A stretch of DNA of 63,979 nucleotides, filler included, from Aduncisulcus paluster (taxonomy: Eukaryota), in assembly GCA_024181965.1 (NCBI GenBank). It is 11 parts of 11 records of this genome, joined end to end, with 100 filler letters (N's around TTAATTAATTAA, not from the genome) between each part and the next. Parts side by side here need not be neighbours in the genome. Positions count along the whole stretch, not along the records: positions 38,216 to 46,391 come from BQXS01011420.1; 10 more parts are not named here. One strand, 5' to 3'. Position 1 is the first letter of the stretch. Every line of letters begins with the position of its first letter. The position numbers were made by a program, and so were the translations under genes. Below are positions 1 through 63,979 of this stretch, piece by piece. Under the pieces are notes generated by a model. The model was not told the DNA's origin, did no database searches, and saw nothing but the letters and a program-made list of their open reading frames with translations.

Positions 1-1
1 G

Positions 2-3000
2 CGTTAAAGAATGTGCAAGTTCAATTGGGAATAACATCTTTGTCCATTTTTGAACATCTCTTTCTTTCTCAATGAATCTATTTATATCTTCTTCACTTTC
101 AATTACTTTCTCAAGCGAATAGCATGAATATTTTCTCCGTTTTGTTTGGATAATCAAATTGGAACCAACTGGAATATAACTAATAGAAAGATCATTTCCC
201 CTCAACGTATTCGAAACGAGTGACATCGACATTTCTTTGTCCTTTTCCATGGCCCGTTTTAGAGCAGTGTAGACATCCTCACATTTCACATCAGAATCTC
301 CTTCCACAGATTGACGATATTGCTTAAGTTTGTTAATAGTTGAAATATCATCTTCCCACGCAACTTCAACAATACAAGGAAGAGAATGACGATTATCATC
401 AATTCTATCAATAATAGCCTCTCCTTCCCGGTCTTTCTCCTCATCTTTTCTCCCTTCACCACCACCGAATCTATTTTTAGAACTCTGAGAAGAATTAAAT
501 AGTTCCAATACCTCCCGTTTGACACCCTTTTCTCCATTAATCTCGACTCCATCCTCAACTTTCACATCTATGGATAAATTAAATATCCTCTCTTTCTCTC
601 CACTTCTGTCCATATTTCCAGACACACACTCTATCCACACACACCCGTCATTCTCACTGTATATGACCCCACGAACGCCGACACAGAGGCAGGGTTTGCT
701 TTGGGAGATGTTCACGAGCACAGGCGTTGTCAATAGATGATGTCTAAGGATGGGAGGAGATACGGATCCAATATGATGCTTATATACAAAATTAACAGCA
801 TCGTGCACAGAAATAGTCGAAAGGAAGAAATTGGCATACACAGGAACAAACTCTTTCATAAGAACAAAATTATGCTTCGATGTTGAAGAAGAAAGAAGAG
901 TAGAAACCTTTGTTTCAACCCCTCTCAGTTGTTGCACCATTTCCTTTCCTTTTTCTTCCTCTCCTTCTTCTTTATCACTCTTAGTGTTTTGATATTCTTC
1001 AATCTCGGCAATTGTCATTTCCCTCATTTTCCAGCTAAGACGTCGACATTCACACACACATGAATCCTTCATCTCAGGGAAAGTCAAGGAAATTCTTTGC
1101 TTATTCGAGTCCGGAGTGAGATAGATCAATCCACTGGATGCACACGGTGCCATGATGGCCTCAGGTCTTGGAATGGCCTTTGTACGCTGGATGACAACTT
1201 TCCCAGATATGGCTGCGATATGGGTGGCTGCAGATACCGTCGAAGCAGTTGGGAATTCAATCCGGCTTTGTTTCATTCTTTCAATCTTTTCTTCTTGTAA
1301 TTTCTCTTTCTTTCGTTTCCTTTCATTCATTTTCCAATCGTGCTCTTTGCGAACATCAATGAACTCACCTACAATATCTTTGAGGACATAATAACCATCG
1401 ACTTTCAGAGAAACATCAATATCAACAGGCACTGGAATCCCAACCACGCCACTCTTCACCCTTGGTGCCTCAGGGTAACATTGGAGGTCTATAAGTTGAC
1501 TTTTGGAGAGGGGAGGTTTGTCAGGGGGTGCAGACAGATTTGTTTTTTGCGATACCTGTTGATCTGCCAAAAGAGCAGAAGGACTCATCGGAAATGTGGA
1601 TGTGGGGATATCACTGGTATTAAGCGCTGCTTGTCCCGGTATTTCGTTTGAGATTGAACTTACACTCCACGATCTTTCTGTTTCGGCAATCTTTGCGGCA
1701 ATCTCAGCCATCTCGAGACTCGTGTCCTCTTCGCCATAAAGCTCTTTCAGCCCGGAAGAGAATTCATAGGCAGGTTGAACATCCACCAAGAAAGAGGATA
1801 GACGATATCTATGATCAAACATGGCCATATTTATAGCCAGTGAGAAAGAAGAACTGAGGAGAGCAGAAAGATCAAGGGAGGATGGAGAATGCCGGAAAGA
1901 CTCAGGACATTGTTGTATATCACGGCATATACACCCACTCAAACTCGATAACTCATTCGACTGGACGGGTGGAACGTCAGTCTCCAAGTTATCAATAGGC
2001 AAGACTTCGGAGGCATCAGAAGAAGACGAGGAATGGGAACCAGATTCTCGATCAACTACACCCCACACTGTTACCTTGCTCATCAGCATGAAGACCTCAT
2101 TCGAGAGTTGAGAGTGGAGAGAAGGAAGGGAATCGGTTGGAGGCGTCCAGACGAAAGGAATACCAGGAATCTCGCTATTTCCACTTCCGTCCTCCTTCTT
2201 ACGGTATTTAGATGTCTTTCTGTGATGATCAGCACTTTTAGCAGTGGGGAAAACAATGGCTTCGAGATCCTCAGAGTTCGCTGGCATCCAACCAAATGAA
2301 GTAAAGAAAGGAATATTAATTGGTTTCAGATCACTTCCACGTCCGTCCTTTCGTTTCACAGATAACGAAACAGAGACTGCCGGCTGAATACAGGTTCGGA
2401 GGTGAATAAACGGATAATCCCGGTTGGATATCCTCGGTTTTGACCGGTGGAGAAGCGAGACTCGATACCAGACCCGAGCACAATATTCCCTGAAAGATGG
2501 ATATTTAATCTCAATTTGTTCAGTTCCAGTCATCGAGCATCCTCTATTCTTCTCTCCAATAATCAATTCACAGAGTTCACGTTGCAAATGTTCATGATGA
2601 CACCATTTGGCCCTCTGATACACTGATCGAAGAGCTAATAATTGTGATGAAGCCTTAATCATATCATAATCATACGGAATATCATACAATTTGAAGGTAT
2701 CTTCTCCATCAACATCCACCATTGATGGTTCCTTATGAACTTTGTCTTCTTCAAGGGTTTCTTGCTCTTCTCTTGCAGCAGAAGATTCAGAAGACTCTTC
2801 CTCTTCCTCTTCCTCTTCTTCTTGAACCATTTCAATCCTGTCCTCTTCATTCTGCTTTACAATAGAGTCAATGAGCTCACCAATGATAGCGAGAGAATTC
2901 GTATCAAACTCAATCATCTGTTTCCTTTCGTTCATAATACACTCATTACGAGCTTTTCCAGCAGTTATCCAGTCTTTCCACAGAGGTTTCACAAGCTGAG

Positions 3001-3217
3001 TCCATCCAGATCCGACAGAAATAGATAGAGCGCTTGTTAGAGGAATAAATAGAGATAAAAGAGAATAGATCGGTGTGAAAAAGGATTTCAACTCACACCG
3101 ATGGGGGGTTTTAACTTGTTCTGAAGGAGGGAGCAGAGGGAAAGAAGGAAAGGATTCAGCTGAACAAACACAGAGTTTTGAAGAAGAAGACTTTCGTAAC
3201 ATTTTTTTCTCTTTCTT
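2..3217 (-). CDS. Large hypothetical protein, internal fragment (about 1070 aa, both ends missing)
   Basis: Manual translation of the minus strand gives one stop-free frame over the whole contig (KKEKKMLRKSSSSKLCVC...QLVKPLWKDWITAG...RDVQKWTKMLFPIELAHSLT). It is absent from the ORF track because it runs off the window. No family recognised. Confidence 0.85.
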
Positions 3218-3218
3218 C

Positions 3219-3318
3219 NNNNNNNNNNNNNNNNNNNNNNNNNNNNNNNNNNNNNNNNNNNNTTAATTAATTAANNNNNNNNNNNNNNNNNNNNNNNNNN
3301 NNNNNNNNNNNNNNNNNN
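3219..3318. other. Artificial contig linker N44-TTAATTAATTAA-N44 (first of 10)
   Basis: Identical linker with stops in all six frames also at 6459-6558, 9503-9602, 20252-20351, 24596-24695, 34427-34526, 38116-38215, 46392-46491, 51981-52080, 61319-61418. Confidence 0.98.
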
Positions 3319-4991
3319 GGATTCACAGCGTCTTTTCCGAAGAACTGTGCCTTCTGTTCTGGTCTTCTCTCCAAACCAGACTGTCCCCAAGTCACACCAG
3401 AAGAATGGATAGCAGGAGAAAGAACAATACCAAGAGAGGAGATGGCAACTCTATTATCTGATAATAGCCTGACCCGGAATCTATTTGGATTGGATTTCCT
3501 TCATATGGAAGTAAAAGGTGTCGGGCAATATTATCTGGATCTGTCATTATTCTTTTTGAGGACATCGAGAGGAGGAGTTGCTGTGACCACTGATATCCTG
3601 AATCAGTGGTTAAAACTGTTTAGTTTGCCCCAAATACATGATTCTTCGTGCAGCAACTGGGAGGGATATCATCACATGCGGATGACACACCTATCAAATC
3701 TCATACGATGGAAAATGCTTCGCCATCCATACGGAACTTTCCTTGATACATATGGACCACGACATGTCGATCACTTCTTTTGTTAACTACGTATCTGCAT
3801 TCAAAGCGGTGGTGTCCCGGGCCCCTAAATTAGGCGCTGATATTTATCCTTTAATCTTATTTTGTATTTCAAGAAGACAGGTTATTCAGTTACGGAAATG
3901 GATTGATCGGAGGACATTGGGATACGAGATGAGAGCGGATTGCAACAAGAGAGATGAAATTTCGACGATTATACTCCAAAATGAAATCGAGGAAGAAGAG
4001 AAGAAAAAACAAGAGGAAGAGGAAGCAAGAATTGCTGCACAGATCAGTCGGTCCTACCACACTTGATGATGGACGAGACACCTGGAGACTTTCCCGCGAG
4101 AGTCTTATCCTCAGAAAGGACCTCGAACGAAGGGTGAAAGATGCAACTAAGGAGAACTTGAAAAACCTCCCAACAGAAAAGTTCCCTCTCACAGTGTTCC
4201 CTTTATCTCAGAAGATTCAGAAGGTCTTCGCTAGAAAGAGTTGCAAACAGTTCAAGCCACTCCACATCATTGCAGCTGATCCGCTTCATTGTTTTTTCTT
4301 GGGAATTGGTGAAATCGTGATGAGTTTGATTGGGATCATCCTCACATAAGCCTCACTTAAAGACAAGTTCGATGCAGTTTTGAGTGATATGGGAATCCGA
4401 ATGAAATATTCAAACATGTGGAGAACTGCAAACAGATTACAAATCCCTTCTTTCTACCTGTGTTTTGTGTCTGTGTTGTGTTCGAAACTCCGAGGAACGG
4501 CTCAGCAGAAATTTCTCATTTCTAGCGGCTCCAACTTCGGCACAACGAATTCCTCCTCCTGTTGTTCAAGGCAATTATGGCCCAATTGAATAAATGGAGG
4601 GATGGCTTTAAGAGCACGCTCCATGTCATTGCAACATCCACACATGCATTTTCATTACAATTGGAGACCCATGCAATTAGACGAATCAGGAGATCATGCC
4701 GAGAGAAGGCAACGGTAAACAAAATAATTGACGCTTGCCCAGACTGATATAATCAAGCTTCATTGTATTCAACACAAATCTATGGTGCAGAGTGACCATG
4801 ATATAACAAGATTCAGACGAAATCATTCTCACTACCTTAAGGCTTACAAAGCAGCAGTAGAAATCCATCAATTAGAAAGAACACCATTCTCCCTCACTTC
4901 CAGTCGGTTTGAATCGAGAGAGATCATTCCTTTAGTATTAAACCGATCCGACTCAATTCATTGGAAATATCTTATCGGATGTCACTATTGA
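3319..4991 (+). mobile_element. Decayed CMC (EnSpm/Plavaka-like) transposase remnants, probably two fragments
   Basis: The frame from 3319 reads GFTASFPKNCAFC...GLDFLHMEVKGVG, resembling the GFxxSF..CxxC and DxxHxxxxGV motifs. A second DPLHCFFLGIG lies in ORF 3954-4349, and IIKLHCIQH...H..LKAY (KxH-like motif) lies in ORF 4728-4991. Several frameshifts and stops. Confidence 0.5.
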
Positions 4992-5139
4992 TGTCCTAGC
5001 CGGGGATAGTTCTCTTCCTCTTATCTATTTTTAGCCCTTGAGAAACTCACCAAGTAGAGGCTAATAATAATATTACATACAGAGTGGGGCCAACCAAAAT
5101 CCATATCGAGTGTGAACAAAAAGAAAACCCATCCAAGAA

Positions 5140-5659
5140 ATGTTAGAAAGGAGAGTCCAGGATATTCGAGGCCATGCTGAGTCAAATCGGAAAGATTTCG
5201 CCAAATACTTGAGAGAACAGCTTAATATTAAAATGAGAATTAGCTATTATCAAGGATGCAAAGGAAAATTTGACTCCCTGATCCTCTTCAATGAGGCAAG
5301 GTATGAAATGCATAAGCGTTGAGTTTGAGTGGATGCTGGATGACGATCTGCTCCTGGTCGTATTGGTTGAAGGAACATACTCCACTATCAGGAGTGGTCA
5401 AATCCTGTACCCAATTACTAGTGTAGCATCGACTGGGACTAATCTCCTTATTGGATTTATCGTGTGCAATTCGAGAGGGGAGAGGAAAGAAGGACTGAGA
5501 GTTGTTCTACTACTTGGAATGGACATCCTATATCGAAAGAGAGTACGTTTCAATGCTGTCATCACGGATGAAAGTCCGACTCTCACAGATCTATTTGGAA
5601 AAAGAACTGAGCCCGCCTTTCTGAGAATGCAAGTAACGACTTTGGTCATACGAAATTGA
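5140..5659 (+). mobile_element. Degenerate MULE (Mutator-like) transposase fragment
   Basis: VVLVEGTYSTIRSGQILYPITSVASTGTNLLIGFIVCNSRGE...NAVITDESPTL follows the MULE core pattern (hhhDGTY...G...hGF...E...hhTD). The first Asp is replaced by Glu; the fragment is frameshifted and truncated. Confidence 0.6.
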
Positions 5660-6558
5660 ATGGATCAACGATTGAGTTAGATTATTAAGAATGTATGTCT
5701 TGCCCACCCACCCACCCTACATACATACATAACATCACAATACTCTATGATACATTCTATACAATGAAGCACTAAACCAAACTAGCTCTCTCTTTCTATC
5801 TCAGATATCAGAAAAATATCAAAAGAAGGATGAATACCAAGACAGACTCGAGAGAAAGTTTACTACTGGAAAAACATAACCCAAATTATCCAATCCAGAT
5901 TAAACCGATCAATTGACCAACCGATGGAAAAGTTCTTTAGGTTCTTGAAGCAAGATGAGATTCTATTTTGAAGTGTTGAAGTCAGCACAAACAGTAATAT
6001 TCTAACTTGAAGAAAGATAACCGTGAACAAAAGAGTTCTAGATCATGAATTGATACAGTTGATCACAAACCATACCAGATCATATTGAAATGACCTTCAC
6101 AAACATACTTAATGAGAATGAAGAATAAGATCAGAAGAAAGAAACACACATATGCAAAAGACACTTTTCTCAACCATGTCAGTGTCAAAACTATTCCAAG
6201 AACATCACTTATAGACAGATACTCAATCCACATCCACTCATAAGATAAGGATATCACGGATGAGCTTCTATACTGACTGATCAGACAGTTGGAACACTCA
6301 AGATAGATGTATCCTTCTCTCAAGCGAGGAGAAGTATGGACATTGGGTGTGATGTCGGTCATGAGTATAGTACTACTGGAGTCACGGTTGGGAGAGGATG
6401 TGGTAGCAAGGCAGCCAGACAACTATAGGGTCCTGAAGAAGATATTCTATACCAGATCNNNNNNNNNNNNNNNNNNNNNNNNNNNNNNNNNNNNNNNNNN
6501 NNTTAATTAATTAANNNNNNNNNNNNNNNNNNNNNNNNNNNNNNNNNNNNNNNNNNNN

Positions 6559-7135
6559 CACGAGATCTGTACCAATTCCAATGCAAAGCTTGTTTTCTTC
6601 CTTGAGACCAGAACACAGATCATAAATATCGCTCTGGAGATAAGGATCAATGGAAATACATGGACTATCGCCATCAACAATCTCAGTGGTGAACTGTACT
6701 TCCACATTACGATATGACGAGGCGTAACACGCAGGACTCCATATTCCATCAAAGACAATATCCTTCTTGACATCACACAAATCACCAGTATATCCATCAG
6801 AACAGACACATGTATGAGTGGAGTAATCACATCCAGAATTATTACCACTTCCACAAATGGTACCATAACGATCAACAGGACATTCAGAATCACAATTGTC
6901 ACCATACCATCCTTCAGAACAGACAATTTCAAGGTCGTCAATCACGAGATCTGTACCAATTCCAATGCAAAGCTTGTTTTCTTCCTTGAGACCAGAACAC
7001 AGATCATAAATATCGCTCTGGAGATAAGGATCAATGGAAATACATGGACTATCGCCATCAACAATCTCAGTGGTGAACTGTACTTCCACATTACGATATG
7101 ACGAGGCGTAACACGCAGGACTCCATATTCCATCA
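6559..7135. repeat. In-frame direct repeat (about 192 bp visible, period 384 bp) in the Cys-rich region
   Basis: 6559-6751 is identical to 6943-7135 and encodes DGIWSPACYASSYRNVE...CIGIGTDLV twice. The lower-coordinate copy is cut by the contig end. Confidence 0.9.
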
Positions 7136-9502
7136 GTCCAAAGGTTTGAACATACAATGTTGTTTGAATATGAGAACGAATCAGGAGTACAACTGCAGTA
7201 AGTATCATCAAATGCAAATGAAGAAATGTTGGTGAAATGGGAACTAAACTCTTCAATACCAGCAGAATCCATTCCACAAATTGGATTTTCACCAAGATCA
7301 AGAACTGACAAAGTTTCCTTCAACTCGTATAATTTAGAAGGATCAGCAATGAAATTATTCTGTAAATCAAGAGTAGTCACATTTACACAGTTGATAACCT
7401 CGAATACATCATACCAACCAACTCCAGTGGCATACAATTCAAGGATGGAGGTGGCTTGAGAATAAATGTTCAAAATGGAGTCAATGGATGTGTTAGAAAT
7501 ATCCAAAATTTGAAGTGTTGGAGGAATGTGGGAGAAAGGTGGTAACGTGGCAACCTTAGTAAACCCTGCAATCTTGAAAGAAACAATGTTAGTGAGTGAA
7601 GTGAATCCAGAAATATCATAATCAACAATGGTGGTATTGTTTGAAGAACAAGACAGGTCCAAGTGAGTCAAATTTGTAAGATTCTCCAATTCAGATATGG
7701 AAGAGGTCAAAGAACATTCAGAAAGATCCAATTTCTGAAGATTAGTGAGAGATGACAACAGAGAAACATCATCAATAAAAGTGTTTCCACTCAAATTAAT
7801 TGAACTGACTTGAACAAGGTGCTCAAGACCTCTCAAATCACTGAAAGAGGAACTACTATACACAACCTCAGCACTAGAGGGGATGTTTTTGAGGGAAGAA
7901 ACACTGAAAAGAGCTGGAGATACCGAAGAATCTTTATCTTCCTCAACAATCAGATTCTCAGCAATGTAGCTTCGCAATCCATCATCAACAATCACTGGCA
8001 TGCATTCAGAAGAGTCACCATCATCTGACAGACGGCATGCTTCACCATATGTACAACCGCCATCACATGGGAACAGATCGATACAAGAATAAGTAGATGC
8101 AGAATCGTATACAGCATAACTATTTGAGGCACACACTCCTTTCCAGGTTTCAGATCCAAGTCTGGTCTCAACACAAGCCTTATTATCTGAGAAACCATTA
8201 ACATAGGTGAAGCTAGAAGAGCATTTACAGGTTTGAGAACCATAAATAAAGGTTGTAAATGTTGACGCATTAACAAATTTGGCTTTTAATTCATCCTTAC
8301 CTTCTTTTCCTCCACACAACCTATTCGAAGAAATATCAAGACTCACAAGGTTGGGAAGGTGATACAGTGGGGAAACATCAGATATATAACATCCACTCAA
8401 GTCCAGGGATTCAATTGCAATCAGAGAGGGCAGAGTTGTGAAGATAAATTCCTCAGAAAGCCTACCATTATTTCCAAGGGCCAATGATGTCAAACTTGAG
8501 AGCTGTGAAGCAGGAAGGGTAGAAATATCATTCACAGAGGTATCAGCCAATAATAATTGTGTAATGAAGCTCAATCCGGCAATATATTCATCAAACAAAT
8601 CATTATTAATGTCACTACCACTTAGATTAAGGACTTCAACGTATGTCAAGAGAGAAATAGCCTCGAGATCATCAATATTATTATAACTAACATCAATATT
8701 TGTCACCTTTCCAAGATGTTCAATCCCAATAATACTCGATACACTCTGATTTGAGCAAGAAAGAATGACTTCTGAATCAATACTTGTATCTAGAGTCTTC
8801 AATGAAGCCACACTATACACAGAAGAGGAGACAACATGCTCCTTATCAAAGAAGAGAGACCCAACACATGTATGCAAGTTCTCATCAGAAATAACATCAA
8901 GACACCTTCCTTGAGTTGTCAGTCCAAACCCATCATTTCTACACTCTTGACCATACTCACATCCTCCAATACAATTGTTAAGAATATGTAATGGACGAGT
9001 GCACGTGAAAGTGTCAGCATCTGTGTATGTAGAGTATGAGTCGCTCGCACATGTGATGAACCATGTGTCGGACCCAGGCTTGGTTTCAATACAGACCTTG
9101 TTGAGCCCAATGGTATCAGAAGTATCAAAGGTTGACCCACAAGCACAAGCAGATGTAATGGTAGAGGTGGCAATGTCTGTTCCTCCGAGTTTCAGATCGA
9201 TAGCTGCAGCAACGCCACTTCCACAGATCAAGTTATCAGTCAAGTCAAGTGTCGTGAGCGTGTTCTTCAGTTTGTACAGGGGCGATGGATCAGAGATATT
9301 GTTCGTCTTCAGACTCAGAACCTCCAACTCCTCATGGTTACGCAGGGGATACACGCTGTACCATCCATTCTCGTCAGCATGCAACTCAACAAGGCCAGTG
9401 TTCGTGGACAACAAATCAGGATCAGGAAGCTGCGTGTCGTTGATACTCAAGAACTCGAGGTTAACAAACAGCTCGAACAAATCGGATGTGCCACTGCTAA
9501 GG
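6559..9502 (-). CDS. Internalin-like LRR + Cys-rich/EGF surface protein, internal fragment
   Basis: Blocks of LRRs (LxxLDLSxxxIxDxSPL) alternate with Cys-rich modules (CVETRLGSETWKGVC; CSEGWYGDNC; CSDGYTGDLC). The frame is open across the whole contig. Confidence 0.9.
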
Positions 9503-9603
9503 NNNNNNNNNNNNNNNNNNNNNNNNNNNNNNNNNNNNNNNNNNNNTTAATTAATTAANNNNNNNNNNNNNNNNNNNNNNNNNNNNNNNNNNNNNNNNNN
9601 NNA

Positions 9604-12600
9604 TGGCAGTATTTCTCACAAATCACACCAGAAAAGGCTAGATCTTCTTCTCCTCCTTCTTCTTCTTCTTCTTCTTCTTCTTCTTCTTCTTCTTCTTGTT
9701 CTTCAAGAAAGGGTCAAAACCATAAGAAAAACTCCGGTTCTCGAACATTTTCAGCCTCTTCATTCTCCTTTTCTCCTCTTCCCATGTCCAATCCTACTCT
9801 ATCCTCCCTTCTGAAACATGGAATTCATGAATCTGTGCCACATATTGACTGGAAAGAAGCCAGATGGATAATTCAACCTCGACTGCATTATTATATTGAA
9901 TTATTGTACAATAATATCAATAATATCAATACTGATAATGTATTCTACTCCGATGTTTCTTTCTCGACTGTTCATTCGTACATATCTATGTTGTTATCTC
10001 CTTCTTTGATATTACCCTTGCTCTCCTCTCTCTCTCCTCTTCTTCTCTCCCTTACCCATCTTTCTTTAACTCTGTCAGTTGATCTACATTCTGTGATATC
10101 TCGTGGTTCTCAGTACAAAGTTGAGAGTGTATTGACTCGATTGGGTCGGAAATATGGGTTTGTATTTCCATCCCCATCGAAATATCAAGTTCAGCGTCTA
10201 ATGCCGCCATATCAAGCTATTCCATTAGTCATGCAGCCAGATACACAATTTTGTGGAGATTATGTTCTTGTTTTGGATTTTAAGGCAATGTATCCAGCCG
10301 TTATTGTTGCTTATAACCTTGGTTATAGGAATTGTCTCGGTGAAATCCCAGATATAATTAAGAAAATAGATCCAGAGCATCATGAAATAGTTATCGTGGA
10401 TGTTAAAGAGAAAGGAGAAGAGAGAGGAGAAGAGAGAGGAGAAGAGAGAGGAGAAGAGAGAGGAGAGAAAGAAGAGAGAGATATCAATAAGGTAGATAGT
10501 ATTAAACTAATTTCTGCGGTTGAATATTCAAGAAGAGAAATGTTACATATCTCATTGAAGGTAAAAGATAACGAAAAAGAAAAGGAAGAAGAAGAAGAGA
10601 AAGAGGAGAAAGGAATTGGATTAGATTCGATGAGTTACTATCAAACCGCTAACAATCAAAACCAGCAAGTTATTCGTGTGTTGCAATCTGATTTGCATGA
10701 TATTATGGTTCCTTTCGGGGCTCTGTCTCTCAAAATATCTCCAAATCTATTTATATCTCACGAATCTGATATTTTTGTTTCATATTTCGGTGTCCCTTTT
10801 CTCTCCCCGACCGTTTGTCCTTCTCTTCTTTCTCGAATGTGTGCTGAACTCTTAGATACAAGAGAATTGGTGAAAGAATCTATCAAATATTTCAAGAAAA
10901 TGAACGCAAACTGGGAAATTAAACGCAGAAAAGCTATCAATCTTTCAAAAAAAATTCTTGGTTCAAATTCAACTGGATTCGTTTCTTCTACTCTTGCTCA
11001 TTCCTTAATTTCTCAAGGACAACTAAAAATAGATCAGAATCCTCCATACCCAAATAGTTTATTAGTTCATCTTAATGCCCTTCAATCGTCCATTAAAATG
11101 GTGAGTAATTGTACGTATGGATATACGAGTGCATCTTATTCTGGTCGAATGCCTCTAATTGGGCTTGCCGACACAATCGTTCAACTTTCGAGGGATATAT
11201 TGCTCAAAACAAAGAGTATTATTGAATCGATGTCTGTTATCATCCAAGATGCTAACAACACCTCAGATTTAGGTGATGAAGATGAAGAATGTGATGTTTC
11301 GACTCATAAAAGGTCAAGAAAAGTCAAACTTAAGGTTATTTATGGAGATACTGATTCTGTTTTTGTTCGAGTTCCAGTCCAATCTCCGAATGAAGCTTTT
11401 AATATTGGTAAGAAGATTGTTCGGATAATTAATTCTTATTTTCCACCACCAATAACTCTAAAGCTTGAAAAATTATATCATTCTTGTTTCTTTTTGACTA
11501 AGAAACGATATATTGGTCTGGCCCAATCATCTTCTTCATCTCCTGATCTATTTATAGATGCAAAAGGTATAGAACAAATTCGTCGTGATTCAAGTTATCT
11601 TGTGACCCATTTGATGCGTAATATTACTCGAGAGGCTCTTGGGTCCAGTAATATTAGTCGAGTGAAATCGATTTATGATTATTATGTAGAAGCCTTGTTC
11701 TCTAATACCCTTCCCTTTTCTTGCTATAGTTTTTGTAAAGAAGTTAAGTTTCATCGATACAAAAGTGAAGCGACAATCCCGCCTCATGGAGCGCTTGAGA
11801 TGAAAAATATGCGAAGAGTATTACATAAATTGGAGAAGTTGACTAAGAAATGGAAAACTTTTGATTGTTTTGGTCACCCTTCCTCTTCTTCCTCTTCTTC
11901 CTCTTCTTTCTTTTCGATAGAATTTGAATCCGATCTGTTAACTCCAATACCTGGATCTCGATCTTCATATTATTTCTCCCTTTCTTCGCCCGGAACCTCT
12001 CTCTCCGACTCTGCCAAACATATTCAGTCTCTCCTCCTCCGTCCAAATGACAAAGCATATCCAATGCCCAATCTTAATTATTATTATGATCGTCAATGCA
12101 TCACTCCTTGTGGAAGGATATGTGTCCTGCTCGGGGTTGATCTTGAATCTGAATGGGGAAAAGGACAAGGATGGAGAGAAAGGGAGATGAGGAGAAAGAA
12201 AGAGGCATTGTTTGAGCAGGGGGAGAGAAAGATAGAATCCATGAGCAGATATAATGGGATTGGTGGTGGAGGGAGAATTAAGATACGAAAGCCTCGTACA
12301 TTGGGGATATTTGGTGGTATGGTGTGTAGGAATGAAATATTCAAGAAGAAATGTTGTTCACAATTACATGTTTCTATCATTGAGCATTCTATTGAAATCG
12401 ATCCAAATGATTGGTTAGCTCCAGCCTTGATAGTTGGAAACAAATTATATGCTCGAAAAGAAATGTTTCAGGAGAAAAAGAAGAAGAAGAAGAAGAAGAA
12501 GAGAAAGAGAGAGAGGAAAGGGGAAAAGATATTTGGATCTTATGAATATTTTAATAGATATCTTCCAAAAATTAACATATCGATTTATCTTGCACACTCT

Positions 12601-13440
12601 TCTTCCTCTCCTTTCTCTTCTTCCTCTCTTCTTCCCTCAAATCCCAATGATATTGTAATTATCGATAATCCCACCGAACAATACTCTCATCCAACTCAAA
12701 CTGATCGTCTATTTTTGGATGCTTCTCACTTAAAAGAGGAACATCAGCATCATCGAATCGAACAAGACCTTCATATTTCCTCCCTCAAATCTCATTCAGC
12801 ACAAGAGATTATCGATACTGGTCACAATCATAAAAGGTGCTCTCGTAAGACTTGCGTCAGTGATCAACATTGTGCTCAAGGTCAACATAATCATATTTCC
12901 TCCAAACCTGTCATAAGGATACCTTTGGAGGTTATGACAAATGATATATTCAGCATCGATGAGATATATTGCGGAAAAGATGATTTTGATATTAGTCACG
13001 GCTCTGATGTACTCGATTCATCCTCTTCTCCCTCTCCTTCATTCTGTATTGCATGCGAATGTGCTTTATTAAGCTATCACAACATTTCAAGACAATCATC
13101 TGATGGCATTTCTACCATTCTTCCTGATGACGGTAAGATACGCCAGGATGTGGATAAATATAAGGAATTCATCAAGAAACACGATAATATTCCACTCTGT
13201 GAGGCATGTGTGGCTGGTGACAGGAGATCTTTGTATCTATTTTTAGTCAATCGACACCGATATCTTGAGAAACATCTATTTGAGCTTCGAAGTGTGTGCA
13301 GAGACTGTGGAGACACTGAAGAACTTTGTTCGGATATATTCTGCCCGATATTGTTAGAAATCGATAAAACAAGACGGAAATTATCATCAATATGTTCAGC
13401 AATGTTGGTCTGTTCGGAATGGGATGAATTTTTGGTGTGA
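9604..13440 (+). CDS. REV3: DNA polymerase zeta catalytic subunit (family B), 5'-partial
   Basis: PolB motifs VLDFKAMYP, YGDTDS, KLEK, KKRY and DAKGIEQIRRD; REV3-typical NCTYGYTSASYSGRMP and SRGSQYKVES; C-terminal Cys motifs (CIAC..CEAC, CRDC..CSDIFCP). The frame is open upstream of the 9784 ATG to the contig edge. Confidence 0.93.
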   Translation, partial: WQYFSQITPEKARSSSPPSSSSSSSSSSSSSCSSRKGQNHKKNSGSRTFSASSFSFSPLPMSNPTLSSLLKHGIHESVPHIDWKEARWIIQPRLHYYIELLYNNINNINTDNVFYSDVSFSTVHSYISMLLSPSLILPLLSSLSPLLLSLTHLSLTLSVDLHSVISRGSQYKVESVLTRLGRKYGFVFPSPSKYQVQRLMPPYQAIPLVMQPDTQFCGDYVLVLDFKAMYPAVIVAYNLGYRNCLGEIPDIIKKIDPEHHEIVIVDVKEKGEERGEERGEERGEERGEKEERDINKVDSIKLISAVEYSRREMLHISLKVKDNEKEKEEEEEKEEKGIGLDSMSYYQTANNQNQQVIRVLQSDLHDIMVPFGALSLKISPNLFISHESDIFVSYFGVPFLSPTVCPSLLSRMCAELLDTRELVKESIKYFKKMNANWEIKRRKAINLSKKILGSNSTGFVSSTLAHSLISQGQLKIDQNPPYPNSLLVHLNALQSSIKMVSNCTYGYTSASYSGRMPLIGLADTIVQLSRDILLKTKSIIESMSVIIQDANNTSDLGDEDEECDVSTHKRSRKVKLKVIYGDTDSVFVRVPVQSPNEAFNIGKKIVRIINSYFPPPITLKLEKLYHSCFFLTKKRYIGLAQSSSSSPDLFIDAKGIEQIRRDSSYLVTHLMRNITREALGSSNISRVKSIYDYYVEALFSNTLPFSCYSFCKEVKFHRYKSEATIPPHGALEMKNMRRVLHKLEKLTKKWKTFDCFGHPSSSSSSSSSFFSIEFESDLLTPIPGSRSSYYFSLSSPGTSLSDSAKHIQSLLLRPNDKAYPMPNLNYYYDRQCITPCGRICVLLGVDLESEWGKGQGWREREMRRKKEALFEQGERKIESMSRYNGIGGGGRIKIRKPRTLGIFGGMVCRNEIFKKKCCSQLHVSIIEHSIEIDPNDWLAPALIVGNKLYARKEMFQEKKKKKKKKKRKRERKGEKIFGSYEYFNRYLPKINISIYLAHSSSSPFSSSSLLPSNPNDIVIIDNPTEQYSHPTQTDRLFLDASHLKEEHQHHRIEQDLHISSLKSHSAQEIIDTGHNHKRCSRKTCVSDQHCAQGQHNHISSKPVIRIPLEVMTNDIFSIDEIYCGKDDFDISHGSDVLDSSSSPSPSFCIACECALLSYHNISRQSSDGISTILPDDGKIRQDVDKYKEFIKKHDNIPLCEACVAGDRRSLYLFLVNRHRYLEKHLFELRSVCRDCGDTEELCSDIFCPILLEIDKTRRKLSSICSAMLVCSEWDEFLV
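9646..9703 (+). repeat. (TCT)n poly-Ser microsatellite
   Basis: Long TCT run within the REV3 frame. Similar poly-Ser runs occur in Raptor and other CDSs. Confidence 0.85.
10413..10466 (+). repeat. 12-bp tandem repeat (GGAGAAGAGAGA) encoding GEER x4
   Basis: Seen directly in an insertion of REV3. Confidence 0.85.
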
Positions 13441-13928
13441 TTTTTGATCATGATTCTATCCTCGGACTCTCTTGGTCTATGATGTCATGATTTAATGATC
13501 TGATGCATGTTATGACTCTCTGGAGAGAAACATAATGACAAGTTTGTCATTGATAGATTGACATTCCTTGGCAATGAATGATTACAATGCATTTCATTGC
13601 ATATTCATGATTCATGTGTTGATGTATAACCGGTAGTTACCGGCATGTACCGGCTCTAATTCTCGATAATAAATTTGCTAGCCACCCTAAACAGGGTTAA
13701 CACATGAGTCATGGATAATTCATGTGAAGTAAAGAAATAGTTGAGGTTCAAAACCTTAGGTTCTTTTTGATTCAATTTGAATATTCAAATTTTCAAAATT
13801 TAATTTTGAATTCAAAAGTTTTGATTGTATGATACAATTTGTATCAAAGTCAAGAGACAAGGTTGTGGTCAGTGTCACTGGTCACGAATTTACCAAATAA
13901 AGACACTCTGATAATCAGAGGCTCTGAT

Positions 13929-16900
13929 TTATTGTATTTTCCCATAGATGGTCGCACAACCATCGAGAACATAATTAAAGACGTAAAGAGGAGCATTGGG
14001 ATGGAAAACGACATCATAGACTTTATCCATGGCTCCTATTGCTACGGCCAACATCATTTTTTGAGACACAGCACATATTCCTTTCCCGGTATCCAAGTTA
14101 TTTACAACAACATCGACTCCAACACTGGCAGCACAGAGAGGTAAAGAAGGATGTACCGCAAATTTAGATGCGTATCCTCCAAATTGCATTGAAAACAATT
14201 TCACAGGCGTGGTCAGATTTCTTCTGTCCCATTTGGCCACAGTTCCACGAGAATAGCCAGCCACAATGCTCTTACCATTATCATGGAGACTTGAATTAAT
14301 CAAAGAATCTTCAGTTAATTTAGAAGGATTTGATAGAGAAACCACAGTTTTTTGGCCCCTAATATCAAATAATTTGATGGTTGAATCGCTTTCTCCAACA
14401 CACAAATCATCATTTTTCAAAGAGATACTGTTCAACCCTCCACCACGAGTATAGAAACACATCTTTTCTTTTTCATTGATCAAATCCCATACCTTTAGGG
14501 GACTTCGAACGCCCTTGATAGCGGTAGCAACATGCTGCGATTCACCGTCAGCATCCAGAATAACAGGTCTCATCTCCCTTTGAATCACTCGCACAGAACC
14601 CTTGGATCCACCGAGTGAACTACTAATATATCCATGGTGGTGAGATGATTTTTTGGATAAAAACATCGATGAAATGAAAGATGTATCGATTAAACGTGTT
14701 GCAGAGCTTGATTCGTCCACGGCAAAGGATCCAACACTATAACAATTCTCAGAATCATGGAAATAAGCGTGAACACGAACACAACCATCTGTCCAACCTG
14801 ACAATAAGATATTCCGAGGAGTGTGTGTGTTAATAATCTTGAGAGAGGAAGAAGCCAATTGTACGCCGCCCAGAGCATTGGTTGACCCTATATGTTCGAC
14901 AGAATCCGAGCTTATGCTGCTACCAACCGAATGCACAGGAAATAGTTCAGTTGCTTTGGTCAAATCAAGATGCATATTATCGTTTTTCACGGCGTCAAAT
15001 GTGTGCATCACTTTTACAGTGTCTTTAGAACCATAATTGATAACACTTAGAGTATTGTTGTTGCTTCCACACACCAAAAGAGGATTGTGTGGATGGAAAC
15101 ACATGGTACCACAAATACCACCTCGGAAAGAACATACCTCTCGTTCAAAATCGATATCACTGACCTTGATATCATGGATGTTAGCCTCACGGTCTTTCAA
15201 TCTTGACAAGTAAGCATGTTGTTCAGGAAGGGCACTCACAGAAACGATGGTATCACCGGTTTGACATTTTGTATATTGTTTATATATATCACTGGCAATC
15301 ACTTTGTTATGGGTTTCAATCAAACTTGAGCTTTCTTTGCCAACTTTTCGGGGTCTTCTTGACTTGACACGTCTTGATGGATCCTTGGAAGCCAATTCAG
15401 CATCAAGAATTGGATACACGAAAGAAGCGTTCCTTTGAGATTTTAATTGTTTTTTGGTAGTTTTGGCTGGTGTACCATGCATTCCAAAGAGGAAAGCGTC
15501 TTTTTCTCCAGCTTTTGCCAACGTTTGTGCCTCCTCAGAGTTTGGCAAAGCACACAATAAAGCACAATGGTCATTAACATCAAATATTGCATGTAACATG
15601 GCTCTTTCCTGTACATTCTTTGGCAACAGCTGCGTAGTCTCAAAGGTCTCATTGGTGCCTAATGAAGCTCCCTCGTCTGATCCCTCACGTTCCTCAATAT
15701 CCCGATATGAATCCATTGAAGAAGCCAACAAAGATGGGGTTCTTACTCTATTTATAGATTTTTGAAGAAGAAGAAGAAGAAGAGGAAGAAGAAGAAGAGG
15801 AGGAAGGTATTTTATCCTTTGTGGATGATTTTCCAGCGTCAGAAGAAGAAGAATTTCCTCCTGCAGTGCTTCCTGACACATTGAAATGAGAAGGAACATT
15901 CCCACTTTTCTTTGTACTCGAAGAACCATTAGATTTCATTCCAGATACATCTCCAACACCTCCAGCTGTACCTCCAGCTGTACCTGACTTTGAACCAGCA
16001 GCAGAATCATATTGAGCTCCTCTTGGAGTCTGATCTGATATTGAAACACTCTCACTCTCAGAGATACTTGCTTCATCTATTTCTTCCATAACTTCGTCCT
16101 TAACAATGGCACGCTGTTTTTCTCTCCATTTCTTTAGGTTGCTAAAGTCTGTCAAAAAGGGAGTATTATGCATAGCTAAATTACGCCCATCAATTGATTT
16201 CACAGTACTCAGGGAAGCCTTGAACACTCTTTCCTTTTGCTTTTTCTCGGATCTTCCTTCTTTTCTCACAATTTCCACATCAAAGGAATTTGGACAACGA
16301 GAAAGTAATGAATTGCACTGCGAACCTACAGGAGTCAAATACTGCAATCTCGTGTTTAAATTAGGATAATAATGCTCTTGCTCAACGCCAATAATCTCAT
16401 CCACACATTTCCTCTCGAACTCTTCATCATCTTCCTCTCTTCCTTCGTGATTAACCATCTCCTTATCTTTGGAATCAAGCACTATTGATGACACAGAATC
16501 AACAGAAGAAGAAATTCCAGTGGGGGAGACAACAAAAGGAAGAAGAGAGGAGGAGGATGAGGAAGAGGAAGAGGAGGATCCAACTAAAAATGTAGAATTT
16601 GAAGCAGAAGCTTGGTGTTGGTGCTGTGCAAGCTGGTGTTGCTGCTGAACATGCAACTGAACGATTTTCTTTTCCCATAATGCTTTCTTTCTATCTCGCT
16701 TATCTTTCAACTGTTGTATCAAATGGAAAGGCATTGGAATCTTTAATATTGATGAATGCTGGCGTAGTGAGAACAACGAGAAGATGGCATCCCCACACCT
16801 GCCCAATAAACTCTTCTGAGCTACAATAACCCGGCACCAATTGCAATAAGGGTCAAATACACTCTCTGAACATAATCTTCGAACTCCCCGTTTATCTAAA

Positions 16901-19900
16901 ATAACACCATGGATTGGACAGACACACATGTGAGTGTGTGAGAGAGCAGCACCAACAGCCGCTGCACGGTGGTTTGTATTCTTCAATAGAGGTGTGCACA
17001 CAGCTCTTCCTGCCAATCTAGAGATCCGAGAGAGAGAAAATGAAGCATATCGCAATGTCAATACGGCAAGACGAAGAGAAGCACAGGCCAGATTGGCCAG
17101 CTCCTCATTAAAAGCTCTCGATATCGATTGGATATGTTGTACTTTATGGCTTAAATGTAGGTTATAATGACTAAAAGTGGCCTCCAAACCACGATGCTCG
17201 TGAGAAACAAGATGAGAAGAAGATCCCGAAATAGAAGATGAGGAATGTTTGGGTTGTAGAGTTGAGAAAGATGAAGATCCGATCGGGAAAGATGGTATTT
17301 TTGGCATGGATGATGCTGTAATCGTTGAAGAAGAAGAGGAAGAGGAAGCCGACAATCCAACTTTGGAATCCAGATCTTTTCCATCTCCAGATAAATTTGA
17401 AGGCAGCGATGAAACATTACTTGATTCGATTGACAATAAAGATGATCCATGCTGTTGATGTTGAATATGCCGTATTTCAGACTTTCTCCCGACTTGTCCG
17501 ATGCTTGGATTAGACAATGCAGAAGTATTAGCCCCGACGGTGGGAGGAGTAAAAGCTACAGCTCCTTCAGCATCATGAACACCATCGGAGTCATATGAGG
17601 AAGCTCTGCGACCAATTGAAGAGGAAGAGGAGGAAGAGGAGTTAGGAGCATTGGTAGTCATATGAAGGTGGGATTGAACAAGAGTTGAGTGCGGATTCGT
17701 CGAAGAAGAGGAGGAAGAAGAGGAGGAAGAAGAACCACTTGGGGTAAATACTGTTCGAGACTTTGATCCAATAACATCTCCATGATCTGCAGTTGAGGCT
17801 GTTCCAGGAATTTCTGAACTTATTTTCTTTATCATTTCTTCACACACAGCATGCACAGCAGCCGTCCTTTCTTGAAGAACATTATGCCCTTCTTTTATGC
17901 TATCCAATTGCATCAAAACATCATCAATGGCTCTGAAATCAATCAACACTCGGCATAAAGATACATCCTCAAGAGCAGATCGCACGACACGAGCTGTGAA
18001 TGCAATGTCATGGCAAGGATCAAGGGAATGAAGCATTAAGAACTGCAGAACAGTTTCCATCCATCCGATCAGTTCTTGGTCGTGTGCAAATCGTTTGTAA
18101 GTTGTGTATTCAGATGCATTAAATGACTCAAGACAAGTAGAATCAATCCTACAGGTGCTTCCAGACCTTTTTCTTGAAGAGTGATGGTGACTATGGCTAT
18201 GACTATGATGGTGATGAATGTGAGTACGACTCGAGGGAAATTGTTGAGAGGGTTGATGCTGATTAGCTCCACCTGTAGCTGAAGAGGAATGTAAATGACC
18301 TCTTTTGAGACTACCGGTAGAAGCCGATGAAATACCGGTGGCAAATTGTGAAGTGGCGGTGGGAGTGGAAGAACTCCCGGCGGAACCGGCGGAAGCGGAA
18401 GAAGTTGTGGATAACAGCGAAGTATGTTGAGGGTGTTGATATTGTTTCTGCTGCTGGTGATGATGTTGATGCTGTTTTGTGGCTGTGATTGTTGATTTGT
18501 GGCCTGTTGTTTGTCTTTCCTGGTCGCTATCACTAAGATCCAAGGAAGAGGGAGAGAATGCACACCCTTGAGCTCCATGACTAGTCTCTTTATGATCATC
18601 CAAGGTATACTGTACTGAATCTGCAGCATGTTGCTGAGGTAAAGAAGAGGAGGAAGAAGAGGAGGAAGTTGTATGAAGATCGAATGCAGAGGTGTGCACA
18701 AGGGTTTGTGAGGAACGTTGCGCAGAAGAGTTTTGATGGTCTTTCATGAAGGAAGTTAAACCATCAGGTGTAACATCCGCAACAATATCAGTATGATCAT
18801 CAATGTCGTCTTCTTCATGGCCAGATAAGCCCATGAACACATTGCTCACACATTTGCTGAGAAGTTCGTGACTCGCATTTGCTTTAATTCTCTTTGTCAC
18901 GTTCAATGAGTTTCTCATAATCAACTCTGAAGCATATGAAGGGATTCGCAGAACGGCCAGGAGAGCACGACAAAACACACAAAAATATTCTTTTCTCACA
19001 AATTCACACATGTCATTAGGGAGTTGGACAATAAGTGACTTTAGATTGGGCAATAGTGTATCGTTCGTGGGTTGATTTGGACTAGTGGTGGTACCTGTAG
19101 TTCCACCTGTAGTTCCACCTGTAGTTCCACCGAGAGTACCGGTTCCACCGAGAGTACCGGTTGGACCTATTGAAGTAGAACTCAGGGAAGAAGGAATTGA
19201 GTGGGAAGAAGGAATAGAATGCATTGAAGAAAGACTCCCCATGCTCCCAAAACTCTGAATTCCCTGTGATTGTCCTTGTTGAGTGTGTTGATAGAAAGCG
19301 TTTGAAGAAGAAGATTGCATAATGCCACCATAATTTATACATCTACTGATGCCTATCTGATGGAAATAAGACGATGGGACATGAGTATATTTAAACAAAG
19401 CATAACAAGCGGCAGCTCTAACTTCTGGAACGTCATCACTAAGTAAAATGACCAATAAAACTTTTCGAATGTCCGTGTGGAGTTCCTTTAAGCTCTGAGC
19501 CTGTTTATCCCTTAAATCTCTTGAAGATCCAGTCATAGAACTTGCATGATTATCTCTCATTAACTTTAGACTACTCCCACTGTGGTCTCGAGAAAAGATA
19601 GGGGCATTCCCAACGGCCATAGACGAAGGCACTGAGGATATTGGGGTGATAGATGACTCTTCAAGGGAGGCAGAGTCAATATAACGGAGTAATAGACACG
19701 TCCAGATTCGAATGACAGGGATATGGGAACTCAGCAAGGTACAAAGACCCCGACACAAATGACCTTTGCCGATAGGAGACTTGTTTATATTATATCCATG
19801 TGCACACATCCTTGTAACTATAGTTAATGCAAGATAACGAATGTCAGGACGTTGGTTTTTCTTCAGCATGGTCGCCAACAATATCCTTTCCTTCGAGGAG

Positions 19901-20251
19901 TCAGATAAAACGTTGAGGGATTCCTTTGAATGAGCGGTTATCTTGGCAATGCAAAACAACAAGAGTTGAAGGTTCTTCTCAGAACACGCAGGGTTCATTA
20001 AATGAAAGAAATAAGGGTATGCTTCAATAGCAATCATCTGCTTAACTGCCCAAGGTCCATAATCAAGGAACCTGGCCAAAAGAGTCAAAGCCCTTTCCCG
20101 CAATGGAATGTGGAGGAGACACTGAATAACAATTGGAAGGAGAGTAGGGGAACGACGAGCTGGAACGACAGAATCAAGCCACACTTCAAAAGCATTCAAT
20201 TGGTCAGGAAAGAATGATAAGAACATGTTTGAAGATGGGTGTTTTTTGATA
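13929..20251 (-). CDS. RPTOR: Raptor/KOG1 (TORC1 subunit), 5'-partial, one frameshift near 15750-15765
   Basis: FFPDQLNAFEVWL..LPIVIQCLL..RALTLLARFLDYGPWAV and DDVPEVRAAACYAL are Raptor HEAT-region signatures (ORF 15748-20226). The C-terminal WD40 propeller (FHPHNPLLVCG, LLSGWTDGCVRV, LKVWDL, IKLFDIR, AVHPSLPL) is in ORF 13929-15929. Confidence 0.9.
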
Positions 20252-20353
20252 NNNNNNNNNNNNNNNNNNNNNNNNNNNNNNNNNNNNNNNNNNNNTTAAT
20301 TAATTAANNNNNNNNNNNNNNNNNNNNNNNNNNNNNNNNNNNNNNNNNNNNCC

Positions 20354-21630
20354 ATTCCTTCGTCCCCCGGTGATAATAATAATGGTCCTACATTAAGCAG
20401 ACCATCTGTGAAGAAAGCAGGCGATATATCTCGTAAGCGTCACAAAGAAGAAGAAAAAGAAAAGGAAGAAGAATTCGATGATGATGAGTCATCCAATTCG
20501 ATGGATGATCTTGCTGCTGAGAAAAAAGAACTTGAAAGAATGCTGGAAGAAGGCGGGATGGATAGTATGGATGGTGAAGATGAGAGTGAAGAAGAAGATG
20601 ACTTTGGAAGTAGAAACCCCAAGGAAAAGCAGCAAACATCGTTGACACGGAGGGAAGAAGAAAAGAAAAAGAAAAGGAAGAAGAATTCGATGATGATGAG
20701 TCATCCAATTCGATGGATGATCTTGCTGCTGAGAAAAAAGAACTTGAAAGAATGCTGGAAGAAGGCGGGATGGATAGTATGGATGGTGAAGATGAGAGTG
20801 AAGAAGAAGATGACTTTGGAAGTAGAAACCCCAAGGAAAAGCAGCAAACATCGTTGACACGGAGGGAAGAAGAAAAGAAGACAAAGAAACAGAAGAAGAA
20901 TGTCTCCAAACACAAAGAAGAGGATTCTGAGAATGATCTCTTCGATGTTATGGATTCCCTTGAGAAAGAAAGGAAAGAAGCGGCCAGACGGAGGAAGAAA
21001 CATCCCAAGAAAACTGTTGATTTCCTCAACCCTGATATTGCTCTCTCTTCATGTCATAAACCCAAGAAAGACTCCACGATTAAGTCTCAATCAAAGAAAG
21101 ATGAAGATACTTTCAGCGAAGAATCAGATGGAGAGTATGGTGGAATAGTGTTTGATAGTCAACAAACCCAAGGATCTTCCATGTTCACTGGTGGAGCGTG
21201 GGGCGATATTGAAACACAAGAAAAGTCGAAATCCATTGAAGCTGAACCAATTCGGAGTTCATCTTCAGGTCATTCTTCATTCCATTCCTCACAATCCATG
21301 AGTCGTGAACAGGATCAGGGAGAGGGAGAAAAAGAGATGGAATCCCACTTCCCATCTAAACTTTCTCAGTTTCCATCTCAAATATATTCACATTCACAAT
21401 TACCTTCTCAGAAAAGTATGGTTGGAAGTATCGAAGCTTCATGTTCTCTCAGTGCGATAGATGAAGACATAGAGGAGAAGAAAAGGCCTGGAAAGGGTAC
21501 AAAAAGGAAAAGTACAACATCAAAAAAGGAAACAAAACCAAAGAAGAAAGAGAAGGTGAAAAAGGATGAGAAAGAAAAGAAAAAGGCAAAGAAATCAAAA
21601 CCTTCAAAATCATTATTAGATTATTTTTAA
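20354..21630 (+). CDS. Acidic/Lys-rich C-terminal part of a protein ending in a PIP-box-like motif, 5'-partial
   Basis: The frame is open from the contig edge and is interrupted by a 212-bp out-of-frame tandem duplication. It ends KKSKPSKSLLDYF*. Confidence 0.7.
20452..20877. repeat. 212-bp tandem duplication
   Basis: gaattcgatgatgatgag... starts at 20471 and at 20683; the copies appear identical. Confidence 0.9.
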
Positions 21631-21895
21631 TGTTGTTAGCAAATTTTCAATATTTCAAAAATTATAAGGTTGTAATTCTATTGAGATTCAATCTCGAAAC
21701 TTTCGAGTTGAATTTTCCCTTTAGTTATGCTCTTCATCAATTTTTCATAAAATAAAAGTTTATATTTTCTCTACGTTGTAATATTATTCCAAATAATTCG
21801 ACTAAATGCATTTTATTGGTTAGCATTTGAGCATATTTTCATTTTTCAACTTCTTTGGGCAAATTAACAATTAAAATAATATAAGAAGAATACAA

Positions 21896-24595
21896 ATGCC
21901 ATGTCAAAATCCCATTGAAACTGGTCCATTTGTGTTTCAATCGAAAGAAGATGATTCATTTATTGTAGATTCAACTGGTGATATTTCGGATGTTGGCCGG
22001 ATTCCAACTGAAGATATTGATGGATCGCGTATGCTTAGTACTAAACATATTGAATTAGAAAGAAAACAAGCAATAGACATGTGGGTTCAGCTCCTGATAA
22101 ATCAGAGCAAAAGAAAATACGATAACCTTATAAATTTACCTTACAGTTCAAAATCCATTGAAATTTTGCATGCAGAACGCGTTTTACATGAAACTTGGAC
22201 TCTAAAAGATCCTCATCCATGTTCATTTTTGTATTCATTTTTATTGAAAGCTTTCCTCCCATTGTTTAATCGTGAAGATGTAGCTACTTTTTGTTTTAAA
22301 GTATTAGCCCCATTTTTGCGTGGAAAAATAACAGCCCACTTAATCGACGATGAGATAGCTCGTGTTTCCGAGCTGAATGAAAGACAAACTCATGGAACCG
22401 ATTATAGCGAACTGAGTGCTGACGATACATGTGACGCCGATGAGGCGTATCCCTGTGTTTCCGAGATTTGTGGGACTTCAATGGCTCCTGCTATGACATC
22501 CGATTCGAATCCTCTTGGAAGCTCCCCCCTCGCGACTGAATCTCACCATTCGGGTGATTCCATCCCAGTGAAGAGTCTACAACAGCGTATTGGAGGCAAT
22601 GTCATCATTATTAATACAATAGATGGAGAAGAAGATGATGAAACCAGCCGTAGTCTCAGCGATGCTGCCCTCAGGCTATATGGTCGAAGAAAAAGTTCAT
22701 TTAGTGCATCTGACGATCAACCAATCCTTCATTCACACAGATCGCCCATTTCAAAGCGAGAAGAGCGTCAAGGGGACCGTTCACATTCCTTCTTGCCTCC
22801 CCTCTCTCCTTCATCCCACCATATTCCCATTACTGAGGATCCGACTCAACAACTCAGTGAGAGCGAAAGTGGAACTCTTCTTCAACAATCTGGTGAAGTG
22901 ACAGGAGAAAAGTCTTCTCCCTTATCTTCCCAAGTGGCTCTCCAAGGACCCTCCTCTTCTTCCTCTTCCTCTTCCTCTTCATCTTCCATCTCGGATATGA
23001 TTCCCACGATGCCTAAAAAGATATTTGTTGAAGTAGTCCACCCCTCTGTGATCTCATCTCTCCTTCTCCTTGCCATGAACACGTTCTCTCCAACTGCTCC
23101 TCTTCCAAATCTCCTGGCCGCACCATTCATACCTCCACATGTGTCTCTGGAGCATACCGCAGCTGCAAGGGCAAGGGAGAAACAACAGCAAGAGAATGAC
23201 ATGATGTCGACAGAGGGCAAGATCAAAGAAAAGATTAGCTTGCGACCTTCGATGGCGCCTGTGGGGATGGTTCCCATTCATGATACCAAAGAGGCCGAGA
23301 TGTGGACATTTAACAGTCAGAGGCGGAACACTCGAGACGGAGTGGATGCTGAGGAGGACGTATATCACATCAGGAAATCATTGGATCCAGAGAAAGATCA
23401 GAAAACTACAACTGGAGAAACATCCCTCACTTCACAGCAACAGACACCTCAAGGGTTTGAAGAAGAAGAAGGGCAGCCACCGGCTGGAACCGAAGAATTC
23501 GATGCCGATCAAGTTCGTCTGACTTCGCCTCTGGCATGTGATGTGGCCGTTAGCCATGTTGTTCAACGGCTTATTTCTGACGGAGAACGCCGGAAAAAGA
23601 AAGAAATAGAAATTGAGAAGAAACGACTTGATGGTGAAGAACGTGAGAAGAAGAGGAAACATCAAAGAGAAAAAGTTGGAAACCACGTCAGAAAAGTCCT
23701 TTCTCACCGAAGAAGTAGTATTCATACTCCTAAGAAAGATCATCGTAAGGCTTCAGCCTCTGTTTCAAGTCGGCAAGGTCAGATCGGTGATGCTTCAACT
23801 CCTCACCCTCGGGATCAGTGCCAACAACCTTCCCCAACTTCCTCTCGGGTGAGACCTAGAGGTTCTATTCTCAACACCTTCAAAGGATCGACTGCCAATA
23901 CCTCCCAGTTGCCTCCTTCCCTTCTTGTCGATTCCTCTCCCTCCGCAACTTCCACCCATGCCTCCCCTTCCCCCTCCCTCTCTCCCTCTGCTCCTTCCAA
24001 CTACAAGCAGGCCACGCGTCTTGAGAAGGAATATCTTGTCCGACGCATCAAGTTATTGTTACACACAGTGCGTCACTCTCCTCCTATGTCAGATTCCGTC
24101 AGTACGGCTGTATCTGAGCTCACTGGTGCACCCTTCTTGAGGCGTATAAAGCTTCTCATTGGAGAGACCCAGGTTGCTCTGATCAATAGTGAGATTGAGG
24201 CCTGGAAGAGACATGTAGATCAGATCGTGAAAGATGACTTTATTCCCAACCGCGAGAAGAGAGCCAAAGCTGATTACAAAGCTGAACAGGCCCATCTGGC
24301 CAACCTCAGACGCTGGGAAAAAGGGCATCTCGAACGTGAGAAGAGACGACAGGAATGGATGGATGCTATGGCTGACAGAGACAGGCGGAAGAGGGAAAGA
24401 TATGACCTGGATCAGCAGAGAGCCGAGAGAGAGGAAGAGAGGAACAAGAAAATGTCAGAGATTGAACATTGGGAGAAAATGTATGAAGCTAAGGAAACAA
24501 AGAGGAAGAGGAAGTCTGCTCTGAAGAAGAAGCTACGTGAACTTCAGAGGAGGAAAGAACATCGGGCTTTGGCAAGAAAGGGAAGAAAAGAGGCT
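21896..24595 (+). CDS. Hypothetical low-complexity/coiled-coil protein, 3'-partial
   Basis: About 900-aa ORF with an ATG after an AT-rich intergenic region; charged coiled-coil C-terminal part. Confidence 0.85.
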
Positions 24596-24695
24596 NNNNN
24601 NNNNNNNNNNNNNNNNNNNNNNNNNNNNNNNNNNNNNNNTTAATTAATTAANNNNNNNNNNNNNNNNNNNNNNNNNNNNNNNNNNNNNNNNNNNN

Positions 24696-26129
24696 GAGAT
24701 CTGAAGAAAACACGGCAATGGCAAGGATCTCATTCGAAGGGTTGTATATTTTGGTGATGGTAGATGAGGAACGATCTGGATCGGTGGCTGTGACGGAAAC
24801 TGACATTACAACACTATTATTGGACAAAATGGTGGAGGAAGAACCCATAAATAGGAAGGTATCGGTGTCATTTGAGAATGAATGGGACACAGAGGTAGCT
24901 TTAAGTTCATAGGATGAAGATGTGGAGGAAAGTGAGGAACGATAAGAAAGTCCAAGAGGAATTGGAATAAGGGTCAAATAAGGAAGAGTTGTTCCATCGG
25001 TACTGACGGTTTTCCATGCTGAAGAACTAAAAATAGAAGAAAAATCGGAGACATAATCAGTGTTGTATCCAACTGAAATAGCAAGGAATTCCGGAATTGT
25101 TTCTGGCTCCACATACGTTATTCCTGGGGTTAGGTGGTTAAATCGGCCATCAACACGATCAAATGTCTGAATACAGGGCACATCTGTCGAGCAGGATGTC
25201 ACAGGAGGAATGGCTGAGAGACAGGAAGATTCTAGAGATGAAGATGTATAATTGGCCATAGTCTCCCGATATAAGGTCCCTATCTTTGAATAGAAAGAAT
25301 AGATAGAAACGGAGGTGTCGACAGTACTTTGGGTAGAGATGGAACCTAGTCTATCAACATAAACACTAAAAATCGGGGAGGAGGTGGCTCCATCCACAAT
25401 AATGTGAACGCACATCCCTTCAAGCTCATCTTCTTCAACCATAAAGGAAATAGATGTTGAATAGGGTGAAGGGCCGGCAAAACAGACGCGACTAACACTA
25501 GAATTTGTATCTGTTCGATAATCAACGCATATACGAACATCTGTTGAAGATTCAATTGGTTCTTCGATAACAGTTAGCTTTTCTGTGAGATTGAGATCCA
25601 TATCACGGACTGTGGTCACATAAGGCTGATCAAGAGCAACTATCTCATCAAAAAGATGCAATTGGGAAGAATATTGGAACAATGAACTTGGAAGTTGGTC
25701 AAGTGGATCATTTTCAACATACTCGGTTGCTACGCTCACAATATTCAGAATATACTCATTTGATGAACTTGGGAAGATTATTGGACCAGAATATGGAAAA
25801 TTGGATAGCATTTGGTTTTTTGATGAGGTGGAATCATCCCCAAAATAAGAAGAAGAGAACTGAATTCGTGAACCTTCTTGTAAAAAGAAATTTAATGAAG
25901 AATTTGTCATGGTTGGGTCCACAGAAAGAATATCAACTACTGATCCCTCTTCCAGGTACATATTATTCATTTTTACCTCTTTGAAAGAATGATAAGCATT
26001 GGATTTCGCAATATAGTCGATTTCGACACAAAATACGAAACTCAGAGAAAATTGGAGAAAAATACAAATAAATATGCTGAAATGCAGAAGATTTCCTGAT
26101 ATCAACATATTATGTTTCGAAATTATCAT
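24696..26129 (-). CDS. Hypothetical secreted/surface Ser/Thr-rich protein, 3'-partial
   Basis: Hydrophobic N-terminal signal-like segment (LLHFSIFICIFLQFSLSFVFC) and a long open frame. Confidence 0.8.
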
Positions 26130-26310
26130 TCCAGAGAGTATGAAGGCAAAAAAAATGCCATCGCATTTTTGGTAAAATATATTATCACAACTACATTAAT
26201 AATACATATGCCATACTATTTTATGAAATTTTTATCCATTTTTTTCTTTTTTTCTCCATGGATTCAGTTGTTAGAATGAGAAGTATTTATTTATGAATTA
26301 ATCATAGAAA

Positions 26311-26384
26311 TTTATAGGACGAAACAGGTTCTCGCTAAATTTTTGATTGATAGGATTTTGTGATAAATTGTTTCGGTAAAATTT
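26311..26384. repeat. Dispersed intergenic repeat of about 75 bp (second copy at 38892-38964)
   Basis: tttataggacgaaacaggttctcgctaaattttt...taggatttt..gataaattgtttcggtaaaatt closely matches tttataggacgtaacaggttctcgctaaattttt...taggatttt.gataaattgtttcagtaaaatt on another contig. Confidence 0.85.
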
Positions 26385-26572
26385 TGAGAATTGATCACTC
26401 ATCAGATGACCATCATGAACGTGAGTTACGTTCTTCCACAAATTGTGAATAACAATTGTACAACATTAACTTTTAAATCTATCGCTACTTCACATAATTT
26501 ATAACAAAACTCAAAAATTTTATTATTATCAATTTAAATTCTCGTTTAACTTAAAGCTTGAAGCTTCCAACA

Positions 26573-27085
26573 ATGCCAGAATCTAGCAATCCTCAAACAA
26601 ACGGCAAAAAAAGTTCGAAAAATCCCCCACAAAGTTATGTAGATCATGTGTCATCGAAACAAAAAAGCGGTAAACGTAGAAAATATGCTGAGAAGTTCTC
26701 GGATCATTTTAGTCAAGGAAAGAAGCATTGTAATGAGGATGATATTTCCATGCCTCCACAGATGTGTTTCCCCCCTCCTCCTCCCTTTTCTGGCCCTCCA
26801 TCTCATCATTTTCACCCTCATCATCCCTATTCCCGCAAAATATCTCCCAAAGGTGCCTTATTCAGATTTATGCACCATTTTCCATTGGATATTTCGGATA
26901 ATGAATTAAAACAAATAGCTTTAGCCGTTTATTTTTTCACTTTTGTTGAAGAAGGCAAGAAAGGAAAAGATTCATTAATTGAATCCGTAAAGAAGCTATT
27001 GATGGTTGAAAATCAATTACAAACAATGAAATCGGCATTACATGAGTTAAAGGATATGCTTTGGCCCGAAGAACCCCCCAAGTAG
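26573..27085 (+). CDS. Hypothetical protein (170 aa)
   Basis: ATG-started ORF between AT-rich spacers, with a Pro/His-rich middle and a helical C-terminus. Confidence 0.65.
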   Translation: MPESSNPQTNGKKSSKNPPQSYVDHVSSKQKSGKRRKYAEKFSDHFSQGKKHCNEDDISMPPQMCFPPPPPFSGPPSHHFHPHHPYSRKISPKGALFRFMHHFPLDISDNELKQIALAVYFFTFVEEGKKGKDSLIESVKKLLMVENQLQTMKSALHELKDMLWPEEPPK

Positions 27086-27392
27086 TGTCTGTTTTATCTT
27101 GTTTAGGGCCTAAACTTTAGGCTGATCTTTTTCCGATGAAACTTTAAAGGTTTTACAAAAAGAGTTACAATTTTTTTAAAACAAAAAATAAATTAAATTT
27201 ATTGGCGCATAAACTTGCTAATCATGGAAATAGTCCTATAACCTGTAAACAACAATAATTTGGCATTTAGAAATTAAGGGAAGATTTTAAATTGTGTTTA
27301 CTAATATTTTTCCTCGATATGATCATATTATGTGACGGTAGTCCCATTGCAATGTGTACCGACAGATCCTTTCTTTTTGTCACAATTAATAC

Positions 27393-30300
27393 ATGGTGAA
27401 AGGAGAGTGGAGTCCAATAACTCCTGGCTTATATGCTACTATTGCAGATTTCTTCACCGATGAAATTAATTTTAGTTCTACTTTGTCTCTATTTGAAAAT
27501 GAAACTCTTATGAAATCATTTCAGCTTTCTGGACGCCCTACTGCTTTGTCATGGGGTGTTCATCCAGATGATTCTAAAGGTATTCTTTCCATTGGATTTG
27601 AAGATGGTGCTGTCGTAGTTTATAGTGTTTCGAAGTTGCTTAGTCTCGTTGATGGAGGAATGGAAGAGCTTTCTGACGAAGAATGTGTATTCAAAGACAA
27701 AGTACATAGTTCTTCAGTTTCTGTGATGAAATTTAACTTATGTCCTAAGTACCAACAATATATGGCAAGTGCATCTGATGATGGATGTGTATTCGTCTGG
27801 GATTTTTCAAAAGGAATGTCAGAACCCAATTATAATATTCCTAGTCAGAAAATGCCTCATAAATCATTTCCAGTTCTTGATTTGGCCTGGAATTTTAAAG
27901 TTCCCCGCATCTTTGCTTCATGTGCTAAAAATGGAACCACTGCCATTTGGGATCTTAAAAAACAGACCGCCATTCTTACTTTGACCGATCCCTTTACTCT
28001 TCCCATCACTTCAATTGTTTGGTCTCTTGACATTGGTACTCGCATATTCACTGCCGCCGATGCTTCATCCATGGTCGCAGCTTCTCCGTCTACGACTACA
28101 ACCTCTACAATTCGCGTTTGGGATTTGAAGAACACAACAGCTCCTGTTCAGGAGTTCCATTCATGTGACATGAATGATATCCGTTCATTGGCCATTCATC
28201 CATCCGATAGACGCTGGTTGACTGGTATTTCAGTTTCTAAACACCGTATGGTGTCTTGGTTCATCAATCCAACCCCTAAGACATTTGAAAAGCAAGTTTT
28301 GACCAGTGGTGATGATATATGTGCCATTTCTCCCCATGAAGGAATGTTCTGCAGTTCTCTTAACCATGGAATGTGTTCTAGGTTTCTTAAATTTCAGATT
28401 CTCGCTGATCTTCTCGATATTTCTTCCCTCGATGAACGTGAAGCTCAAAATCGTGAAATCAACCCCTTTTCCCTTTCTTTCTTGACATCTCTTCCCAATG
28501 ATGATGATGGCGAGAAGACTCCAAAGGTCAGAATTGGAACTGCCCTCGATTTTAGGACATGTCTTGACCAGATTGTCCAATCTCACCCATCCCATGAAGC
28601 TTACATTTCTGAGTCTATGCCCCGCTTCCTCTCCGCCATTCTCCCATGTGCCCACAAAAACAAGCTCTTTGGAAAGATATGCTCTGGTGGGTATCTCATT
28701 CGTCCTATTGCTGACCACTACAAGACCCTTCAGAGTGGAGTGGAAGGTGAAGATGCTGAAGTTACCTCTGCTCCTGCCCGTGTTTTTAAGTTAATCACTT
28801 CCCCCGAGACTGTGAGGGAAGGAGAGATTCTGGTCTCCAATCTTAAAGGTGATGTCAAACAATATGTCCATCAGAAAGCCACGTCCTCCTCTTCCTCAAC
28901 CTCCATTGACGATGTTCTCTCAGGGGCCTCCATTATCACCCCTTCCTTGCCCTTCCACGATGTGCTCTACAATGTTATGGACAGTCTCTGTGCCGATAGC
29001 TCCGAGCAACGAAAGATACTGATGAAAATGGTTGGAAAAGAAACCAGTATAAATAAGGATGGAACAGGACATACATTCACCATTGAGGAGGGAGAGGAAG
29101 ATGCTACAGAGCAAGAGAGTGAATCCAGTGGCGTCTCAACCGAGAGCTTCGAGGAAGAGGAGGATGAACAGGCCGACGAGGACTTTTTCGATGATATTGA
29201 CAAAAAGGAGGTGAAGGTTGAAGAACCAAAGAAAGAAGAGGCTCCGGTCACCACATCTCCTTCAAAAAGCCCTTTCACTTCTTCTTCCCTTTTGAGCAGT
29301 CACTCTCCTCGTCAACGAAGTGATTCTTTCGCCTATGCTGGAATGACCCTTCCTCCATTCATTGATATGATTCAGTGTGGAAATATATCCGGGGCTGTGA
29401 AGTATTGTATGGAGAACAAGAAGCTCGCTGAAGCCCTCATCATTGCCGCCCACGCTGGAACGTCTGCTTGGAAGATGACTGAGAAGCTCATTGTTGACGC
29501 TAACACAGATCTCGCACAAGCCCTCAAGATAATGCATGCCATGGAGACTACTACAGCAATGTTTGATCATATTGAGCATTCCAAGGCCAGAGAATGGAGA
29601 AATACTGTATGCTTCATTTGCACCACTGCATGTGTTGCTGACTTTAGGGAGGCCTTTCGTTTGTTAACAACTCGTCTCATTGATTATGTTGAAACTAAGC
29701 AGAAACAGCTCGCTTTATCACATCCTTCCCATTTCTCTCGTTCTTACCGCGATGTCCTTCTTGGTTGTATTGTGTGCGCTGTGTGTGCTGCCGACATTGA
29801 TCTCATCGCCACTGTTGTACAAAAAGAAGCAGAATCTGGAACCAAAGGGCTCAGCAAGGCCGTTGAGTATGTATCTTTGTCATGCACTTGTTTAGAAAGG
29901 ATGATTGAGCAAGGAGGAGTAGCCTCCAAACTCCTCTTGAAATATGCCACATTGCTTGAAGGTGAAGGCGCTGAGGAGACTGGAAATTACTTTAGAACCT
30001 TGAGTGGATTCAGACAGACTGCTGTAAGGCCTATTGTGACATCTTCAGCACCCAAATACACACCCAAGAGTAATAATATGATGGGACGTATGTCTACAAG
30101 ACCACGTAATCAACCCATTTCATCCGCTCGTCGCCCTGTTGCCAGTAGTCGTCAGAGAACCCCCATTTCATCTTCGATGAGTGTGCCCAAAACCACAAAT
30201 ATCATGATGCCTCAAACTCAGGCTTCATCTGTCCCATCTTCCCAACCCATCCCTTCTGCCTTCCCAATGCCACAGCCCTCATCATCTTCCAGCATGCCCA

Positions 30301-31337
30301 CGACTACTCTGATGCCTATGGCCACCCCTCCAAAGACAAATATTATGATGCCTCAAACAACTTCAATGCCCTCAGCCCATCCGATGCCATCTGCATTCCC
30401 AATGCCTCAGCCTTCCTCTGGGAGTAGACAGCCAACTACGATGCCAACAGCTCTGCCATCAGCTTCGAAGCCAAACATTATGATGCCTCAAGCCTCGGTA
30501 ATGCCTTCTACACAGCCTATGCCTTCTGCCTTCCCGATGCCCCAACCTTCAACATCCACCCCCAGTAGACAACCGACCATCATGCCTACAGCGCTTCCAT
30601 CTGGACCTAAACCTGGAATCATGATGCCTCAGCCTTCTGTGATGCCCTCAGCCCACCCGATGCCTTCTGCATTCCCAATGCCTCAGCCTTCCACAACTAC
30701 CCAGCAACCAACTACGATGCCCTCTGCGATGCCCACTGCGATGCCCACTGCGATGCCCGGTAGTACTTTCCCAATGCCTCAGGTGTCTGGTCCAACCTCC
30801 CAACCTTCCATGCCAACGGCTCTTCCAGGTATGATGAGTGCTCCGATGCAACAGAATGATATCCATACTCTCCCCACAGCCACATCGTCAAGGAGGCGGA
30901 TGCGTTCACGCCCAAGGGTTGGTACTCCCAAATCTCAATCCGAGCCATCTCCATCCCCTCAAAGGACACCCATGTCAGCTCCCATGACTGGCACTGATGT
31001 ACCAGACCGTTTACCAATGAGAGCCAATGCTCTTTCTTATATCAATGGTATAAATGCTGAACAGGCTCAATATTCAAAGGCTTGCAAGGTTCTCCAGAAA
31101 TTGGCTACTCAAATTCACAGTGATCCTGGGTTCTCTCATATTTCTAGCCAATTCTATCAGCTTGTTGCTTTGTGTTACCATGGTAAAATCACCCCTCAGG
31201 AAGCTGATGCCCTCATTGCCGCCGTTGAGAAAGTTAAATTTGGACATCCCGTCCAACCTACTGAATGGCGCACTTTCCTGAATTTAAAGAGATATGTTAT
31301 GGTGTTTATGCAGATTGCCAAGATGTTTGGAAAGTAA
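27393..31337 (+). CDS. SEC31: COPII outer coat protein Sec31
   Basis: N-terminal WD40 (LAWNFKVPRIFAS, IWDLKKQ, IRVWDLKNTTAP), alpha-solenoid (GNISGAVKYC..LAEALIIAAHAG..W), long Pro-rich region and helical C-terminal domain with W. Confidence 0.92.
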   Translation: MVKGEWSPITPGLYATIADFFTDEINFSSTLSLFENETLMKSFQLSGRPTALSWGVHPDDSKGILSIGFEDGAVVVYSVSKLLSLVDGGMEELSDEECVFKDKVHSSSVSVMKFNLCPKYQQYMASASDDGCVFVWDFSKGMSEPNYNIPSQKMPHKSFPVLDLAWNFKVPRIFASCAKNGTTAIWDLKKQTAILTLTDPFTLPITSIVWSLDIGTRIFTAADASSMVAASPSTTTTSTIRVWDLKNTTAPVQEFHSCDMNDIRSLAIHPSDRRWLTGISVSKHRMVSWFINPTPKTFEKQVLTSGDDICAISPHEGMFCSSLNHGMCSRFLKFQILADLLDISSLDEREAQNREINPFSLSFLTSLPNDDDGEKTPKVRIGTALDFRTCLDQIVQSHPSHEAYISESMPRFLSAILPCAHKNKLFGKICSGGYLIRPIADHYKTLQSGVEGEDAEVTSAPARVFKLITSPETVREGEILVSNLKGDVKQYVHQKATSSSSSTSIDDVLSGASIITPSLPFHDVLYNVMDSLCADSSEQRKILMKMVGKETSINKDGTGHTFTIEEGEEDATEQESESSGVSTESFEEEEDEQADEDFFDDIDKKEVKVEEPKKEEAPVTTSPSKSPFTSSSLLSSHSPRQRSDSFAYAGMTLPPFIDMIQCGNISGAVKYCMENKKLAEALIIAAHAGTSAWKMTEKLIVDANTDLAQALKIMHAMETTTAMFDHIEHSKAREWRNTVCFICTTACVADFREAFRLLTTRLIDYVETKQKQLALSHPSHFSRSYRDVLLGCIVCAVCAADIDLIATVVQKEAESGTKGLSKAVEYVSLSCTCLERMIEQGGVASKLLLKYATLLEGEGAEETGNYFRTLSGFRQTAVRPIVTSSAPKYTPKSNNMMGRMSTRPRNQPISSARRPVASSRQRTPISSSMSVPKTTNIMMPQTQASSVPSSQPIPSAFPMPQPSSSSSMPTTTLMPMATPPKTNIMMPQTTSMPSAHPMPSAFPMPQPSSGSRQPTTMPTALPSASKPNIMMPQASVMPSTQPMPSAFPMPQPSTSTPSRQPTIMPTALPSGPKPGIMMPQPSVMPSAHPMPSAFPMPQPSTTTQQPTTMPSAMPTAMPTAMPGSTFPMPQVSGPTSQPSMPTALPGMMSAPMQQNDIHTLPTATSSRRRMRSRPRVGTPKSQSEPSPSPQRTPMSAPMTGTDVPDRLPMRANALSYINGINAEQAQYSKACKVLQKLATQIHSDPGFSHISSQFYQLVALCYHGKITPQEADALIAAVEKVKFGHPVQPTEWRTFLNLKRYVMVFMQIAKMFGK
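30198..30790 (+). repeat. Degenerate Pro/Met-rich coding repeats in Sec31
   Basis: [NG]IMMPQ...PSAFPMPQPS occurs 4 times, plus short MP(T/S)A repeats. Confidence 0.85.
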
Positions 31338-31572
31338 GATTTTGTTCCCAATGATTTTTTTTGATTGGGGATGAATAATATCCTGTCCGATAACTTTTCT
31401 TGAGTCAAGAGTATTCCTGTAGTAAAGATTTAAATAAAAACGTATCCTTGAAAAGTTGTTTATTTGAGTTATAAACTTCATTTTCCTTTAATAATATATG
31501 ATTCCAAACACTGTCGTGACCGTCACGAAAAGCCTTTGATCTGAGATCACTTTTTGAGTGAATATTTAATTA

Positions 31573-32246
31573 ATGGGTTCCATCTCCGAATATATTGGCC
31601 AAATAAGGCACATGAGAGTTTCAAAAGTATGTTTTCCTTAGTATTAAATCGTGTTATATCTATTTTACAAAGCACTTATCATAAATCCCTAAATATATTT
31701 CTTAAATAGATATTTCTTCAAATCATCCAATTAGCCTTGATTGCTGCATCAGCATTGATGGTGTGGAATACTCTCAAAGTTATCACACGTACCGATAGCC
31801 CCATTGTTGTAGTTCTCAGTGGGTCAATGGAGCCAGGATTTTATCGAGGAGATTTATTGTTTTTATATGAAAATGATGACGATATTGAAGTCGGAGATGT
31901 TGTTGTATATAATGCTACAGAGAGAGAAATAGCTATTGTTCACCGTGTCTTGGATATCATTCCTGCCAACGATTCAACATTCTCATTAAGCTATCAATCA
32001 AAACTAGAATGGAATAACGATTTTACTGAAAATTTTTATCTTACGAAAGGAGATAACAATAGATATTTCGATCAACCTCTTTATGGCGATAAAGATTTAT
32101 TATCAAGAGATGATATCAAAGGTAGAATTAGGGGATATTTCCCTTACGTGGGATATATCACCATTTTATTGAATGAAAAGCCTTGGGTTAAGTACATTCT
32201 ATTTGCGATTATGGGACTTGCTGCTCTTGCTGGAAACGAAGATTAA
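31573..32246 (+). CDS. SEC11: Signal peptidase complex catalytic subunit Sec11; join(31573..31626,31710..32246)
   Basis: SPIVVVLSGSMEPGFYRGDLLFL, IVHRV, LTKGDNN and PYVGYITI. Removing the GTATGT...TAG intron gives the expected N-terminus MGSISEYIGQIRHMRVSK|IFLQIIQLALIAASALMVW. Confidence 0.95.
31627..31709 (+). other. Spliceosomal intron (83 nt) in SEC11
   Basis: GTATGT donor, TAG acceptor, phase 0; removal restores the frame. Confidence 0.88.
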
Positions 32247-32477
32247 TGAAATCAATGCCTAAAATAATCAATTTTTTTTTCAATTTCCCTTCTTTTATCC
32301 CTCTATTTCTTTAACTTAAAGATGATTTTTTGAAATCACATTCTGCGACCAAAGAGACAATAAAATATTTCATAAACCATTAATTTATTCAACTATTATC
32401 CCAAGAACTGTATTTGGGAAAAATCAAAGGTGATATAACATTTAATTTCCTGTCCACGATTTTGTGAGCTATTGGTG

Positions 32478-34426
32478 ATGGATGCCGTTAAAATACGTCA
32501 GACAACATCACAATCTCGCGATGAAGTAGATGAAGGACTTCAATATTGTGCCGATCAAGTTGCTCAATATATTCCATCAAAGTATAAACCCCTTCCCTTA
32601 GATTCTTCCTCTGATGTAACATCTTCTGCACCAAGTTTTACCGAAAGTATTACAAATAGTAAGCGAAATGCTGTAACCTGCCTTCGTATTTTGATTCTGA
32701 GGGCAACTTCCTCCCATATTACCCAAATTACGTCAGCATTCTCCATGTTGCATGCTGCAATTATGAAATGGAAATCTAAACATCCTCACGATAATATCGA
32801 TAATCAATGGTGGGTAATGAGTTTTGGAGAGCGAATTGTTGATTTTATTGAATATATTGCCAAAACGAAAGAAGAACGGAAATCTCAAAATGCTCGAGAG
32901 AATGAGAAAACTTCAAAAATGGAATCCATGATTAAAAGTTCATCGAAAGGTGAGAAAGGACCCTTCCATTTTTCATATTTTGGTTCTTTTCCCTCAAGGA
33001 TTGATTTTTCTCCAGCACAGTTTTGTGAAGCCATCCAACCAGATTCTCCCACATCTCATTTCTCTATCCTGCTAAAAATATATCGTTCAAGCTGTCTTTC
33101 TCATTATAATCATGCTCGTATCCATAAAGAATCTAGTGGGGCCAATTTTAAGCGCTATTCCGATCGTTTGACAAAAATTGGGAGATGTCAGCAAACCATA
33201 AAGTTTATTTGTAATCTTGCCATAGAAAAGAAGAAGTTTGGGTCTAGATTGCTCTCTATTCCTCCTTTCTTACTCTCTCTACCCCCTGCTGATATTAAGC
33301 GAATTTGTTTCCATCTTCCCAAGAAATCCAAAGATCGATCTCCTGCCGAAGTCCCTGTCCTCGACCGTGAGCAAGTGAGAAAAGAGTTTAGTAATCTAAA
33401 TAGTCAGCCTAACGTTGACATTGCCGACCATATCCTTCAGATGCTTCGAAAGGACACTTCAACGCAAGGCTATGAGTCGATGCTTGCACCTGTTCCACGA
33501 TTCTATCTTTCTCAGCAGCGAATTGATGAGAGTATTGTCCTTTATAAGAGAATAGTCCACGATCACTATAAAACCATCGATATTAATGCCTTGTTTCAGC
33601 CTCGGACTGCCCAAGACAAGCTATATTCCATTGATCCGACGGGTGAGGACTTTGATCTTTCCCAAAGAATATTTAAACTATCGAATTCCCCCCATTTTTT
33701 GGACAGATATCATGCAATTCTTCTCATTAGAAAACTTCACTGTGAACTCACCCCCGAGACTGCCATTAATCTTCAACGTCTTGAGATGTTCAAGAGACGT
33801 TGGCTCAAAGTTTATTGCAGTGAGGGCTTTTTATATTCAAAGGCTCAGCAAACCCAATGTCTCCGGGAACGAGGCTCTATATCCTCCCATGTTCCTTTCT
33901 CCTCTTTATCTTCCAACGACTCAATCACATCATTACAAGCATCTCCATTTCCTCCATTCGCTCTTCCTGCGAAAAAACCATTGCTATGTCACACCCTCCA
34001 TGCTTGTACAATGCTTCGCTCTTTCTTCTATTCTGCTTGTGAGAGCATCGATGGGGTGGACATTCGTTTTGTTGAAGCATCTGAGAAAAGAGAAAGAGAA
34101 AAGAAACACTCGGATAGGAGGTGGAGTGTGATTGGAGAAGGGGAAGAAACAGGGTCTAGTTTGTTTTCTGGCTCAAACCTCTTCCGGAGCTTTGAGAGAA
34201 TGGCAAATCAAGAAATCTCTGAAGATGATGAAGAGGAAGCAGAAGAAGAGAAGGAAAGAGAGATGCGTCATAAATTGAAAGAGAAGGAAATACACCGTCA
34301 GAATGATCTGAAGGCTCTGAGACAGTTGACATTTGGGTTGAAAGGCGATGATGATGTTCGCGATGGCGTTGTTAAAATGATGAAATGGTCTTCTGGAGGT
34401 GTTGAAGCTGCTGAGGCTGAAGTTGA
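32478..34426 (+). CDS. Hypothetical protein, 3'-partial
   Basis: About 650-aa open frame; no recognisable family. Confidence 0.8.
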
Positions 34427-34526
34427 NNNNNNNNNNNNNNNNNNNNNNNNNNNNNNNNNNNNNNNNNNNNTTAATTAATTAANNNNNNNNNNNNNNNNNN
34501 NNNNNNNNNNNNNNNNNNNNNNNNNN

Positions 34527-36182
34527 ACTCACATACTTGCCATCAGCACACCAACGCTTGGCAAACGCACTCACACTGCCTCCAACACAGAACTCCATCA
34601 GGAAGCCATACACACCTTTCATATCGCAATCAAGCAGGTCAAGGATATACAGAGGACGTGGGATACGGTTGAAACATTTGGGATTCGTAAACAACTTGAG
34701 TTGCACTTTAAACTCCTTCCGACACCCTTGCACAACAGTTTTGTCCGCAATCCGAAGCATCTTCTTCAGAACACATGGGAAAGGAATGCCATCAATAAGA
34801 ACAAGAAGAACCTCTCCGAACCCACCACTGCCAATGATGCACTGTGAAGTCAGCGTGGATGCAGATGTCAGGGTTAGCGAGTCGTGCTTGGGGTTATGTT
34901 TCTTTTTATCCTTATGTTTCTTCTGTTTGGTGTCTTTTGGTCTTGGATCCTTATCATTTCCTTTAATAACAATTTCTTCTTCTTCTTCTTTTACAGGCAA
35001 AGCTTCTTTCACAGGTTCCTTTACACGTTTTGATGGCAAAGACAAAGTCGATGTGGGTGTCTTGGAGGAACTGGAAGGAACAGGAACAGGAGTAAGAAGA
35101 GGAGGAGAGGTGGGAATATCATCACCTCGAAGGAATACAAGGGAGTGGATGAAGAAACGTCGACTATTCTTATTTAACCACCTTCCTTTCCCTTCAATCT
35201 CACACAATACAACATTATCCACACCAATAGGAAGGAAGTGCCATTCATATCTATGTTTAGGTCTTGTGAATTCATACTTCTTGGATGTCTTCTTACCATC
35301 ACAATCAGTAAAAGTTAAGAGAAGAGAGGGTGAACTATGCCATTCATCCACACAGATATAAGCACCTTTCATTGGACTAGGTGATGGGAAAGGGATGGAA
35401 AGATGGGATAATTCAACATAATCTTCCCCTATTAACATTGCTTGTGCTTCTGAACTCCGATCATAATACTTAGATTCCTTACTCACCGAATCATTCTTGC
35501 ACTTAACCATTGAGAATGAAGGATCTACAAGCTTTGGATAATCACGTGCAATGGGAATAGAATCTATATATCCTTCCTTAATAAACTCTGGTCTCACAAT
35601 TGGAGCTTCAGACCATAGTTTCTCTCTGGCTTCACGAGATGTGATTTCTTCAGGAGATTCTTCTCTACTAATGAAAATAAGGGAGTCGATTTGAAAATAC
35701 TCTTTCTCTCTTCCTTTCCCTGTAATCTCACACAGAACAACATCAGGGAGATCAACAGGAAGAAAATACCAATGCCAACCTTTAAATCCAGGAAACTCGA
35801 ATTTCTTGGATGTTTTCTCGCCCTTTGAAGATGTGAGAGTGAAGATGAGATGTGATGGAGGTGAAGAATCACTATCAAGACAAATATAAGCCCCTTTCAT
35901 TGGGGAAGATGAAGAGAAAGGAAAGGAGATATGGGTATATTGTCCTCCATTCCACTCTCCTTTCATCATCTCTTGTGCGTTAGAACTCTGATCATACTCT
36001 TCATCACCTTCTTCCTTGGTTCCATCAATTGCTTTGATTGTTGGAAACTCTGCACTCTTGATATTGGGAGCATCTCTAGGAATTGGACAGCATCTCTCAT
36101 CTCCTATATGAACAAACTCATGTTCCATAGTTTGAATAACAGCATCTGTGGATGAACTCATTTGTACATTTTCAGTTGCCAT
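34527..36182 (-). CDS. Protein kinase with two tandem N-terminal unknown beta-rich domains, 3'-partial
   Basis: Two repeats of about 150 aa (H.S.PF.S.SPMKGAYIC...W.FLP....VVLCEI.GKG), a Pro/Lys linker, then a kinase N-lobe (IGSGGFGEV, VLKK, alphaC Glu in CRKEF, LMEFCVGGS). Confidence 0.9.
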
Positions 36183-36493
36183 TTGAATAGAGATGGAATT
36201 TCTTATCTAAAAAATAAAAACAAGCAGAATAATGAATGAATCCGGTTAAAATATTTCTTAATATACATTTAATAAAAGATATGGCATATATTAAACATAC
36301 AATTTGCTTGTACGACGAGAAATCGAAAAAATGGAGGACCGAGCAAGCAACCCTTCAATAGATAAGATTGGAAATTTAAAAACGCATATAAACGAGTTAA
36401 ATGTTGGTAAATGATAAAAACATGTTTTATTTTCATTTCCATGCCATGGTGTTTATTCTCGATATCTCTGGCTTTTGGGACCCCTCAGGACTG

Positions 36494-37053
36494 GATATAG
36501 TTCTATTTCACGTGTTAAGAACATTTATGAACGATTTCAATGCTATTCAATAACATGGATATATCTCCATTTCATTTCTATCCTTATCCTTGCCTTTCTG
36601 TAACAGAAATTCTGTTCATTTTCACTTGCTTTTGCTTACAATCAATAATATCAAGAACTCGGAATATGATGGTATACATATGTCTGTATACTGCTACGAA
36701 TCTAATCCCCTGATGCTTCATGGAACATGACATTTCATTCCACCAAATTCCAATTCCAACTCCNNNNNNNNNNNNNNNNNNNNGATATAGTTCTATTTCA
36801 CGTGTTAAGAACATTTATGAACGATTTCAATGCTATTCAATAACATGGATATATCTCCATTTCATTTCTATCCTTATCCTTGCCTTTCTGTAACAGAAAT
36901 TCTGTTCATTTTCACTTGCTTTTGCTTACAATCAATAATATCAAGAACTCGGAATATGATGGTATACATATGTCTGTATACTGCTACGAATCTAATCCCC
37001 TGATGCTTCATGGAACATGACATTTCATTCCACCAAATTCCAATTCCAACTCC
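36494..37053. repeat. 270-bp direct duplication flanking a 20-N gap (likely unmerged scaffold overlap)
   Basis: 36494-36763 equals 36784-37053; a (CCAACT)n microsatellite at the end of the copies probably broke the assembly. Confidence 0.85.
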
Positions 37054-37967
37054 AACTCCAACTCCAACTCCAATGCCAGATCCTGATCATCCGATACTGA
37101 GATTTGTGCTCTGTGTTCCTTGTCTTTGGAATGTGGGGCATCTGTGATATGTCAAAGTTATGCTATAAACTCTGGAGATGAACAATCATTCTCGAACGCA
37201 AAACACACCCACCACCAACAACTAGCGCTTCCCCATGAGTTTTTTTATAGAACATCTCTTTTTCTTTGCCCCTTTCAGTTTACTCTTGTCCAATGGATTC
37301 TCCGAGTTTGTAAACTGCATTCAAATGTCGCCGACTCTCAACGAATATGCCACTATCATATGGGTGAGTGTCTTGCAGTACTTGAGAATTGAAGGAAATG
37401 GATCCATTCGTCTCAAGGGCAAGATTAGGAAACTCTTGCTCTCGATGTGAATCATTAGAAAATCCTTTCATTTGGTTTTGTAATTTAAAGACGAAAATAT
37501 TGCGTCTAAATTTGGCTGTCTGTGTGCTATTCTGATTGTAATGTTATGTCAGATTAGTGTATTTGACATTATGTCCATGAAGTAAATGCACAGCATATTG
37601 TAGGTGTATTTTACTGAAATTTTCCAATCTTAGCCTCTCACAAGGTGATCTCATCCGTCAGTTTACTTGCATCATGAATTATCATTCGTTTGGACTTTGG
37701 CTCCATGATACCCTCAAACGCTGCAAGAAGATTGTCATACACTGGCGTGAACACAGTAACAGTAATAATAATAATACAGAATAGAGAACAATTCCAAACA
37801 ACACTATGTCTCATCGTGAAGGAGAGTGTGCAACTTGTTCAACCTTCAACCTTCAACAATCAACAATCAACTTCAAGCTTGAAATGAACTCTTCTCTCAA
37901 TTGTTCCATTAACTTGATGGCATTAAGAATAAAAATAAAATCTTACATCAGAATCTTTCCACATCAC

Positions 37968-38114
37968 TCACTGACTCTGATCCCAACCTTCCTCATGCTC
38001 AACACCAGCAACGGCACATCTCATTCCTTCAATGGTTCCAACAGAGCCACCATACTTCTTGCGTTGCTCACGGATAATGGCTTCAATGCTTGGACACTCA
38101 TAGTCTTCGCCAAT
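37968..38114 (-). CDS. 3' end of an upstream gene, possibly another kinase-family member
   Basis: Open frame from the contig edge: IGEDYECPSIEAIIREQRKKYGGSVGTIEGMRCAVAGVEHEEGWDQSQ*. The kinase-family assignment rests on recalled similarity only. Confidence 0.55.
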   Translation of the reverse strand: MGEDYECPSIEAIIREQRKKYGGSVGTIEGMRCAVAGVEHEEGWDQSQ

Positions 38115-38215
38115 CNNNNNNNNNNNNNNNNNNNNNNNNNNNNNNNNNNNNNNNNNNNNTTAATTAATTAANNNNNNNNNNNNNNNNNNNNNNNNNNNNN
38201 NNNNNNNNNNNNNNN

Positions 38216-38460
38216 AATGTGTGATTTGCATAACCACCACCAACATTCCTAACTTTCTGTCGTAAGCCAACAGGCAGAAGTTCAAGATGTGAGATAACAT
38301 ATTCAATAGGTTTTCCATCAAGAACAGTACCAGCAAGGGCTGCTTGGGATTTGGTGCAGTATCCTTTATGATGAAGTCTATGAACTTCAATAACCTTCTT
38401 GGGATAATGAGGTTCAAGGGCATCAATGGACCATGGGTAATCTTCGAGAGTATATGGCAT
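38216..38460 (-). CDS. sod: Fe/Mn superoxide dismutase, N-terminal fragment
   Basis: MPYTL..YPW..DALEPH...VH..HHKGY and RNVGGGYANH cover the first two metal-ligand His regions. Confidence 0.92.
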
Positions 38461-38848
38461 TGCTTTGTGATGGAGTTACTTTTCCTATAGGGTGGAAATA
38501 GAAGATAAATATGGGCAAATAAATGAATATCGCGAGAAAATAATAAACGTCACAATAAACATCATGTATGTCACATTGATACTATACAGTTCTCAAGGAT
38601 TAAGTAATGAAAAGATTTGTCAGATTCATATTGATTGCTATCATCGTCTATTCAACATAACAATGGAAAATCAATTCGTAATAAATCATTGCTAAGCAAT
38701 ATTATTTGATATAAAAGGTGCAAAATGTAGAAACGCAAGGAAATAGAAAATCTTGAAACATCAAGAGAATTAGTGGATATAATAGGCCATGGGTGAAAGA
38801 AAATGGATATAAATAAGCGCTCCAGACAATAAAATCAAAATAAAAAAG

Positions 38849-39167
38849 GCTGTGGTATCGCGTGTGTAGGAGGTTACGAAGGATGTGTTTATTTATAGGA
38901 CGTAACAGGTTCTCGCTAAATTTTTAAACACTAGGATTTTACGATAAATTGTTTCAGTAAAATTGGGTTTAATTTGCGAGATTTTTGGGTGTTTTTTGGC
39001 TGAAAGAACTAAAAGCTTAGGTGACTACCCTTGCTCTTTGGTTCTTTCTTTTGGATTAAATTCCAGCACGAAGTCTTTGAGCTTGGGAACCTTCATACGA
39101 AGCTCTTCCTTTTACTCTTATAATAAATTGTACCACACAACTACTTACAAACACGCGATACCACAGC
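38849..39167. mobile_element. About 320-bp non-coding element with 17-bp perfect inverted ends (MITE-like, or a structured RNA)
   Basis: gctgtggtatcgcgtgt (38849-38865) and acacgcgataccacagc (39151-39167). It contains the repeat shared with 26311-26384. No clear target-site duplication. Confidence 0.5.
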
Positions 39168-39214
39168 GTGCCTCCTATAAGGTTCAACCTGTACAGCTGT
39201 GATCAAAAATAAAT

Positions 39215-39287
39215 TGGCCCCAGCGTGGCTTGAACACGCGACCTCAGCATCTTCAGTGCTGCGCTCTCCCAGCTGAGCTATGTGGCC
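39215..39287 (-). tRNA. tRNA-Phe (GAA)
   Basis: GGCCACA TAGCTCAGCTGGGAGAGCG CAGCA-CTGAAGA-TGCTG AGGTC GCGTG-TTCAAGC-CACGC TGGGGCC A; 73 nt, no encoded CCA, followed by a T-run terminator. Confidence 0.96.
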
Positions 39288-39549
39288 AATATAAAAAATG
39301 GAATATATCTCATAAATAAATTATACTTTTTGGTTTCCTAAATTTTCAATATTCAGATTGTTGAAAAACCCAAGAAAGGTCATTTAAATATGAAATGAAA
39401 GAATTTTCAATTAAAAACATGTTTTTACTTGGCAAGAAATTATATTATGTTTGATCAGCTCAAGTGGAAAAATATAAAAGATATATTTTGGCACAAAACT
39501 CAATAATTCCCATTTTGTATATTATTATTGACCAATTAGAATTCCATTA

Positions 39550-40329
39550 TTACAAATCCGCAGAATTGTTGCTATCGAGCCACTCCCTTGAGATCTGACA
39601 ATAAAATTGGTAAGGTTGTGGAATATAAAATTCTGAGCATTGTTGATGCAGCAATTCACGAAGAAAGTCCAAATCGTCAAACACATCGTTTGTTTCAGAG
39701 AGAGGAATGAGTTTCCTATCTCGATCAACTTGAAGGATACTTAGGCCCAAATGACCAAATGGATCCCCAATGGAAAAAGTATCTGTATCATATATACCAA
39801 ACATACAAGATGAGCGGAAGGGTTTGATAGTCTCAATGAGTTTTTCTTCATCAAATTCTTCTGGGAAGAAGAAGAAGCTGGAAACATGTGAGAGGTGAGA
39901 AGTAAATCTAGTTAGATTACTTGCAGTGATGAATGGAATGGTTTCACGGTTGAAAAGAACCTCATCGATCCAATATTTGATTCCATTGAAGTTACTCCCA
40001 TAAAAGAGATTAATTTCCTGAGAAAAGTTTCCATAGGTTATTCCAACAATAGGGGAATATGGTGGAAGATCAATACACCCATGATACTCATCACAATTGA
40101 TAATTTCAAATTTGATTGTATCTTGGAACTCTTCAATAAGAGAAGGCAAGATTTTCCGGTCAAAATTCTTTTCAGCGAAACACCTATCAGTTTCAGATGA
40201 AAAAAAAACAAAAAAATGGGGTTGATTAGTTTCGATGAATTTGGCATCGATTGATATGGAAAATGTAGTCAACACCAAATTAAATATAAAAATGATAAAT
40301 AATGAACAAATAAAACTCCGATTAAGCAT
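39550..40329 (-). CDS. Secreted/ER protein, possibly redox-inactive thioredoxin/PDI-like fold
   Basis: Signal peptide after MLNRSF; the pattern FFVFFSS...IKFEIINCD...YSPIV...FYG resembles a thioredoxin fold without CxxC. Confidence 0.55.
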   Translation of the reverse strand: MLNRSFICSLFIIFIFNLVLTTFSISIDAKFIETNQPHFFVFFSSETDRCFAEKNFDRKILPSLIEEFQDTIKFEIINCDEYHGCIDLPPYSPIVGITYGNFSQEINLFYGSNFNGIKYWIDEVLFNRETIPFITASNLTRFTSHLSHVSSFFFFPEEFDEEKLIETIKPFRSSCMFGIYDTDTFSIGDPFGHLGLSILQVDRDRKLIPLSETNDVFDDLDFLRELLHQQCSEFYIPQPYQFYCQISREWLDSNNSADL

Positions 40330-40570
40330 TTTAAAAACTACAAATCGAAGGAAATTGAATTTTAATTTCAACTTGAAGTTCAACTAGGGTGTTGCTGACC
40401 TTCCACCGAAAAATTAACAGTTTTTATTTCCTTTGATTTTTTTTATTTTGTTCAATCCCTATTAATACTCTGTAAAAAATCACTCTGTCCAAAACCTAGA
40501 ATTGCCTGATCAAAAATATCAAAGAATAACTCAAATCCTGTTATAATCTTGACAATCTAGAAAGTATCAA

Positions 40571-41944
40571 CTATTCTTTTTGTTTCTTTAAATAGAGATG
40601 CTCCACGGCCTTCATAAATTGTTGTCTTCTTTCCTTATTAAATATCCATCTTAAACAACGATTTGAGTGGATATTTTCTGTTATTTTTTGCTTAATAATA
40701 TCTCTTGCATCAGTATCCCGATATCTAATGGTTCTTTCAATATCAATGACCTTCAGATGAGACAAATGATCGACTTCATCGGCAATGGGAATATCTTGAT
40801 AATGCAAAAAGAACGATTGGACATGTTTCAAAATTGATTGAAGATCTTTGAATGCATTTTTCTTTCCATCTTCCTCATATTGTCCATACGATCCATCACT
40901 CTCGCTCATAACAAACCCAACTACACAATATAACCACTCAAACCGCGTCAATCGTTCCATCTGATCACATATATGTACGGTCACACTGATATCTGATGCC
41001 AATTTCACAGAGAACTTGAGATCATTGATGGAGGGACGCGTCGGACGAGGAGATTCATAAACTCCATCAATAAATAATCTTTTGAAGTTACTACTCGTAA
41101 TTATGGTCCTTGGAGGACTTTCAGTAAAGGATGGGACAACAATAATCACATGAGGTACAGACTTTTGGTAACTCTTCTTAACATAATATTTCGGCTCGAT
41201 AAAACCAAAATCTATGGGGAAACCGGGCTTATATCCTGGAATAGCACGCTCGAGCTTCTTCTCTGCATGCATTTTTGTCGCAGATTCCCCAGAAATCGAA
41301 GCATGTCTTTTGCTTGATTGTTGAGCATGCTTGGCCTGGGCAGTCATTGATTCAATTCCCATAAGCTGTGGTTTTGATTCTTCTTCCGGCAAATACATTC
41401 CTGTTGTAGGATGCGCAGGAAGGGAATCAAAAGAATAGGCTTGGACAGCACTCAAATAGTCAGAATCGTCTGACACTTGATCCAATTTTTTTTTTGCTGC
41501 GAAAAAAGCCGAAATAATTTCATACCCAGCCAAAGATGGCCCAACCTCATCTTCAACGGCCTCTCCAGCCGTTACATCAATTGTATCAATAAATTTGAAA
41601 GTATAATCGGGCAAAACATCAGTTTCGCCAGTGAAAAAATCAGTTAGGGTCTTACCATCCTGAGCAGGAATTGCTTTCCGTTTCCATCCAGCAGAACGAA
41701 AGAACTTACGATATCCACCAGCTTTAAATTTCCTCTCAGAAACTGGTAGACTTCCAAGAAATTTAACAATTGTGTATACGTCAAAAACCGTCTTTTCTCC
41801 TGATTTTGGGTTAAAACCAGTGACCGAAGAAGCGAAGAAACGCAATCCATCGATAGAAACATAATCACCATCTTCATCAAATGTAATAGAATCTATTGAA
41901 TTGTTTGTAAAACATTTTTGGAACAATTCAATGACATCTCCCAT
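40571..41944 (-). CDS. CDC73: Cdc73/parafibromin (Paf1 complex), divergent
   Basis: C-terminal domain pattern IIVVPS...IITSSNFKRLFIDGVY, D...L...EW..VVGFV, FFLHY, IERTIRYRD; the N-terminus (D...L.....GD.V...G..F....T.F) also fits. Confidence 0.75.
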   Translation of the reverse strand: MGDVIELFQKCFTNNSIDSITFDEDGDYVSIDGLRFFASSVTGFNPKSGEKTVFDVYTIVKFLGSLPVSERKFKAGGYRKFFRSAGWKRKAIPAQDGKTLTDFFTGETDVLPDYTFKFIDTIDVTAGEAVEDEVGPSLAGYEIISAFFAAKKKLDQVSDDSDYLSAVQAYSFDSLPAHPTTGMYLPEEESKPQLMGIESMTAQAKHAQQSSKRHASISGESATKMHAEKKLERAIPGYKPGFPIDFGFIEPKYYVKKSYQKSVPHVIIVVPSFTESPPRTIITSSNFKRLFIDGVYESPRPTRPSINDLKFSVKLASDISVTVHICDQMERLTRFEWLYCVVGFVMSESDGSYGQYEEDGKKNAFKDLQSILKHVQSFFLHYQDIPIADEVDHLSHLKVIDIERTIRYRDTDARDIIKQKITENIHSNRCLRWIFNKERRQQFMKAVEHLYLKKQKE

Positions 41945-42231
41945 GATAGTGATCAAAATAGGATTGTGAAAGTTCTCGTTAGAAATTCCTATTGATTCAT
42001 CATTTTTGAAGCATATTATATGTTAGGATAAAAATATTTTTTTGATGACCGATTATCTATATTAGATATCTTGATAAATAGAACCTGTAGGAAAAATTTC
42101 TACAAAACTCTTTTTCTAAAGCAAAATATGTCATAGAATGAAATTAAATATTATAATTGGAGAGAACCAAGTATTTGACTATCATTTCAGGCCAGTTACT
42201 TGTATTTCATATTTTAGATTGTTTTGACGGA

Positions 42232-43346
42232 ATGGATAACGTTTGGAACATGCCACCAACATCTCTTGATGAACAAATAGCTAGACTTGAGCGTTGTGAA
42301 CTTTTAGAAGATGTTGAAGTCAAGAATTTATGTCAAAAGGCCCGTGAAATATTGTTAAAGGAAAATAATATGGTTATTGTTGATGGAGCTGTAACTGTAA
42401 GTTTATTTTTTCATATTTACTTTGTCTATATAATATTTATTTTATTTGTGTCGAAATTTTATTGAATTTTCATCTATATTACGATGTATGAACATATCCA
42501 TTGTTCCAACTGATTTCAATCCTTGATAATATCAATCTCTGTCTTATTTGATAAATACTTTAGGTATGTGGAGATATCCATGGACAATTCTATGATTTGA
42601 AAGAGTTATTCAGGGTGGGAGGACGTTGTCCTGACACAAATTATATATTTTTAGGCGATTATGTTGATCGCGGATCATATAGCGTTGAGACATTCCTCTG
42701 GTTGCTTGCTTTAATGGTAAGATATCCGCATAGGATGACTCTAATTCGTGGAAATCATGAGTCTCGACAAATAACTCAAGTTTACGGCTTTTACGACGAA
42801 TGCGTTCGTAAATATGGAACTGTTAAAGTATGGCGCTATTGTACTCAAGTATTTGACCATTTAACTCTTGCTGCATTGATATCTAATTCCGTCTTCTGCG
42901 TTCATGGTGGTTTATCTCCTTCAATTTCTACTCTTGATGAAATCAAATCTATAAATAGAATAACCGATAATTTGCACGATGGAGCTATGTGTGATCTTAT
43001 GTGGAGTGATCCAGAAGAGGTTGATGGTTTTGTAGTGTCTTCGAGAGGGGCCGGATACCTCTTTGGAGAAAGAATAGTTAAGAATTTCTGTGATTCCAAC
43101 AAACTCAGCCTTATTGCAAGGGCTCATCAACTTGTTATGGAAGGATATAAATTTGTATTTGATGAGAAACTTGTAACTGTCTGGAGTTGTGGAAATTATT
43201 GTTATCGATGTGGGAATAGTGCTGCAATAATGGAATGTTTTGGATCTGGAACAATTGAAAAGTTTTTTAAAGTTTTTCAAGCTGCACCAGAATCTGCTCG
43301 TGGACCTCCTGCTAGGAAAATTATTCCAGATTTTTATCTGATATAA
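42232..43346 (+). CDS. PPP4C: PP2A-like Ser/Thr phosphatase catalytic subunit, PP4 type; join(42232..42396,42564..43346)
   Basis: [42 protein letters not shown] and [24 protein letters not shown] and ELFRVGG favour PP4. The start could instead be the ATG at 42250. Confidence 0.9.
42397..42563 (+). other. Spliceosomal intron (167 nt) in the PP4 gene
   Basis: GTAAGT...TTTAG; splicing gives the conserved AVT|VCGDIHG. Confidence 0.93.
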
Positions 43347-43449
43347 ACGTTTATTATCACTAAATACATGAATTTAACAATTATTATGCCCAAACAAAAA
43401 TAAACTCCACCAATTTCAAAGAATATATTCATTTTGCGTTTTTGTTACA

Positions 43450-44661
43450 ATGGAGAAGGTTAAGAAGATTATTGAAACTCTCAAAACTCGTAAAATTGAT
43501 CTTTACGACAAAGATTGGCTCCGTACCTGGGATTTAACTCAAGACGAGATCCATGCTACTCTTGAGATAGCTGAGGCTCTTAAGATCCTCTACAAGGAGA
43601 ACATTGACTGTTCCTGTTTCTCCGGTGCTCTTGCTGTGTCTCAATTCCGTGACAACTCCACTCGTACCCGTTTCTCTTTTGCGAAGGCCGCTACTCTCCT
43701 TGGTCTCACTGTGTCCGATCTTGATGAGAAAAAATCTCAGATTGCCCACGGAGAAACCGTCCGTGAAACCTCCAACATGATCTCCTTCCTTACTGAGGTC
43801 ATTGGTATCCGTGACGATAAATTTGTTGGTAAAGGTCACACCTACCAGGTTGAAGTTGCCAAGTCCGTTGACGCTGGATTCAAAGAAGGAGTTCTCCCCC
43901 AACGTCCCTCTATCGTTAACCTTCAATGTGACGAGGACCATCCTACTCAATCTATGAGTGATCTTGCTCACCTCGTCGACCATTTCGGTGGCGTTGAGAA
44001 TCTTAAGGGAAAGAAGATCTGCATGTCATGGGGTTACAGTCCTTCATACGGTAAGCCTCTTTCTGTTCCTCAAGGAATCATCGCCTTGTTACCCAGATTC
44101 GGAGCTGATGTTCACCTCTGTTACCCTGAGGGTTACGACCTCCTTCCCCACGTTATGGAAGAGGCCAAGAAGCAGGCTGAGATTGGCGGTGGAAAGCTCT
44201 CTGTCCACTCTTCTATGGAGCCTGGACTCAAGGATGCTGATGTCGCTTACGTCAAGTCCTGGGCCCCTGCCTCTGTCATGATCGAGAAGGCTGCCCTCAT
44301 CGATGCTGGATTTGCTGATGGTACCCCTCAGATGGATGAGCTCGAAAAGAAAGCTCTTGCTGAGAATGCCAAGCATATGGATTGGGAATATACTGAAGAA
44401 CTTGCCAAGCTCACTAAGCCTGGTGCTGACACTCCTGACTGTCTCGCCATGCACTGTCTCCCTGCTGATATCACCGGTGTTTCTTGCAAGCATGGTGAAT
44501 TCGCTGCTTCTGTCTTTGACCGCCATCGTGTTGCCATGTACAAGGAAGCTCAGTGGAAACCTTACATCATTGCTTCTATGATGATGATCACTAGGTTCAA
44601 GGACTCTGCTCGTATCCTCGATAAGATTGTTGAGAGAAAGAAGCCCCGTAAGATGGAGTAA
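43450..44661 (+). CDS. ygeW: Knotted carbamoyltransferase YgeW family (bacterial type)
   Basis: FRDNSTRTRFS, DLDEKKSQIAHGETVRET.NMISF, IGIRDD, VNLQCDEDHPTQ, YSPSYGKPLSVPQGII, KSWAP, MHCLPADITGVSC..GE and YKEA.WKPYIIA are YgeW-type motifs rather than OTC/ATC motifs. Confidence 0.92.
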   Translation: MEKVKKIIETLKTRKIDLYDKDWLRTWDLTQDEIHATLEIAEALKILYKENIDCSCFSGALAVSQFRDNSTRTRFSFAKAATLLGLTVSDLDEKKSQIAHGETVRETSNMISFLTEVIGIRDDKFVGKGHTYQVEVAKSVDAGFKEGVLPQRPSIVNLQCDEDHPTQSMSDLAHLVDHFGGVENLKGKKICMSWGYSPSYGKPLSVPQGIIALLPRFGADVHLCYPEGYDLLPHVMEEAKKQAEIGGGKLSVHSSMEPGLKDADVAYVKSWAPASVMIEKAALIDAGFADGTPQMDELEKKALAENAKHMDWEYTEELAKLTKPGADTPDCLAMHCLPADITGVSCKHGEFAASVFDRHRVAMYKEAQWKPYIIASMMMITRFKDSARILDKIVERKKPRKME

Positions 44662-44842
44662 ATATCATTTTTTGTAAGATAGATGGGTTTGTCCTAAGGT
44701 AATATTCTGCATCTAATCATCACTATTAATTCAAATACATGATATAAAAGAAAATAATTAAGCTCTTTTCAACAAGAAATAATTCAAATGACTTTTGAAC
44801 CCAAATTAAAGAACAAAGTGACAAAGAAACGAAATTATATTA

Positions 44843-46391
44843 ATGGCAATATATGATTTAACTCAATTTATTGATAATTTGGCAGAACAAGATAGTTTTG
44901 ACATCAATATAAAAAAAACTAACAAGACTATCGAAAAAATACTGAAACAGATCTTATACACTCCTCCATCAACAGAATTATCACATAAATTAATCAAACA
45001 TATCGAAAGATATTGCAGGATCTTGCAAAAACTACCATCATTCAAGGGATTTGACTTCGATTTCGTGTCTAGACTCCCTTCAACGTTTTCAATATTTTCT
45101 AAACCATCTCATAAAAAATTTTTATGGAACAAAATAGAAATTCAGCGTGCAATCAGTGAAATATTCTTAATTTGTATTGATAACATATCTACAGGATCCT
45201 TTTCTCCCCAACAACACCTTGATATTGTAACAATTGATGATATTGAACATAATTTGATTGATATTGAAGATATATCTGATCAAACTCCTCCCAAACCGAT
45301 CAAACAACCTCCAATCCCTACACCTTCTCCTGTTATCATTTCATCCCGAAAATCTAATCCCCACACTAAAATTACAAAATCTACATCTATTTCTCCAACA
45401 AAATATAAATCAATTACTGAATTATCCCCGCCACCTCACTCTAAAGGAAAAGACTGTCGAACACCCTCTCCACGGACACCCTCTTCGATAAAACAAAAAT
45501 GTTTGGGTAATTCTAGTTCTTCTGTACATAAAAAATCTGATGTTGAACATAAATGTAAAAAAGAACATCTCCGTAGTTCTCAAGAACATAAACTTCCAAC
45601 CTCTAAATCTCAACACAGTTTAATATCGACCCCCCAATCCAAATCAAAATCTCAATCGACGACTTCTAACTCCTTTCGAGGACATTCTTCTTCTTTTCCA
45701 TTGCTTCCAATGCACGATGTGATGTTCTCGCCCTCTCCCTCTCTCCGTTCTCCTCGTCTGCAATCTTCTCGACTTCATTCGCATCCTCGTATTTCACCAT
45801 CGTCTCATGTTGCAACTGTTTCTCCAATGATTTCTGCGTTTTTCACTGATGAAACCCTTGACGACACGTACACTTTGCTCTCCTCGAATTCATACTATAA
45901 TACTACCTTGCATCTGCAAGGAGATGAATCGATGTATTCAGCACATGATTGTTCTAGAGTACACATTATTCGCTTACCAAGTCCTCTGCCTTTCAAGCAT
46001 ATGTGTTTTTCCTCATCGCTGGTTCAAAATGTTGATTCATGTGCTCCACTGTCAAGCATAGCCTCTCTGCTTAGAAAAGGCAGTATCGTGACAATTGACG
46101 GAAGTAATGTCCATTCCATGGTCATGGAAGATCCCAAACGAGTGATGATGTTCACTATTAATGAAGCAACCGGCTCAAAGGGGAGAGATGGAACAGATGT
46201 TGTGGGTCGATTTGGCATGAAACGTGTCCGAGATGAAGACTTATCACCTTCTTCACATCTTTCTTTGCCACCTGCATCTTCCCCGTCTACTTTTTTCAGA
46301 GCATCCACCATGTGTTCATGTGCTCGAGGCGTATGTGTGTGTGATTGTCGAGGTGTTCGACTCATATCTGTGAACGAAAGAGGAATGTCTT
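44843..46391 (+). CDS. Hypothetical Ser/Pro-rich protein, 3'-partial
   Basis: Open frame of more than 500 aa running to the contig end. Confidence 0.75.
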
Positions 46392-46491
46392 NNNNNNNNN
46401 NNNNNNNNNNNNNNNNNNNNNNNNNNNNNNNNNNNTTAATTAATTAANNNNNNNNNNNNNNNNNNNNNNNNNNNNNNNNNNNNNNNNNNNN

Positions 46492-47420
46492 GAAAGAACA
46501 CCAGGTCCACCAGCGTTGGTAACGATGGACATGTGCTTACCCTTGGGAAGGGGTTGAGTGGCGATGGTTTGACCAAGAGCGAAGAGATCCTGAATGTCAG
46601 TCACACGGAGAACACCAGCACGTTCAAGAACGGCGTCAAGAACGTCATCAGCACCGGTAAGGGAACCAGTGTGGGAGGCAGCAGCAGCAGAACCAGCATC
46701 AGTACGACCAGCCTTGATGAGGACAATGGGCTTCTTGGGGGCAACCTCACGGGCAGCATTGAAGAAAGAGGCAGCGTCACCGATACCTTCAACGTAACAG
46801 ATGATGGCATTAGTATCCTTATCATCACCAAAGTAACGGATCAAGTCTCCCCAGTCAACGTCAAGCATGGAACCAACAGAAACAAAGGCACTGAAACCAA
46901 GACCAGTGAGTTCAGACCAGTCAAGCATAGCAGTGCACATAGCTCCAGATTGAGATAAGAAACACATGTGTCCCTTGTTTCCCATACAGGCGGCAAAAGT
47001 AGCATTGAGACCAAAGTTAGGGGTCATGACACCAAGAACATTGGGTCCAACAAGACGAGTTCCAGACTTTTTGATATGCTTGAGGATTTCATCTTCAAGA
47101 GCGATACCGGGGGGACCCATTTCCTTGAAACCAGCGGAGATGATGACAAGACCCTTGACACCGAGATCACAGCATTCCTTCACACAAGCAGGAACGAATT
47201 TAGCACGGATGGCAATGATGACAAGATCAGGGATTTTAGGACAATCTCCAACAGTTTTGTAGGCCTTGTGACCAAGAATAGTTTCTCTCTTGAGGGAGAT
47301 GGGATAAATCTCTCCCTTGAAATCGGGGTGGTGCATGTTCTCAACGAGAGTTCTACCAACACCTACTCTTTCACTAGCACCAACAATGGCAACAACATTG
47401 GGTTTAAATATAGCGTCCAT
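46492..47420 (-). CDS. ADP-forming acetyl-CoA synthetase (acetate--CoA ligase), 3'-partial
   Basis: VAIVGAS, IISAGFKE.G, LVGPNVLG, SQSGA, FVSVGS.LDV, AAASHTGSLTG (phospho-His) and TNAGGPGV; in-frame stop just upstream of the ATG. Confidence 0.93.
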
Positions 47421-47897
47421 AATTCAGAGGTATTGAATCGGCACTGAACAAAACAAATACTATTTGTAGTACAATAATTCAATCCAAAAATAGATCACAT
47501 AATACAATTATCCTTCTTTTATTTATGAATAAAAATGTGAAAGGAGTTAAGTTTTTATTTTATAATTTTATTACTATTGGCCAACTCTTGGCGGCCAGAG
47601 ATCATTTGAAGTTCTGATGGAGAAGAAGCACTAATTCCTGTTTATAGTGCAGAGATTAGCTGTTTAGTTTGTTTGTTTTATTAATAATAACATTATTAAG
47701 TTCAGAAATTAATCCGGTATAGATTAGAAAAATCCACAAAGAAAACCATGAAATATATGTGTATATAGATATCATAGATCTTGTGGGAAGTAAAAATGTG
47801 ACCCAATTCGATACAAAAGTATAGAAACTCAAATCACTCAAAGATGACATCTAGAAGAACGACCTCCAAAACCCTTGGGTTTGGTGGATCCGTTTTT

Positions 47898-49178
47898 CTA
47901 AGAGCGCTTACCATTTCCAGCACGTAGCTTGAAATCATTAGCGCTGACAGCATCGAGAGACCTGAGTAGGTCAGGAACAGAGAAACGATAATGGCATAAC
48001 CATTCATTTAATGGCGTGAAAATAATAGGTGCAAGAGCATCTTTCTTAGGTTCGGACAGATCACCACAAACATCACGAATGAGGCTATCGACAACGTTTT
48101 TCGTTGTGAGAGGAGTAACTGAAGTCAAAACAAGACGAAACTTGCTGTCGAATTGTTTTTGATGATTGTAATGGAACTTACTAAATCCTTTTTTCTTATT
48201 TTTAAAGAAACCATCCTTAATGTTCTTGTAGGTGACACCAGTTTCTTGAGAAGTGCAGAGAGCATCATAATAAGGCTTTATCTTCGACGACCTCTTCCTC
48301 AGAGAGGATTTATCGAAGCTGCCACACGAACGATGCACCCCAAGACCACACTGCATTCCAGAATTGTACCAGCGCTCATTATCAGCTTTCTTTGCGCGTG
48401 GTTTTTTCGAGGAAGATCCCTTGTGATCGCTTGGGGATTCATCTCGAGAAGAAGAACGGCCGTCAGTTGATTCTTCTTCCTCTTTTCCAGAAACATCACG
48501 AGAATGTCTATCCGTACATGCTTCATCATCGTCCTGAAAACGTTCTTCGTCCCCAAATTTATCATAATACTGACCGTCTGAATAAACAGTGGAAGAATAG
48601 CGTTGTTTTCCAGGAAAACGATCAACAGGATGATAACAATCAACTGAACTTGAAAAACATCCAGTAATTTTGGGAGCATCGCTAGAGTCAGGATAAAAAG
48701 CAGCATCCCGAGGGGAGTCTGGAGGTGGAAGGAACTCTGGTTGAGGTAGAGGTAAACAGAACTCTGTAGGAGGCACAAAACATTGAGGAACATCAAGAGT
48801 AGGAGGAGCATAAAAAGAACATGATGGAGTGGGATAAGAACAATGACAGATACGCCCCGGACTGAAAGTAAAGGAAGGTGTTGCACCATGTGACTCACAG
48901 TCATATTTAGGAGGTGCATGTTCACCACAAGTGGCAAGTGAATGGCAAGAAGCTTGTTGTTCTACTCCAAACGAAGAAGAAGAGCAGGAGGACATAACCC
49001 TGGCCGGATCGGGTTGAAACAGCTCAAAAGAAGAAGTTTGAGAAGTATGAAATATCTCAGAAGGTCCTGCCATCGAGTTTGGAGATGTTTCCACGGATGG
49101 GGAAGGACTCGGTAATAAACTCTCAATACCCTGTTGAGAACCGCAAAAAGGCAAAAAATTGTGTTGAGGTGATGCCAT
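47898..49178 (-). CDS. Hypothetical protein with Pro/Ser-rich N-terminus and basic C-terminal domain
   Basis: Complete 426-aa ORF; no recognised family. Confidence 0.75.
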   Translation of the reverse strand: MASPQHNFLPFCGSQQGIESLLPSPSPSVETSPNSMAGPSEIFHTSQTSSFELFQPDPARVMSSCSSSSFGVEQQASCHSLATCGEHAPPKYDCESHGATPSFTFSPGRICHCSYPTPSCSFYAPPTLDVPQCFVPPTEFCLPLPQPEFLPPPDSPRDAAFYPDSSDAPKITGCFSSSVDCYHPVDRFPGKQRYSSTVYSDGQYYDKFGDEERFQDDDEACTDRHSRDVSGKEEEESTDGRSSSRDESPSDHKGSSSKKPRAKKADNERWYNSGMQCGLGVHRSCGSFDKSSLRKRSSKIKPYYDALCTSQETGVTYKNIKDGFFKNKKKGFSKFHYNHQKQFDSKFRLVLTSVTPLTTKNVVDSLIRDVCGDLSEPKKDALAPIIFTPLNEWLCHYRFSVPDLLRSLDAVSANDFKLRAGNGKRS

Positions 49179-49908
49179 GATGTGTATAGATGTTGTGTTA
49201 GAAGAGTGAAAATGTCAGCGAGTATATCGTGCAAGGAAAACAGAACATATTCTCCAAATCGTCTGGGGATCATCCCCAATATTGGGGATCCAATCGGTGC
49301 CGCCTTGTGCACTTGCTAAATACTTCAATTGCACCAAGTAAAAACGTACAACGAATTTTTTTTCTCGGATGACTATTGACAAATATGAACGTGTTATGTG
49401 GATCCGTCTTGGTGTCGCTGAATAAGGAGATAAGACAAGTAGTACCGAGTAAGTATTCGGAAATTAAATTATACGGTTGCCAAATGACGAAGTTATTGAA
49501 ACGCTAACCTCCTCAATATTCTCATGATAGGATATCAGTGATTGACACGGAGAAATAGACAAAATTGGATAGATAATCTTATAAATTGTTACATGTTTCA
49601 AGTTTTCATCCATAGTTGGATTGTATTTATCTAATGATTCCATCATGTCGTTATCTATTTTGAAAACTTTGATTAGAAACTTTTGCTTTGCAGTCTTCAA
49701 AAGATTACTCGGATTTTTTATTGACCATATTTCAGTCAACATGTGAAAATATTTAATTTTTTGAAGTATTTTTGGGAATAATCTTGTATTGAATGACGAT
49801 TCAGATCTAAATTTCAGATTTGAGCTTGTTTGAGCAGATTTCTAGAAATTGGTGATTATTTTGGCAAGTCATTTCCTGGAAATGTCCCTCAAATCCAAAA
49901 ATACCAAT

Positions 49909-51741
49909 TTATTTCGATGCCATTTTATCATCCTTGGAAGCTTCTTCTTCCGAAGGATCACCTAGAAGATTATAATCTTCATTGGGTCTAGAGTTTTCTT
50001 CTTTGATTGGATTCTTCTTCTTCTTGATAAAGAATATGATAAAAAATACAACACAGCCAACCAAGACAACAGAACCCAGAACAATGCCAACAATAGCTCC
50101 AGTTGAGAGTGGAACGGATACACATGTAATCTTGCCGCTTTTCCTTGCAATACATTGCTTTCCATGATCACGGCAAGAAACACACTGGTCATAAGTGTTC
50201 TGATGGAATGAACACTTATTTGTTGATTTATCAAGGAAAAATCCAAGAGAACAATCAATCTTCCATTTCCCTGGTTTATATTGCCAACAAATCTCTCCAG
50301 CAAAAAGACTTGGAAGAGATGAACATGGGGAGTCTTTTTGAGCACCAAGAAATACCACAGCATTGGGAAATTGCTGTTGAAGGGCATACTGAGCAACGAT
50401 TACACCCTCCTTGAAAGAAAAATAATTATGACCCATAAAAAACACTGAATTAACTCTCGAACCACTACCAAGTCCAAATAAGTCCGAAAATTCATTTCCA
50501 TAGAGAGATACGACGGAATAGTTCTGGAACACAGGGTCGGCCAAAGAAACATCGGTGAAGCCACAGAAATTAAGGTCAACTTCATTGAAACTATTATCCC
50601 CGAGAAAGTCAAAGCTTGAGAGAGGATTTCCACTCAAATTCAAGGAATCCAGCTCTAAGATGCCACATATATCAATATCTGTGATTCCCACATTCGCCAA
50701 CGAAAGATAAGAATTCCTCCCTTGAAAGGAAAAAGAAGGGACCGTGTAGTCTCCGAGATCATAATAAGACTCGTTTATATTCCTTAATGAGAAAGAATTA
50801 AGGTTTGGAAAATTTTCAGGAGTGACATTATAGTAATCACAGTCAACATCAAAAATGAGAAGCTTCTCAAGCTGATCGCCGTACCCCTCCGATAAATCTT
50901 TAACCAATGATGGACAAATGATGTTTTCGACTAATAAATAAGTTAGAGTCTTCGGAAAATAGGAAATATCACCAAAAGAACGAGGGCATCTCTCTCCAAC
51001 ACATCCAAGTGTTAATGTAGCGACATTTACATCAGATATGGGGGAAAGATCAGGAATATCAACATTAACCAGATCAATAATCAATCCGTCATCTGGAATA
51101 TTACAAGGAAGTGGAAACCCAGCTTCTCCAATAGAAACGTCATAAAAATACAATGCATCACAATTCTGCAGTTGGATCATATCACCAATGGAGTTGTTAG
51201 AACTAATGTCCATATGATAGAGCATTAAATTATCCATATAACAACCATTTAATGAAGAAAAATCGAAATCTTCAAAAGAAATCAGAGATAATATATAGTA
51301 ACCTAGAGAAGTAAAGATATTTGGAAGAGCTGATAAATCCACATTTGGGATTGGACCTAATATGGAAAGGGAAAGACTATGAAAACCTTCAAAGGGAGTC
51401 AAATCGAATTCATTATCAGTAGGTCCGAAACTAACTGAATATAGTTCCTCTAACTGAGCCAATGGTTCCAAACTTTCAAGAGGATTGTTATAAAGAATTA
51501 AATCCTCCAAACCAATGACATATTGGATACCTTCAAGGTTTGCAATATTCAATCCATCCAAATTGAAAAAATAGTTGGAAATGTTATTCAATTGCTCAAT
51601 TTCAGGCTGGCAATCGGAGGATTCCCCAATCTCAGAACACAAGAATGCACGCAGATTGTCATCAGGAACAATAGCAGGTGTTGAAAAAATTCCAATAATA
51701 AGATACAAGATATAACCAAAAAAAACAAAAAGGTGAACCAT
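49909..51741 (-). CDS. Type I membrane LRR + Cys-rich surface protein
   Basis: Signal peptide (MVHLFVFFGYILYLIIG), internalin-like cap (VPDDNLRAFLC..I.NLEGIQY), LRRs, Cys-rich module, TM segment GAIVGIVLGSVVLVGCVVFFIIFFI followed by KKKK, short tail containing YNLL. Confidence 0.9.
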   Translation of the reverse strand: MVHLFVFFGYILYLIIGIFSTPAIVPDDNLRAFLCSEIGESSDCQPEIEQLNNISNYFFNLDGLNIANLEGIQYVIGLEDLILYNNPLESLEPLAQLEELYSVSFGPTDNEFDLTPFEGFHSLSLSILGPIPNVDLSALPNIFTSLGYYILSLISFEDFDFSSLNGCYMDNLMLYHMDISSNNSIGDMIQLQNCDALYFYDVSIGEAGFPLPCNIPDDGLIIDLVNVDIPDLSPISDVNVATLTLGCVGERCPRSFGDISYFPKTLTYLLVENIICPSLVKDLSEGYGDQLEKLLIFDVDCDYYNVTPENFPNLNSFSLRNINESYYDLGDYTVPSFSFQGRNSYLSLANVGITDIDICGILELDSLNLSGNPLSSFDFLGDNSFNEVDLNFCGFTDVSLADPVFQNYSVVSLYGNEFSDLFGLGSGSRVNSVFFMGHNYFSFKEGVIVAQYALQQQFPNAVVFLGAQKDSPCSSLPSLFAGEICWQYKPGKWKIDCSLGFFLDKSTNKCSFHQNTYDQCVSCRDHGKQCIARKSGKITCVSVPLSTGAIVGIVLGSVVLVGCVVFFIIFFIKKKKNPIKEENSRPNEDYNLLGDPSEEEASKDDKMASK

Positions 51742-52080
51742 AATAATACCAAGATGAAAACAAAAAGAGACTTTGAGAAACGACTTCAGTCTGTGGGCAA
51801 AGATCGATATTTTCGCCGATAATTCCTCAACAAGTGCATAGAGGGATTTTATAAACAAGAAAATAAACTATAAAACCATCTTTGATAAATTCTATATGTG
51901 AGTTATTCTCCCTAATTCGCTCAAAAACCCAAGACTCAAAACGGGATAAAACGAAAATACCGGGACCGGCAGGTGCAAAANNNNNNNNNNNNNNNNNNNN
52001 NNNNNNNNNNNNNNNNNNNNNNNNTTAATTAATTAANNNNNNNNNNNNNNNNNNNNNNNNNNNNNNNNNNNNNNNNNNNN

Positions 52081-53301
52081 CATCAACTTTACCCGTGTTT
52101 CCCTATCATCACACAATTCGTCCTTTGGGAATACAACCAAATCATTTTCAATCTCGTAAAAAGCTTTCAATTGCCCATCTTTGCAAACAGTACACACGGC
52201 AAACAAAACGTCACGAGCAGAAAGGTGAAGAAGAGCACCAAGAGTCTTCAAAGAAATAGATGAAAAGGTCTTGGCGACGTTACTCAAAGCAACTCTCAAT
52301 ACAGCCCTATCGAGACGTTTGACGAGGTTAACAACATCATCACGGTGGAAATAAGAGTCCCACTTCTCAATCTGTTCCATAAATTTGGCTCGATCACCTT
52401 CACGGACAAGTCTGACGAGTTCCTCATATATGCGCATCTGATTCGATGTAAAAGAAGGGCGCAATTCCTTGAGAGAAGGAAAATCTCCAAGAAGCAATCT
52501 CACCAATACAAGGCGTTTGAGACAAGCCAATTTGAAACCAACAGCAATCTTATCAGATGGTGGGGCATTCCTCAGAGCGGCTTGAAGATGTTCTTTGCTT
52601 TTAACATACTCGTGCCGGATGGCGGCAATGCAACCGGCATAAAAATGAAATCTGGAAACTTGAGGTGTGGAAGCCTTCTTAAGAGGGAAAGGAAGTTTTC
52701 TCAAAACCATCTCTGCACCAATAAAATCTTTTTTCACCCACATACCACGCAAAATAAGGTTTATAACAACAGCTCTGGCTTCAAAAGAATTCTTATTGGC
52801 TTCACATCTATGAGCAAGAAAGAGAATGTCTCTGGCATCATGAAGCCCATTATATAATTCCAAAATATCACCTGCAACACGATACATGTAAACGCTGATA
52901 GAATCACAACCAGGTTGAGATAAATCGCTTGCCTTTTGAATAAGTTGAATTGCATATTGATTCAACACCTCAGCAGAAACAGAGGGGTGCTCAACGAGTT
53001 GCATAATAGCAAAAGTTAATAAGAGTCCATAAGCCACGTCAATATATTTTGTTATTCTAGAAGTATCATCAATTTTAGTTCCTTTTGTTGAAATCGAATC
53101 ATCTACAAGAGACAATATTGATTTTAAGTTATCAATCTGAAGATCTGTTAATTTCACGTAGTAAGAAGCATCTAATATGATAGATGGAGTCAACTGAGAA
53201 ATTGTAGTTTTGAATCTGGATAAAGCTGAAGTAAAGAACCTTTGTTCATTCACATCGAGGGAGAAAACAACAGATTTTATCAATGTGACGAGATTCTCCA
53301 T
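52081..53301 (-). CDS. RPN3: 26S proteasome lid subunit Rpn3 (PSMD3), 3'-partial
   Basis: AVVINLILR..FP..AS..Q..RFHFYAG.IAAI...Y....HLQAALRNAP...AVGF...LVRLLLGDFP and a PCI domain (FSSISL). The start position is uncertain. Confidence 0.88.
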
Positions 53302-53620
53302 TATTATATTGGTGTTCTTGAGTCTAATGAACAAAATGGTCGATGACAATTTTCACATTATGTTTTTGATTATTCAAACCAGGATGGCGTAAATTTATTA
53401 TTCCTAAATAAAATGATTCATTCTAGGTAATATTCTGTTTTTCCCCTCATGATTGACAGATTTAAGAGTGGCGGATGTATTCTCCTCATTCCAGAAACCG
53501 AACCAAAATAATTATTAACTTTCTCCGGAAAAATGTGATTATTATGCACTATTTTCTATCTAATACATTCTCTCCATTCAAGCAAACCAAGTTGCAAATT
53601 TCCAATTTTTTTTTTGGCAC

Positions 53621-55715
53621 ATGTGGGGTAATGAAGGTAGAGAAGGTGATCTTGATGAGTTTATCAAATTAGAACAACAAATTAAAAGAGAAGTCGGTTT
53701 AGATGAAGATACTTTTCAGTATGTATTTGCTTCTGTGTCATTTTTCTCATAAAGAGGTATATTATCCATTTTTACAAGATTTTTTCTCCATATTTATTCC
53801 TGTTTTATAGAGCTATTGATTTAGGGGATACAGTTCCTTTTCAAAATATTATCGATGACGATCAAGCGCAGATGGAAGGTTCTTCGCCTGGCATTTTAGG
53901 TGACACTACAAATGCAGATATTCCACTTCTTGGGGGTGAACCCGTTCCTGATATTGACCTTTCAACAGACTTTTCTCCGAGACGATCACCTCGTATACGA
54001 CCTGTTCCATCCCTCGTCTCTCAATCTGTTCAAACTGATCCACTTCCCGATCAACAAGAGGAAATAGCGCGCCTTCGTCAAGATATAGTCGACTTTAAAA
54101 GCGAAATTCATGAATATAAATTACAAATCCAGGAATGGAAAGAAAAAGACAAAGAAAAAGTGCTTTTGCATCAAAGATTGGTAAAAGATAGAGATTCAGC
54201 CATGTCACAATATCGTCGTGAGCGTCAACGGTCTCAACATCAAAGTGAACTCACTCGCAATGCTACTGATAGCTCAAAAGAACTAAAGACAAAACTTGAA
54301 GAAGCTCAACGGCATCTCAAGAAATTGCGAGGAGAAATACGAACGATTGAGCATACCAGAAAAGTAACCGTCGATGCTCTTCGTGAACAAGTCGATCGTA
54401 AGACGGAAGAATATACGGTTGTTTCTGGGCAACTTGCTCGTCAAGACAAGCTTTTGGAAGAACACAAACGGATAATGGATCGTGAATTGTCAGATAGAGA
54501 TGCAATTATTGAGAACTTACAACGTCAAATTCAGGTACGTGACGAGGCAATTGAGAGAGAGAAACAATCCCGTATCCAACAGAACCACGATGCAGAACTC
54601 CGTCGTATCGATGACTTGCGGAGAGAAGAAGAAGAGAGAAGGCGGCGAGAAGAGGAGAGACGACAGAGGGATCTTGAAATGCAAATGGAAGAAAAAAGAC
54701 TTGAAGCCATTGACAGGAGGAGAAGGGAAGAGGAGAGGAGGAGTGTAGAAGAAAAACGAAGAGAAGAGGAAAGAAGAGAGGAAGAGAGAAGAAGAGAGGA
54801 AGAGAGAAGAAGAGAGGAAGAGAGGAGGAGAGAAGAGGAGAGGAGNNNNNNNNNNNNNNNNNNNNACTCCGTCGTATCGATGACTTGCGGAGAGAAGAAG
54901 AAGAGAGAAGGCGGCGAGAAGAGGAGAGACGACAGAGGGATCTTGAAATGCAAATGGAAGAAAAAAGACTTGAAGCCATTGACAGGAGGAGAAGGGAAGA
55001 GGAGAGGAGGAGTGTTGAAGAAAAACGAAGAGAAGAGGAAAGAAGAGAGGAAGAGAGAAGAAGAGAGGAAGAGAGAAGAAGAGAGGAAGAGAGGAGGAGA
55101 GAAGAGGAGAGGAGGAGAAGAGAAGATGTATTTTCATCCGCTGCCTCTATCAAATCCCAGCCTCATGTTGGGCCGACTGCTTCATTGAGTCGTGCTTCAT
55201 CAACATCCATTCCAGACTCAACATTGGCAGATCTTCCAACAAAGTCGACTGTGGAGACGATTGAACCTTTCCACGACGTTGCTTCATTATTGCGCCAACT
55301 TGAGCTCGATCGAGATGAATACGGAAGTGGACAGATTGTAAAGCATGAAGAAATGAATGAACGTGAAGATGTGAGATTCCAGAAAGGTGGAAGACTGATT
55401 AAATTTCCAAATGGTACTTCTAAGCTTATCCTCCCGACGGGAATATCGAATATCAGATTTAGTAATGGCGATGTTAAGAGAGTTTACCCCGATGGAAGTA
55501 ATGTTTATTTTTATAACCAAGTTGACACTTTAGTAAGTACGTTCCCAAAATTCGGGTATAAGTTGTATAGATTCAGCGATGGCCAATTAGAGAGACATGA
55601 TAATAATGGAAACAAGGCAATTTATTATCCAAACGGCACTTGTAAACATTTGATTGGTTCCGAAGAACTTTGTTTTTTCCCTGACGGATCTGTTCAAAGA
55701 TCGGGAAATAAATAA
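53621..55715 (+). CDS. CENPJ: SAS-4/CPAP/CENPJ centriole protein; exon 1 53621..53718, exon 2 from 53811; apparent split caused by an assembly duplication
   Basis: C-terminal TCP10/G-box repeats (FPNGT, FSNGDVKRVYPDG..VYFY, FSDGQLERH..NG.K.I.YPNG, FPDG), central coiled coil, and a DLDEFIKLEQ motif in exon 1. Confidence 0.88.
53719..53810 (+). other. Spliceosomal intron (92 nt) in SAS-4
   Basis: GTATGT...TTTTATAG, phase 2; joins ATG 53621 in frame with ORF 53872. Confidence 0.82.
54597..55114. repeat. 249-bp duplication flanking a 20-N gap (unmerged overlap in REEER repeats)
   Basis: 54597-54845 matches 54866-55114, with one synonymous difference seen (GTA vs GTT). Confidence 0.85.
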
Positions 55716-56011
55716 GATTGTTGATTGTATAATAAGCCCCTATTAAAAAAAATGCGTTTAAATTTTATTTTATCCACGACACCGACAAACATATATATAG
55801 AAAGGGTGGATTTATAAAATAATAATAACAAATATATAAAGTTCTCTTTTTGTTATTGAATAATCTGGGCCTTGATGAAAATAAATCACCCTGCAAAAAT
55901 TCTGCACCCAAAAATTTTACCATTTGTCGACAAATCTTAAATCTGTTTTGTATTATTTGTTGAATTTATTTTATTTACTACATCCTATAATAATATTAAC
56001 ATTTTCAAATA

Positions 56012-57946
56012 ATGTGGAATCCGCAACAAGCTCAATATCACGGAAGTGGTGGATATCTCCCTCAACAATCCTATGGTGGGATGGGTATGCCTTCATCTCA
56101 GCCCATGATCACACCTGTTACTTCATCAACGATGTATTCTTCACAAACTATGCCTGTTCAACATGTTATTATCCCTGGTGCTCCTCAGTCAGCAAATCTC
56201 TATTCAGCACCAGTTTCTGGCGGAATGTCTACTATTTCTAGGCCTCCAGTCATCCCTCCTATTCAATCAACTCCAATCGGAATCATATCAACCCCTATTC
56301 TCCCTGGTAGAGCTCCTCCTCCAATAGCTCCTCCAATGCAACCAACCGGTTGGTTTGCCGGATTTCGTTCTGGACTTGCGGCCGTCACTGGAATTGGCGC
56401 TGGAATGGGCTCAAATGACCTTGAAGCACTTTATTCTTATGGTTCTCCCGAGTACTTCCAAGCTCAGAAACGAATGAAACGAACTGTTGTCGAAACAATG
56501 TCTTTTTCAAACGACGAACCTCAACAGCTAACCCCAGAAGATTTGCAACACATTAGTCTTGATTTGATTGCTGCAGACAAAGAGTATCACTTTAGAGGCC
56601 GTTTGCCCTTTTGTTGTTCTGGATTGAAGGATATTGGAGAAGTATATGGACATGGTATCCGTTATTACTTTTATTTCCTTTATTTCCTTTGTTTTGTCAA
56701 TTTTATCCAACTTCTCTTCTCTGCCATTCCTGTTGTCCATTATTTCCTCCTCAAGAAGAAAGAAGGCTTTGATCTCCCAGCCTTATCCGAGCTTTTATTC
56801 TACTCTTCCACAACTTTCCCCCGTGTTCACTCCACTTGGCGTATCTGTGCCATTTTGACTGTCATTTGGTGGTTTTTGAATGGATTCCTCTATGGTGTGT
56901 TCTTTAACCGCTACAAGAGGAAAGTCAAAGAGGAAGAGGAACAAGCCAGAGCTGAGCACATTCGTGATATTGTCGGAAGTACCGTGATTGGTGATGTCAC
57001 AAGGCTTGGACTCGATGATCTCAACGATGTTGACCCTTACACAGTTGGAGCTGACGATGGATCTTCCAGGTCGGACGAGAGAGCTGAGAATGCGGACATT
57101 GGATCTGCCTCACGATTCTTTAGACAACTATTCTCCTGGTTGATATTTATTGTTTCTCTTTGCCTTTCCGTGTATCTCGTGTATGTCTTGTATCACATTC
57201 CCACTGCCTCTAATTCCTTCTGGGCCAATATCCTTCCCTTTATCACCTCCATCTCAATCTCTGTCTTAAACATTATATGGAAATCTGTCGGAAAGATCTT
57301 GACCGATAAGCTTGAGAGACCCCGTACATGGAGTGCCACAAGAAAGAGTACATTGGTGAAGACATTTGTGTTTAAGATGGCCAATCTAATCGCTCTGTAT
57401 GCCATTTCTGGTCTCACATCCTCAGACACTGAACAAACCTGTCCCCTTGCCGGTACTGGAAAGCAGTTTACAGTCAATATCATACTTGATATGACTGCCT
57501 TCAATGCTCTTGAGATTGGAATTCCACTCGTTATGTATAAATTGATGAGAAAATGCTTTGGATCCAAGAAGACAGACGAAGAGATGAGAGCTGTGTTCGA
57601 TCTCTCTGATGAGTATCTTGAATTGTTCTACAGACTTTCTCAATGCTATTTTGGGACTCTTGGATCTCCTCTTATCGGTGGTCTGTGTCTTATTGCTAAC
57701 TTGCTTGAGATTGCTGTTGACAAGAGTCGTTTGTTCTACATCAATCGTATTCCACAGAGAATGGAGAGTGGAATGCGTGGCTTCATTATTTTCTATCTCT
57801 TTATTGTTGGCGTGTGTGCTTTCTTTGCCTACCCTAATGGAGCCTTGATCGCTATCTACAACCTGTGGTCTCAAACACCTCCGTCTGGGGACGTGTGGGA
57901 GTTGTCTTTCTTCTCAAGGCCTAGCTATCAATACTGTTGGGAATAG
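56012..57946 (+). CDS. TMC-like / anoctamin-superfamily membrane channel
   Basis: About 9-10 TM segments; TMC-like IGEVYGHGIRYYFYFL.FL..VN and C....GKQF; TMEM16-like NALEIGIP, FDLSDEYLEL and NLLEIAVDK. Confidence 0.85.
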   Translation: MWNPQQAQYHGSGGYLPQQSYGGMGMPSSQPMITPVTSSTMYSSQTMPVQHVIIPGAPQSANLYSAPVSGGMSTISRPPVIPPIQSTPIGIISTPILPGRAPPPIAPPMQPTGWFAGFRSGLAAVTGIGAGMGSNDLEALYSYGSPEYFQAQKRMKRTVVETMSFSNDEPQQLTPEDLQHISLDLIAADKEYHFRGRLPFCCSGLKDIGEVYGHGIRYYFYFLYFLCFVNFIQLLFSAIPVVHYFLLKKKEGFDLPALSELLFYSSTTFPRVHSTWRICAILTVIWWFLNGFLYGVFFNRYKRKVKEEEEQARAEHIRDIVGSTVIGDVTRLGLDDLNDVDPYTVGADDGSSRSDERAENADIGSASRFFRQLFSWLIFIVSLCLSVYLVYVLYHIPTASNSFWANILPFITSISISVLNIIWKSVGKILTDKLERPRTWSATRKSTLVKTFVFKMANLIALYAISGLTSSDTEQTCPLAGTGKQFTVNIILDMTAFNALEIGIPLVMYKLMRKCFGSKKTDEEMRAVFDLSDEYLELFYRLSQCYFGTLGSPLIGGLCLIANLLEIAVDKSRLFYINRIPQRMESGMRGFIIFYLFIVGVCAFFAYPNGALIAIYNLWSQTPPSGDVWELSFFSRPSYQYCWE

Positions 57947-59050
57947 TGATAATTGTTCGGTTATTTATTCCTTTTGTTTATATGCGTTATTAATTCATTA
58001 TTGATGGAGTTATATAGCTAGATTAACATTATTCATTATCAATCAGGGTTTTGTTATGTAGTTTTTATGCTTTGTCTTGGTCTTGGAATATTGTTGACAT
58101 TTCTGAATGTCCTTTTGTTCTTTCTTTCAATAGCTCAGTTATGTGTGTTGCAATATCGTGGAATCGATTGATTCTCATTTCTTTCTTTTTTGACTGGATA
58201 TTTTTTATGAATTGATCTTTAATGCCTGCAATCAACCTTCTGAGTGTCGAGTGTGATCTTGAATATCCTTTTATTTGCCTCAATCCAAGGCTCTTTTGTA
58301 TTTACTTATATTGAAAGATTTAAGCAAAATTATGAGGTTTTACAATTTAAATATTTAATATCCGCGTTTAATTTATCCATGACAGCTGTCAATGACAGTT
58401 TCAGTAAAGTTATATCTCGTTCATATGTCTTCCACTGGTATCTTAGCAAGATTCGTCGAATCTGATTCAAAAAGGATCATCATCATCAGATGATCACAAA
58501 TCTAATTTTACAAACTGGAATATAGTATAAATCTCAGTTTTAAATAAATTTGGACTTGTTATATAACCTTGAATCTCAGCGATAGTCTATACGGTACGAC
58601 TATAGGAACTCTATCCTCATCTGCGGGTGATGCGACAGAAAACAGGGGGCAACAAAACAGAATGGGGCAATCAATGTAGTATTCGAGATGGCAATGACAA
58701 TGATGTGGGGGAAGTACAACATACAATCGGCGTTCAAATAGAGCAAATATGATTCATCCACTCATCAATTAACAGCAACATTCATTCCAGTCACACGTGA
58801 TTCAATCAATATGACACACTGCTCATGTTTAATCTTGGTCTGATGCCAAACCTGAGAATATCATATCATATAAATATAAAACCGATATATTGTTTATAAA
58901 TAAAGATTTTCAATAAAATTATCATAAATAATGACCATTGAATTTCTTCTTTCGTGACAAAAAACGAAATCGACATATAGGGAAGATTGACAGCCCTACA
59001 AAGTAGAAAATACCAATGATTTTTTATTAAATGATATAATAACACGATTT

Positions 59051-61318
59051 TTATAAATTATGGATCAAACCCCGGTGAACCATTTCAACCAAAGCTTTTC
59101 TTCTTTCTTCAAGGAAATTAATATCTTGTAAAATGTGAATATTTTCACTATTCATTGTTTCTACCTCTTTTTCGGACTTTTCTTCACGTTTTTCTTCCTC
59201 TTCTTCCCCTTTTGGCATGGATTCAACAGATTGAAGAATGGGATAGGATTCCTCCTCTTCCTTTTCTTTCTGAGGAGATATTTCCACTAATTTTTCAGTA
59301 AAATTATCCTTCTGAACTATATCCTTTTGAACTGGCTCTTGACAAATTGCAGGGACTTCTACTGAAGGAGAAATAATATTCGTTTTCACAGTTAGACTGT
59401 CATCAGGTTTTGTAACCACTATTTCTCCCTTCTTCTCTTCTCTCTCTTCTTCTTTCTCCTCTTCCTTTTCCTTCGTTTTCTCTTCCTCTCCCTTCGTCCT
59501 TTCTTCCATTTCCCGTTTCTTTTCGGACAACTTTTTCTCATTTTCTCCATCTTGGTTGTTCTGAACTTGAGGTTGTGGCTGAGATTGTGCCTTCAGAGCC
59601 TCAAGTTGCGTTTTTATAGATTCCACGACTTTCTCTGCCTCTTGTCTTCTCCTCACCCTCTTGTTAACCTCCTTCGTTCTCTTCTTTTTCTCCTTACTTT
59701 CATCCTCGAGGGCATGAGCCAGTCTATCTTTCCTTGCTCTAAGCTCAACAAGGGCCAAATCAGTCGCAGCAAGCGCATCACTCAGACGCTTATGTTTGAC
59801 AACACTCTCATCAAGGTCGGATGCAGCGTTTTCAAGCTGAGTCTTGGTGAAGGAGAGGTGCTGGCGAGAAATAAATAGCTTGGAGAACAGCGAGGAAGGG
59901 AAAGGAGCTGCAGGAATGTCTTGTATCACGGGTTCTGTTGGAAGCTGAATAGAAATGGATTCCTTAGTTTCCTTTTGCTCTTTTTTATCGTTCAAGATGG
60001 ATACAATATCTATAGATGCTCCTTGGGATACAGCTTGAGAAGAATCTATTATTGGAGCACCGTCAGGAATATTGGGCTGTTGGAAAGAAGAGGGAGATGG
60101 TGGAGCTGAATGCGAAGAGGAGGAAGGCGGTTCTCTCTCTTCCTCTTCTTCTTCTTCTTCCTCTTTCATTGACTTTTGTTGACTTTTATCTTTATCTTCG
60201 ATAATAGGCATTTCATTAACAATCGACCGTTCCTCTTTCTCCTCCTTCAACACTTTTATCAAGGAATCAACTATCTGCAACCTTTTTACAGCAAGGCTCA
60301 GTGATGCAGCATTTGTAAGGGCCGCATCTGGAAGAGATAAAGCTTCAAATACGTTACCGAAAAGAGGATCGAGAGATGTGACCACTGAGGGAACATTATG
60401 CTGACCCACAGGGACAATCCCTCGTTTTCTCCTCTCCTCGGCAAATGCAACATCACTTAGGGCACGGAGACCACCAAGACCATCCCCCTGAATCGCAGAA
60501 GAGGACTTATCTGTACCTTTACCGCAAAATCCACAGATTCTGATCAATGCTGCAAGCTGAGTCTCGGATCTGATCTCAGTCGCAAGCAAAGAAGAGAGAG
60601 TGGGCGGTGCAAATGTTCGGACATCCCCTAACTGTGCGGGCGGAGGCAAGAAAGGCATGGCTTGATTAGGGTCAAGGAGATACGAAGGAGGAGGCGGGAA
60701 GAGAGGGGGTCGTGTGTGAGCTGGGAAAGAGAGAGGAGTGTCAACAGTCGCAGACCCAGGAATGAAGTGATCTTGTTGGGCATCATCAAGTTCATCAGCT
60801 TCACGATGGGAATGAGCAGTTGATTTAATATGGACAGAACCTTCGTCTTTCGCTTTGATGTCCACAGATTGACGTTTGTTGGTCACTTCAATACTATGAA
60901 TGTATTCTTGATTGTAATTCACACTGCTCCGACGCTGTCTACGCTTTCCAATTGGAACAGGACCAACGCTATATTTAGAAACAGACTCTGATATCGATCC
61001 TTTTCCCTCAATCTCCAATGGGGTTGCAGAAGAGGATGAAGAGGACATTGAAGCAGATGAAGTCAACGTTTGCTCTGAGGATTTCTTTCGCTCCTCTTCT
61101 TCTTTCCTCTCCTCTTCCTCCGATTGCAAGGCAATCCGTCTGGCCAGCTCCATGTCTTGTTGTTTTTGACGCTGTAATTTCTTCCTTTGTTCAGCCTTTT
61201 GCCTTTCTCTCTCTTTCTTTTTCTCCTTTTCTCTTTCCTTTCTTTCCTTCTCTTCCACAACTTTAGCCTTGGCTTCATCTATTATCCTTTGTTCTTCTTC
61301 TTCGATCTGTCTTTTCTT
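59051..61318 (-). CDS. Hypothetical Glu/Lys-rich coiled-coil protein, 5'-partial
   Basis: Open frame of more than 735 aa from the contig edge. It includes a UIM-like segment (QQDMELARRIALQSEEE). Confidence 0.8.
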   Translation of the reverse strand, partial: KKRQIEEEEQRIIDEAKAKVVEEKERKEREKEKKKERERQKAEQRKKLQRQKQQDMELARRIALQSEEEERKEEEERKKSSEQTLTSSASMSSSSSSATPLEIEGKGSISESVSKYSVGPVPIGKRRQRRSSVNYNQEYIHSIEVTNKRQSVDIKAKDEGSVHIKSTAHSHREADELDDAQQDHFIPGSATVDTPLSFPAHTRPPLFPPPPSYLLDPNQAMPFLPPPAQLGDVRTFAPPTLSSLLATEIRSETQLAALIRICGFCGKGTDKSSSAIQGDGLGGLRALSDVAFAEERRKRGIVPVGQHNVPSVVTSLDPLFGNVFEALSLPDAALTNAASLSLAVKRLQIVDSLIKVLKEEKEERSIVNEMPIIEDKDKSQQKSMKEEEEEEEEEREPPSSSSHSAPPSPSSFQQPNIPDGAPIIDSSQAVSQGASIDIVSILNDKKEQKETKESISIQLPTEPVIQDIPAAPFPSSLFSKLFISRQHLSFTKTQLENAASDLDESVVKHKRLSDALAATDLALVELRARKDRLAHALEDESKEKKKRTKEVNKRVRRRQEAEKVVESIKTQLEALKAQSQPQPQVQNNQDGENEKKLSEKKREMEERTKGEEEKTKEKEEEKEEEREEKKGEIVVTKPDDSLTVKTNIISPSVEVPAICQEPVQKDIVQKDNFTEKLVEISPQKEKEEEESYPILQSVESMPKGEEEEEKREEKSEKEVETMNSENIHILQDINFLEERRKALVEMVHRGLIHNL

Positions 61319-61420
61319 NNNNNNNNNNNNNNNNNNNNNNNNNNNNNNNNNNNNNNNNNNNNTTAATTAATTAANNNNNNNNNNNNNNNNNNNNNNNNNN
61401 NNNNNNNNNNNNNNNNNNCG

Positions 61421-63979
61421 AGTAATAGTCTTTCACCTCACAATGCCCATCAATCCCCGTGTTCTTCTTGTTGTTGTCTTTGTTCTACCTGTTCCTCTAC
61501 TTTTGTTCGTGGATATGATATGGCAGGCCATCCGAACAGTTATAACCTTGCCCGTGAGATCGCCAATGATCTTTCCCATAGCATCGACATTCTTTCTTGT
61601 CCCACCATGCCACTCTCAGAGGACCATTCTTTTTTGCAGCCACATCCCCTTGGTCTTCTCCTCATTGCTGCTCTCTCCATCACTCTTCTTGTTGTTTCTA
61701 TTATTTCTACTATGCTTACTACTGGGAATAGAATGAACTCTATTCCTTCCATGCTCATATTCTTGGCTGTTCTGTGTGTTTCCTTCCAGTCTGTCCTTGG
61801 CTATGGTTTCTCTGAAGAATGTTCCATGTATCTCTCTGAGGACGATCACTTGGTCTGCAATGAGGTATATCCTGGTCGTTACGCAGCCGAGTGTGAGGAT
61901 GGGTATTATTACAATGAGGCCACTTATTCTTGTGACATTGAAGATATGACATACCAATGTCCAACCATTAGTGATGAGTATCACATGTGCATCCTTGCTG
62001 ATGGAGATTCATCCCTTTCTCTGGGCTGTCGATCTGCCTGGTATGGTGATGATTGTGACCAGTTGTATCAGGTGCATATTCCAGACGCATTGTTCAGGGA
62101 GAAAGTGTGTAATTATGCCGGATATGATACATCAGCTGATCCACTATGTGATGTGTCTGAGTTTGAGATGGCACAAATTACAAATATGAAGGCATCCACC
62201 TTGCACATTTCGACCTTTGAAGGGGCACAGTATTTGATAAATATGGTTAATTTCAATGCTAAAAATACAGATGCAACTTCTGTTATTTTCCTTTCTTCTT
62301 TACAATTATCATTTTTATATCTATTTCTTAATGATAGTAATTATAATCTAAACATTTATGATTTCAATTCCTTGTTTACATTGAATAGATTGTATTACCT
62401 GAATATTTATGGAAACAAACAAATCTATGATATATCTGTCTCATATAGAAATGTTGGAATGTATGAGTTATTTATCTCAAATTCCGAGATAAATATTGGT
62501 AAAATTCCGCTTTGTAGATCAGAAACTAATACCGATTATTGGACTTTTATTTCTACTGTCTTTCCGATTCATTATTCAGGATTGGCTTATAAAAATCAAT
62601 ATTTCCTTTCTAATTCATGTCCTCTTAATGCCAATCCTGGGAACATTCCTTACAGCTGTACCTCAGACAACAGTGAATGCCCTTCCATTGTTCGAAACGA
62701 AGTGTACAACAGTATCGATGGTGTGAACGAGAAACAATGTGCATTCATTGCTAAGGAAGGCTCTGATGGCGAGTGTTACACTGTTCATGATGATAATATT
62801 CGCCAATACCTGAAAGATTATTGTCTTTCTGAAGGTGACCCTGAAATGAATGGTATCATCAGTGTTGCCACGATGCGTAGTAAGTTGACATGTTCTTCGT
62901 TGTCGCTCTCTGAAGTTGTTTTCAGTTCTTCCTCATCCGTTTCTACTGTTGATGAGATCACGACTCTTCAGGGTCTTGAGTATGCCCAAGGTACAGATTC
63001 AAATGGCGAGTCCATTGGTTTGACATCTCTCAACATTGATGGGTATGACTTGAGTGGAGATATCAATGAGAATGCCGAGTATGATAAGTTAGTTGTTCAG
63101 ATCTTAGCGAAGGCTGTGACATTTTTGAATTCAGATGTTTCCATTGATTATGGGGTCACATCTCTCTCTGCTAGTGGATGTGGATTACATGATGTCAGGG
63201 ATGTTCTTGACCTGACTCAGATTGATGAAAAAGATCAAACTACCAAATTATTCAAACTCACTTCACTTGATCTCTCCAACAACAACATCTCAGATGTGTC
63301 TGTTCTCATCACATCTTCCATGTTCTCTGATGGAGTTCTCACAACCCTTGACATCAGTGGCAATAACATCTGTGATATCGAAGGAATGGTGAGTGCTCTA
63401 CAATCCAACTTCCCAACCCTATCATCTATAACATATTCTGACCAAACATGCCATTGTTCTGCATCTGTGTCTTCTTCATCCTACCAAGTGTGTCGTGAAG
63501 TTTATCCCGATCAATGGGCTGTTGAGTGCTGGAATGGGTACTATCTCGACAAATCGACTGGAGAATGTGTTGCTGCATGTGATAGTGGCTTTGAACTTGA
63601 TACTGAAAGTGGAACTTGTGTATATATGAGTGCCTCTGTTGATGATGCCATTCGTGTCCAAGTATGTGAAGGCCATTCCAATATGATGCCTGTTCTTGAG
63701 GAAGGAGCTTCATCCATCACATGTGGATGTCGATCTGGTTTCCATGGAGATTCCTGTGAATATGTTGACATTCCCGATTCCAACCTTCGAAGTGCTGTGT
63801 GTCTGGCTGTTGTTAATCCAAGTGCTCACGATTCCTCCTGTGATGATCTGACTCTTTCAGACATGGCAACCGTGACCTCTGTGAGTGCTTCCATTGTGGA
63901 CTCCTTTGAAGGTCTTCAATCTGCTGTGAACCTCACGTCTTTGTCTATCTCTGGCACTTCGTCTAGTTCTGTGTCCATT
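61421..63979 (+). CDS. LRR + Cys-rich/EGF surface protein, runs off the window
   Basis: Manual translation gives a stop-free frame: signal-like MNSIPSMLIFLAVLCVSFQSVLG (ATG 61733), CRSAWYGDDC, IPDALFREKVC, LTSLDLSNNNISDVS, CREVYPDQWAVECWNGYYLD, CRSGFHGDSC and IPDSNLRSAVC. It is missing from the ORF track because it has no stop. Confidence 0.9.

Follow-up and report, generated by a model that had tools for sequence, protein, structure and literature searches.

The open reading frame at 43450..44661 (plus strand) is a true nuclear gene of the fornicate Aduncisulcus paluster, an anaerobic protist, and encodes an orthologue of the bacterial carbamoyltransferase YgeW. By analogy with the bacterial enzymes, we consider it fairly probable that this protein, of ancient bacterial origin, carries out a ureido phosphorolysis that feeds carbamate kinase (CK) for ATP formation, acting on a substrate that we infer.

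Identity and genomic setting of the gene

The coding sequence of this YgeW-type knotted carbamoyltransferase starts with ATG, specifies 403 aa plus a stop, and is intact, as a sequence-only reading of the region had proposed; it is free of introns. Both NCBIfam YgeW equivalogs recognized the product above cutoff: NF005538 with 567.4 bits (cutoff 453; residues 1-400 covered) and TIGR03316 with 555.1 bits (cutoff 500). In contrast, the top ornithine transcarbamylase (OTC) model, TIGR00658, gave 106.9 bits against a cutoff of 280.85 and aligned with residues 21-272 only, and the OTC, ATC, PTC and AOTC models were all far under cutoff. In a FastTree of 137 rows, with ArgI and PyrB of E. coli as outgroup, the protein grouped with YgeW sequences, apart from OTC/ATC, while AOTC, SOTC and PTC were compared by HMM scores; by both approaches the protein falls with YgeW and not with the OTCases.

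The Pfam architecture is OTCace_N plus OTCace, and the structures of E. coli YgeW (PDB 3q98, 483.7 bits) and of the 2yfk protein (480.3 bits) matched over the full length. Shared with these two proteins are the catalytic motifs, namely the carbamoyl-phosphate motifs STRTR (residue 70) and HPxQ (HPTQ at residue 164) and the HCLP motif (residue 335). Of 168 columns conserved at ≥98% in 109 bacterial-side rows, 147 are kept. The alignment with the knotted 3q98 structure is near gap-free over residues 2-398, given which a trefoil knot in the C-terminal domain is likely. Unlike its E. coli counterpart, the A. paluster gene resides in a eukaryotic nucleus, alone among unrelated eukaryotic genes and not in an operon, and it has a host-type codon bias and a Met-to-Lys change at residue 124, as in most metamonad copies.

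The window, i.e. the whole stretch of 63,979 nt that was analysed, consists of several contigs concatenated via 44N-TTAATTAATTAA-44N spacers. Physical linkage of YgeW extends only over one gap-free contig of 8,176 bp without N (38216..46391; N/TTAATTAATTAA/N spacers at its bounds), which bears out the statement that the gene shares a contig with Cdc73 and a CCA-less tRNA; an ACS fragment lies on another contig. The tRNA-Phe(GAA) gene (39214..39288, minus strand) does not encode CCA and is followed by a T-run, TTTATTTTT. The contig also carries a Cdc73/parafibromin-like gene for a eukaryotic Paf1-complex subunit (40571..41956, minus strand; PF05179 Cdc73_C, 39.8 bits, cutoff 32.8) and a gene for a PP2A-family Ser/Thr phosphatase catalytic subunit (42232..43346, plus strand). 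The latter comprises exon 1 at ∼42232-42396, its start taken from the first in-frame ATG, a 167-nt GT..AG intron at 42397-42563, and exon 2 at 42564-43346, and the intron is spliced, since a contig from run X2 joins 42396 to 42564. The phosphatase had been called PP4; its spliced intron and its position ∼100 bp upstream of YgeW were as described, but the PP4 label was not established, because the closest solved structures are PP2A catalytic subunits (327 bits). Between its stop and the YgeW start codon is an AT-rich spacer of 103 nt (43347..43449, plus strand), which presumably holds the YgeW promoter and 5' UTR together with the phosphatase 3' UTR. Downstream, a S/P-rich ORF without family match (44843..46391, plus strand) reaches the contig end. 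The deposited model P0121 fuses YgeW by splicing to this ORF, and no RNA joint for this fusion was found among the RNA-derived contigs, which show presence rather than absence.

Bacteria are present in protist cultures, and unitigs break at 43438-43467 and 44631-44633, i.e. at both ends of the YgeW ORF, with an X2 loose end at 43438, as might be seen if the gene were a bacterial contaminant or an assembly chimera. However, at least two near-identical YgeW copies occur in the assembly, on two deposited contigs, the DNA-like depth of run X1 over the ORF is ∼2x, which fits two copies, and the breaks match a second upstream context, as expected because there are two gene copies. Furthermore, a 4,208-nt X1 contig covers 39260-43467, leading from eukaryotic genes through the spacer into the YgeW start, and the spliced X2 phosphatase contig likewise extends through the spacer to 43467, so that the phosphatase-YgeW junction is spanned twice. 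With flanks that are AT-rich and eukaryotic, and with orthologues of other metamonads on megabase contigs (e.g. 3.7 Mb and 1.6 Mb), an origin by contamination or misassembly can hardly be credited.

Distribution and history in metamonads

Orthologues that are ∼61% identical were found in Dysnectes, Carpediemonas, Skoliomonas, Barthelona, Monocercomonoides and Blattamonas, and named metamonads make up 8 of the best 120 listed matches, where they rank first. A further member comes from Barthelona sp. PCE, and the members labelled GEM-RC and TZLM3-RCL are Skoliomonas. In all, at least nine other named metamonads have YgeW orthologues, and these group together. According to the orthogroup table in supplement s007 of PMC10703272, the YgeW-type orthogroup also occurs in Parabasalia; among the divergent 50%-cluster YgeW representatives P0133 to P0215 no protist appeared by name, Trichomonas having been hoped for.

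A quick tree on 70 rows recovered a 14-row metamonad set with an SH-aLRT of 99. The careful IQ-TREE analysis covered 40 rows, from which Barthelona, with its very long branch, and the second copy of the A. paluster gene had been dropped. In this tree the A. paluster protein nests with Dysnectes (100/98) and Carpediemonas (98/87), Preaxostyla and Skoliomonas are each supported at 100/100, Fornicata at 98/87, and Fornicata plus Skoliomonas at 94/80. The node uniting all metamonads is weak (77/30, and 24 in a tree that tested the SAR324 locus L081), and two related transfers may therefore have taken place. In the FastTree rooted with ArgI and PyrB the metamonad YgeWs formed a basal grade, whereas they group together in trees without distant outgroups; we take the grade as a long-branch effect because it is gone once those outgroups are removed. 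The metamonad proteins also have in common a rare Met-to-Lys change (the IRDD-K signature, residue 124 in A. paluster): Lys is found in 9 of 10 named metamonad rows, and among 189 other motif rows Lys occurs in 2 and Met in 181. The nearest bacterial YgeWs in the careful tree are those of the Planctomycetota loci L003 and L020. The SAR324 protein from L081 was considered as a donor-like lineage and set aside, as it is not near the metamonad clade.

These sequence comparisons support a bacterial ancestry of the A. paluster gene. That orthologues across Fornicata, Skoliomonas/Barthelona and Preaxostyla group together argues that the transfer is old and that the gene has been inherited since. An early metamonad would have gained ygeW from a bacterium that carried it inside an anaerobic purine-degradation cluster, and the gene would have been passed on vertically within metamonads after that entry. 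The claim of lateral acquisition is thus upheld as regards bacterial ancestry but not as regards an acquisition by this protist alone.

A recent transfer private to Aduncisulcus, the picture implied earlier, would be in keeping with a bacterial family, an intronless ORF and a codon usage that differs from that of the neighbours. The codon data are indeed as had been seen by eye, with YgeW like ACS and unlike its neighbours: the effective number of codons (Nc) was 37.7 for YgeW and 36.3 for the ACS fragment versus 46.0-53.2 in 15 other ORFs of the window, and the RSCU correlation of YgeW was 0.89 with ACS versus 0.54 with the pooled neighbours. This bias, however, resembles that of a gene of host energy metabolism and not that of bacteria. 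Since the nearest relatives among the matches listed are other metamonads and not bacteria, and given the nesting with Dysnectes and Carpediemonas and the common IRDD-K signature, we regard a private transfer as highly improbable.

Contigs with YgeW are present in X2, X3 and X4, of which X2 holds spliced RNA as judged by the phosphatase joint only, no run being on record as RNA; stretches of the contig that lack cover in X3 and X4 were given no weight. The summed word depth in X2 was 125,000-305,000 over YgeW versus 430-500 on the phosphatase and Cdc73 contigs, although contig depth is an unreliable guide to expression and cannot rank genes. The proposal of a highly expressed gene is accordingly matched by RNA-derived contigs that hold YgeW, with codon bias and contig depth giving a hint, and no more, of a high level.

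Partner enzymes and proposed function

In E. coli, YgeW is a carbamoyltransferase of the anaerobic urate (2,8-dioxopurine) pathway, and together with YqeA it was reported to yield ATP from 2,3-diureidopropanoate (bioRxiv 10.1101/2025.04.24.650524), and the reaction is described as a phosphorolysis in PMC12507026 as well. In these two sources, which disagree on which ureido group is cleaved, the phosphate-dependent cleavage of 2,3-diureidopropionate to carbamoyl phosphate is known for the E. coli enzyme only. UacY of Clostridioides difficile performs the same step, the cleavage of a diureidopropionate ureido group, but it is an unrelated amidohydrolase that acts hydrolytically and conserves no energy (PMC12507026).

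Of 80 bacterial loci, 60 have one or more pathway genes no further than 3 kb from ygeW. At the Planctomycetota locus L020, for instance, matches to YgeY, CK, SsnA, YgfK and XdhD adjoin ygeW. Among the 52 bacterial loci that have an M20 match, a long type of M20 hydrolase is the neighbour of ygeW just once, in the SAR324 operon L081. There ygeW occurs with this hydrolase and two PALP enzymes, and no SsnA, HyuA or Xdh match was found near it. The hydrolase is of the ∼510-aa YgeY-like type seen in metamonads (58% identical to the Paratrimastix protein), and its pairing with ygeW mirrors the YgeW-long-M20 fusion P0123. The arrangement was nevertheless seen in only 1 of 80 loci, and its YgeW is not near the metamonad clade.

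No pathway partner gene was detected by a Pfam scan of 20 further ORFs in the window, and the neighbours of YgeW are unrelated eukaryotic genes, so that pathway genes are not clustered at this locus. Transferred genes are usually dispersed in eukaryotes. By sequence, YgeY-like proteins were identified in Paratrimastix, Trimastix, Blattamonas, Monocercomonoides, Streblomastix and two Skoliomonas, and they form one group in a tree; A. paluster, Carpediemonas and Dysnectes were absent among the 120 YgeY-like matches listed. The metamonad M20 proteins P0360, P0354, P0420 and P0422 scored 196-208 bits on the YgeY model, below its cutoff of 321 (E. coli YgeY, 714 bits), and the YgeY models were their sole matches at E ≤1e-20. 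Two further fusions, P0132 and P0225, join YgeW to SsnA, an enzyme of the purine route. In one quick tree (LG+G4) the YgeW halves of P0132 and P0123 fell within the metamonad-type set.

The orthogroup table of PMC10703272 (s007), whose taxon columns were assigned by counting cells, places Aduncisulcus in the YgeW-type, SsnA-like, YgeY-like, XDH, dihydropyrimidinase, YqeB, PLP-enzyme, CK and OTC orthogroups. These published listings lend some support to the anaerobic purine pathway suggested for this protist, as they name putative members of most partner families and of CK, but not of the DPD/YgfK-like orthogroup, in which the Aduncisulcus cell is blank. In the same table Giardia and Spironucleus are blank in those orthogroups except OTC and CK, the YqeB and XDH orthogroups have the same taxon profile as the YgeW-type one, and the SsnA-like orthogroup is mixed, with some members annotated as 5'-deoxyadenosine deaminase. 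A diaminopropionate ammonia-lyase annotation was not found in the supplement of that paper, and hydantoinase, ygfK, selenate reductase, yqeC, ureidopropionase, allantoinase and guanine deaminase gave 0 matches in the supplement file searched.

In the mechanism that we favour, YgeW would cleave a ureido group with phosphate, as its counterparts from E. coli and Clostridium sporogenes do. The likeliest substrate would be 2,3-diureidopropionate, formed from urate or xanthine via XDH-type, YgfK/DPD-like, SsnA-like and hydantoinase-like enzymes. CK, in use for the arginine deiminase pathway, would convert the resulting carbamoyl phosphate to ATP, while the long YgeY-like M20 hydrolase and a PLP enzyme would take the carbon skeleton to pyruvate. 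Purines taken from prey or stores would thereby sustain ATP formation in the cell by a second route through carbamoyl phosphate.

It is also conceivable, though unlikely, that the enzyme is a catabolic ureido phosphorolase that still feeds CK but acts on another substrate. This might be 3-ureidopropionate, with the enzyme standing in for beta-ureidopropionase in reductive pyrimidine breakdown, or another prey-derived ureido compound. In PMC10703272, DPD and dihydropyrimidinase are listed for oxymonads, but beta-ureidopropionase for no taxa other than Trimastix and Paratrimastix. In metamonads the M20 partner belongs, moreover, to a divergent, long YgeY-like type, and the L081 operon could serve to process a different substrate. 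Against this stand the equivalog-level similarity to YgeW with its 147 retained columns, the SsnA-YgeW fusions, with the P0132 half in the same clade, and the shared taxon profile of the YqeB and XDH orthogroups in PMC10703272. In addition, a structure paper of 2011 reportedly saw no activity of E. coli YgeW on common substrates.

An extra OTC paralogue serving the arginine deiminase pathway is what existing annotations would suggest: P0001 bears the UniRef name ornithine carbamoyltransferase, and supplement s010 of PMC10703272 lists MONOS_603, BLNAU_3580/10628, PAPYR_676, Trimastix Gene.4773 and Streblo_st53870 as OTC (EC 2.1.3.3). We find this decidedly improbable, as OTC equivalogs gave ≤107 bits against cutoffs of ≥281 where the YgeW models pass, Aduncisulcus has another gene in a distinct true-OTC orthogroup (q2001360), and Giardia and Spironucleus run the arginine pathway with OTC and CK but without the YgeW-type group (PMC10703272). 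Catabolic OTC with CK does offer a parallel, in that it belongs to the same superfamily, couples ureido phosphorolysis via carbamoyl phosphate to ATP, and in metamonads was, like YgeW, gained from prokaryotes (PMC5052871); YgeW, however, belongs to another family and another orthogroup (q2001822 versus q2001360) and was lost in Giardia and Spironucleus, where OTC was kept. Because YgeW-type genes were counted as OTC in the Preaxostyla reconstruction of PMC10703272, calls of a complete arginine deiminase pathway can be inflated.

That the enzyme acts as a synthase, using carbamoyl phosphate from CK to build a ureido compound, appears very improbable: thermodynamics favour transcarbamylation over phosphorolysis, but bacterial family members sit in catabolic clusters, and we know of no biosynthetic need for diureidopropionate. 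The peak obtained with YgeW and phosphate was weaker than that with the hydrolytic CdUacY, which PMC12507026 ascribes to the thermodynamics of phosphorolysis; bacterial YgeW nonetheless yields ATP with CK (bioRxiv 10.1101/2025.04.24.650524).

Implications for metamonad energy metabolism

Beyond the phosphorolysis proposed for A. paluster, a broader reading, which we offer tentatively, is that a metamonad ancestor acquired the core of a urate/purine fermentation route that is still in use for ATP and was lost in Giardia and Spironucleus. This core would comprise a selenium-linked XDH-type hydroxylase with YqeB, a reductase, SsnA, hydantoinase, YgeW, the long YgeY-like hydrolase and a PLP lyase. 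Its users would be free-living and gut metamonads with CK, including Trichomonas and the amitochondriate Monocercomonoides. Two published statements would then need revising, one of them being that of the M. exilis genome paper, which as it stands speaks against the proposal, that the organism is without enzymes of purine or pyrimidine catabolism (PMC6759080). The literature searched, in which the extended taxon-distribution data of the 2,8-dioxopurine preprint were outside the scope, held no claim of the pathway in protists. With the bacterial substrates and assays that were described in 2025, the idea is open to direct tests.

Where mitochondria are reduced or absent, anaerobic protists rely on few substrate-level ATP sources (extended glycolysis, ACS and the arginine deiminase pathway), and their bacterial prey is rich in purines. 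Purines are stored as crystals in some metamonads, as reported from Raman microscopy (bioRxiv 10.1101/2022.01.11.475817). The conserved YgeW together with the CK already present points to a further, so far unremarked, purine-fed ATP source, which, if true, would be a second substrate-level ATP source in metamonads. The occurrence of YgeW in several metamonads hints that eukaryotes, too, have the pathway by which gut bacteria obtain ATP from uric acid and which was taken to be exclusively bacterial. If true, this would be the first case in eukaryotes, a 2025 commentary having called the pathway restricted to bacteria.

Identity of the YgeW gene and its contig

The gene under study is an uninterrupted open reading frame (ORF) of 403 codons with an ATG start at positions 43450-44661 (+). 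A Pfam scan found both carbamoyltransferase domains in its product. With 567.4 bits (cutoff 453) and 555.1 bits (cutoff 500) the product exceeded the thresholds of the two NCBIfam YgeW equivalog models, and it stayed far under every cutoff of the OTC (ornithine transcarbamylase), ATC, AOTC and PTC models (best OTC score 106.9 against 280.85). Over its full length the protein aligned with 3q98 and 2yfk, the two solved structures of YgeW type (~480 bits). It retained the STRTR, HPTQ and HCLP motifs, and of 168 columns conserved to 98% or more across 109 bacterial-side sequences it kept 147. In a 137-row tree it fell among YgeW sequences, apart from E. coli ArgI and PyrB. Since model scores, structure alignment, motifs and tree all point to YgeW, a grouping with OTCases fails, and the family named in the sequence-only reading is upheld.

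The best database match, P0121 (GKT37214.1), bears the name 'Putative carbamoyltransferase YgeW, partial [Aduncisulcus paluster]', the species being a Carpediemonas-like fornicate, and its first 400 residues are those of the window ORF. This 798-aa model splices the last YgeW codons onto a downstream S/P-rich ORF (region 44640-46391 for the fused part), using a GTAAG within 'CGT AAG ATG GAG TAA' that overlaps these codons. No RNA joint for the fusion was seen in contigs of four public sequencing runs (X1-X4), and the fusion is therefore probably a gene-prediction artefact; YgeW orthologues terminate where the window ORF terminates.

The window is not one molecule: its contigs are separated by six-frame stop spacers, each of 44 N, TTAATTAATTAA and 44 N, at 3219-3318, 6459-6558, 9503-9602, 20252-20351, 24596-24695, 34427-34526, 38116-38215, 46392-46491, 51981-52080 and 61319-61418, so that adjacency across spacers says nothing about linkage. 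Plain runs of 20 N at 36764-36783 and 54846-54865 look like ordinary scaffold gaps. The YgeW contig (38216-46391; 8,176 bp, the same length as on record for the contig of P0121) is free of N, and the Cdc73 gene (Pfam) and the tRNA-Phe without encoded CCA lie on it together with YgeW, as had been claimed. It also carries the S/P-rich ORF and a phosphatase gene ending 103 nt before the YgeW ATG; the proposed intron-containing neighbour at about 100 bp is real and spliced (see below), and we assign it to the PP2A family where 'PP4' had been written. Of the gene for an ADP-forming acetyl-CoA synthetase-like protein (ACS), the window has the N-terminal part (46492-47420, -; CoA_binding and Succ_CoA_lig domains), truncated where its contig ends; as this is the next contig, ACS is not linked to YgeW. 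The remaining window genes are eukaryotic (DNA polymerase B, WD40 proteins, anoctamin and a Tcp10/CENPJ-like protein), and a Pfam scan of further window ORFs found no purine-pathway genes. A repeated element occupies the left end of the YgeW contig (38216-39307 region), with an inverted copy beyond the right end; X1 and X2 contigs connect 38829 with 46391, the two lying on opposite strands, and from 38762 to 39307 depth rises to as much as ~100x that of the flanks.

Integration, gene copies and codon usage

All four public runs contain parts of the YgeW contig, and we aligned their contigs to it. An X2 contig joins 42396 to 42564, omitting 167 nt with GT..AG ends, which indicates that X2 contains spliced RNA and that the phosphatase intron is real. 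The same contig extends through the intergenic spacer to 43467. In X1, which is DNA-like, a 4,208-nt contig spans 39260-43467, which includes Cdc73 and the phosphatase, and crosses the spacer to end 18 nt into YgeW; the junction between phosphatase and YgeW is thus spanned in both runs. The following X1 contig begins at 43438, and the break coincides with a loose end into different upstream sequence, as expected with two gene copies. Another near-identical copy, P0001 (GKT37262.1), is indeed deposited on an 8,428-bp contig and differs by two amino acids; its model has a 56-aa N-terminal extension containing a hydrophobic stretch, probably a model artefact. X1 depth on the YgeW ORF is ~2x that of the flanks. 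Six single-base variants are listed for this region.

YgeW contigs were present in X2, X3 and X4. Summed word depth in X2 was 125,000-305,000 on YgeW versus 430-500 on neighbouring genes, an excess that we take as a hint of expression only, contig depth being a poor measure of it. The codon bias noted by eye, like ACS and unlike the neighbours, was borne out by calculation, in a comparison confined to the ACS fragment and other window ORFs: Nc was 37.7 for YgeW, 36.3 for the ACS fragment and 46.0-53.2 for 15 other window ORFs, and the RSCU correlation was 0.89 between YgeW and ACS versus 0.54 between YgeW and pooled neighbours. As YgeW shares its preferred codons (AAG, CTC/CTT, GCC/GCT, GGT, CGT, TCC/TCT, ACC/ACT) with ACS, a host gene of core energy metabolism, the bias reads as adaptation to host-preferred codons and not as a foreign signature. 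The original observation was right: the gene is a genuine YgeW that resides in a eukaryote and is expressed.

History of YgeW in metamonads

Among the 120 best matches listed, the top ranks are occupied by eight named metamonad proteins (A. paluster, Blattamonas, Skoliomonas sp. GEM-RC, Dysnectes, Monocercomonoides, TZLM1-RC, Skoliomonas sp. TZLM3-RCL and Carpediemonas), with 60-62% identity to the window protein for metamonads and 58-61% for the bacteria that follow. A further copy, from Barthelona sp. PCE, is divergent. A 70-row site-heterogeneous quick tree placed all named metamonads together with four further sequences (SH-aLRT 99), and an LG+G4 tree with 78 extra bacterial YgeWs again united the metamonads, though at a support of only 24. 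In a careful 40-row mixture-model tree, Preaxostyla (100/100), Skoliomonas (100/100), Fornicata (98/87) and Fornicata plus Skoliomonas (94/80) were recovered; all metamonads plus the database proteins P0113 and P0123 received 77/30, and this group joined two Planctomycetota, L003 and L020, at 97/93. The trees concur in indicating a metamonad grouping and differ in its support, and the inner branching follows accepted metamonad species relationships. An independent character is a residue at the IRDD motif: among 189 non-metamonad sequences with this motif, 181 have Met there, and the Planctomycetota neighbours have Ile. Of the 10 named metamonad rows, 9 have Lys. Outside metamonads this Lys was found, among the 189 checked, only in P0050 and L006, a Gammaproteobacteria MAG locus with a carbamate kinase match beside ygeW.

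Orthologues in other metamonads, their grouping in trees and the shared Lys contradict the picture, implied by the sequence-only reading, of YgeW as a private acquisition of this protist. These sequence comparisons indicate an old metamonad gene and not a recent import. We read the pattern as one old transfer with subsequent vertical descent; two transfers from related donors may instead have occurred.

Partner enzymes and proposed function

A 2025 preprint (10.1101/2025.04.24.650524) shows that YgeW from E. coli acts on (R)-2,3-diureidopropanoate, cleaving one of its ureido groups, and that it makes ATP in combination with the carbamate kinase YqeA. Phosphorolysis to carbamoyl phosphate is also described in PMC12507026, but with the other ureido group assigned, a disagreement recorded in a 2025 commentary that restricts the anaerobic urate pathway to bacteria (PMC12990295). 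Around close relatives, flanks in 80 bacterial loci, many of them cut by contig ends, matched YgeY (52), XdhD-like (40), SsnA (30), YqeB (26), YgfK (25), carbamate kinase (22), HyuA (16) and YgeX (11), and at least one partner lay within 3 kb of ygeW in 60. Of the two bacterial relatives that stand nearest, L020 carries YgeY, carbamate kinase, SsnA, YgfK and XdhD matches beside ygeW. In a SAR324 bacterium (L081:1202-6743), ygeW is followed by an M20 hydrolase of YgeY-like type (514 aa) and then by two enzymes with a PALP fold; matches to SsnA, HyuA or Xdh were not found nearby. The operon follows the same logic as E. coli ygeW-ygeX-ygeY and may form a 'lower pathway' module of its own.

For metamonad partners we used the published groups and annotations of an orthogroup table covering 19 metamonads (PMC10703272, file s007), in which we located the Aduncisulcus column by counting cells. 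By this count the table lists for Aduncisulcus YgeW-type (q2001822, Gene.600), SsnA-like (q2001001, a mixed group, Gene.1699), YgeY-like (q2001380, Gene.959), XDH (q2001227, Gene.2169), dihydropyrimidinase (q2004119, Gene.8718), YqeB (q2004194, Gene.5531), PLP enzyme (q2001577, Gene.1015), carbamate kinase (q2001460, Gene.923) and true OTC (q2001360, Gene.1135) entries, and no DPD/YgfK-like member (q2001048). The YgeW-type group is also filled for all five Preaxostyla, Trichomonas, Histomonas, both Chilomastix, Dysnectes, Ergobibamus and Trepomonas. In the same table Giardia and Spironucleus are blank in all ten groups save OTC and carbamate kinase, and this joint loss argues that YgeW and its partners act together, apart from the arginine pathway.

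Three proteins of a 50%-identity library, encoded on environmental contigs, join YgeW to a partner: P0123 (963 aa) to a long M20 hydrolase, and P0132 (773 aa) and P0225 (563 aa) to SsnA, the best NCBIfam match, under cutoff. They may be fusions that occur in nature or products of read-through in the gene models; in P0123 and P0132 the YgeW half fell within the metamonad-type set on long branches. The P0123 linker is P/S-rich and resembles translated spacer. Searching with the M20 half of P0123, then with a profile of eukaryotic matches, we found ~510-aa proteins in Paratrimastix, Trimastix, Blattamonas, Monocercomonoides, Streblomastix and two Skoliomonas, the Trimastix identifier (Trimastix_PCT/538) being an entry in q2001380; A. 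paluster, Carpediemonas and Dysnectes were absent among the 120 matches listed. The metamonad proteins grouped in 11 rows (support 76), nested in a 13-row set at 99. This long type, at ~200 bits, stays under the YgeY cutoff of 321 and so counts as YgeY-like without formal membership; it adjoins ygeW in only one of 52 bacterial loci with an M20 match, SAR324 L081.

By analogy with the bacterial enzymes, A. paluster YgeW most likely serves in catabolism, where phosphorolysis of a ureido compound would be coupled to carbamate kinase to yield ATP. Purine-derived 2,3-diureidopropionate is the most probable substrate, somewhat favoured overall; the main rival, a pyrimidine-derived or other ureido substrate, we consider unlikely.

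GenBank already uses the name YgeW for the proteins of A. paluster and Carpediemonas, while our literature searches gave no reading of them, so the gene is known to databases yet without published interpretation as far as these searches reach. Among the 25 listed of 155 matching papers, none paired ygeW with metamonad names; queries on SsnA in Trichomonas returned nothing but unrelated tubulin work, those on uric acid in metamonads unrelated papers only, and those on purine degradation and lateral transfer in anaerobic protists no match. Purines go unmentioned in the main text of both the Preaxostyla paper (PMC10703272) and the Skoliomonas/Barthelona paper, and the M. exilis genome paper describes an organism without purine and pyrimidine catabolism (PMC6759080). 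In rows 86-88 of the manual annotation table of PMC10703272 (supplement s010), the YgeW-type genes of five Preaxostyla are filed as OTC (EC 2.1.3.3), alongside true OTCs. Such filing could affect statements of complete arginine deiminase pathways.
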